Of a DNA stretch of 64,000 nucleotides, positions 1-64,000 are shown in pieces. Position numbers and translations under genes: made by a program. The notes under the pieces are model-generated. The model was not told where the DNA came from. It did not search any database and saw only the letters and a program-made list of their open reading frames with translations. How positions within the stretch are numbered: the first letter of the stretch is position 1; every line of letters begins with the position of its first letter. This DNA is from Eledone cirrhosa. Lineage: Eukaryota. The stretch lies in NCBI GenBank assembly GCA_964016885.1, contig OZ024755.1, forward strand, positions 39,246,001 to 39,310,000, written 5' to 3'.

Positions 1-30
1 CCAGCCTTTACAGTCACCTTCTTCCCCTCT

Positions 31-85
<55 letters not shown>

Positions 86-284
86 GTCTCCCTTGCTCTC
101 TCCATCGGTTTATATATCTATCTATATATAATAAGACTAAATCATAATAACATTATTTCTGTCATATAACACAACGTACAGCTCAATACTTATTCAGGAT
201 AAAAACTATATCTTACAGAGCTTCATTTATATTTAGGTATAAAGTATGTATATATATATATATATATAGTATAAAGTATATATA

Positions 285-390
<106 letters not shown>

Positions 391-548
391 AGGAGGTTAT
401 AGTTCACTTGAAGCATTGTGTAATGAGGTATAAACGTTTGTGTATGTATAATAAAGCCAAAACAATGCAGGTATGGACATAGAATAGAAAATGCAAATGC
501 AAAATATATTGTTGACAATTATCTTTTACCTTAGATTTATTTAAATGT

Positions 549-583
549 CCTTAATTTTCGAGATAATATCTCTTCTTCGGAGG
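549..583 (-). ncRNA. Minimal type I hammerhead, core variant CCGAAGA
   Basis: Reverse complement of 673-707. Confidence 0.55.
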
Positions 584-672
584 GAAGTAAAGCGGTTAAA
601 CCATGCTGACAGGAATGACTGTCAGCATGACTTGGCAAGCTATTTAGAACACTGGTTTAACCGCTTTACTTC

Positions 673-707
673 CCTCCGAAGAAGAGATATTATCTCGAAA
701 ATTAAGG
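673..707 (+). ncRNA. Minimal type I hammerhead, core variant CCGAAGA (possibly impaired)
   Basis: cct-CCGAAGA-agagata t tatctc-GAAA-AT-TA-agg; AATAAA downstream. Confidence 0.55.
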
Positions 708-822
708 ACATTTAAATAAATCTAAGGTAAAAGACTAATTGTCAACAATATCTTTTGCATTTGCATTCTTTATTCTATGTCCATACCTGCATTGTTTTAG
801 ATTTATTATACATATACAAACG

Positions 823-878
<56 letters not shown>

Positions 879-938
879 CAAGGGCTATGATACCATCGAC
901 ACCATAAACACAGAGCTGGCATATCTAAGAACTAACTA

Positions 939-994
939 ACTGCCTGATGAGGTCATAGCCATACAATGGCTATCATCGAAATATATGTAGCAGT
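939..994 (+). ncRNA. Type I hammerhead ribozyme (family C)
   Basis: actgc-CTGATGA-ggtcatagcca..tggctatcatc-GAAA-TATATG-TA-gcagt; in a TA-flanked island ~875-1040; homologue at 58858 with a compensatory stem II change. Confidence 0.8.
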
Positions 995-1035
995 AAATAC
1001 AGGATTATGAGTTCACGCAATTGACTTATGTTTCG

Positions 1036-1110
<75 letters not shown>

Positions 1111-1112
<2 letters not shown>

Positions 1113-1547
1113 GGTACCGCGGCCGATTAACTCAATCGATATGCAAATTAGGCTGCTCAGCCGTTAATATGCATAAGGAAAGTATATACTTTCAGACGTT
1201 CAACCTTCTGGCAGGAAGGTATACGTTGCTGACGATAGCTAATAAGCTTGAAACTAGTACAGCGTTCCTTTGTCAGTGTTGAACAAATGAGCAACGATGG
1301 TTGCTAGACACTGTACGGCTTAATTCGGGATGTTTGTTTACAAACACACCGAGCATTATAATAAATGTTCGGTGAATCCATACGTACATATATATATATA
1401 TGCGTGCTTGTATGTATATATATATATATATACATACTACTGTACGTCTGTATACATATATGTATGTACGTATACATACTTATATTTAAGTAACAGCCGT
1501 ACTAAGAGGGGGAAATGAAATTTCGTTTCATTTTTTCCGTTTTAAAT
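1111..1547 (+). mobile_element. Diverged monomer of the ~470-bp retrozyme-like family E
   Basis: Reverse-complement homologue of the 39457-40874 units; TA-flanked. Confidence 0.8.
1224..1264 (+). ncRNA. Type I hammerhead ribozyme (family E)
   Basis: cgttg-CTGACGA-tagct aata agctt-GAAA-CTAG-TA-cagcg. Confidence 0.8.
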
Positions 1548-1613
1548 ATATATATATATAGCGAAATAAAATAACAAGGACCAATGGTCCCTCCTTCATT
1601 ACGTTTATTGGTC

Positions 1614-1697
1614 GGTGACGCGCGTTTCGCCACTGATCAGCTCAAGGTTCGAGTGTATCGATTTATCCGGACTCTGTAAACCGTGGCTCGTCAGACC
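1614..1697 (-). ncRNA. Type I hammerhead with long stem II insert
   Basis: Minus strand: ggt-CTGACGA-gccac..(~50 nt)..gtggc-GAAA-CGCGCG-TC-acc, then AATAAA. Confidence 0.75.
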
Positions 1698-2181
1698 CCT
1701 TATAATGGTAATGGAAAAATGAATATACATGCCGTATGAGAAAGTCTGATGTTCCTATGGTGGTCAGTGAAGATGTTTTGATTGGTGGGTTAATTCATAG
1801 GGATGTATGTGGGTGGGTGCGGTGATAAGTTGCCGGACATAGGTTGAATTGGGGGGGGGGTCGGGGTGCTGATTGTCGCTAGACAGTTTGGCATGTAGAT
1901 GTGGCTGACTTTTCTGTGTGGTGTGGGTGTGGTGGTGTTGCGGTTTATGATACAAGATGAAAGGCTGCGGTGTTCGGGTGGGGGGACATGTGTAGTAGTG
2001 GATTGTTAAGGGGGCTCATGGTATAAGAAGTTAATGTTCAGAGTGTATGTAAAAACATATAGATACATATATACACGCAACCAGACAGAAATATTAGATA
2101 CAGACACAAGGAGCTTCCAACAGGAATGGTCGCATTCTTTAAGGGTATGTCAATATTTATTTATAAAGCTGATCTATATTA

Positions 2182-2247
2182 TATTTTATCTGATGAAAGA
2201 GCACCATAATTTGCCTTTGGTGTCCTTGCAATATGTATAATGAAATA
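2182..2247 (+). ncRNA. Degenerate hammerhead (family A relative)
   Basis: tattttat-CTGATGA-stem II-GCAA (instead of GAAA)-TATGTA-TA-atgaaata; downstream sequence matches the family A tail. Confidence 0.55.
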
Positions 2248-2349
2248 AATATGGTTTTATAAATAGTTTCCATTTGTTAATATATTGTATATATATATAT
2301 ATGGATCGATCGACTTTCGTCAAATCGGACCGAGGAAACAATGTTTCCG

Positions 2350-2517
2350 TTGGTCTTTCCAGTTGCTAGTACTATCTATCGGTCGCAACTCCAGGTAGAA
2401 GGAGCAACGTGTAATAAAGTGTCTTGCTCAAGGACATAATGCATCGCCCTGTCCAGGAATCGAACTCACAACCTCAAGATTGTGAATCCAATTCTCTAAC
2501 CATTCAGCCACACGCCA
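2350..2517 (-). mobile_element. tRNA-derived SINE family 2 (CORE-like domain)
   Basis: B box GTTCGATTCC on the minus strand followed by TGTCCTTGAGCAAGACACTT; second copy at 20590-20760. Confidence 0.75.
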
Positions 2518-2809
2518 TGGGGAGGGCGATTGCACAAACATACGTAACACACAGACACACACACATGCAGTGTTTAGGATGGGATGTTAGGTGTGGTATG
2601 TGTTGGTGAGGTTGATGGTTGTGGATGTATGGCGATGTGTTTGGTGGTGTGCGGGGGGGGGGTCTTGGGTGCGACATGATATTTAGAGGATCGAATGTTA
2701 CGGTGGGTATAATACACTCGGTCTAGCTCTACACCTCGACACTGAGTGAACCTAAACATCGAGTGCTCACTCGGATGATCCTACAGTGACTTCCAGTTGC
2801 ACTCCCTGG

Positions 2810-2914
<105 letters not shown>

Positions 2915-3002
2915 ATGAAAAATTGAACAGGGACAGAACAGAGAGGCAGTACAATAAATGTTTATTAAATTCACGCTCAGGAGAGTGGGGGGTAGGTGGG
3001 GG

Positions 3003-3034
3003 ACGACGTTTCGGGCATAAGCCCTTCTTCAGGT
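3003..3034 (-). ncRNA. Minimal hammerhead (family G), short stem I
   Basis: ac-CTGAAGA-agggc ttat gccc-GAAA-CG-TC-gt; relative at 35233-35264. Confidence 0.6.
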
Positions 3035-3407
3035 GAGAAGTGTGTGGGAACAGAGTTCAAAAGGTGTGTAGGGGAGTGGTGGAGAGACATATAGCGAAAG
3101 GAAACGTTGCGAATGAAAAATTAACAAATAAAGACAAAAAATATAATAAATAAAAATAAAGCATGATCAAAATACAAGGAAGGAGAAAATTTGAAAATAC
3201 AGGCATGATCAAAATAAACTGAAATTAAAAGAGGGGTAAACAGGTGGTGGAAGGGTGTGGGGTGAGTAGGGGTGGTGGCGGGTGGAGTGGGGAGAGGGAG
3301 ACGGGGTGTCCGAGCGGGGAGGGCTGAAGGTGGTGTGTGTGGTTAGGTGTACGTGTGTGTGTGTGTGTGTATGTGAAAGTGAGGGTTGGGGGAAGAACGG
3401 GGTTGCA

Positions 3408-3486
<79 letters not shown>

Positions 3487-3490
3487 TAAT

Positions 3491-3683
3491 TAACGAAGGA
3501 AATGTGGTAAGGAACCAGGTGGACCATAACGCACCAAAGTACTCAATACTTAGGGTAGTAGAGTGGGTAATAGGAACAAGTAAGACCCCGACGGCTGAGC
3601 TCAAGCCGTTTCAACGGCTAATTCAGTACAGAATTAGCCGTTGAAACGGCTTGAGCTCAGCCGTCGGGGTCTTACTTGTTCTT
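3491..3683. mobile_element. Fold-back element family N (palindrome 3571-3683)
   Basis: Same ~193-bp structure at 14803-14996 and 15015-15208; each arm carries a hammerhead 3' half. Confidence 0.8.
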
Positions 3684-3733
3684 ATATATTAATTAAGATA
3701 TATATTAAGAAGTGCATTATTAACAACCAAAGT

Positions 3734-3766
<33 letters not shown>

Positions 3767-3789
3767 CACACACTTTGGTTGTTAATAAT

Positions 3790-3970
3790 TGTTTCTACTT
3801 TAGGCACAAGGCCAACAATTACCCAGTGCATTACTGGTACTTTATTTTATCGACCCCGTAAGGATGAAAGACAAAGTCAACCTCGGCGGGATTTGAACTC
3901 AGATCGTAAAGGGACGTAACTATGCTGTAAAGCATGGCGTCCGACCCTCTACCGATACTGCCAATCCACC
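3790..3970 (-). mobile_element. tRNA-derived SINE family 1 (Deu/Nin-like core)
   Basis: A box TGGCAGTATCGG, B box GTTCAAATCC, core CTTTCATCCTTACGGGGTCGATAAA; AATAAT TSD at 3784-3789 and 3971-3976. Confidence 0.9.
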
Positions 3971-4130
3971 AATAATGCACTTCTTAATATATATCTTAAT
4001 TAATTACCAAGACAAACGCTAATTATATGCAAATTAGTACGTCCTTCTCAGGATAATACTATAAGCGAATGGTTATATTTACTCATCAAATACATGTCTC
4101 CTTGTGGTTGATTAGATGATATACACGTCT

Positions 4131-4167
4131 TCTGATGAGGGTCAAAATAGATCCGAAAATCGATTAA
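4131..4167 (+). ncRNA. Hammerhead core with decayed stem I
   Basis: CTGATGA-gggtc aaaata gatcc-GAAA-ATCGAT-TA. Confidence 0.55.
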
Positions 4168-4320
4168 CTTCTTTTTCCTTTTACAGGGAAATTTATATTT
4201 TCTGGCATATTTTACATGTCTACATATTAGACGTATATAATATATTCATGACGCTGGTCGGTCCGGTAACATAATCAGTATTAATGCAGAGATAAGTTTA
4301 ACATGTATATATATAAATAT

Positions 4321-4370
<50 letters not shown>

Positions 4371-4591
4371 TTACACAAACACACATTATATATATATATA
4401 TATATACACATATATATGTGTGTGCGTGTGTGTGTAAATAAATACATATATATATATACTGATTTACGCACACACATTATATATATATTAATGCAATGAA
4501 ATACCAATGACCGTTGGCAAATCACTGATGAGGGACTCATTTTATAACATGTTATCCATGTACAACCTTGCAGTATTCTTCTCCCCATATT

Positions 4592-4630
<39 letters not shown>

Positions 4631-5063
4631 CATAAATATGTGAGTGTGTGAGTGTGCGTGTCTATGTGTGTGTGTATGTGCGAGTGATGTCTGAAATTGT
4701 AATTGCGCATAAGAACGTTAATGGTCGAAGAAAGTAAAAAAATTGTGAAAATCTGCGTTATTTGATATTTCTCGCAAGGTTTATCTCTCTATATTTCTCA
4801 GATATCTACTATTTATATGTATACTGGGAGGTTGAGGCTGCCAATCATTGTTATTGCTGCTATTTCATTTGTCCAGTTTTATATCTATCAGCCTCTTAAT
4901 TCACTCGTAAAATTATTCGACGCCCAGGGCTGCATTTTATTGCTTCTTAGGATTGTGTTTTACAATTTCACGTTATGTATTTCTTGTAAAGCTATTGACC
5001 AAATAAGAATACACACATACACTTACTCACAAAAACAACACGTATGTATATATATATATATAT

Positions 5064-5368
5064 GAGGAGGTTATAGTTCAAACCCCTTTTAAAGGGAGAC
5101 TACTCTTTATCCATCTAATTTTAACTCTTTGACATTAGAGATAGAACAGATACTCTATACTATTTCCTGTCAGCATGGCTTGGCAAGATATTTAGAAGGC
5201 TGGTTTGAGACCTTTATTTCCCTCTGAAGAAGAGATATTATCTCGAAAATTAAGGACATTTAAATAAATCTAAGGTAAAAGACAATTTGTCAACAATATC
5301 TTTTGCAATTGCATTCTTTTTCTATGTCCATACCTGCATTGTTTTGGCTTTATTATACATATTCAAAC

Positions 5369-5372
<4 letters not shown>
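5064..5372 (+). mobile_element. Family D element with a short inverted 3'-end stub
   Basis: Homologous to 389-823; starts with GAGGAGGTTATAGTTCA as at 389; TA-flanked. Confidence 0.75.
5221..5255 (+). ncRNA. Minimal type I hammerhead (family D, intact core)
   Basis: cct-CTGAAGA-agagata t tatctc-GAAA-AT-TA-agg. Confidence 0.75.
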
Positions 5373-5436
<64 letters not shown>

Positions 5437-5505
5437 ATATGAAGTATTTCCGTATGAAATGTAAAGAAAAAGAGTGTGCTCTATGTAGACTACAGAGCTC
5501 TTTCG

Positions 5506-5627
5506 TTATGTAATAAACAAAATAAGATAATTATTTCATTTACCAGTGGATTTTTGAAGACAGATATTTATATCTGTCTTCAAGAAACCACTGGTAAATA
5601 AATTAATTATCTTATGTTGTTTATTAC

Positions 5628-5630
<3 letters not shown>
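5506..5630. repeat. ~125-bp imperfect palindrome
   Basis: Centred on ACAGATATTTATATCTGT; abuts GAAA-GAGCTC-TG on the minus strand. Confidence 0.8.
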
Positions 5631-5695
<65 letters not shown>

Positions 5696-5979
5696 GCGGG
5701 TGTTTTATGTAAGAATTGTTTATACACACACACACACACACACACACACGTATGTATGTATGTATGTATGTATGTATGTATGTATGTATGTATGTATGTA
5801 TGTATGTATGTATGTATGTATGTGTGTGTGTGTGTGTGTGTGTGTAGTGTAGTGTTTAAATGCAGGCAAATTCATTCTACACTTCGTTTGTTTCTCTTGT
5901 TCCAAGATGAGAAGTTAGTTCCGCTTGACTTATACTCCTCAAATCATGGGACCCCTTTCAATAATGACGGCCTAAACTC

Positions 5980-6180
5980 AATAGTTTCTGATTTAGGTAC
6001 AAGGCTAGTAAATTTGGGGTAGGGGAAATTCGATTAAATCGCCCCAGTGCGTGACTGTTACTTTATTTTATCGACCATATAAAGCTAACCGCGGCAGGAT
6101 TTGAACTCAGAACGTAAAGGGTAATGAGTCTCTGCCGTGAGGCAGGGGGTCTGACCCTCTACCGGTTCTGCGAATCTATC
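5980..6180 (-). mobile_element. Diverged SINE family 1 copy
   Basis: GGATTTGAACTCAGAACGTAAAG and other family motifs. Confidence 0.75.
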
Positions 6181-6949
6181 TTTCGACGCCCTAAATTTAA
6201 TAATTTCTGGTATAAGTTCATTCAGTTAGATTATTGTTAATGCTGTTGTAACGCTTGGAGAAGGAAGACAGTTGCTCAGATATATGATTTGTTTATTTAA
6301 TAACAGAACACTTATCTTTGAACTGTTGCCTAATTGTTACTGTAATTGAGTTTTACATCTGCTTATATTATTTCTATTCAGTAGTAATTGTAGGGATGTG
6401 TTTATTTCAATGTTTTCACCAGAGTAGATTAGATAGTTATTCTTTACTGCCCTTGATCTTAACGAGGTTTAATATCTCAACATAATCTGTTTATAAAAAT
6501 CCACGACATATCGTGCTGGGTTTATTAGTTATAAGAGGGCTTAACGACTGCCGCCGAAAGTAAGATACTTATTTGCCAGGTAAGTGAACTACAGAAATCT
6601 TGTATAGTTATGGTAATTATATCAGCTCGACATCAAAGAGTATTTCAGGGGAAGGAACTGGACTCTTCATAAAAATATACTTTAAGTACGAATCCATGAT
6701 TTCTATCTTTTTACCAACATTAGACTAAGATACGATTTTTATAGAGTAAACAGGCTTATTGAGAACTGATGCCTTCAGATGAAACACTTCAGCTATGGAG
6801 AGGCAACGGAATGTAGTTCTTGCTAGATCCTGTCATCAAACTCTCCATATGGTTTAAATACACAGGAAGTCTCCTATTTCTGAATGGCTAAATCTCAGCA
6901 GAAGGGCATCCAGGAATCATGGACTGGATGCGGCCTGGATCCCTTAGAG

Positions 6950-9183
6950 CAATGGTTCTCAACGGGGCGCATATGCACCCCCAGGGGGCGTTTCGGAACT
7001 CCAGGGGGGGGGGGGGCGTTTAGGAGCAAGGGGGCATTAGGGGAGATTTGGGAGCTTTGGAGTGCATTGGACGGCTCTTTACTTTGGAAAGTTTTATAAG
7101 CCATATTTGTATGTCTTTGAGACAGCCAGTGTGAATGCATTTGAATGAGCATGCAGACAGCATAACTATGGTCTGACCGCAGGTGTGCAGGCGTGTTTAG
7201 ACATTAACCGGCAATTGAGAACCTAACAATGAAAAACCCCACAGTCAACTGGGTCAAGGACACTTCAAGAGCAGCCAGTTAGAATCTTGTCTTTCCTTCA
7301 CCCATAACAATGTATTTTATGTCTGAAATTATTGACTCAACCGTAACGAGTTAACACTAAATAGATCTATTTTATTTCCTATTGTATAAATAATATTACA
7401 AATAAAAAAAGAAAAAAAAACACAGAAGCGGGTAGCACACACATCTAGGACCACATATAACACACATTGTATCATGAGCTACGGACGACGCAAGAGCAAT
7501 GGTCGGCCAACATAAGGGTTTTGTCACTCTTCTGAAGAGAAAAAATCTATATGTATTTGCTGTTCATTGTGTTATTCATCGACAACACTTGGCTGCGAAG
7601 AAACTCAGCAAGCCTCTGAGCAAGTCTTTGCAGGTGGCCATTGATGTCATCAATTTTATCAAACGGCATTCTCTCAATGAACGAATTTTCGGCAACTGTG
7701 CCAAGATAATGACGAAGAATTTGTCAAATTGCTCCTTTATACTGAAGTGAGGTGGCTTTCAAAGAGCAAGTGCCTTATTCACTTCTTTGAACTCTTCGAC
7801 TCTATCATTGAGTTTCTGCGAGGACGCAACACAGAACTGTACAAGAAAACCCTTGATATGAGGCAAGACTGCACCTACCTCACTGACATCTTAGACAAAT
7901 GCAATAGCGTCATTTTGGCTTTGCAGGGGAAGAATATTACCTTGCTTTAAGCAAGGAATGCTGTGAAAACATTCCTGGCCAAATTGAATGTCATCGAAAG
8001 GAATCTTTGTTGACGGGAATTCTATAATTTTCCTAGTGTCGCCAATGTTCAAAACATTGTAAGCGATGACCAACTCCAAATTTATACCGCTCACCTCCGT
8101 GTGCTACAAGACAACATGAGAGAACGGTTTGTCGATCTTTTGCCGATGGACATCCCAATGTGGAAGGCAGATCCTTTCATAGCTAACGTCGATGATTTGG
8201 ACGTTATATTTCTGGAAGAATTCATTGAACTCAAGCAGATGACATGATCAAAATTAGATTTTCCAAAATAGGTGAACCCCTTTTTTGGATGCAAGAGGAA
8301 ATTCAGCGTCAATTTCCACACCTACATGCAGAGGCTAAGAGATTTGCTCTGTCTTTTCCAAGCTCATACTTAGTCAGGAGGAGGTTTGGTGCTGTTTCCA
8401 GACTGCACAGTAAGGCTCGCAACCGCTACAATGTAATTACATGTGGAGATCTCTGGCTACATCTTACGAAAATCCAGCCTGACGTCGAAGAGTTTGCTAG
8501 ACTCCATAAAGTTCAAGGGTCCCATTGAAATGAGGTCAAAGTTAAAGTAAGTTGATTTATCCGAAAATTTAGATATGCTATTGTTACAAAGCAAACTCAC
8601 ATTTTTTTTTATTTGTAATTGCAGTCTGACTGGACTGGAAACCATCTGCTACAATTCACTTACTCATTTGTTGTATATATTTTACCATTTACTAATAAAT
8701 ATACCCTCCCGTGTGGTCATGAAAACCCTCTTCCGTGGTCTCTACGCTCACAAAGCAGAGGGGACATCAAGTTAGATATCAACATTTATTCTGTTTGTTT
8801 CATTAAAGGCAAAATTGGAAAGCTTTGAAATGATATAATTGCCACTTTCTTCCAGATAAGAGCACTCTTTGGATAGACAGAGTTGCTCTTGTTCAAAATA
8901 GTTCGTATCGCCTGGTGGGAATATAACAAATTCAACTGGTCCTTCATAAAAAAGAATATTTATGTTCCTTTTTTTGAAATTTATATATTTCCTTTCAAGG
9001 AATGTATTTATACCCTCAGCTGCCTGTGATGGTATGTTTGGAATATTGTTAATCAATTTTTTAGTAATCTACAGATATCAAAATCAGTAGTATATTGAAA
9101 AATAGAAAAATAGGGTAGGGTGGCGTTTCGTGATTTCGAAGGACAAAAGGGGGCGTTTGGCCTAGATGGGTTGAGAACCTGTG
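6950..9183 (+). mobile_element. hAT (Charlie/Buster-like) DNA transposon, internally deleted
   Basis: Termini CAATGGTTCTCAAC and GTTGAGAACCTGTG; perfect 8-bp TSD CCTTAGAG at 6942-6949 and 9184-9191. Confidence 0.93.
7478..8528 (+). pseudogene. hAT transposase remnant (ZBED5/SCAND3/GTF2IRD2-like class)
   Basis: Motifs ATDDARAMVG, HCVIHRQHLA, LLYTEVRWLS, FPSSYL across frameshifts and stops. Confidence 0.9.
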
Positions 9184-10344
9184 CCTTAGAGTGTAAAAAT
9201 TACGGGTTAAAACACTCACTTGAGGGGGCGGGGTGTCTTCTCTGGAACCTTCTGCCGTCCATCTTTCCTAAAAGTTTCTTACCACATTCTAACCACTTGC
9301 CTTATCACCGTTGTATATTCTGACAATTCCTATAAACAGAAAGAAATACGCAATTTAAATGATAATTTCTTGCGGTCAAACATTATTCTTTCAATTTTTC
9401 TCTGGCTTGATGTTTCCTTCATGTTTTTTTTTGTCGATGTAATATTTTAGGTGTGACAATCATCTCTGTCACTATTAAAAATATGGTTGAAGGGTGGGTT
9501 GGAGTTACTTCAGTGCTTACGGACTGCTTACAGATTTCGCAGTTTTCCTTTACACACATTAAAACAATGATACGCTTACGATAGCCGTTTTTTCTTTAGT
9601 AAGAGTGTTGGAATCTCTTGATGAAACATGTGGTGAGTTAAGATAATTAATTGTTCCTTCAGATTCCCACCTCAATGTGATGAATGTTAACGAAAAAGGT
9701 ATGTATCATACCACAAGGTGAGTAGATATAATGTTTTCTTTAATGTTTTGGGGAATGTATACATTTGGAAGGCTACCAAAGGGATGGCTGGAATTGGCTT
9801 TAAGTAATCTTTCAGAAACACTCGGAAAGATGAACACCAGTGGCTAAAATTATCATAGGAAACCATTGCCAGGCATCGGTTACAACGGAATCAAAACGTG
9901 CCAAATATTATTGGAACTTATTCACACATCTGTGGAAATATTCAGTATGGATTCTTCAGAATTCTTCCAACCTGGGTGGTAATTCTATTAGAGGTTAATA
10001 TTCAAGGTTCATCGGGAGTTTTTGTTAGAGATATTATACAACAAGCGTTCTGATGACCCTTGAATAGATCTCAACATCCTGCTTTATTGAAAGAATTTAG
10101 GAAATTATGGACGCCACCACACTACCATTGTATTATGGGATCATTAAAGGAGAAGAACCACAAATGCTTTCTATTGATTTCATACAATACATGATATTAC
10201 TATTCTGTATATGTTAGGGTAAAATTAACAGAATAGACCATAGAAAATTACTGGTACGGACTTTATTTTGCCTAAAGGAAAATGGAAGGGAAAAGGTGGT
10301 TTTTACATGTTAAATGAAAAGAGAAAAACAGGAGAAAATATATT

Positions 10345-10527
10345 GTGTATTTACTCCAACGAACTACAATTGTAGTCACCCCGATTTATCTGGTGACTGG
10401 AGTTCTACAGACCAGACAGTGTATTTACTCCAGCTGGCTACAACTGTAGTCACCCCGATTTATCTGGTAACTGGAGTTCTACAGACCAGACAGTGTATTT
10501 ACTCCAGCTGGCTACAACTGTAGTCAC
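10345..10527. repeat. 74-bp tandem repeat, ~2.5 copies
   Basis: TGTAGTCAC recurs at 10371, 10445 and 10519. Confidence 0.9.
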
Positions 10528-10547
10528 ATACGTAAATGCATACATAT

Positions 10548-11376
10548 AAACTCAGAACGTAAAGGGATGTAACTCTATGCTTCGAAGCATGTTGTCCGAA
10601 GCTCTACCGACACTGCCAATCCACCACCCCTCTCTCTCAGTATATATTTGTTTCTACTTTTGGCACAAGGCCAGCAATTACCCAAGTGTATTACTGGTAC
10701 TTTATTTTATCGACATCGTAAGAATGAAAGGCAAAGCTAATCTCGCCAGGATTTGAACTCAGAACGTAAAGGCCACAACTCTATGCTGCAAAGCATGGTG
10801 TCTGACTCTACCGATTAAATAATTGTTTCTACTTTAGGTACAAGGCCAGCAATCATCGCAGTGTATTACTGGTACTTTATTTTATCGACCCCGCAAGGAT
10901 GAAAGGCAAAGTTAACCTCGGCGGGATTTGAACTCAGAATGGAAAGGGCCTTAACTCTATGCTTGGCGTCCGACCCTCTACCGATACTGCCAATCCACCT
11001 ATTAAATAATTGTTTCTACTTTTGGCACAAGGCCAGCAAATACCCAGAGCATTACTGGTACTTTATTTTAACGACCCCGTAAGGATGAAAGGCAAAGTTA
11101 ACCTCGGCGGGATTTGAACTCAGAATGGCAAGGGCCGTAACTCTATGCGTCAAAGCATGGCGTCCGACCCTCTACCGATACTGTTAAATAATTGTTTCTA
11201 CTTTTGGCACAAGGCCAGCAAAATATCCAGAGCATTACTGGTACTTTATTTTATCGACCCCGTAAGGATGAAAGGCAAAGTTAACCTCGGCGGGATTTGA
11301 ACTCAGAATGGCAAGGGCCGTAACTCTATGCGTCAAAGCATGGCGTCCGACCCTCTACCGATACTGCCAATCCACC
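10548..11376 (-). mobile_element. Head-to-tail cluster of ~5 family 1 SINEs
   Basis: Repeated TTGTTTCTACTTT.GG.ACAAGGCCAGCAA...GGATTTGAACTCAG units separated by TTAAATAA. Confidence 0.9.
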
Positions 11377-11574
11377 GTTAAATAATAAACAGTATATAGA
11401 CGTACGTAAACAACAGAGGACAACGATTCCATAGAATGAGAGAAGGGACAGGTTTTATTCTAATAAATGTCTCCATTTGTCTGTGAATATTTGAGGTCTG
11501 TCACTTGGCTGACCAAGTGTATTGCAGGCGTATATCTCTATAGAAGGCTGTGTTAGTTTATATAACTGTACCAC

Positions 11575-12130
11575 TGTGTGTGTGTCTGTGTGTCAGTGTG
11601 TGTGGGAGTGTGTGTATATGTCTCTGTGTGTGTGGTGTGGGTGTGGTGTGGGTGTGTGGGTGTGTTATGTGTGTCTGTGTGTGTAAATGCGTGTGTATCT
11701 GTGTCTGCCTGCCTGTGTGTGTCTGTGTGTCAGTGTGTGTGGGTGTGTGTGTATATGTCTCTGTGTGTGTGGTGTGGGTGTGGTGTGGGTGTGTGTGGTG
11801 TGGGTGTGGTGTGTGTGTGTGTGTGTTTATGTGTGTCTGTGTGTGTAAATGCGTGTGTATCTGTGTCTGCCTGCCTGTGTGTGTCTGTGTGGGAGTGTGT
11901 GTGTATGCGTTTGTATGTGTGAGAGTGTCTATGTGTGTGAGTGTATGTGTATCTTTGTCTCTGTGTGTGTGTGTGTGTGTGTGTGTGCGGTAGTGTGTAT
12001 ATGTGATTGTCTCTCTGTATTTGTGTGTATGTATGTGAGTGTGTATGTATCTGTGACTGTCTATGTCTATCTGTGTATGTATCTGTGTATGTATCTATAT
12101 ATCTATATATATATATATATGTGTGTCTGA
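11575..12130. repeat. Degenerate (TG)n tract with internal duplication
   Basis: TG-rich low complexity; TAAATGCGTGTGTATCTG block occurs twice. Confidence 0.85.
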
Positions 12131-12220
12131 TTCTATATATGGCAGTGTATAAAGAAGTCACTGATAGTTTATAGTGTTATGCAAACGTTGTAACGACATT
12201 TACACCTGATTTAATAACAG

Positions 12221-12372
12221 ATATCTACATTGTACGTTAGGGCAACTCTAGAAAGTCGTGGTAAACATCCAGCTAACCAACCCAGCAATACTTCACATAC
12301 TCTGCCAGTTTGTCATCTTCAGTCGTACTCTATCGACTGGAGAACTTTGTTCTCACAAATTATATTACAAAT
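12221..12372 (+). CDS. Candidate host coding exon (unknown protein)
   Basis: taacag|...|gtaaat; 152 nt open as ISTLYVRATLES...LFSQIILQ; phase joins 20021-20149. Confidence 0.35.
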
Positions 12373-12566
12373 GTAAATAAGAAAACAATTTCATATTCTC
12401 TATACATACAGAGCGGGTGATACATTGTGTCCTTGAACAAGTCACTTTATTACACCTTGCTACAGTCAACTCTCCCGGTATACATGAGTTGTGACAACAC
12501 TAGTGTCAAAATCTATTCATCTTATCCTTTCTCTGGGACAACATGCCATATTGTGTGTATATAGTG

Positions 12567-13220
12567 TATAGTAGAATAATCGAGTATCGAAAAATCAGCG
12601 CACGAGTTCACGACAAACAAAATTCGATATGAGCGGCAGAGGGCTCCATAATTTAGATAAATCAGAGCTATAACTATCGTTAAAATACCGTCACACATAG
12701 AACAAGTCGATCAACCGTACGATCGAAAAGTTGCGATCTGGAAGATTCGGGACACTCAGATAAAAAATCAATAAATCAATAAATCAAATGAATGTTAAAA
12801 GCATACCCGGACCCGCTAGAAAGATATTAAATCTAGCTTCTTGGGTTTCTGTAAATCCTTAAACTGTTCTCTATCAGCTCACATAAAAATATATAAGACT
12901 TCTAGATACCAGCGGACAGGAAATTTACTTCCTCAACGAGCTTTGTCCAAACAAATGAAAAGGCATAACCCAGGATAAATACGCACATGGAATTCGGCAA
13001 GGGAGATAACCTCTATATCCGCGAAAAATATTCGGGAAAATGTGGAAATACACATATCGAATAAGAGTGCTCAATAGACATATTAAAATAAACAGGAGCT
13101 ATTCATCATTTAATAGAATCGACAAAAAATGAACAATAAAATTAACTGGTCAATAGCTAGGTCTAGAGCTAAATATAGTAGAATAATCGAGTATCGAAAA
13201 ATCGGCGCACGAGTTCACGA
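12567..13220. mobile_element. ~650-bp unit with 47-bp terminal direct repeats
   Basis: TATAGTAGAATAATCGAGTATCGAAAAATC.GCGCACGAGTTCACGA at 12567-12613 and 13174-13220. Confidence 0.6.
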
Positions 13221-13242
13221 TTTTATACATAATGTATAAATA

Positions 13243-13318
<76 letters not shown>

Positions 13319-13362
13319 TTTAAATGATGTATATATAGTGTATATATGCATTGTATAAATAG

Positions 13363-13460
<98 letters not shown>

Positions 13461-13686
13461 TATACATATATATTTATATATTTAACCTGATTGTATTTTC
13501 GTTGTTGTGGTCGCTTCTGTGACCTGTCACGCTATTTAACGTATGTTTCTTACTCTAAGGTGTAACCTATCGATTTATTGATACATTATTATTGAGTGGT
13601 TCGTGCAAATCCGAATTGTTACTTCGTGGATATTGGCCGACTGCCACAACTTCAATTTTACTAACCATCCACTCATATATATATAT

Positions 13687-13864
13687 TAATAAAATCGATA
13701 ATGTTTCGTTTACATGCATTTAGTTTTATTATTGTGTGTCGATCTATTACACACGTAACCCATAGAAGTTATGGACTCAACTCCATTATCGATCTGCTCT
13801 TCAAAGTTGCGATGCGACATGTCGATACACAATGAAAAATAAAAAGTAAACGTCATCATTTTTA

Positions 13865-13868
<4 letters not shown>
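13687..13868. mobile_element. MITE-like element with diverged inverted ends
   Basis: TTAATAAAA..CGTTTAC..ATTGTGTGTCGA mirrored by TCGATACACAAT..GTAAACG..TTTTATTAA; TA-flanked. Confidence 0.5.
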
Positions 13869-13929
<61 letters not shown>

Positions 13930-13959
13930 AGATCAAAAGATGGTTAAAAGAGTTCCATG

Positions 13960-14030
13960 TATTTTATTATACTCATTTCAAAAACAAATATCATCATGCG
14001 TTGACATTTGCGTTTTCGTCAGATAAAATA
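13960..14030 (-). ncRNA. Type I hammerhead (family B, left arm)
   Basis: Reverse complement of 14141-14211 with a few substitutions. Confidence 0.7.
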
Positions 14031-14140
14031 GGGAGACATGATATGAAGGTTAAAAAACACTTGTGATTAGTGCAGTTTTAAATCAATATATAAAACTGCA
14101 CTAATCACAAGTGTTTTTTAACCTTCATATCATGTCAACC

Positions 14141-14211
14141 TATTTTATCTGACGAAAACGCAAATGTCATCGCATGATGATATTTGTTTTTGAAATGCGC
14201 ATAATAAAATA
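14141..14211 (+). ncRNA. Type I hammerhead (family B)
   Basis: tattttat-CTGACGA-long stem II (caaatgtcatc/gatgatatttg)-GAAA-TGCGCA-TA-ataaaata; 8-bp stem I. Confidence 0.85.
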
Positions 14212-14335
14212 CATGAAACTCTTTTAACCATCTTTTGATCTTATATTATTTATACTCCAGTTCTACAAACTGTAGAGTGCTACTTAACCGATATCTGCAT
14301 TGCTTTATTGTACTACAATAAAACTCACTTCCTAC

Positions 14336-14390
<55 letters not shown>

Positions 14391-14459
14391 CTTTTTTCGA
14401 AGATCCGCAAGGTGAAACAATTGTCCTCGATAATGGTTAATTAACTGTTGTGGAACTAA

Positions 14460-14544
<85 letters not shown>

Positions 14545-14545
14545 T

Positions 14546-14745
14546 CTAGGGTGGGTAAAATTCCCGAGATCCATGGACAAGTTCTCTCCAGCGGTCTCTG
14601 TCCCTCATTATCGCTGCCATGTTCTGCGTCTCCAACAGCCCAGTGTCTGTCCTTAGGGTATCAACATACGTTAACCTTGGTCTTCCTCTTCCAGTGTGTC
14701 CATGTAGGGGCTCCCACAGGAGCACTGAGTGCAGTGTCAACTCTG
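14546..14745 (-). pseudogene. RTE-type LINE 3' fragment
   Basis: VLLWEPLHGHTGRGRPRLTYVDTL...MRDRDRWRELV. Confidence 0.75.
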
Positions 14746-14802
14746 GATGTATATATATGTGTGTTTGTGTGTATATTATATGTACATATATATATATATA
14801 TA

Positions 14803-15204
14803 TAACGAAGGAAATGTGGTAAGGAACCAGGTGGACCATAACGCACCAAAGTACTCAATACTTAGGGTAATAGAGTGAGTAATAGGAACGAGTAGGACCC
14901 CGACGGCTGAGCCCAAGCCGTTTCGACGGCTATTTCTGGACAGAATTAGCCGTCGAAACGGCTTGAGCTCAGCCGTCGGGGTCTTACTGGTTCCTATATA
15001 TATATATATATATATAACGAAGGAAATGTGGTAAGGAACCAGGTGGACCATAACGCACCAAAGAACTCAATACTTGAGGTAGTAGAGTGGGTAATAGGAA
15101 CCAGTAAGACCCCGACAGCTGAGCTCAAGCCGTTTCGACGGCTAATTCAGTCCAGAATTAGCCGTCGAAACGGCTTGAGCTCAGCTGTCGGGGTCTTACT
15201 GGTT

Positions 15205-15208
<4 letters not shown>
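14803..15208. mobile_element. Two tandem family N fold-back elements separated by (TA)n
   Basis: 14803-14996 and 15015-15208, same boundaries as 3491-3683. Confidence 0.85.
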
Positions 15209-15288
<80 letters not shown>

Positions 15289-15611
15289 GTATATATATAC
15301 AATGTGTATATTTGGTGCATATATGTTCCGATAATACTGGTGTTAAGTTGTATCTTCCTTTCCATTTCCTATGGCCAACACCAGTGATATGTATTGGGAG
15401 ATTGTTATTCGTGGGTGATGGTTGGCCTCCCATAAATCAGGAACTAGGTGCAGAACCCTGGCTAGTCATGACCAAAAGGAGCTTGTTTAAGTTTTCGTGA
15501 ACAGATGGGACATGAGAGATATTTGTGTGTAAGTTATCGTGGGTAGGGCTAATCACATTTAGTTGTATATCTACTCGGGGGAATCTCAACAATCACCAGC
15601 AATAATAATAC

Positions 15612-16120
15612 TGGTTTCTACTATACACACAATGCCAGTAATTTGGGGGAAGGGGAAAGTCGATTAAATCCGCCTCAGTACATTACTGGTACTTTATTTT
15701 ATCGCCCCATAAGGATGAAAAACAAAGCTAACCTCAACAGGATTTGAACTCAGATCGTAAAGTGGCGTAACCCTATACCATAAAGCATGTTGTCCGGCGC
15801 TCTACTAATTTCACATCTAATTTACTGCCCTTAATAATAATTGTTTCTACTTTAGGCACAAGGCCAGCAATTACCCAGTGCATTACTGGTACTTTATTTT
15901 ATCGACTCCGTAAGGATGAAAGGCAAAGTCAACCTCGGCGGGATTTGAACTCAGATCGTAAAGGGACGTAACTATGCTGGAAAGCATGTCATCCGACCCT
16001 CTACCGATACTGGCAACCCACCGCCACTGACCTTAATAATAATAATCATTATTATTATTTCTACTATAGGCACAAGGCCAGCAATTTTGAGGAAAGGAAA
16101 GTCGATTAAATCGACCCCAG
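15612..16120 (-). mobile_element. Three family 1 SINEs (the last truncated at the LINE junction)
   Basis: Family motifs, AAT-rich spacers. Confidence 0.85.
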
Positions 16121-17170
16121 TCTATTTTACAAGCATGAACGAATTAAGAAACTACATTCAATACAAAAGAGGCAAGCAAATTTAGACAAAAACTGAACAT
16201 GGAACAAGACATCCCATAGCAAATTAACAACAGAGTGCTGCACAACTAGCTATGTCTGTGAAGATCAAAGCCAAGAAACTCCAAACAGAGGAACTAAACC
16301 GTGAATGGAAGGCAAACCCACTACATGGTATATTCCCAGAACGACTCTCTGACAATAATATCGATCAACATGACTCACTATCCTGGCTCAGAAGTGTTGG
16401 TTTGAAAGCAGAGACTGAGGGACTCTTAGTTGCTGCACAAGACCAATCTCTAAACACTCCGGCCTATAGACAGAGAATAGTGAAAGATGGACTAGCCCTC
16501 TGCAGAATATGATACAAACATGAAGAAACGGTAGATCATGTTATCTCCGGGTGTTCAGAGCTGGTAAAAACTTACTATATAGAAATACACAACCGCATTG
16601 CCAAATATGTGCACTGGATGCTCTGCCGCTTTCATGATATCCAAATGTCTAACAAAGGGTATGAATATCAACCAAAAACAGTTATAGAAAAGGGCAATGT
16701 CTGGGATATCAGAGGCATATCTTGTGGGATATGCGTGTGATAACCGACCAGAAATCACTGCCAACAGAGCAGATATAATAAAATAAAAAAAAAGCAGATC
16801 TGACATGTAGCTTTATAGATATTTCTGTACCAGCTGACAAGAATACATTTATAAAAACAATGGAAAAACTGTCAAAATACAAAGACCTGGAAATAGAGAT
16901 GAACCACATGTTTAGGATGACCACAAACACTATCCCTGTGGTAATAGAAGTATTAGGATTAATACCCAAATCCTCAGACCTGCACCTTAGTGTCCTTACC
17001 TGCAAGGTCAGCAAATATGAGCTACAGAAGATTGGGCTACTAGCAACAGCACACATTCTCAGACAAGTTCTCCCTCTACAATGAAAACCTCTATTGCCCT
17101 AGGTTTAAGGTCTGAACCCGGCAATGGAGAAACAAAACTGAGCTAAATGAAATAACACAACAATAATAAT
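16121..17170 (+). pseudogene. Dong/R4-like non-LTR retrotransposon 3' fragment (CCHC + RLE endonuclease)
   Basis: LKAETEGLLVAAQDQSL, CRI*..ETVDHVISGC, HNRIAKYVHW, NRP/IDISVP, EKLSKYKDL; AAC/AAT tail. Confidence 0.85.
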
Positions 17171-17508
17171 TGTTTCTACTTTTGGCACAAGGCCAGCAAT
17201 GACTCCAGTCCATTACTGGTACTTTATTTTATCGACCCCGTAAGGATGAAAGGTAAAGTTAACCTCAGCGGGATTTGAACACAGGGCCTAAAGGGCCATA
17301 ACTCTATGCTGCAATAATAATAATAATAATAATTGTTCTACTTTAGGCACAAGGCCAGCACATACCCAGTGCATTACTGGTACTTTATTTTATTGACCCC
17401 GTAAGGATGAAAGGCAAAGTTAACCTCGGCGGGATTTGAACTCAGAATGGCAAGGGCTGTAACTCTTTGCGTCAAAGCATGGCGTCCGACCCTCTACCGA
17501 TACTGCCA
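17168..17508 (-). mobile_element. Two family 1 SINEs within (AAT)n
   Basis: Family motifs. Confidence 0.85.
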
Positions 17509-17899
17509 AATAATAATAATAATAATAATAATAAGAAGAAGAAGAAGGAAGAAGTTTTTCAAGAAAATCTTTATATAGAATCCACCGACCGACTTAGTCC
17601 GAGTAATGTAGTGTGTAAATACATACTTTGTGTGGATGACATAAGGTTTATTCTCATAAAATCTATAATAAACAGGCTTCCACTACCATCAGGTGGATAT
17701 TTGATATTTTACTATCTCAGATTCAGTATATTATATGATTGAATAGGTCAGGCCATCGTAACAGCTGACTCACCACGTCTAATATTAACAGCTGGTAAAT
17801 TAAAGAACGAGAAAGTGTAACATAAACACTATAATAAACAATATAATATTACAAACAATAATAATCTTTTCAAAGTTCTAGCATAAACTCTTTTTCTGT

Positions 17900-18315
17900 G
17901 TTTCCCACTTATTCCTGGGGACTGGTGGTCGTGAGCGCAGAGTCCCCAAACAACTCTTCCAGTGAGTCCTGTCAGAAGCAATTATCTCCAACAGATCCGG
18001 TGAGGCCCCTAAGTGAGATGAGCCGTCCACATGGATGTTATCCAACCATCTTAATCGGAATCAAGCTCTGGGTCCTCTTCTCGGTTGGTTTTGTCCAGCG
18101 ATTCTTTCCATAGACATTCTAACCAGATGGCTTAAGTATCGGAGCTGTGATCTCTCGATTTGGAGAAGTAGTGGCTCTATCTGGAGCAACTCTCTGATCT
18201 CCAAGCTACGCACTCTAATCACGTAACCTTACTCCAAAGATCCCTCGGAGAAATTCCATTTCGGCCGCTTGTATTCGAAATCGTATTCTTTCGGTCATTT
18301 CCCAAGATTCATAAA
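17900..18315 (-). pseudogene. RTE-clade LINE RT C-terminal fragment
   Basis: Minus strand reads YESWEMTERIRFRIQAAEMEFLRGI...IEPLLLQIERSQLRYLSHLVRM. Confidence 0.8.
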
Positions 18316-19189
18316 TATATTTAAAGGTTGACACTAATTTCGGAGCAAAAATATGTTTTTGTCCGGCGCCTTAATGATTCGGCTAATCCACCGACATTAA
18401 TTTCTTATCTATGTAAAATGTCAGACATATGAAAGAAAGATAACTGGATTGCATGGAGCCAGGTTTGTTACTGTTAACGTTTAATTAATTATTTCACCTA
18501 TAATTGGTGGCTGCTAAAGTTTAATCGATTGAGGAAGGATTAAAGTTGGCTAGGTGTATAACTTCTACCGTTGTCTTATCAAGGGCGTGTGGGCGTTGAT
18601 GTTCTCTCTCTTTCACTCATTGCTTCCGTCTCTCTCGCTCTCCCCATCTCTCACTATTATAAGCAAAGGGGTGCCAACGCGCTGACACCCCTGCGGCCCC
18701 GGTGGACAGAATAGAGAAGGCGTTTCCTCGGAGTATTCCTTGTGAGGGAGACGCGTTGGAATAGCCATTCCAGAGGCTCACACCTGCAGGTAGCCAACTC
18801 CATGTCGATAATGGTGAGTAGTGAGGTTATCCTAGAGCCAAGGACACGAGAAGTCTTCGCTAGGTTGTCCCAGACTTACAAATAGGTTGAGTTGTAGCCC
18901 AGAACTTCAAAGAGCATGGTACTCTAGCCTAGAGCCCTTAATTTCTGCAGTCTGGCACTGCTGCCAGTCGTTATAACCGCGTAACAGTTGGCAATGTGGT
19001 TAAATAAATAACGTGTCAGCTTTCAGTCTTAGTAAGGTAATCTATATTGATTGTGCTGCATAAAATGGAAATACAGAAGAAAGGTAACTGGTGTTGAATA
19101 CTGATTGAAAGAGAAAGACGTGGGATAAAAGATGTGTACTTCTATCAGACTTATACACAGATAACTCAACAAAGAGGAAGTAGCACGCC

Positions 19190-19640
19190 ATCACATGAAC
19201 AAACTTACATATACACACATAAATAGGCACACATACACACATACGTACATAAACACACACACACACATACACACATACATATATACGTGCATAAACACAC
19301 ACACATAAATAGGCACACACACGCACATACGTACGTACATAATCACACATACACATACATAGGCACACACACGCACATACGTACGTACACATACACACAT
19401 ACATATATACGTGCATAAACACACACACATACATACACACATACATATATACGTGCATAAACACTCACACATAAATGGGCATAGACACGCACATACGTAC
19501 GTACATAAACACACATACACATACACACATACATATATACGTGCATAAACACACACACATAAACAGACACAAACACATACACACATACACACATACATAC
19601 ATATATATATGTGAACACACGCACACACATATATATGTGT
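19190..19640. repeat. Compound CA/CATA minisatellite
   Basis: Recurring ATATATACGTGCATAAACACACAC blocks. Confidence 0.8.
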
Positions 19641-20020
19641 GAGTATATATGATAAGAAGAATAGACAATTATCTAATAGTAAACAAATAACAATTACTTG
19701 GATACCAGACCATACAGATATTAGGGGAAACAGGAAAAGAAAGCAGATGAAAGTAAAACAGGGAGCATAAAGGGAGACAATAAATATAAATTATGTTCCA
19801 AATCTCTCGTATGTCAAGTTATTTAGCAAAATCGTAATTAATCCAGGGAAAGGTGTGGGGTAGAATCTAGAGATAACTTCTCAAATTTCAACCCGTCATT
19901 ATCTCAGTCAGATTTTTTCAACATTTAAAACGTATCAGGTAGTGAATAATGTCAGTAAACAACGAGTATCCTGGCTTCAAACGAACCATATAACGAAGAA
20001 CTACATTTTATCACGAACAG

Positions 20021-20149
20021 GCTTGTGGAAACTAACCAGAATCTGCACCAATGTAGAAAGTATGAGGATATCTTGAAGCTAATCATTAAAGAACTGCCTT
20101 TATTGGAAGTACAATATATTGTCAAATGTCTAGCACAGAGGTTATCAAG
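20021..20149 (+). CDS. Candidate host coding exon (unknown protein)
   Basis: aacag|...AAG|gtaggc; 129 nt open as LVETNQNLHQCRKYEDILKLIIKELPLLEVQYIVKCLAQRLS. Confidence 0.4.
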
Positions 20150-20377
20150 GTAGGCACTACAGCCCACCCACCCCACCCCGAGGGGTCTTGAGGCGGTAGA
20201 GGGGGCGCTGGGGTCTAAGGAGGTGGTAGAGATGATATAATAGTATATTAAATAGCAAATTACACATATTATATATAAATATAGTAAAATAAAGAATATA
20301 TAAATATTTATTTATACATAGTATATATAATATTATTTATTATATATAAATTAACGATTTTATTTACTGTAGATTTA

Positions 20378-20557
20378 CGGTGGATTGGCAGTATCGGTAG
20401 AGGGTCGGACGCCATGCTTTGCAACATAGAGTTACGGTCCTTTATGATCTGAGTTCAAATCCTGCCGAGGTTAACTTTGCCTTTCATCCTTACGAGATCG
20501 ATAAAATAAAGTACCAATAATACACTGATAAAATTATTGGCCTTGTGTCAAAAGTGG
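20378..20557 (+). mobile_element. SINE family 1
   Basis: GGTGGATTGGCAGTATCGG A box, GTTCAAATCC B box, core domain. Confidence 0.9.
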
Positions 20558-20589
20558 AATTAGCGTGTAGGCAGGTCTCACTGGAAATA

Positions 20590-20760
20590 GGGTCGGTCTT
20601 TTCAATTGCTAGTACTATCTATCGGTCGCAACTCCAGGTAGAGGGAGCAACGTGAAATAAAGTGTCTTGCTCAAGGACATAACGCATCGCCCGGTCCAAG
20701 AATCGAACTCACAACCTCACGATTGCGAAACCAATTCTCTAACAACTCATCCAGACGCCT
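20590..20760 (-). mobile_element. SINE family 2 (CORE-like)
   Basis: Matches 2350-2517. Confidence 0.75.
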
Positions 20761-20799
20761 TCATTAAATACTTCGGCAAAATTAAGTCAAAAACCATAC

Positions 20800-21471
20800 T
20801 ACTAATACTACTACCACAACCACTACCACTATTACTACTACTACTACTACTACCACAACCACTACCACTATTACTACTACTACTACTACTACTACTAGTA
20901 GTAGTGATGCAGTAGTAGTAATGTGATATTGTAGTGGTAGTGATGTGGTGGTGACGGTGTAGTGGCGATGAAGTGGCGATGAAGTGGTAGTGGTGATGTA
21001 GTGCTAGTGGTAGTGGTAGTGGTGATGTAGTGGTAGTGGTAGTGGTAGTGGTGATGTAGTGGTAGTGGTAGTGATAGTGGTAGTGGTGATGTAGTGGTAG
21101 TGGTAGTGGTAGTGGTGATGTAGTGGTAGTGGTAGTGATAGTGGTAGTGGTGATGTAGTGGTAGTGGTAGTGATAGTGGTAGTGGTGATGTAGTGCTAGT
21201 GGTAGTGGTAGTGGTGATGTAGTGGTAGTGGTAGTGATAGTGGTAGTGGTGATGTAGTGCTAGTGGTAGTGGTAGTGGTGATGTAGTGGTAGTGGTAGTG
21301 ATAGTGGTAGTAGTGATGTAGTGGTAGTGATGTAGTGGTAGTGGTAGTGATAGTGGTAGTGGTGGTGGTGGTGTAGTGGTGATGTAGTGGTAGTGGTAGT
21401 AGTAGTGATGGTGGTAGTGGTGATGTAGTGGTGATGTAGTGGTAGTGGTAGTGGTAGTTGTAGTGGTAGTG
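20800..21471. repeat. (CTA)n switching to (GTA/GTG/GAT)n triplet tract
   Basis: Direct inspection; strand flip at ~20898. Confidence 0.9.
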
Positions 21472-24395
21472 ATATATCTATCAGGTCAGGTCCTTCTTAA
21501 CATCTGTGACCCCACATTGATATGGTGTAATATACCCACATCTGGTCAGGTCCTTCTTAACATCTGTGACCCAACATTGATATGGTGTAATATACCCACA
21601 TCTGGTCAGGTCCTTCTTAACACATGTGACCACACATTGATATGGTGTAATATATACATCTGGTCAGGTCCTTCTTAACATCTGTGACCCAACATTGATA
21701 TGGTGTAATATACACATCTGGTCAGTTTCTTCTTAACATCTGTGACCCAACATTGATATGGTGTAATATACCCACATCTGGTCAGGTCCTTCTTAACATC
21801 TGTGACCCAACATTGATATGGTGTAATATACACATCTGGTCAGGTCCTTCTTAACATCTGTGACCCAACATTGATATGGTGTAATATACCCAAATCTGGT
21901 CAGGTCCTTCTTAACATCTGTGACCCCACATTGATATGGTGTAATATACCCACATCTGGTCAGGTCCTTCTTAACACATGTGACCACACATTGATATGGT
22001 GTAATATACACATCTGGTCAGGTCCTTCTTAACATCTGTAGCCCAACATTGATATGGTGTAATATACACATCTGGTCAGGTCCCTCTTAACATCTGTGAC
22101 CCCACATTGATATGGTGTAACATACCCACATCTGGTCAGGTCCTTCTTAACATCTGTGACCCAACATTAATATGGTGTAATATACACATCTGGTCAGGTT
22201 TCTGTTAACATCTGTGACCCAACATTGATATGGTGTAATATACACATCTGGTCACGCACATCTTAACATCTGTGACCCAACATTGATATGATGTAATATA
22301 CCCACATCTTGTCAGGTCCCCTTCTTAACATGTGTGCCCCAACATTGATATGGAGTAATATACCCACATCTGGTCAGGTTTATCTTAGTATCTGTGACCC
22401 AACATTGATATGGTGTAATATACCGATATCTCGTCAGATTCTTTTTAACATTTGTGACCCAACATTGATATGGTGTAATATACACATCTGGTCAGTTTCT
22501 TCTTAACATCTGTGACCCAACATTGATATCGTGTAATATACACATCTGGTCAGGTCCTTCTTAACATCTGTGATCCAACATTGATATGTTGTAATATAAC
22601 CACATCTGGTTAGTTTCTTCTTAACATCTGCGACCCAACATTGATATGGTGTAATATACACATCTGGTCAGGTGCTTCTTACCATCTGTGACCCCACATA
22701 GATATGGTGCAATATACACATCTGGTCAGTTTCTTCTTACCATCTGTGACCCAACATTCATATGGTGTAATATACACATCTGGTCTGGTTCTTCTTAACA
22801 TCTGTGACCCAACATTCATATGGTGTAATATACACATCTGGTCAGGTCCTTCTTACCATCTGTGACCCAACATTCATATGGTGTAATATACACATCTGGT
22901 CAGGTCCTTCTTAACATCTGTGACCCAACATTCATATGGTGTAATATACACATCTGGTCAGGTCCTTCTTACCATCTGTGACCCAACATTCATATGGTGT
23001 AATATACACATCTGGTCTGGTTCTTCTTAACATCTGTGACCCAACATTCATATGGTGTAATATACACATCTGGTCAGGTCCTTCTTACCATCTGTGACCC
23101 AACATTCATATGGTGTAATATACACATCTGGTCTGGTTCTTCTTAACATCTGTGACCCAACATTGATATGGTGTAATATACACATCTGGTCAGGTTCTTC
23201 TTAACATCTGTGACCCAGCATTGATATTGTGTAATATTCACATCTGGTCAGGTTTATCTTAGCATCTGTGACCCAACATTGATATGGTGTAATATACCGA
23301 CATCTGGTCGGATTCTTCTTAACATCTGTGACCTAACATTGATATGGTGTAATATACACATCTGGTCAGCCCCTTCTTAACATCTGTGACCCAGCATTGA
23401 TATGGTGTAATATTCACATCCGGTCAGGTCCTTCTTAACATCTGTGACCCAACATTGATATGGTGTAATATACCGACATCTGGTCAGATCCTTATTAACA
23501 TCTGTGACCGAACATTGATATGGTGTAATATAACCACATCTGGTTAGTTTCTTCTTAACATCTGCGATCCAACATTGATATGGTGTAATATACACATCTG
23601 GTCAGGTCCTTCTCAACATCTGTGACCCAACATTGATATGGAGTAATATACACATCTGGTCAGGTCCTTCTTAACATCTGTGACCCCACATTTATAAGGT
23701 GTAATATACCCACATCTGATCAGTTATTTCTTAACATCTGTGACCCTACATAGATATGGTGTAATATACCCACATCTGGTGACGTCCTTCTTAACATCTG
23801 TGACACAACATTGATATGGCGTAATATACACATCTGGTCAGGTCCTTCCTAACATCTGTGGCCCAAAATTGATATGGTGCAATATACACATCTGGTCAAG
23901 CCCTTTTTAACATCTGTGACCCAACATTGATATGGTGTAATATACACATCTGGTCAGGTCCTTCTTAACATCTGTGACCTAACATTGATATGGTGTAATA
24001 TACACATCTGGTCAGGTCTTAACATATGTGGCCCAACATTGATATGGAGTAATATACCCACATCTGGTCAGGCCCTTCTCAACATATGTCACCCAACATT
24101 GATATGGTGTAATATACACATCTGGTCAGGCCCTTCTTAACATCTGTGGCCCAACATTGATATGGTGTAATATACCCACATCTGGTCAGGTCTTAACATA
24201 TGTGGCCCAACATTGATATGGAGTAATATACCCACATCTGGTCAGGTCCTTCTTAACATCTGTGACCCAACATTGATATAGTGTAATATACATATCTGGT
24301 CAGTCCCTTCTTAACATATGTGACCCCACCTTGATATGGTGTAATATAGACATCTGGTCAGTTCCTTCTTAAAATATGTAACCCAACATTGATAA
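21472..24395. repeat. 58/60-bp minisatellite, ~50 copies
   Basis: Unit CATCTGGTCAGGTCCTTCTTAACATCTGTGACCCAACATTGATATGGTGTAATATAC(CC)A. Confidence 0.97.
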
Positions 24396-24479
24396 AATGC
24401 ATGATCGAAAATGTAGTCAAGCTCCTGATATGTATTTCTTTCGCTCCCCCCAAGCCAGGTAATAAAGCCACTAAAATGC

Positions 24480-24700
24480 AAGGAATTACTGAGAAGGGAG
24501 GACAATAGAGAAAGAATACAATTCATGAAAAGAGTAGACAATGATGTCTTTCTGTAAATTGTTCAGGAAAGTTAGAAGCCGGAAAAGAATTCCATAGGTG
24601 AGATTTGCGTAGGAGAAGGCTATCATAATAGATTTTACGCGTACATTTAGGATCGTCACCAGTAAAATGATGATCTAGATTTGACCGTAAATTTGAAATG
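24480..24700 (-). pseudogene. Decayed Jockey/CR1-like LINE 3' fragment
   Basis: RKSHLWNSFPASNFP resembles the RT-downstream LWNSLP motif. Confidence 0.4.
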
Positions 24701-25389
24701 ACATTTAAACTCATAGTAAAACGATAAGACCTACCCATAAATTGGGTATTACGTTTAAAATTATCTATGGACAATGTAAAAATAACATTCGTTCCTTGAT
24801 CCTGAAAGAAAATGTAATTTTCCTTTATGACTAGTTTTGCGAAATTTATGGAATAACATCTGTATTTTCTGAATACGCCAACGTTACATTGGAACATCTA
24901 TGTATAATTATATTTTTGTTTCATTACACAAAAAGATCTGGATATTGGAATAAACTCGGTGCCATTGTTCTTTTTCTTCTGTCGAATAAATCCTAGGTGT
25001 TATTAATGTCATAGTTAAGAAATCCCTTGCCTCGTGCTGCTAGTTTCTTAATTTAAATATTTTTTACCTCTTCTTTTATTACTATCTCATTCCATATTAT
25101 ATAATTATATTCCTTCCTTTATTACCAGCTATTTTACCCTGTTTTATGGCCATCAATTCTCTCACCAGTTCTCATCGTATTTTATAGAAATCCTTCATCA
25201 ATTAATGTATTGGCCTGTTTTATTTGTTTCTTGTAAATAAGGTAAATCTAATATTTTATGTCACTGAAAGACTCTCTCCTAATCCATCACCATGTGTGAC
25301 CTATCGACCTTTATGATGATGCGGAGTGAGGGAAACAAGCTAATCTGTCCCTCATGACATAACCGTAAATTATTTATTATTTCCGTGTC

Positions 25390-28300
25390 TTCAGTCATTA
25401 GACTGTGGCCAGGCTGGTGCACTTTTATTTTACTGGTGTTAGTCATTAGGCTGTGGCCATGTTGGGTCACTCTTATGTTACTGGTGTCAGTCATTAGGCT
25501 GTGGCCATGTTGGGTCACTCTTATGTTACTGGTGGCAGTCATTAGGCTGTGGCCATGTCGGGTCACTCTTATGTTACTGGTGTCAGTCATTAGACTGTGG
25601 CCATACTGGGGCATTGTTCTGGTACTGGTGTCATTCATTAGACTGTGGCCATGCTGGGTCACTGTTATGTTACTGGTGTCAGTCATTAGACTGTGGCCAT
25701 ACTGGGGCATTGTTCTGGTACTGGTGTCATTCATTAGACTGTGGCCATGCTGGGGCACTGTTATGTTACTGGTGTCAGTCATTAGACTGTGGCCATACTG
25801 GGGCATTGTTCTGGTACTGGTGTCATTCATTAGACTGTGGCCATGCTGGGGCACTGTTATGTTACTGGTGTCAGTCATTAGACTGTGGCCATACTGGGGC
25901 ATTGTTCTGGTACTGGTGTCATTCATTAGACTGTGGCCATGCTGGGTCACTGTTATGTTACTGGTGTCAGTCATTAGACTGTGGCCATACTGGGGCATTG
26001 TTCTGGTACTGGTGTCATTCATTAGACTGTGGCCATGCTGGGGCACTGTTATGTTACTGGTGTCAGTCATTAGACTGTGGCCATACTGGGGCATTGTTCT
26101 GGTACTGGTGTCATTCATTAGACTGTGGCCATGCTGGGTCACTGTTATGTTACTGGTGTCAGTCATTAGACTGTGGCCATACTGGGGCATTGTTCTGGTA
26201 CTGGTGTCATTCATTAGACTGTGGCCATGCTGGGGCACTGTTATGTTACTGGTGTCAGTCATTAGACTGTGGCCATACTGTGGCAATGTTATGTTACTGG
26301 TGTCAGTCATTAGACTGTGGCCATGCTGGGTCACTGTTATGTTACTGGTGTCAGTCATTAGACTGTGGTCATGCTGGGGTACTGTTATGTTACTGGTGTC
26401 AGTCATTAGACTGTGGCCATACTGGGGCACTGTTATGTTACTGGTGTCAGTCATTAGACTGTGGCCATACTGGGGCACTGTTATGTTACTGGTGTTATAT
26501 CATTAGACTGTAGCCATGCTGGGGCACTGTTATGTTACTGGTGTCAGTCAATAGACTGTGGCCATGCTGGGGCACTGTTATGTTACTGGTGTCAGTCATT
26601 AGACTGTGGCCATACTGGGGCACTGTTATGTTACTGGTGTCAGTCATTAGACTGTGGCCATACTGGGGCACTGTTATGTTACTGGTGTCAGTCATTAGAC
26701 TGTGGCCATACTGGGACACTGTTATGTTACTGGTGTTATATCATTAGACTGTAGCCATGCTGGGGCACTGTTATGTTACTGGTGTCAGTCATTAGACTGT
26801 GGCCATACTGGGGCACTGTTATGTTACTGGTGTCAGTCATTAGACTGTGGCCATACTGGGGCACTGTTATGTTACTGGTGTCAGTCATTAGACTGTGGCC
26901 ATACTGGGGCACTGTTATGTTACTGGTGTCAGTCATTAGACTGTGGCCATACTGGGGCACTGATCTGTTATTGGTTTTAGTCATGAGACTGTGGCCATAC
27001 TGGGGCACTGTTATGTTACTGGTGTCAGTCATTAGACTGTGGCCATACTGGGGCACTGATCTGTTATTGGTTTTAGTCATGAGACTGTGGCCATACTGGG
27101 GTACTGTTATGTTACTGGTGTCAGTCATTAGACAGTGGCCATACTGGGGCACTGTTATGTTACTGGTGTCAGTCATTAGACTGTGGCCATACTGGGGCAC
27201 TGTTATGTTACTGGTGTCAGTCATTAGACTGTGTCCATACTGGGGCACTGTTATGTTACAGGTGTCAGTCATTAGACTGTGGCAATACTGGGGTATTGTT
27301 ATGTTACTGGTGTCAGTTATTAGACTGTGGCCATGCTGGGGCACTGTTCTGTTACTGGTGTCAGTCATTAGACTGTGGCCATGCTGGGGCACTGTTGTGT
27401 TACTGGTGTCAGTCATTAGACTGTGGCCATACTGGGGCACTGTTATATTACTGGTGTCAGTCATTAGACTGTGGCCATACTGGGGCACTGTTATGTTACT
27501 GGTGTCAGTCATTAGACTGTGGCCATACTGGGGCACTGTTATGTTACTGGTGTCAGTCATTAGACTGTGGCCATACTGGGGCATTGTTATGTTACTGGTG
27601 TCAGTCATTAGACTGTGGCCACGCTGGGGCACTGTTATGTTACTAGTGTCAGTCATTAGACTGTGGCCATACTGGGGTACTGTTATGTTACTGGTGTCAG
27701 TCATTAGACTGTGGCCATACTGGGGCATTGTTATGTTACTGGTGTCAGTCATTAGACTGTGGCCATGCTGGGGCACTGTTCTGTTACTGGTGTCAGTCAT
27801 TAGACTGTGGCCATGCTGGGGCACTGTTCTGTTACTGGTGTCAGTCATTAGACTGTGGCCATGCTGGGGCACTGTTGTGTTACTGGTGTCAGTCATTAGA
27901 CTGTGGCCATACTGGGGCACTGTTATATTACTGGTGTCAGTCATTAGACTGTGGCCATACTGGGGTACTGTTATGTTACTGGTGTCAGTCATTAGACTGT
28001 GGCCATACTGGGGCATTGTTATGTTACTTGTGTCAGTCATTAGACTGTGGCCATGCTGGGGCACTGTTATGTTACTAGTGTCAGTCATTAGACTGTGGCC
28101 ATACTGGGGTACTGTTATGTTACTGGTGTCAGTCATTAGACTGTGGCCATACTGGGGCATTGTTATGTTACTGGTGTCAGTCATTAGACTGTGGCCATGC
28201 TGGGGCACTGTTCTGTTACTGGTGTCAGTCATTAGACTGTGGCCATGCTGGGGCACTGTTGTGTTATTTGTGTCAGTCATTAGACTGTGGCCATACTGGG

Positions 28301-29060
28301 GCACTGTTATGTTACTGGTGTCAGTCATTAGACTGTGGCCATACTGGGGTACTGTTATGTTACTAGTGTCAGTCATTAGACTGTGGCCATGCTGGGGCAC
28401 TGTTGTGTTATTGGTGTCAGTCATTAGAGTGTGGCCATGCTGGGGCACTGTTATGTTACTGGTGTCAGTCATTAGACTGTGGCCATACTGGGGCACTGTT
28501 ATGTTACTAGTGTCAGTCATTAGACTGTAGCCATGCTGGGGCACTGTTATGTTACTGGTGTCAGTCATTAGAGTGTGACCATACTGGGGCACTGTTATGT
28601 TACTGGTGTCAGTCATTAGACTGTGGCCATACTGGGGCACTGTTATGTTACTGGTTTTAGTTATGAGACTGTGGCCATACTGGGGTACTGTTCCTTTACT
28701 GTTGTCAGTCATTAGACTCTGGCCATACTGGGGCACTGTTCTGTCACTGGTGTCAGTAAGTAGACTGGCCATGCTGGGGTAGTTATATGACTGGTGTCAG
28801 TCATTACTCTGTGGCCATGCTGGGGTACTGTTATGTTACTGGTGTCAGTCATTAGACTGTGGCCATACTGGGGCACTGTTATGTTACTGGTGGCAGTCAT
28901 TAGACTATGACCATGCTGTGGCACTGTTATGTTACTGGTGTCAGTCATTAGAATGCGGCCATACTGGGACACTGTTATGTTACTGGTGTCAGTCATTAGA
29001 CTTCGGCCATACTGGGGCACTGTTCTGTTACTGATTTTAGTCATGAGACTGTGGCCAGGC
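25390..29060. repeat. 48-bp minisatellite, ~76 copies
   Basis: Unit GTCAGTCATTAGACTGTGGCCATACTGGGGCACTGTTATGTTACTGGT. Confidence 0.97.
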
Positions 29061-29569
29061 TAGGGCATGCCATGAAAGGATTTAGTAGACCTCATCAACT
29101 CCAGTGTATAATTGTTGAAGTTTGGTAATTATCTTATCCATCTCTTCTTGTCGAACCTCTATGTCACATGACAGACACAGACAGGGAAAAAACTGACACA
29201 TGCATGTATATCTACAAATATGTATGTGTGGTTATATATATATATATATATAGGGGAGGGGTCGGGCGTTTGTGTACATGTATGTACATGTTTATATATA
29301 TATATATATATATATGGGGGAGGGGACGGGCGTTTGTGTACATGTTTATATATATATATATATATTCAAAATAGGGGCAGCGCAGAGCAGAGACATGGGG
29401 TAAAAACAACGGAAAAACGCACAGTCCCATCTCTACAGTCAACTTCTGGAAAACACATTAAGAATGATAGCCTTCATTCCAGTATCCATTGGGACACAAC
29501 AAAACAAGTAGAGACATATTTCATCATCATCATCATCATTTAACTTCACATTCATACAAACACATTTCC

Positions 29570-29830
29570 TCATTATACCGACAGGTATAAAATATGCACT
29601 GTTGAAAAAGTTAGCTGCCAATGCGGTTAGAAAATTGCAAGAGATGGAGGATATCTGCGAATCATTGATGGGGCGTTTGCAGATCCAGTATCCGAGGTAC
29701 ACGTTCACCTTAATATCCGCTAGTATTGGACCTACCAATAATATGCTAACCTGCCTGGTTAGTATGTAGTTCAACTTGGATTTGCGGTTTAAGAATGCAG
29801 CTCCTTAAATCATAACATACGATTTAAAGG
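29570..29830 (+). pseudogene. Decayed RLE-endonuclease LINE fragment
   Basis: DRYKICTVEKVSC and EDICESLMGRLQIQYPRYTFTLISASIG resemble an R4-type RLE C-terminus. Confidence 0.4.
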
Positions 29831-30232
29831 ATGAACACTTACACAAGAGACGAAGACAATTCCCCTTTACAACATTGCAACCGGGAAGTGGCCGGTCAAA
29901 AGAGATAACATCCATCCATACATACAAATATACATGTACATACATATATAAATGTATATATATATTGGAGACTAGAGCCCAATGTTACCATTCTATTGTA
30001 CAGCGATTTGAGACTCAATTTCTCTAATAACCAATTTTTCACTAATTTATTAATTTGTGTCCTATCAACACGTAAATTTATAAATCGGTAGCCAATCAGA
30101 GGACAGCATTGTGTTGCGTAGAGATTCCAGTTGTTAATCATTTTACTGTGTTGACCGTCATAAAGAGTCATAGCCGACACGGACTGGAGTCGAATATTGT
30201 CGTTCGATTGGTTATTGATTAGGCGAAGCCCG

Positions 30233-30336
30233 CTGATGAAGCCACATGCACCGATTATGAATTGTTGCATAATATATGGAAACAGAGGGTGCAGTGCACT
30301 CTATTACTGCATTAAGTGTGGCTGAAACTCGAGTTC
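30233..30336 (+). ncRNA. Hammerhead core with long stem II insert and weak stem I
   Basis: CTGATGA-agccaca..(~70 nt)..tgtggct-GAAA-CTCGAG-TT. Confidence 0.65.
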
Positions 30337-30447
30337 AAGAACTACTGTAGGTACCCGTTTACGCGTGTTGTATTGAAGTGAATAACTGTGTATACTCTGG
30401 CAGTTTGTTTAATATTACCTATTGATACCCATGCTAGTTCCGTCGAC

Positions 30448-30488
<41 letters not shown>

Positions 30489-30680
30489 CATACATACATA
30501 CATATATATACATATATATACATATATATATATATACATATAAGAAGAATTAAAATACTAGAGTGTGTTGGAGTTACACACCCTCTTCGTATTATAGAAA
30601 TGACAGTAAAAGTATAGCTCAATATAATTAAACAGAGCCGAAGTATTATGAATACATCAATACATCAAAAGTCTTTATTA

Positions 30681-30718
30681 GCCAACAATGTTTCGTCCTA
30701 TTGAGGACTCATCAGGGC
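30681..30718 (-). ncRNA. Canonical-looking minimal type I hammerhead
   Basis: gcc-CTGATGA-gtcct caat aggac-GAAA-CATTG-TT-ggc, then AATAAA. Confidence 0.85.
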
Positions 30719-31055
30719 AATTAAAGTTATAAGAAGCAATATCGGCCAATACAAGCCAAAAAACTCAGAAGAATATGGAGTGTACAAACATTAAAGAATA
30801 GGAAAATATCAAGTAAAAATTGCTAAGGAAGTGAATCACATTTTGAACCATATTACAAATATAGTCCAATGCAAAAACTAAAGCTAAACAAAGGTGGTGA
30901 TATAGAGCGGGAATTATTGTACTATATATAATATAATATAATATAATATAATATAATTGATATTAATAATAATAATATTAAAAGGCCCAATATACATATA
31001 TAGATATATATATACACATATACATATTTAAATATGTAAGTTTGTATATATATAT

Positions 31056-31660
31056 GGTGGCTGCCAACTCGTTTTCGAGTACGGCCACTACTTTATATCC
31101 ATGTTGGAGAACCCTTACCGATGCGCTGAACAAGTGTCACTTTTTAGTCCAGCCAGCGACTTGAAAACTCTGGTACAAACACTACACTTGTGTCAATTTT
31201 TGACACATAGTGCTGGGGCAATGGTACCATGTGATTACAAGTGCAGAGAGATCTCCAGATATAAAGCAATGCCTGTGCCGTGAAGCTTTTATAGTGAGCA
31301 AAGGCACTGCACAAACCCAGTCCCACTCTCTTAACCAAGATGATATTTACCAAAAAGAAGAACAAGTCAACATCATTGGATACCATCAGGGTTGCAGGTG
31401 TTATATCAGAGTTTTCCTTCTCCTAGAATTCTGCCTTGACAAAGGCTAAGGGGTCATCTCTCCTGGTTATTTTGGATGGCCATTGACTCTTAAGAGCTCC
31501 TTTGCCCTTTGACAGGTTTTGTTTTTAGTCCTGCAGGATGTCCAAAGTCACCCTCCTCACCAAGAAACCTTGGTGGGGTTCCAGTTTAGTCGCCAACGAC
31601 CCGACCATGGGACAGGTTGTACTGGGATACATGTTACCAGTAGCACCAACTGGTGACATG
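31056..31660 (-). mobile_element. ~610-bp non-autonomous RTE-like element
   Basis: Full-length match to 45699-46313; C2H2-like [15 protein letters not shown]. remnant near the 3' end; TA-flanked. Confidence 0.7.
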
Positions 31661-31672
31661 ACATACATATAT

Positions 31673-31703
<31 letters not shown>

Positions 31704-34198
31704 CTAGCAGAAGTACCCGGCGTTGCCCGGGTGTAAGTCGACCTTTGGTCTGTTAGAATGTGTGAAAGTTACTTCCCGCGCATCACAGGTTCAAAACTTC
31801 GAACTTCAATGGAAAAAAATAGGTTAGTAGACACAGGTGTGTAATTTATTAATTGTAGTTACACAGTGTATCGTTGAAATTGTTCTCTGCACGACTGACG
31901 GCAGTCAAAACCGCTTGATATTGAATGTTCAGTTAATTTAAAGCAGGGTGAAAATGTCGATTACTTTCAGGTTTTTTTTTTTTTTACAATTTTTGCGCTC
32001 ACATGTGCAGAAGAAGAATTAAAAGAGCCTTTATCTTAACCGCGGCATAATGGCGAGTCTTTTGTGACAGTTTTCAAGAATATAGAACGTTCCTGTAAAA
32101 AGTTTTCCCATGTGTAACTTTGCCTTGTTTTTTTTGCGCAAAGTCGAGCCCCGCTTCAGTTTTATTGATTTTTTACATCAATGCGTGATCTCTGAAGTAG
32201 ATTTGAGTAGCTAAAACCCTGTCCCGGTAAATTTGCTATAGGTGAAAAAAAGTTGATCAAAATTGTATCTAGGGTTATTGCCCTTTGCCACAGCCTCGTC
32301 TGACGGGATGTTGGTGATTCCTCCGTCAGCGCTTGTTGGCGACGAAGGCGAACATCAGCAAGCCTTGTCATACGTGATGTTGGTGACTCAACAAGCCGGG
32401 AAAGACGTCTATCAGCGAGTCGAGATTCGCGCTCAGCAGGTGTTTCATAGAGAAAATTAATTTATTTCTACTGGTTAGCTAAGCCAATGGCAGTGTCAAT
32501 AGTAAATGAGAAAAGTCTAACATGAACAAAAGGGAATCAAGGTAAGACAATAAATTTAATATAACTACGATTAGAATGTAGTTGCTTAAAAGTGGTGACA
32601 GTTAGGATAAACGCAGTACTTGCTAACATTAAGGGAGAATATTGCATAAAGGATTAATCAATTGTGAATGAACTCATACCTGAGAACGCCTAATTCGTTG
32701 TCTCAAAGCAATAGCTGTACCTTTTTTGGAGGCAAGTCTTGAACGTTTCCGTGTGGGCATAACGACGTGTAACGAAGCTGTTAGGTTAGAGAGAGGTGAT
32801 TAAATACAGAGAGAGATGACACCAGATTCGTTAGCATGGTTACTGGTGAATAGGAAGGTTTGGAAATATGATTACACTAACTTACCGAATTTTCCCGTCT
32901 ATAAATTGCACTTAAAATAATTAAATTTAATCAAAAAACAGCTCTGCGCTTTATACTCCGGTGAGCTTTATGTATAAATAATACAATGGTAATCAATCAC
33001 GGCTCTAACAGAAGTAATAGATCTAGACTAAAAGTAAAGAAGATAGCATTTTCTGGTTGGCCTTACACGCCATTGCGCGGACCTGATTTTAAATGATACG
33101 CCTTATATCCTGGTGAGCCTTATAGAGCGGAAAATATATATTGGAAAAGAATACGAATTCATGACCAAGGTGTGACAAAATAGGCGTCTATACAGCGCCT
33201 GAAACAAACTTGTCCAAAACCCTAGGATTTTTCTCGTTAAGTATCCACCCAAAAGGAACCGTTTTTTAGTTACAAAAAGTAACCAAAGTGTATAGTAGCT
33301 ATATTTCTGACATATCATGCCAAAAAGAACAATATACTCAAAAAATGTTCTAAAGTACATTCAATCTCTCTTTTTGACCGATATCGTAATAAGCAAGTTA
33401 TCGATTTTTTATTGGCTGTCAGTGTCTATCTGCATGCAGGTGTGCACGTGTGCGCAATTAATTGCAAATACGCTCATAACATTTAGTTGTAAGCAGAACA
33501 AAAAATGCCATTAGAGGTGGGCTAATAATGAAGACACAAACCCTGGTGAACTTACGTTTAAACACCCGAAAAGTTACTCACTTCCCGTGCAAAAGACTGT
33601 ATTATAAATTAAGTAATTTTTTAGAATCTTTTGTTTAAAAAAGGAAAACATTGGTACGACGTAAATTTTTTTACTTGTATTGTATGTGTACAACACAACT
33701 TGGTCAACGTATTATTTAGTAATTTTTTTTTCAAAAAGCATGATTATTTAAGACTGTTTGAAAATTTACTCACAGCTTTTAGATTCACAAAAGACACCAT
33801 TAAATTTGGTTCCCTTTTCAGATAGGGATAATACTGTATTTCCACTTGAATAAGGTGGAATATGAAAAGAGAAACTCTTTAATGGTCGGTCGTTTACTGA
33901 GACAGCTGGGAAGACATGCAGCTGGCCGTCCAATCAATAACGCACGTCCTTATATGGGCATATGAAATTTATTTTTATTGCGCCAGATATAAACTAAGAG
34001 TTCTTGTGTTCGAATTCACATAAAATTTCATTGGAATCGAAAAATATTCTGTCATAGGGCCCGATTATCGATTTTTCGAAAATTTCAAGTAGCCTATTCC
34101 ACTCTACGCGTTGAGTTTTATATATGTGCGAGATTTCATGAAAATTGGATGAACGGTGTAGCCTGCAAGTTCGGTACACTAAACAATGTCCATCTTCC

Positions 34199-34269
<71 letters not shown>
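31704..34269 (-). mobile_element. Non-autonomous Helitron
   Basis: Minus-strand 3' end CCCGGGCAACGCCGGG hairpin + CTAG|T; 5' end TC(TA)n at ~34269 (approximate). Confidence 0.7.
32885..33140. mobile_element. Tc1/pogo-type MITE nested in the Helitron
   Basis: TA|CCGAATTTTCCCGTCTATAA ... TTATAGAGCGGAAAATA decayed TIRs. Confidence 0.5.
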
Positions 34270-34279
34270 TATATATATA

Positions 34280-34462
34280 GGTCGATCCCGGGTTCAATCG
34301 GGGGTAACCACAGTAAGTAAGGTACTCAATACAAAGCAGAGTATAAATATTTAATTAAGAAAAAGCTAATACAGGACTAGAACTGTTTCATTCGGGAGAA
34401 ATCATCAGAAAGCCCTGATGATTTCTCGCGAATGAAGCAGTTCTAGTCCCGTAGAAGCCTTT

Positions 34463-34465
<3 letters not shown>
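34280..34465. mobile_element. Fold-back element (family K) with back-to-back decayed hammerheads at 34365-34413(-) and 34412-34458(+)
   Basis: CTGATGA-tttc..gaat-GAAA-CAG..CTG-TA on the minus strand, mirrored with GAAG on the plus strand; related tail at ~35415-35510. Confidence 0.7.
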
Positions 34466-34505
<40 letters not shown>

Positions 34506-34683
34506 TAAACCGAATAGAAAATGCTGACAAATTGTTCACAGTGAAAAATAGTTTAATTAGGAATAAGTGAGAATTAGTAATAGTATTGGTTAATATTCAG
34601 TTTTGGTTTTAAATTCACCGGTTGCGCATTTCTAATGCTTTTCAAAAATAATTTTGAGATAGAGCGTCCGTGATGTTTTATCT

Positions 34684-34787
<104 letters not shown>

Positions 34788-35232
34788 CTTTCCTGTCTCT
34801 ATGACTGTTCCGGGTTAGAGACTCCTTCACTAAATAACCTAAATAAGCTTCCTTTATCCTATGTTAATGCATACACACTTACATAATATCACAGTTAGAT
34901 ACTTTACACGTACACAATATAAACTTCTACATACATACACACGTGAAAATGTATCATACACTCACACAATCAAGTCCACTACACACGGATATACACATAA
35001 ACACACAGACTTTGATATTTTACACAATAAACCTTAAAGCACACACACACCTTTAAACTTACACACACACTTAAACATATAGACATTAATATACACACAT
35101 TTCACTTTGCATTCCAAAATCGTTACCAAGACTACCTAATGTTTTGTCTTATTTACTCTCAGTATTTTCGTGTTTTTTTTTATTTACTTGGACTAATTTT
35201 TATTTTCTGTGATCCTGTCTCTATTTTTGTAC

Positions 35233-35264
35233 TCCTGAAGAAGGGCTAAAACCCGACACGTCGA
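35233..35264 (+). ncRNA. Degenerate hammerhead (family G)
   Basis: tc-CTGAAGA-aggg ctaaaa ccc-GACA-CG-TC-ga. Confidence 0.5.
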
Positions 35265-35355
35265 ACTTTCTTTCTCCTTTTCAATATAAAGCGTGAAACT
35301 AATAAGAATTGTTGTACCTGTTTTGTCGTTTCCTTAAACTACACCCCCCCCCCCC

Positions 35356-35402
<47 letters not shown>

Positions 35403-35588
35403 AGAAATGGCATCTATAGGACAAGAACTGTTTTACTTCATTTATACTCTGCTATATATTGATAACTTTACTTACTGTGGTTAGCCCCGATTAAACCCGT
35501 GATTCACCCACCACCAACACACATATATATGAATATGTATATATATATATGTATACATATATATTATGTCATATTATATTATGATATA

Positions 35589-36509
35589 CTAACTGAATGA
35601 CGCGGCGTTCCCCGGGTTATTGCTGTTCTTATTCAGATTAGTAAACAATAAATATGAAGACATATTTTTTTTTCTTATAATTATTTCAAAATATTTCTCT
35701 TTTATAGAAAGAAATATCAAAATTGTAATGATAATAGAATTTAGAAATGAAAATCTGTCATTCTTGAAACAACTTAGGGTTAACAATATTCATTGTGTAA
35801 ATTTTAGTTGGTGTGCAAATGAATAAATTTTTGCTGCCTCCAGCCCGTGAACAACCAGCATAGAGTTGACCGTGGGAGAGGCATATAGTAGAGAGGTCAA
35901 GTCCAACTACCTTGAGTGATTGATCCTGGCATTTGTTAATTGAAATAACAAAACTTAGTTTGACTGGAAACTGAAGCCTCTTAAATTCAAATGGAACAGC
36001 TGTAGATACGAGAGGAATGTTTGGAATAAAGACATTTTTTTCAATATTGTAAGCAAATAAGTATCAACATCCAAAAGAAATATATATTAATCTCTATTTT
36101 TTGTATGCAGTGTAAATTATCTCACACACACACATACTTCTCAGTCATATGTATATGTACGTGTAGATGTGTGTCTTTAATTCTCTGTGTATCTGATTAA
36201 ATATTTACGTGAATATCTGTGTGTATATAACTTTTTAAGGCGTAACGTACGTAACGAACGCGCAAACACGCACACACTCACAGACACATATACACTCATA
36301 TACAAAATGTGACGTCGTCGTCGTGTTATAAAATATCCATTTACTTAGTTGTCTATAGTAAATTATTTCAGGTAAAATGGTATATTGTTTTTATCCAAAT
36401 AAAAATAAAGATTGCATGTTGTGATCCCGGAGTCTAAAATTTGATTTGATTTGGTCGAACTGTTTGAAATTGTATAATGAAAAGACAGACAAAGAATTTT
36501 ATATATAGA
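35589..36509 (-). mobile_element. Non-autonomous Helitron deletion derivative
   Basis: 5' TCTATATATAAAA at 36509; 3' GC hairpin and decayed CTAG at 35589; retains a helicase fragment. Confidence 0.8.
35776..36035 (-). pseudogene. Helitron RepHel PIF1-like helicase C-terminal fragment
   Basis: VFIPNIPL..PFEFKRLQFPVKLSFVISINKCQDQSLKVVGLDL...SHGQLYAGCSR. Confidence 0.9.
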
Positions 36510-36526
36510 AATATTATATATTATGT

Positions 36527-36613
<87 letters not shown>

Positions 36614-36713
36614 GTTGAGAACATATTATATTTTAAAGGGCTCAGGATCTCTTCCCCTTTGAGCACATTATTTACAGGGAATAACGACGGCCTATGCCTC
36701 CGTTAATTTATCG

Positions 36714-36805
<92 letters not shown>

Positions 36806-36880
36806 TATATTATGTTATATTATATTTATCCATATTACATTATCCATATATTATATTATATTATATTATATTATATTATG

Positions 36881-36931
<51 letters not shown>

Positions 36932-37000
36932 ATATTGAGTTAAAAACTCACAATAGTCCCTTATAATTAAAATAGCTCAAGAAAACAATTTTCCGAGCCT

Positions 37001-37401
37001 TATAATAAGGAGAGACAAACACAGATATATATATATTCATATATGAAATTCAAATCACAAGGGACGTTAAACGACCAAGGTGAAGAAAATACTAAGTAGG
37101 GATGTTAGACTCGACTAAAATGATAAATTAAGAATTACAAACCGAAATTATGGTAACTATCACATCCCAACAGCTTTTAGTAGAACCGTTCTCAAATAAG
37201 TGGAGAGAGATACAAATCTAATCGTGGTTCAGTGCATGTTCAGATTAGGAATATCCTAAAATACTGTAATTCTTAGTTTATCCTTATAATTGAGTATAGA
37301 AAATGTATTATTCATAGTTAGTATTTTCTTCTCTTTGGTGGTTTACATTCCTTGTGATTTGAACACAAATATGTATATATTTGTGTTTGTTTCTCTCTAT
37401 T
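37001..37401. repeat. Old diverged inverted repeat, TA-flanked
   Basis: 37001-37100 mirrors 37312-37401 (AAATCACAAGG/CCTTGTGATTT, AAGAAAATACTAA/TTAGTATTTTCTT). Confidence 0.7.
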
Positions 37402-37597
37402 ATATATATATACGTATATACATATATATATATACGTATATACATATATACATATACATATATACATATACAAATATACATATATATATACATACATATA
37501 CATATATACATATATATACATATATACATATATATACATATATACATATATATATATACATATACATACATATATACATATATACATATATATATAC

Positions 37598-37644
<47 letters not shown>

Positions 37645-37737
37645 CATATATATATACATATATATATACATATATATATATATACATATACATATATATA
37701 TACATATATATATATACATATACATATATATATATAT

Positions 37738-37808
<71 letters not shown>

Positions 37809-37864
37809 CTATATATATATATATATATATATACATATATATATACATATATATATACATATAC

Positions 37865-37937
<73 letters not shown>

Positions 37938-38052
37938 CACATATATATATATATACATATACATATATATATATATATATATACATATATGCATATACAT
38001 ATATATATATACATATACATATATATATATACATATATATATATACATATAC

Positions 38053-38101
<49 letters not shown>

Positions 38102-38102
38102 G

Positions 38103-38134
<32 letters not shown>

Positions 38135-38474
38135 ATATGTATATATGCATATATATATATATACATATATATATATATGTATATATATATATGTATATAT
38201 ATATATACATATATATATATGTATATATATATGTATATATATATATACATATATATATATATACATATATACATATATATACATATATATACATATATAT
38301 ATACATATATTTATATACATATATATACATATATATATAGATATATTTATATACATATATTTATATACATATATATACATATATATATACATATATTTAT
38401 ATACATATATACATATACATATATACATATATATATACACATATATATATATATATATACAGATATATATACAC

Positions 38475-38521
<47 letters not shown>

Positions 38522-38558
38522 CATATATACATATATATATTTTTATACATATATACAT

Positions 38559-38621
<63 letters not shown>

Positions 38622-38770
38622 CATATATACATATATATATACATATATTTATATACATATATACATATACATATATACATATATATATATATATTTATAT
38701 ACATATATACATATACATATATACATATATATATACATATATATACATATATATATATACATATATATAC

Positions 38771-39061
<291 letters not shown>

Positions 39062-39110
39062 TGTATATATACATATATATACATATATATATACATATAT
39101 ATATATATGC

Positions 39111-39253
<143 letters not shown>

Positions 39254-39304
39254 CAAATATATATATATATACATATATATATATACATGTATATATATAT
39301 ATAC

Positions 39305-39353
<49 letters not shown>

Positions 39354-39366
39354 CATTTATATATAC

Positions 39367-39397
<31 letters not shown>

Positions 39398-39767
39398 CAT
39401 ATACATATATATATATACATATATATATATATACATTTATATATATACATATATATATAAATTGAAACAAAATGAAAACGAAATTTCATTTCTCACTCTT
39501 AGTATGGCACTTACTTAAATGTAAGTATGCATGTATACGTACATACATATATGTATACAGACGTACAGTAGCATGCACATATATATATATATATACATAT
39601 ATACATACATATGCATACAGGTACACATACATATATGCACGTATCAGTTTAGCGGCGCTTATTATAACGTCGCTTTGTTCGTTTGTAAACAAACTGAACA
39701 GCCTGAATTTATGCCATACGGTGTTAAGGCAACCACGTCACCTTTTTGTTCAACACTGACACAGGAA

Positions 39768-39808
39768 CGATGTACTAGTTTCAAGCTTGTTAGCTATCAT
39801 CAGCACCG
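39768..39808 (-). ncRNA. Type I hammerhead (trimer unit 1)
   Basis: cggtg-CTGATGA-tagct aaca agctt-GAAA-CTAG-TA-catcg. Confidence 0.85.
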
Positions 39809-40235
39809 TTTACCCATCTGCCAGATAGTTGAACGTTCGAAAGTATATACTTTCCTTATGAAAATTAACGGCTGAGCAGCCTAATTTGCATATTGAGTGA
39901 GTTAAATCGGTCAGGCATACCGAAAACGATAAATTGAAACAAAATGAAAACGAAATTTCATTTCTCACTCTTAGTATGGCACTTACTTAAATGTAAGTAT
40001 GCATGTATACGTACATACATATATGTATACAGACGTACAGTAGCATGCACATATATATATATACATATATACATACATATGCATACAGGTACACATACAT
40101 ATATGCACGTATCAGTTTAGCGGCGCTTATTATAACGTCGCTTTGTTCGTTTGTAAACAAACTGAACAGCCTGAATTTATGCCATACGGTGTTAAGGCAA
40201 CCACGTCACCTTTTTGTTCAACACTGACACAGGAA

Positions 40236-40276
40236 CGATGTACTAGTTTCAAGCTTGTTAGCTATCATCAGCACCG
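40236..40276 (-). ncRNA. Type I hammerhead (trimer unit 2)
   Basis: Same as unit 1. Confidence 0.85.
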
Positions 40277-40707
40277 TTTACCCATCTGCCAGATAGTTGA
40301 ACGTTCGAAAGTATATACTTTCCTTATGAAAATTAACGGCTGAGCAGCCTAATTTGCATATTGAGTGAGTTAAATCGGTCAGGCATACCGAAAACGATAA
40401 ATTGAAACAAAATGAAAACGAAATTTCATTTCTCACTCTTAGTATGGCACTTACTTAAATGTAAGTATGCATGTATACGTACATACATATATGTATACAG
40501 ACGTACAGTAGCATGCACATATATATATATATATACATATATACATACATATGCATACAGGTACACATACATATATGCACGTATCAGTTTAGCGGCGCTT
40601 ATTATAACGTCGCTTTGTTCGTTTGTAAACAAACTGAACAGCCTGAATTTATGCCATACGGTGTTAAGGCAACCACGTCACCTTTTTGTTCAACACTGAC
40701 ACAGGAA

Positions 40708-40748
40708 CGATGTACTAGTTTCAAGCTTGTTAGCTATCATCAGCACCG
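40708..40748 (-). ncRNA. Type I hammerhead (trimer unit 3)
   Basis: Same as unit 1. Confidence 0.85.
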
Positions 40749-40871
40749 TTTACCCATCTGCCAGATAGTTGAACGTTCGAAAGTATATACTTTCCTTATG
40801 AAAATTAACGGCTGAGCAGCCTAATTTGCATATTGAGTGAGTTAAATCGGTCAGGCATACCGAAAACGATA

Positions 40872-40907
<36 letters not shown>

Positions 40908-40918
40908 CATAAACGATA

Positions 40919-40970
<52 letters not shown>

Positions 40971-41037
40971 CATATATATACATATATATATATACATATA
41001 TATATATACATATATATATATATACATATATATATAC

Positions 41038-41106
<69 letters not shown>

Positions 41107-41113
41107 TATATAC

Positions 41114-41144
<31 letters not shown>

Positions 41145-41157
41145 CATATATATATAC

Positions 41158-41188
<31 letters not shown>

Positions 41189-41253
41189 CATATATATATA
41201 TACATACATATATATATATATATATACATATATATATACATATATATATATAC

Positions 41254-41320
<67 letters not shown>

Positions 41321-41355
41321 TATATACATATATATATATATACATATATATATAC

Positions 41356-41386
<31 letters not shown>

Positions 41387-41409
41387 CACATATATATATA
41401 TACATATAC

Positions 41410-41483
<74 letters not shown>

Positions 41484-41541
41484 ATATATATATATGTAAA
41501 TATACATATATATATATACATATACATATATATATATATAC

Positions 41542-41572
<31 letters not shown>

Positions 41573-41883
41573 CATATACATATATGTATATATGCATATA
41601 TATATATATATACATATATAATAATATATATATATATGTATATATAAATATGTATATATATATATACATATATATATGTTTATATATATGTATATATATA
41701 TATATGTATATATATATATACATATATATACATTTATACATATATATATACATATATTTATATACATATATACATATACATATATACATATATATATAAA
41801 TATATTTTTACATACATGTATGCACATATACATACATATATATATACATATATTTTTACATACATATATGCACATATACATAC

Positions 41884-41968
<85 letters not shown>

Positions 41969-42003
41969 CATATATATACATATATATATACATATATATA
42001 TAC

Positions 42004-42034
<31 letters not shown>

Positions 42035-42053
42035 CATATATATATATATACAC

Positions 42054-42124
<71 letters not shown>

Positions 42125-42155
42125 CATATATATATACACATATATATATATATAA

Positions 42156-42240
<85 letters not shown>

Positions 42241-42241
42241 C

Positions 42242-42291
<50 letters not shown>

Positions 42292-42315
42292 ATATATACA
42301 TATATATATATGGAC

Positions 42316-42350
<35 letters not shown>

Positions 42351-42575
42351 CATATATACATATATATATGCATATATACATATATACATATATATATATA
42401 CATATATACATATATATATATATATACATATATATATACATATATATATACATATATATATATACATATATATATACATATATATATATATACATATATA
42501 TATATACATATATATATATACATATATATATATACATATATATATATATACATATATATATACATATATATATAC

Positions 42576-42678
<103 letters not shown>

Positions 42679-42712
42679 CATATATACATATATATATATA
42701 TATATGTACATA

Positions 42713-42750
<38 letters not shown>

Positions 42751-42859
42751 CATATATACATATACATATATACATATATATATATACATATATACATATA
42801 TATATATCTATATATATACATATATACATATACATATATACATATGTATACATATATAT

Positions 42860-42895
<36 letters not shown>

Positions 42896-43283
42896 GTAAA
42901 TATACATATATATATATACATATACATATATATATATATACATATATATATACATATATATATATATATACATATACATATATGTATATATGCATATATA
43001 TATATATATATACATATATAATAATATATATATATATGTATATATAAATATGTATATATATATATACATATATATATGTTTATATATATGTATATATATA
43101 TATATGTATATATATATATACATATATATACATATATACATATATATATACATATATTTATATACATATATACATATACATATATACATATATATATAAA
43201 TATATTTTTACATACATGTATGCACATATACATACATATATATATACATATATTTTTACATACATATATGCACATATACATAC

Positions 43284-43358
<75 letters not shown>

Positions 43359-43393
43359 CATATATATACATATATATATACATATATATATAC

Positions 43394-43424
<31 letters not shown>

Positions 43425-43481
43425 CATATATATATATACACATATATATATACATATATATATATATACATATATATATAC

Positions 43482-43530
<49 letters not shown>

Positions 43531-43549
43531 CACATATATATATATATAA

Positions 43550-43632
<83 letters not shown>

Positions 43633-43633
43633 C

Positions 43634-43689
<56 letters not shown>

Positions 43690-43713
43690 ATATATACATA
43701 TATATATATGGAC

Positions 43714-43766
<53 letters not shown>

Positions 43767-43889
43767 CATATATATATATGCATATATACATATATACATA
43801 TATATATATACATATATACATATATATATATATATACATATATATATACATATATATATACATATATATATATATACATATATATATAC

Positions 43890-43994
<105 letters not shown>

Positions 43995-44022
43995 TACATA
44001 TATATATATATATATGTACATA

Positions 44023-44064
<42 letters not shown>

Positions 44065-44339
44065 CATATATACATATACATATATACATATATATATATA
44101 CATATATACATATATATATATGTATATATATACATATATACATATACATATATACATATGTATACATATATATATACATATATACATATATATATATATA
44201 CATATAAATATATATAGATATAAATACATATATATATATATATATAAATACATATATATATATATATATATATAAATACATATATATATATATATAAATA
44301 CATATATATATATATATATATATACATATTTATATATAC

Positions 44340-44372
<33 letters not shown>

Positions 44373-44710
44373 CATATTTATATACACATATATATATATA
44401 AATATATATATATACATATATATATATACATATATATATATACATATATATACATATATATATATACATATAAATATATACATATATATACATATATATA
44501 TATACATATATATACATATATATATATATACTTATATATATATATATATATACATATATATACATATATACATATATATACATATATATATACATATATA
44601 TACATATATACATATATATACATATATATATATACATATATGTATACATATATATATATACATATATACATGCATATATATACATATATATATATACATA
44701 TATATATACA

Positions 44711-44778
<68 letters not shown>

Positions 44779-45311
44779 CATATATATACATATATATATA
44801 TATACATATACATATACATATATATATATACATATATATATACATATATATATATACATATATATATATACATATATATATATATACATATATATATACA
44901 TATATACATATATATACATATATATACATATATATATACATATATATATATACATATATATATATACATATATACATATATATACATATATACATATATA
45001 TACATACATATATACATATATATACATATATATACATACATATATACATATATATACATATATACATATATATACATACATATATACATATATATACATA
45101 TATACATATTTATACATACATATATATACATATATATATACATATATACATATATATATACATATATATATATATACATATATATATATTCATATATATA
45201 TATACATATATATATATACATATATATATATACATATATATATACATATATATATATACATAGATATATACATATATATATATATACGTATATATATATA
45301 CATATATATAC

Positions 45312-45387
<76 letters not shown>

Positions 45388-45427
45388 ATATATACATATA
45401 TATATATATATACATACATATATATAC

Positions 45428-45510
<83 letters not shown>

Positions 45511-45698
45511 CATATATATATATACATATATATATATACATATATATATATACATATATATTTATACATATATATACATACATATATATATACATATATA
45601 TATATACATATTTATACATACATATATATATATATACATATTTATACATACATATATATACATATATATACATACATATATATATATACATATATATA

Positions 45699-46313
45699 TG
45701 GTGGCTGCCAACTCGTTTTCGAGTACGGCCACTACTTTATATCCATGTAGGAGAACCCCTACCAATGCGCTGAACGAGTGTGACTTTTTAGTTCAGCCAG
45801 CGACTTGAAAACTCTGGTACAAACACTACACCTGTGACAATTATTGACACATAGTGCTGGGCCAATGGTACCATGTAACGACAAGTGCCGATAGATCAGA
45901 GATCTCCAGATATAAAGCAATGCCTGTGCCGTGAAGCTTTTATAGTGAGCAAAGGCACTGCACAAAGCCAGTCCCACTCTCTTAACCAAGATAATATTTA
46001 CCAAAAAGAAGAACAAGTCAACATCATTGGATACCATCAGGGTTGCAGGTGTTATATCAGAGTTTTCCTTCTCCTAGAATTCTGCCTTGACAAAGGCTCA
46101 GGGGTCATCTCTCCCAGTGATTTTGGATGGCCATTGACTCTAAAGAGCTCTTTTGCCCTTTGACAGGTTTTGTTTTTAGTCCTGCAGGATGTCCAAAGGC
46201 ACCCTCCTCACCAAGAAACCTTGGTGGGGTTGCCAGTTTAGTCGCCAACGACCCGACCATGGGACAGGTTGTACTGGGATACATGTTACCAGTAACACCA
46301 ACTGGTGACCTGA
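45699..46313 (-). mobile_element. ~610-bp non-autonomous RTE-like element, copy 2
   Basis: Matches 31056-31660; [24 protein letters not shown] zinc-finger remnant. Confidence 0.7.
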
Positions 46314-46428
46314 CACATATATATATATACATATATATACATACATATATATACATATATATATACATATATATATATATATACATACGATATTAAACAA
46401 ATGGAAACTATATTTATAAAACCATATT

Positions 46429-46494
46429 TATTTCATTATACATATTTCGGGGATACCATATTAAAAATATGGCATGCCTTCTTCAGATAAAATA
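46429..46494 (-). ncRNA. Type I hammerhead (family A)
   Basis: tattttat-CTGAAGA-aggcatgccatatt..aatatggtatcccc-GAAA-TATGTA-TA-atgaaata. Confidence 0.75.
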
Positions 46495-47431
46495 CAATAT
46501 ATAAACATTTTATAAATAATTTTGACGTACCATAAATATTGACCAACCGTTATGTAAAAAGCTGGTTTGTTAGTGAAATGTTTACAAATATTTAGTGTTA
46601 AGCACAGTTAAAAAGAAAGACAGAGAAAAAGAAGAAACGTATGTAAAGAAAAATAGAGAGAAATAGAGAGAAATAGGGGAGAGAGAAATAGTGAGAAGGT
46701 GAAAAAAGAGATGCAGCTGAGGCAACAGATGAATAATAATTATTCATCATACAAATTGAGAGATTTATGAGGGAGGGTGTACTGTAATTATTTAGTTATA
46801 ATGTTAAGGACATTTGGGGAGAGGGCGGAGAGAAAATAAGAAATGAAGAGAAAACAGAGAGAGAGAAAGATAGAGGTGGGGGGAGAATAGAGGTAGCCCA
46901 AATAATAATAATTATATATGGGGAGGTGAGAGAAATAGGAGAGAAATGAGAGAGAAACAAGAGAGAAACTCGAGAGGCAAAGTTAAAACAATACATAGAT
47001 TTCATCATATATAAAGAGGGAGGAGAAGAAAGAGCTATATCTAGAGAGAAGGATGATAGATTTACATCTTTACGTTATGTCCTATCAATTTGAATTATCA
47101 ATTCATATGAATTGGGTAATATAGTGTAAATATCAATATTCATGAATGAGACATAGATATATGTGTGAAAAATATTTTGCTCAACAATTACAATATGTTT
47201 AGTTTAAAAATTCTGAGGTCGATGTACCAAAAGTGAGATAAAACTTCAAAAAATACGGAAATATACATACACATGCATATGCATTTTCCGGAAAAGGAAA
47301 GATAGAGAAAAAGAGAAGGTCATCTCAAGATCTAGATGACACTTTAGACATACCCATGATTATACGTGATCAACTCTGTAATTTCTTGTTTCACAGAAAA
47401 AAATTTTTTTCCTTTGTTTTATAAAAGATTT

Positions 47432-47499
<68 letters not shown>

Positions 47500-48089
47500 C
47501 AAAATATATTAATATTCTTGCCCTCACATACATGATTATCGTTCATGTATAGAATATTATGCATATCTGTAACATATCCAGAACTATACCCACACATACA
47601 TATATATATATATATGTATGCACACGTATATGTACAGATATCAATATATCAGCACAGAGATATCAAAACGTTAAAAATATTTTCATCACTCCCTAGAGTA
47701 CCTCGGGCCGTAAAAAAACACAGTATACTCCCCATATCAACCACAGAAATCAACCCTTCCAATTTATCTGACAATATGTTGCCAAGTTCATTAGAAGCAA
47801 TCAGAATCAAAAAGCAAACAAAAAATCAAAAATTATTCAACAAAACTCATTTAGCAGAAATCATTTAAAGGATTTAGGAGACCCTGTTGTTCTACAGATG
47901 CTCTTATATTTAGTATAGAAGTTTATCTAGCGTAAAATGTATTCAATAGATTTATTGATCTACATTTTAGGGTAGTTTAATTACATCATTAGTATATATT
48001 TATGAAGAAGGTTTAAAAGAAAAAGTTGAAGGAGTAAAAAGATTTATCGTCAGGTTTCATACATTAATTAAATATTCTAATTAATTATG

Positions 48090-48330
48090 CTACATTTTAA
48101 ATTTATATTTATATTTAAACGTTGAGTTCAATCTATGTCTGCAGCAACTGAATAAATTGCTCCTTAAATTAAGGGAATTTTTGGATTTTAATATAAAGAA
48201 AATCTCCTCCACACAGAGGTCACATGTCTCAGATGAGGAATTAAAAGGAATCCCTCTTGAGACAATATTCCAAAACATCGAATACCCAACGTTATCATGT
48301 TTAAGTTGCCAGAGTAAGCCTGATAGTGAG
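48090..48330 (-). pseudogene. Penelope-like GIY-YIG endonuclease C-terminal fragment
   Basis: WNIVSRGIPFN..CDLCVEEIFFI..LNLRSNLFSCCRHR matches the typical C-x-L-C..LN.R.E...C.H tail. Confidence 0.75.
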
Positions 48331-48797
48331 CCTAAAATGTAGATGAATAAATCTATTGAATAAATTTTACGCTAGATAAACTTCTATACTAAATATAAAA
48401 GCACCCGTAGAACAACAGGGTCTCCTAAATCCTTTAAATTTCTGCTAAATGAGTTTTGTTGAATAATTTTTGATTTTTTGTTTGCTTTTTGATTCTGATT
48501 GCTTCTAATGAACTTGGCAATATATTGTCAGATAAATTGGAAGGGTAGATTTCTGTGGTTGATATTGGGGGCATACTGTGTTTTTTACGGCCCGAGATAC
48601 TCTAGGGAGTGATGAAAATATTTTTAACGTTTTGATATCTCTGTGCCGATATATTGATATCTGTACATATACGTGTGCATACATATATATATAAATGTAT
48701 GTGTGGGTATAGTTCTGGATATGTTACAGATATGCATAATATTCTATACATGAACGATAATCATGTATGTGAGGGCAAGAATATTAATATATTTTTT

Positions 48798-48864
<67 letters not shown>

Positions 48865-49808
48865 AAATCTTTTATAACACAAAGGCAAAAAATTTTTTTC
48901 TGTGAGACAAGAAATTACAGAGTTGATCACGTATAATCATGGGTATTTCTATAGTGTCAACTAGAACTTGAGATGACCTTCTCTTTTTCTCTATCTTTCC
49001 TTTTCTGGAAAATGCATATGCATGTGTATGTATATTTCCGTATTTTTTGAAGTTTTATCTCAGTTTTGGTACATCGAAATCAGAATTTTTAAACTAAACA
49101 TATGGTCATTGTTGAGCAAAATATTTTTCACACATAATATATCTATGTCTCATTCATGAATATTGATATTTACACTATATTACCCAATTCATATGAATTG
49201 ATAATTCAAATTGATAGGACATAACGTAAAGATGTAAATCTATCATCCTTCTCTCTAGATATAGCTCTTTCTTCTCCTTCCTCTTTATATATGATGAAAT
49301 CTATGTATCGGTTGTTTTAACTTTGCCTCTCGAGTTTCTCTCTTGTTTCTCTCTCATTTCTCTCCTATTTCTCTCACCTCCCCATATATAATTATTATTA
49401 TTTGGGCTACCTCTATTCTCCCCCCATCTCTATCTTTCTCTCTCTCTGTTTTCTCTTCATTTCTTATTTTCTCTCCACCCCCTCCCCAACTGTCCTTAAC
49501 ACTATAACTAAATACTTACAGTACACCCTCCCTACTAAATCTCTCAATTTGTATGATGAATTATTATTATTCATCTGTTGCCTCAGCTGCATCTCTTTTT
49601 TCACTTCCTCACTATTTCTCTCTCCCCTATCCCTCTCTATTTCTCTCTGTTTTTCTTTACATACATTTCTTCTTTTTCTCTGTCTTTCTTTTTAACTGTG
49701 CTTAACACTAAATATTTATAAACATCTCACTACCAAACCAGCTTTTTACATAACGGTTGGTCAATATTTATGGTACGTCAAAATTATTTATAAAATGTTT
49801 ATATATTG

Positions 49809-49874
49809 TATTTTATCTGAAGAAGGCATGCCATATTTTTAATATGGTATCCCCGAAATATGTATAATGAAATA
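49809..49874 (+). ncRNA. Type I hammerhead (family A)
   Basis: Mirror of 46429-46494. Confidence 0.75.
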
Positions 49875-50005
49875 AATATGGTTTTATAAATATAGTTTCC
49901 ATTTGTTTAATATCGTATATCTACTCCAAAACTTGTCGAGTGCTTTATATCAGTTATAAAATATTTACTTGTTGTAACCCAACAATTTTATATAAAACTT
50001 TTGCA

Positions 50006-52189
<2,184 letters not shown>

Positions 52190-53040
52190 AAATTCGAACT
52201 GATCCACTTTGGAAAAGAGGATGCTCTGAAACTCCCGTACTCCCTTCCCTCCGGGGAAACTCTCGTGGCATCTAACAACATCAGAGACTTGGGAGTAACC
52301 GTGGACAGCAACATAAGCTGGACCACGCATATAAGCAGCAAAGTTGACATGGCCCGCAGAATGTGTTTCCTGGATCCTCAGAACCTTCCAGTCGAGAGAT
52401 TCCCGCACCATTATCCTTCTCTTCTCTACTTTCGCCCGACCACACCTTGAATACTGTTGTCCACTGTGGTCTCCCCACACGAAACAAAGTATCATGAAAC
52501 TTGAAGCTCCTCAAAGGGCAATCACGAAAAGATAGATGGCATGTCAGACCTTGACTACTGGGGTCGATTGAAAACCTGAAACTTTACTCACTCCAACGTC
52601 GCCGTGAGCGTTATATTATCTGCATGATGTGGAAAATGTTCCATCATCACTGCCCAAATGATGTTGGCATCGCCTTCAAGATACACCCAAGGCTTGGGCC
52701 CCGTGCTATCCGTCCCATTCAAAAATCTAAATCGCAACTCATAACAACAATACGGCACAATTATTTCACCTCAATCGGCCCTGCTCTCTTCAACATCACA
52801 CCAGGACACGTCAAAACAGAAACTGACCACACAAAATTCAAGAAGTCTTTGGACAAATTCCTCCAAGTAATCCCGGACAAACCACCCACACCCGGATATG
52901 TCTCCGCAAACAGTAATTCTCTTCTCGAATGGGCCATGGTGCCCAAATCCTGAATTGAAAGACTTCGCCAGGTGGTGCTATTAAGTTAGACATGGCCTGG
53001 GCCAATACTGGCCAAAACATTTCAAAGTTATTCAAAGTTA
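52190..53040 (+). pseudogene. CR1/L2-group LINE 3' fragment
   Basis: [37 protein letters not shown]; TTCAAAGTTA tandem tail. Confidence 0.85.
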
Positions 53041-53090
53041 TATATATACTATTTATATACATATATATATATACATATATATATATATAC

Positions 53091-53127
<37 letters not shown>

Positions 53128-53128
53128 C

Positions 53129-53175
<47 letters not shown>

Positions 53176-53226
53176 CATATATATATACATATATATATAC
53201 ATTTATATATATATATACATATATAT

Positions 53227-53365
53227 AACTTTGAATAACTTTGAAATGTTTTGGCCAGTATTGGCCCAGGCCATGTCTAACTTAATAGCACCACCTGGCG
53301 AAGTCTTTCATTCAGGATTTGGGCACCATGGCCCATTCGAGAAGAGAATTACTGTTTGCGGAGAC
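53227..53365 (-). mobile_element. Inverted copy of the LINE 3' terminal ~140 bp
   Basis: Reverse complement of ~52898-53040. Confidence 0.9.
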
Positions 53366-53372
53366 ATATATA

Positions 53373-53457
<85 letters not shown>

Positions 53458-53458
53458 C

Positions 53459-53557
<99 letters not shown>

Positions 53558-53562
53558 TATTC

Positions 53563-53619
<57 letters not shown>

Positions 53620-53626
53620 TATACAT

Positions 53627-54305
53627 AAGCGATGAAATGCCTATGATAGTTGGAAGATCACTGATGAAGGACAAACTTTTTTCATAAGTAACCCATTTGC
53701 AACTCCGCAGCGCCCTTATTATCATATTTACACATATTTTTTCCTCTGCTGCTACACCGTCTTTTTCGTTCTATGTATCTTTACCCTTTCTAGCAGTCTC
53801 TCTCTGTTAGCCTCTTCCTCACCTCACCCTTCACTCACTCATTCTCTGTCACTACCTCTCCTCCTCCTCTTTCTTCCCGTTTGACCTGTGAGTAATTTTT
53901 TTCTCTCACATTCTCGGCCAAGCTGGTCGGAATTTTTTTTCTCTCTCGTCTACGATTTCACAGAACTTATGTTTACCGAATTCGCAGACCAGACCCCTTC
54001 TTTCTCCCGTTAGACCTGTGCGAAATTCCTTCCTTGCTCACATTTCAACCAGGTTTGATAGTCTTTGTTCTCTCGTTCACGATTTCACCGAACTTAAATT
54101 CATAGACATCTGGGACTTGTCTCCTTCTTCCTCACTTTCTGTTGCTTCACCATTTTGTTTGTTTACCCTCGCGTCCCCTTTATTTACGTGTCCCAACGAC
54201 TTTTTTTAGCTGTTGCTCGCACCAACCGGAGGTATATGGTCTTTAAAGCGATGAAATGCCTATGATAGTTGGAAGATCACTGATGAAGGACAAACTTTTT
54301 TCATA
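53627..54305. mobile_element. ~680-bp unit with 60-bp terminal direct repeats, TA-flanked
   Basis: AAGCGATGAAATGCC...CTGATGAAGGACAAACTTTTTTCATA at 53627-53686 and 54246-54305. Confidence 0.65.
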
Positions 54306-54327
54306 TATACATATACATATATATATA

Positions 54328-54791
54328 TACGATATTAAACAAATGGAAACTATATTTATAAAACCATATTTATTTCATTATACATATTTCAGGGACCATA
54401 TTAAAAATATGGCATGCCTTCGTCAGATAAAATACAATATATAAACAGTTTTATAAATAATTTTGACGTACCATATTATAAGCGACCATTAAATTAGGAA
54501 GCTGTCTGGGTCTGACTACCCAGACAGCTTCCTAATTTAATGGTCGCTTATAATATGGTACGTCAAAATTATTTATAAAACTGTTTATATATTGTATTTT
54601 ATCTGACGAAGGCATGCCATATTTTTAATATGGTATCCCTGAAATATGTATAATGAAATAAATATGGTATTATAAATATAGTTTCCAATTGTTTAATATC
54701 GTATATATACTCCAAAAACTTGTCGAGTGCTTTATATCAGTTATAAAATATATACTTGTTGTAACACAACAATTTTAAATAAAACCTTTGC
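54328..54791. mobile_element. Family A short fold-back with hammerheads at 54371-54434(-) and 54595-54660(+)
   Basis: Palindrome centred ~54514 (GGAAGCTGTCTGGG..CCCAGACAGCTTCC); CTGACGA cores. Confidence 0.85.
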
Positions 54792-54807
54792 ATATATATA
54801 TATATAT

Positions 54808-54864
<57 letters not shown>

Positions 54865-54878
54865 CATATATATAAATA

Positions 54879-56480
54879 CATGAATTGATGTATGACATAC
54901 CTCAACGGCTTTGATGGTTGAGGTCCAGTATTGGCAGTGATTTATTACAACAAATCTCAATATTTATATACCACAAATAATAACATGATAAACTTAAATT
55001 TAATGAAGAAGAGGATGTGGAGCGATATATAAGTATAAGGAGGGGGTGAGTATGAAGAAATGCATGAAGAAATATATAAATATATACATAAATTAATATT
55101 TAAATGCGTAAATATATGTTAGAGAAGAGAAATGAAGAGAGAGAGAGGGGGGAAGAGATATAAGAGAGAAGAAGAAGAAAAACGTAACTGCAAAAAAGAA
55201 AGAAAGAAAGAAGGAAGAAGGAGAAAAATGATGCGTGACCGTTGTTTTCAAATATTAAGTCTATTTGACTTAATATTTGAAATATCTTTTGGCTTTCAAA
55301 GCACTTAGATAACATAAATGATCACACTAGTTGAACGAGTTTGTTTACATTCTTCGTAAATAATTTTTGTTCTATCCAAATGGATTAATAATGTATATTT
55401 AACATGATTTATTCAGTTTAATAATATATGAAAAATCTTTAAAGGAAAACTATATATATTAAGATGTAATTACAGAACTGAAATCGAAATAATAATACTT
55501 TTAAGAGAAATTATAACTACTTATTAATCATTTAAGAAAATGACAACCAATGAATTGAAATGTTTTGATAATGGAAATAGAATAATTCAGATAATAATTC
55601 TTAACATAATATAAAATACATATACTGATGGTGATATGTGCATAGGTTGTAGTAAATATCCTTATACATATTTAATATGTATTTAAACTTGCTTTATAGA
55701 TAAAAATGTTTTTGAATTTTGTAACAAAATATTTAGTAAATATATTAATTAAACTATGCTTCTGATTATTATAGAAAATATTTTTATATTGTTTAATTTT
55801 GATATAATATATTAGTATAATTAGCTTAAACATAACCAAATACAAAAGATATTAAAAAGATTTCATGGTTTTTAATTGGTTGCTTCTATTTGACTTAACA
55901 TTTGAAAACAACGGTCACGCATCATGTCTCTTTCATCCTTCTTTCTTTCTTTTTTTGCAGTTTTGTCTTTCTTCTCTCTTCTCTCCCCCTCTCCCCCTCT
56001 CTCTCTCTCTCTCTCTTCCTTACTCTTCCCTAACACATATATTTACGCATTTAAATATTTATGTATATATTTATATATTTCTTCTTGCATTTCCTCATAC
56101 TCACCTCCTCCTTATACCTATATCTCGCTCTACATCCTCTTCTTCATTAAATTTAAGTTTATCATGTTATTATTTGTGGTATATAAATGTTGAGATTTGT
56201 TGTAATAAATCATTGCCAATACTGGAATTGAACCATCAGGGCCGTTGAGGTATGTCATACATCAATTCATGAATTTTATCTGAGGAGGACGTACTGAAAA
56301 AACAGCACAGTACCTTCGAAATATATATAATAAAACATATATTTTGATTATGTGAATGTCTTCATTTATTAATATTTTGAATAATATTAATAACTCCAGA
56401 AAACTTCTTTGTAGAGTGCTTTTAATCTATTGTAAAACTATATTCATTGAGTAATTAATGAACCATATTAATCTTTGTTA
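54879..56480 (+). mobile_element. Penelope-like terminal-repeat remnant with inverted arms (family L)
   Basis: 54879-55261 mirrors 55892-56271; hammerhead follows the right arm. Confidence 0.75.
56274..56335 (+). ncRNA. Type I hammerhead (family L)
   Basis: ttttat-CTGAGGA-ggacgtactg..cagtaccttc-GAAA-TATATA-TA-ataaaa. Confidence 0.8.
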
Positions 56481-56502
56481 TATATATATATATGTTTATA
56501 TA

Positions 56503-56586
<84 letters not shown>

Positions 56587-56587
<1 letters not shown>

Positions 56588-58348
56588 CGAAGCCAGAGGG
56601 GTTCTTTGATGCCACAACACTACATGAAGAAATGGCAACCATCAACCACATAGACATAACGGAGGAGGATGTGGTGTATGCCATTGATGAAATTAGAACA
56701 GACTCGGCCGCTGGACCTGATGGATTCCCATCAGTTCTCTTAAAAATATGTAAGCGGGCCTTAGCAACTCCAGTGAAGATGCTCTTCAGAAGCTCCTTGG
56801 CTAGAGGTGTACTACCCAGGGAGCTGAAAGAAGGCACAATATGCCCTGTCCATAAAGGAGGTAGCAGAGCGGAGGCCAAAAACTAAAGGCCAGTCTCCCT
56901 GACGTCGCATATCAGTAAGGTCATGGAGCGAGTCGTCAGAAAGAAACTGATCACTTTCCTCGAGGAAAATGACCGCCTGACTAGCACGGAACATGGCTTC
57001 CGCCCAGGAAGAAGCTGCCTTACACAGCTGCTACATCACTACCATTGGGTACTGAGACAACTACTAGACAGCTCACATGTGGACGCGATATATCTTCACT
57101 TTGCGAAGATCGACCACGGAATGATATGTCACAAACTACACGGACTCGGCATAACTGGAAAAGTAGGTGAATGGCTGCATGGCTTCCTAAGGGACAGAAG
57201 CCAGGCAGTCGAAGCAAATGGGGCCCTCTCGAAGGAAACACCAATAACAAGTGGGGTGTCCCAGGGGACAGTCCTGGGACCACTACAGTTTTTGGTGGCT
57301 CTCTCAGACATGCCCTCTATAGTACATACAACAACATCCCTCACTAGCTATACTGATGACACTAAGGTAGCACAGGCAATCAAAAACCCGGCTGACGCTG
57401 CCCTTTTACAGCAGGATCTGGATGCCATATACAAATGGGCGGAAGAAAACAACATGCAGTTTAATGCTGGCAAATTCTAAGCCCTACAATACAAACCTCC
57501 AAACAAACCTGCAAACACAAATATAGTGGAACACAACTACACAGGACCCGGAGGGACCGATATCCCCGTGTTAAAATCGATACGAGACCTGGGCATAGAC
57601 ATGAGCGATGATGCATCTTTTTCTTCACACATCATGAAAGTGGCGACAATGTGCAGACGACTTGCTGGCTGGATCTTGAGGACTTTGCGGACAAGAGATC
57701 GAGACACCATGTTGACACTATGGAGGACATTTGTCCTAAGCCGCCTGGACTACTGCTCGCAGTTATGGTCACCCCATAGTGTCAAACTAATCACGGAGCT
57801 TGAGGCAATCAAGCGAAGCTACACCAAGAGGATTGCCAAGATGAGGGAGACAAGCTACTGGGAGAGGCTGAAGGAACTGAACCTCTACTCCTTGGAGCGA
57901 AGACGGGAGAGATACGCAGTGATCTACATGTGGAAAATCCTGGAGGGACTAGCACCAAACTTTGGCATTGGTAGCTGGACCAACCGTCGAACAGGACGTC
58001 ACTGTGTGGTGCCAAAGGTCCCGGATTCTACAACTAGAATAAGGAGCAGGTATTGCAATAGCCTGGGATTCAAGAGCCCTCAACTCTTCAACAAGCTGCC
58101 GAGGGATCTGAGAGATTTGCATGACGTGGAGGTGGGTGTCTTTAAGAAACATGTCGACACCTTGTTATCCAGGATCCTGGATGAGCCCACAGCAAGACAA
58201 GAGGGAAACCTAAGGGCAGCAGCAACAAAATCCCTCTTACACCAGTGGCCAACCTATACAGGCTGGAGATAAAATGTGTAGCAACAAGGGCGGAGCCCCA
58301 GCATGGCCTCAGCCGGATGGCTGAAACAGGTAAAAGAGTAAAAGAGTA

Positions 58349-58350
<2 letters not shown>
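56587..58350 (+). pseudogene. 5'-truncated CR1/L2-group LINE reverse transcriptase
   Basis: SAAGPDG, N*RPVSLTS, HGFRPGRSC, SGVSQGTVLGP, YTDD, RLDYCSQLWSP; two in-frame stops; (GTAAAAGA)n tail. Confidence 0.92.
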
Positions 58351-58385
<35 letters not shown>

Positions 58386-58650
58386 ATATATATATATATA
58401 TATATTTTAATTATACAAACACATATACATACACAAACTCACGCATATACATAAATATACGGAAACTTATACATTCACAGATAAGTATATGTGCGCCTAC
58501 ATGGAAATACAAATACACACATATAAATGGGTTATTTTCCTCACATATGCGCACACACACGCACACAAGCACATACACGTACTCAAAAATATCGCACAAA
58601 TATACATACACACAATATATATATGTATATATAAGTATATATATAAATAA

Positions 58651-58693
<43 letters not shown>

Positions 58694-58694
58694 T

Positions 58695-59060
58695 AAAATA
58701 AAGTTAAATAAAAGTCAAATGATTAAAATTTAGCTTCGTTTATTACTGCTATATATATTTCAGTGACAGCCATCTTTGGCTGTGACCTCTTCAGGCAGTT
58801 TGAATTAGTATGGTATAGACAAGTACATATGTTCTTGTCTATACCATACTAATTCAAACTGCCTGAAGAGGTCACAGCCAAAGATGGCTGTCACTGAAAT
58901 ATATATAGCAGTAATAAACGAAGCTAAATTTTAATCATTTGACTTTTATTTAACTTTATTTTACACTACTCCGGAGTAACCAAACCAACCTGCGCACCTC
59001 GTCGAGTGTTCCAGCCTGCATACTGAGGTGTTGGTATACAACCAACATAAACTCAAAACC
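58695..59060. mobile_element. Family C fold-back with hammerheads at 58745-58799(-) and 58858-58912(+)
   Basis: Near-perfect palindrome 58695-58962; actgc-CTGAAGA-stem II-GAAA-TATATA-TA-gcagt-AATAAA. Confidence 0.87.
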
Positions 59061-59655
59061 TATATACATATATATATATATACACATATATAAACATATA
59101 TATATGTATATATATATATACATATATATATGTATATACATATATACATATATAAATGTATATACATATATATATGATTATATATATATATATATACATA
59201 TATATATGTATATACATATATTCATATATATATAAACATATATATATATGTATATACATATATTCATATATATATAAACATATATATATATGTATATAAA
59301 TTAATATGTATGTGATGAAACACAGATACCAACACATCTGTATATATATCGTGAAAGAAAAATTTAGTCAGATTGAAGTATACTAATTATTATACTACAC
59401 TTTGTCCATATCGATTTAAAATAATAAATCAACGGAGACGAACTGTATTGGCAAAAGCCGTGATGTTTAGGCACATTTAACTTTCAAAATCAAACCTGTT
59501 CCGTAGATAAGTTTAGACTTTAAGATCCAAATATGTTTCGAGTTAAATAAGTGTAGGAATATCAAGTCCGCTCTCCTCAGTAAACATCCGGGGATATATT
59601 TTTCCTCATTCGAGCTGATTCCATTGTAAAAGAATTCATTACCTTATTAATTTTA

Positions 59656-59695
<40 letters not shown>

Positions 59696-59698
59696 TAC

Positions 59699-59823
<125 letters not shown>

Positions 59824-59838
59824 TACATATATATATAT

Positions 59839-59869
<31 letters not shown>

Positions 59870-59897
59870 TACACTATATATATATATATATACATAT

Positions 59898-59986
<89 letters not shown>

Positions 59987-60017
59987 TATATACATATATA
60001 CATATATACATACATAT

Positions 60018-60060
<43 letters not shown>

Positions 60061-60187
60061 TACATATATATATATACATATATACATATATATATATACA
60101 TATATACATATATATATATATATACATATATACATATATATATATATATAATATACATATATACATATATATATATGTATATATATA

Positions 60188-60533
60188 TACAAAAGTTTTC
60201 TTTAAAATTGTTGGGTTACAACAAGTAAATATTTTATAACTGATATAAAGCACTCGACAAGTTTTTGGAGTGGATATACGATATTAAACAAATGGAAACT
60301 ATATTTATAAAACCATATTTATTTCATTATACATATTTCAGGGAAGCTGTCTGGACAGCTTCCAAATATAATGGTCACTTATAATAGGGTACGTCAAAAT
60401 TATTTTATAAAACTGTTTATATATTGTATTTTATCTGACGAAGGCATGCCGTATTTTTAATATGGTATCCCTGAAATATGTATAATGAAATAAATATGGT
60501 TTTATAAATATAGTTTCCATTTGTTTAGTATCG

Positions 60534-60536
<3 letters not shown>
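60188..60536. mobile_element. Family A fold-back, asymmetric, with intact hammerhead at 60427-60492(+)
   Basis: Left arm breaks inside stem II at ~60341 and joins hairpin GGAAGCTGTC-TG-GACAGCTTCC. Confidence 0.85.
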
Positions 60537-60611
<75 letters not shown>

Positions 60612-60614
<3 letters not shown>

Positions 60615-61377
60615 TGTAGAAGATACGAATACCAGGTACAAACGCCTAACAGAACTAAGAGAATTTTTGCTCAAACAAAAATACCCATCTCTACTTATAG
60701 AAAATGACATTTCAGCGGGCTATAAAAATACCTATACAACAACTTAGAACAACCCAAGGAAGAAGAAACCAAGAACTGGTCATACCATTTATAATGACAC
60801 ACAACCCATGTCACCAGAATATCTTCAACACTGCCAAAGCAAACCTACCGATCATTGCTCAAAGTAATGAATTAAAAGGCTTAATCATAGATCGATCTTT
60901 GACTCTTAGTAAAAGACAGCCAAAAAATTTGAAGCAATTGCTAACAAAAGCAAAGTTTGACCTTAACAACAAAGACCAATCATTCACTGTATCTAAATGC
61001 AATGATAATCGATGCGGCACATGTCAATCCATACACGCCGGTCAATATATGAAAACAAAAACTGGAAAAATATTCCCAAATGCAAATATGAACTGCAAAA
61101 GCAGAAATCTAATTTACTGCATTAAATGCCCGAATTGTGAAGAACTATATGTCGGTCAAACTGGAAATGCACTATCGGTGCGTGCACGGGTACACCGACA
61201 ACAAATCAGAGACCCAAATGTCCGTCAGATACCCCAAAGCGGCCACCTGGCAACATGTGGTCAGGGAATATTATAATATTCCCATTCTACAAATTACACA
61301 GCACAAGTGAAATCAAGAGAAAAATCAAAGAAAAGAATTTTATTGATAAATACAAACCCAAGCTAAATGAACAATAA
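60612..61377 (+). pseudogene. Penelope-like ORF C-terminus (Cys-rich linker + GIY-YIG endonuclease)
   Basis: RQPKNLKQLL, CNDNRCGTC, CKSRNLIYCIKCPNCEELYVGQT..RARVH, REIKRKIKEKNFI-like helix ending PKLN; frameshifts. Confidence 0.9.
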
Positions 61378-61751
61378 TAACGCCTAGGGGTATTACTTCT
61401 ACTACCACTATGACCACGACCACTAACAACAACAACAACAACAATAATAATAATAATAAAAGTGATGTTGATGGTGATGATTAATAGAAAATGTTATTTT
61501 CATCATTTCAAAAAGCAAAACAATTGATACGTTGGATATGACTATTGGTCGTTAGCATGCTCAACCAGCCGTGACGCTTAAACCAATCAGCTGTAGTAAT
61601 TCAGTGAAACTACACACTGATTGGTCGAAATACAGTTTACAGGGCTTTGCATTCTGGAGCCACTTTTCTCTGTATGAAATGTATAAAAGGTAGGAAATTT
61701 ACCCATCTCATTACAGTTGAAAATTGCAAACTCGACTGTCACCACATATCA

Positions 61752-61790
61752 TGAACCTAAAGATTGCGAAAGCATGAAAGTACTTGTTCA
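61752..61790 (+). ncRNA. Hammerhead with one core substitution (CTAAAGA)
   Basis: tgaac-CTAAAGA-ttgc gaaa gcat-GAAA-GTAC-TT-gttca. Confidence 0.7.
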
Positions 61791-61940
61791 ATTAACACTT
61801 AGAATTTAATATTCTATCATACTATTTCATTATAATACCATTATATATATTTTAAAGGATTGTAAATAAAACGAGTAAATCAGACAAAGTTGGAATTCCT
61901 CTTATTAATATAATCTTCTATACACAATCATACACACCCG

Positions 61941-62162
61941 TGTATATTTACCTATCAATATCTATATATATATATATATACATATATACATATATATATA
62001 TATGTACATATATATATGTATGTACATATATATATATATGTATATATATATATGTATATACATATATATATGTATATATATATATATATATGTATATACG
62101 TATATACATATATATGTATATACATATATATGTATATGTTTATATATACACCTATATACATA

Positions 62163-62202
<40 letters not shown>

Positions 62203-62868
62203 TATATGTATATATATATATATACATATATATATGTATATATATATATACATATATTTATATATATATATATATATATACATATATTTATATATATATA
62301 TATATATATACATACATATATTTATATATATATATATATATATACATACATATATTTATATGTATATATATATACATACATATATTTATATATATATACA
62401 TATATTTATATATATATATACATATATTTATATATATATATATATATGCATACATATATTTATATATATATATATATACATACATATATTTATATGTATA
62501 TATATATATACATACATATATTTATAGGTATATATATATATACATATATTTATATGTATATATATATATATACACATTTATATGTATATATATATATATA
62601 TACATATATTTATATGTATATATATATATATACATATATTTATATGTATATATATATATATGTACATATATTTATATGTATATATATATATACAGATATT
62701 TATATGTATATATATATATATATACACATACATATATTTATATATATATATACATACATATATTTATATGTATATATATATATATATACACATACATATA
62801 TTTATATATATATATACATACATATATTTATATATATATATTTATATATACATACAAATATTTATATA

Positions 62869-62922
<54 letters not shown>

Positions 62923-62987
62923 CATACATATATTTATATATATATATATATACATACATATATTTATATATATATATATATATACAC

Positions 62988-63018
<31 letters not shown>

Positions 63019-63053
63019 CATACATATATTTATATATATATATATGTACACAC

Positions 63054-63084
<31 letters not shown>

Positions 63085-63174
63085 TATATATATATATATA
63101 CATATATACACATATATATATATATATATATACATACATATATTTATATTTATATATATATACATACATATATT

Positions 63175-63210
<36 letters not shown>

Positions 63211-63450
63211 TATATATATATATACATACATATATTTATATATAGGTGTATATATATATATATATATATACACATATATATATATTTATATATATATACA
63301 TACATATATTTTTATATATATATATATATATACATATATTTATATATATATATTTATATATACATACATATATTAATATATATATATATATATATACATA
63401 CATATATTTATATATATACATATACATACATATATATACATACATATATT

Positions 63451-63485
<35 letters not shown>

Positions 63486-63492
63486 ATACATA

Positions 63493-63528
<36 letters not shown>

Positions 63529-63578
63529 CATATATTTATATATATACATATACATACATATATATACATACATATATT

Positions 63579-63618
<40 letters not shown>

Positions 63619-63626
63619 CATATATT

Positions 63627-63672
<46 letters not shown>
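61941..63672. repeat. (TA)n/TATACA/TATTTA microsatellite tract
   Basis: Direct inspection. Confidence 0.95.
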
Positions 63673-63674
<2 letters not shown>

Positions 63675-64000
63675 CAATATTAAACAAATGGAAACTATAT
63701 TTATAAAACCATATTTATTTCATTATACATATTTCGGGGATACCATATTAAAAATATGGCATGCCTTCTTCAGATAAAATACAATATATAAACAGTTTTA
63801 TAAATAATTTTGACGTACCATAAATATTGATCAACTTTTATGTAAGAAGTTGGTTTGGTAGTGAAATGTTTATAAATATTTAGTGTTAAGCACAGTTAAA
63901 AAGAAAGGCTGAGAAAAAGAAGAAATGTATGTAAAGAAAAACAGAGAGAAATAGAGAGAGAAAGGGGAGAGAGAAATAGTGAGGAGGTGAAAAAAGAGAT
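63673..64000 (-). mobile_element. Family A arm with hammerhead at 63716-63781(-), running off the window
   Basis: Matches 46385-46710. Confidence 0.85.

Follow-up and report, generated by a model that had tools for sequence, protein, structure and literature searches.

How do three near-identical copies of a short repeat, each bearing a hammerhead ribozyme motif, come to lie head to tail in a sea of TA repeats, and which enzyme put them there? The locus lies in a 64,000-nucleotide stretch of the Eledone cirrhosa genome, the whole of which is called the window here. The trimer belongs to an animal non-LTR retrozyme family, a known kind of element, with about 29,000 hammerhead copies. We consider it probable that a non-coding hammerhead repeat was inserted here recently and with a single arm, a Penelope-like element (PLE) likely having reverse-transcribed it in trans at nicks in (TA)n.

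Structure of the trimer and its hammerheads

Three units of 472, 468 and 472 bp start at 39459, 39931 and 40399. No substitution separates them, the sole difference being a 4-bp indel in the internal TA tract. Unit 1 (39459–39930, minus strand; unit alignment and end mapping) is the 3'-most in the hammerhead sense, and its end at about 39457–39462 is the distal start site, H2, abutting (TA)n. Unit 2 (39931–40398, minus strand; unit alignment) has the internal TA tract that is 4 bases shorter. Unit 3 (40399–40874, minus strand, 472 bp plus 4 junction bases; unit alignment and end mapping) forms the 5' end of the array, where AT microhomology makes the link to the TA sea. Also on the minus strand of unit 3 lie the proximal start site, H1 (40454–40470), in the loop of a predicted 6-bp hairpin; the ‘tail’ segment between H1 and H2 (40399–40453, about 55–60 nt by end mapping); and an internal TA-rich palindrome (40475–40584, from the fold and end mapping), which is variable in length and predicted to form a long hairpin. 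The equivalents of H1 in the other units, at about 39516–39529 and 39988–40001, are like H1 itself unused as an end here. The trimer is a one-armed insertion ending at H2.

The insertion target is a (TA)n/(TATACA) sea spanning 37401–45699, within which a slipped 47-bp duplicate of the outer junction of the array occupies 40905–40921. The insertion ends sit in (TA)n, where a target-site duplication is unreadable, and end mapping found no terminal repeats other than the unit itself. GC content over 40001–41000 is 0.33, below 50%. The stop-to-stop frames of the unit are of low complexity and at most 116 aa long; the three unit frames among 21 scanned gave no Pfam match, and neither the frame list nor Pfam revealed a reverse-transcriptase (RT) or GIY-YIG frame in the units. 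The head-to-tail trimer, its insertion in a TA sea and its lack of coding capacity, all three described in the sequence-only reading, are thus confirmed. Further along the sea, at about 41500–44300, there is a tandem duplication of about 1.4 kb, near the trimer's own length, which is either a true duplication or an effect of assembly.

All three units carry on the minus strand the motif CUGAUGA-U-AGCU(AACA)AGCU-U-GAAA-C-UA-G-UA|CAUCG, a type I hammerhead, at 39766–39810, 40234–40278 and 40706–40750, with predicted cleavage at 39773/39772, 40241/40240 and 40713/40712, respectively. Stem I has 7 bp, stem II has 4 bp with a U·U mismatch at its base, and stem III has 2 bp with a UA cap inside the palindrome ACUAGU; the earlier description of one minus-strand hammerhead per unit with an ACTAGT palindrome as stem III therefore holds for each unit. 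An Rfam scan gave no match at the gathering score. The one hammerhead model that appeared below the cut-off of 52 was Hammerhead_HH9 (18.5 bits, E 0.074), and the miRNA-type matches are the TA palindrome. The hammerhead assignment accordingly rests on the core motif together with covariation in stem I. The core pattern is intact in 93 of 95 sampled full units, which were themselves chosen via a hammerhead anchor. In the predicted minimum-energy fold, the core is concealed. Because the stem III loop has just 2 nt, cleavage through ACUAGU would probably take place in dimers.

A young and abundant family

Copy numbers were obtained from genome-wide pattern searches. An 18-mer of the hammerhead has 28,868 exact matches in the 3.0-Gb genome, far above chance, its reversed control having 0; the whole core pattern has 25,954. 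A 55-mer of the trimer's subfamily has 8,027 exact matches, while two patterns representing single-site variants of that subfamily have only 8 and 9, which indicates that it is young. In addition, full trimer units match units at other loci without a substitution, as expected from the recent event that had been proposed on the near identity of the copies. Across the family, units are 420–570 bp long.

A monomer at about 1110–1545 (plus strand; hammerhead core at 1229) represents a second subfamily. It has 80% identity to the trimer unit over 440 bp, its 3' end is at H2 and both its ends lie in (TA)n. Stem I is CGUUG/CAGCG and stays paired through a G·U to U·G swap, in keeping with the earlier account of a diverged monomer that retains the hammerhead. 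The two subfamilies are about 20% apart, and both keep the hammerhead core and the long helices. Seven of 94 pairs changed on both sides between them, including stem I and two helices that flank the start sites (a helix at alignment columns 32–50 was disregarded as out of register), and 32 of 500 shuffles reached that count; the covariation mostly reflects one subfamily split. Predicted folds are more stable for the hammerhead strand (z −4.67) than for its complement (z −3.10) with the TA hairpin removed, and the predicted circle folds at −155 kcal/mol. With a type I hammerhead in each tandem unit, no coding capacity and a highly self-paired predicted RNA, the retrozyme identity proposed from the sequence stands.

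No tRNA gene was found in the 64-kb window, and a tRNA-SINE origin is unsupported. The likeness to an A/B box is weak and was judged by eye only, and T-runs on the sense strand speak against read-through by polymerase III.

Two fixed 3' ends and permuted 5' ends

End mapping covered 86 stretches (84 loci and two stretches of the window) and then 40 further loci from many contigs; the loci were non-random, being chosen by coordinate order or for rare variants. The pooled count comprises 120 loci with matches. It omits L158 (inside L238), L239 (an overlap and segmental duplicate), one duplicated L093 pair, segments shorter than 45 nt, and any end that adjoins N or the edge of a locus. Overlapping loci were replaced by wider stretches, and loci L248–L277 lie outside the end mapping.

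In the hammerhead sense, 186 of 219 3' ends fall at H1 or H2, which together take up 43 of the 472 unit positions. H1 (positions 405–421) accounts for 84 and H2 (positions 454–7) for 102, the H2 window being set wide because some variants are missing from the references; of the remaining ends, the internal TA tract holds 10, and 23 lie at other positions. The two sites are about 60 nt apart, 250–310 nt downstream of the cleavage site, and the ends at them are followed by (TA)3 or more in 109 of 113 cases in the first set and 78 of 80 in the second. The 5' ends are spread round the unit, with 21–41 per 59-nt bin, the first bin being inflated by about five ends at unit position 3 that are alignment breaks. 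Circularly permuted start points had been anticipated for insertions of this kind: across the 120 loci the 5' ends are indeed permuted and multimeric forms recur, whereas the 3' ends are fixed. The pattern was first seen on one contig and was recovered on loci from many.

Within 5 nt of the cleavage site there is only one of the 219 5' ends, as against 5.1 expected, and one of the 219 3' ends. This distribution identifies hammerhead-sense RNA as the template and rules out the cleaved linear monomer, which would never detectably have been copied. Folding predictions place H1 in the loop of a hairpin and H2 in a single-stranded loop, with the long perfect TA tract paired. As the sites used are unpaired and the TA tract is not, RNA structure, rather than homology to the target, probably sets the start sites.

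Two-armed insertions

Divergent pairs of arms joined 5'-to-5', mostly with an overlap of a few bases, were found at 70 loci or sub-loci; convergent pairs numbered 0 in the first end-mapped set. Both outer ends lie at H1 or H2 in 54 pairs, of which 53 combine H1 with H2, one has H2 twice and none has H1 twice (binomial p 3e-15 for the excess of one H1 and one H2); in the other 16 of the 70 an end lies elsewhere. The tail segment is thus carried on just one arm. Arm lengths range from 49 to 6,930 nt and are mutually unrelated. These unrelated lengths, together with locus L146, which mirrors from the outer ends, led us to reject fold-back synthesis as the general route to the second arm. L1-type twin priming likewise yields 5' inversions, a point against a reading specific to PLEs.

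Four loci (L093, L239, L214 and L236) hold consecutive two-armed insertions, and in L093 and L239 whole two-armed units were duplicated together with their TA flanks. At L015:1200–1360 the 5' end of the repeat is fused to the 3' part of an apparent other family with a similar T-rich terminus, possibly by a template switch at the shared end.

A Penelope-like element shares the anatomy

The same pattern of ends recurs in a coding element of this genome. The L162 family is a Neptune-type PLE with RT and GIY-YIG domains, whose hammerhead (5,901 genome matches) likewise has a U·U mismatch and a 2-bp stem III. Its copies have two 3' ends about 54 nt apart, running into (TA)n. Among 27 ends in 25 loci, a script called 11 short, 14 long and 2 unclassed, and inspection by eye gave 12 and 15; all four two-armed loci have one short and one long end. 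No alignable sequence was found between this end and the retrozyme unit outside TA runs. Two fixed 3' ends, one per arm, and their recurrence in a Neptune-type PLE make it likely that a PLE reverse transcriptase mobilises the repeat.

Candidate enzymes are plentiful, with 10,596 GIY-YIG candidates in the genome. Long uninterrupted frames with both RT and GIY-YIG occur at L159:3309–6122 (938 codons), L160:1488–4019 (844) and L161:1275–4562 (1,096), loci in which a hammerhead scan picked up none. Four of five such RT and GIY-YIG frames compared have the CX2-5CxxC linker of the Neptune type. Comparison with 42 GIY-YIG loci yielded no PLE whose pseudo-LTR is homologous, and two of these loci have a separate insertion of the retrozyme repeat nearby. 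In 126 stretches there was no PLE frame fused 5' to an array, the single match being distant and on the opposite strand. A search for PLEs with related hammerheads returned 190 matches, and among the matches listed nearly all are point variants of the retrozyme family.

The likeness extends to PLEs described elsewhere. Available text on PLEs gives as hallmarks inverted 5'-truncated arms, a 30–40-bp one-sided tail and a (TA)n bias (PMC8557442), and, in the available account of a purified Poseidon PLE protein, the enzyme cuts both strands of AT-rich DNA, and two adjacent internal RNA start sites, used in vitro without strand preference, define the genomic tail (PMC11167929). The retrozyme repeat resembles Neptune, Naiad and Poseidon PLEs, as far as these sources describe them, in its tail with two 3' ends, its inverted 5'-truncated arm, its tandem copies and its (TA)n targets (PMC8557442, PMC11167929), and in both the hammerhead lies upstream of the RT start sites. 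It differs in that the unit continues into its own start whereas a PLE continues into its ORF, in its tail of 55–60 nt as against the published 30–40 bp, and in having no RT or GIY-YIG frame. Lacking such a frame of its own, the repeat is not an autonomous PLE. The rule of one site per arm bears on how the two start sites may be employed by a PLE protein in vivo.

Taken together, we suggest the following course of insertion. A PLE protein, the likely helper being a (TA)n-targeting element of Neptune or Naiad type, would bind the folded hammerhead-sense RNA, and cDNA would start at the internal single-stranded sites H1 and H2, one for each nicked target strand. The polymerase would pass unit junctions and cleavage sites for 0.1–15 units, and the two cDNAs would then be joined 5'-to-5' by microhomology. 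The template would be multi-unit RNA without a break, whether as an uncleaved multimer or as a circle made of one or more units, and probably a mixture; unequal exchange would later lengthen some arrays.

The nature of the template

A narrower version of this scheme, in line with the sequence-only reading and regarded here as possible though rather doubtful, holds that hammerheads cut the transcript to 468–472-nt monomers, a ligase closes them and RT rolls round the circle, producing arrays that include the trimer. The near-absence of ends at the cleavage site, with 210 read-through cleavage junctions in the first set, agrees with it, as do the predicted circle fold and the retention of the hammerhead core between subfamilies about 20% apart. 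So does the uniformity of arrays: median divergence is 0.2% within arrays as against 3.0% between loci in subfamily A, and 0.5% as against 5.2% in subfamily B, and in 9 of 19 multi-unit arrays every full unit shares substitutions that the other sampled loci lack. Rare variants occur in both arms at 15 of 56 two-armed loci, one rare variant is present twice, 508 bp apart, and retrozyme circles have been shown in coral, mussel and axolotl, according to the available text of PMC7229834. However, variants specific to single units are mirrored across arms, which a monomer circle would not produce unless followed by gene conversion. In L216 the two arms agree in a unit 1 substitution and in the loss of 8 bp from unit 2; L212, L154 and L238 have one mirrored marker each; and L146 mirrors a three-unit block, offset by one unit. 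Gene conversion between arms could mimic such mirroring, and L216 belongs to a biased sample, having been found via a variant of L146 that weakens stem II, yet its template still spans an intact hammerhead. A clean mirror is absent from L062 and L143. The 56 pairs together hold 3 in-register sites, a further 12 that match across arms, many of which are polarity noise, and 14 within-arm sites. The five loci with mirrored unit-specific variants point to multi-unit templates, which at some loci span several units through intact hammerheads. A stem II variant with 20 copies genome-wide is not found in all units of any multi-unit array. Also against monomer circles, in the available text of the two sources, PLE insertion in vitro is independent of hammerhead cleavage, with unprocessed RNA as the main substrate (PMC11167929), and only one of nine Xenopus dimers was cleaved in vitro (10.64898/2026.07.22.740005).

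That arrays, the trimer included, grew in place from an inserted monomer or dimer by slippage or unequal crossing-over seems unlikely, although a satellite-type model is proposed in the accessible part of 10.64898/2026.07.22.740005. Growth of this kind would explain variant periods within arms of 6 units in L219, 4 in L227, 3 in L146 and 2 in L210 and L094; the duplicated variants of L227 are missing from the opposite arm, and the block duplication there looks post-insertion. The 47-bp slip and the 1.4-kb duplication adjoin the trimer itself. It leaves unexplained the fixed H1 and H2 ends, their split between arms and the scattered 5' ends, as well as multi-unit arms on both sides with mirrored variants. 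At the trimer, the internal junctions are the element's own and have no TA spacer, so at least one junction arrived with the template. Far less probable still, indeed very improbable, is that the assembler expanded one or two copies inside the TA sea. Units without substitutions and simple-repeat flanks with a duplication are what such an error would leave; against it, many loci have arrays with unit-specific variants and as many as 15 hammerheads, the length of unit 2 sets it apart, and a contig of an independent run (X4, type unrecorded) crosses the head-to-tail junction without a mismatch. The data as a whole fit a mixture of templates followed by growth at the DNA level; with one arm and exactly three units, the trimer's own history is less certain than that of the family.

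More speculatively, a dimer of PLE reverse transcriptase might act on a single circular retrozyme RNA, priming both target strands from the pair of fixed loops and rolling out opposite-facing arms of up to 15 units; we hold this only tentatively. If it were true, double rolling-circle retrotransposition would be readable from a genome, with direct anatomical evidence that the Penelope machinery mobilises retrozyme circles. The twelve-unit arm at L219:3488–9214 consists of two copies of a six-unit block, which fits either a hexamer circle copied twice or duplication of a whole array.

Relation to known retrozymes

The repeat is like the metazoan non-LTR retrozymes of coral, mussel and axolotl, as set out in the available text of PMC7229834, in having non-coding tandem units that each carry a type I hammerhead, a GC content under 50%, a strongly self-paired predicted circle and tens of thousands of copies. 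In axolotl HHR_Amex2, too, stem II has a basal U·U mismatch and stem III is 2 bp long. Units are longer in E. cirrhosa, at 420–570 bp as against 150–450. The same text makes no mention of fixed ends, a tail, inverted arms or (TA)n targeting. Vertebrate non-LTR retrozymes are given a working definition of a minimum of two units in a row that have full hammerheads, which describes the trimer, and a length range of 51–972 bp, which includes its unit; here, as there, PLEs co-occur in the genome (10.64898/2026.07.22.740005, available portion). A plant LTR retrozyme, with type III hammerheads in its LTRs, was rejected because here the open helix is stem I and stem III is a closed hairpin.

Mobilisation of animal retrozymes by PLEs has been proposed from co-occurrence and pseudo-LTR homology in the accessible part of 10.64898/2026.07.22.740005, whereas the link drawn here comes from insertion anatomy, no homologous pseudo-LTR having been found. 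The non-autonomous Chlamys elements, such as MRC1, are likewise PLE dependents with multicopy head-to-tail insertions; as the available text of PMC8557442 has it, they differ in that their 3' end resembles that of the autonomous partner, and hammerheads are missing from most Chlamys elements. Neither an octopus or cephalopod retrozyme nor, for any retrozyme, a tail or a two-armed structure was found described in full-text literature, including the available text of PMC7761336 and PMC11722881; subscription papers, Repbase or the supplement of PMC7229834 may hold such descriptions.

What the family adds, we are fairly sure, is an insertion anatomy that ties a retrozyme to the PLE machinery: a PLE-specific signature carried at high copy number and near-zero age. 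With its start sites and target defined, with candidate enzymes to hand and with two-armed loci that keep a unit-by-unit record of the template, the family makes it testable what enzyme mobilises animal retrozymes and whether it copies the circle.

Other features of the window

At least five further hammerhead-like families, with a TA-rich palindromic stem III and some as inverted pairs, are present in the window. Motifs lie at 944 (plus) and 58794 (minus)/58863 (plus); at 46486, 49817, 54426, 54603, 60435 and 63773; at 14022 (minus)/14149 (plus); at 56280; and at 59580. PLE-type hammerheads seem to be very abundant in this genome. A 5'-truncated Neptune-type PLE at 60613–61957, with 97% identity to the L162 frame, has a hammerhead core with one base changed at about 61757 and a long (tailed) end into (TA)n. 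A broken reverse-transcriptase frame (56887–58272; RVT_1, E 4e-18) lies downstream of the motif at 56280. Two minisatellites occupy 21480–24394 (58 bp, about 50 copies) and 25391–29057 (48 bp, about 76 copies), the latter with stop-free frames of up to 686 codons.
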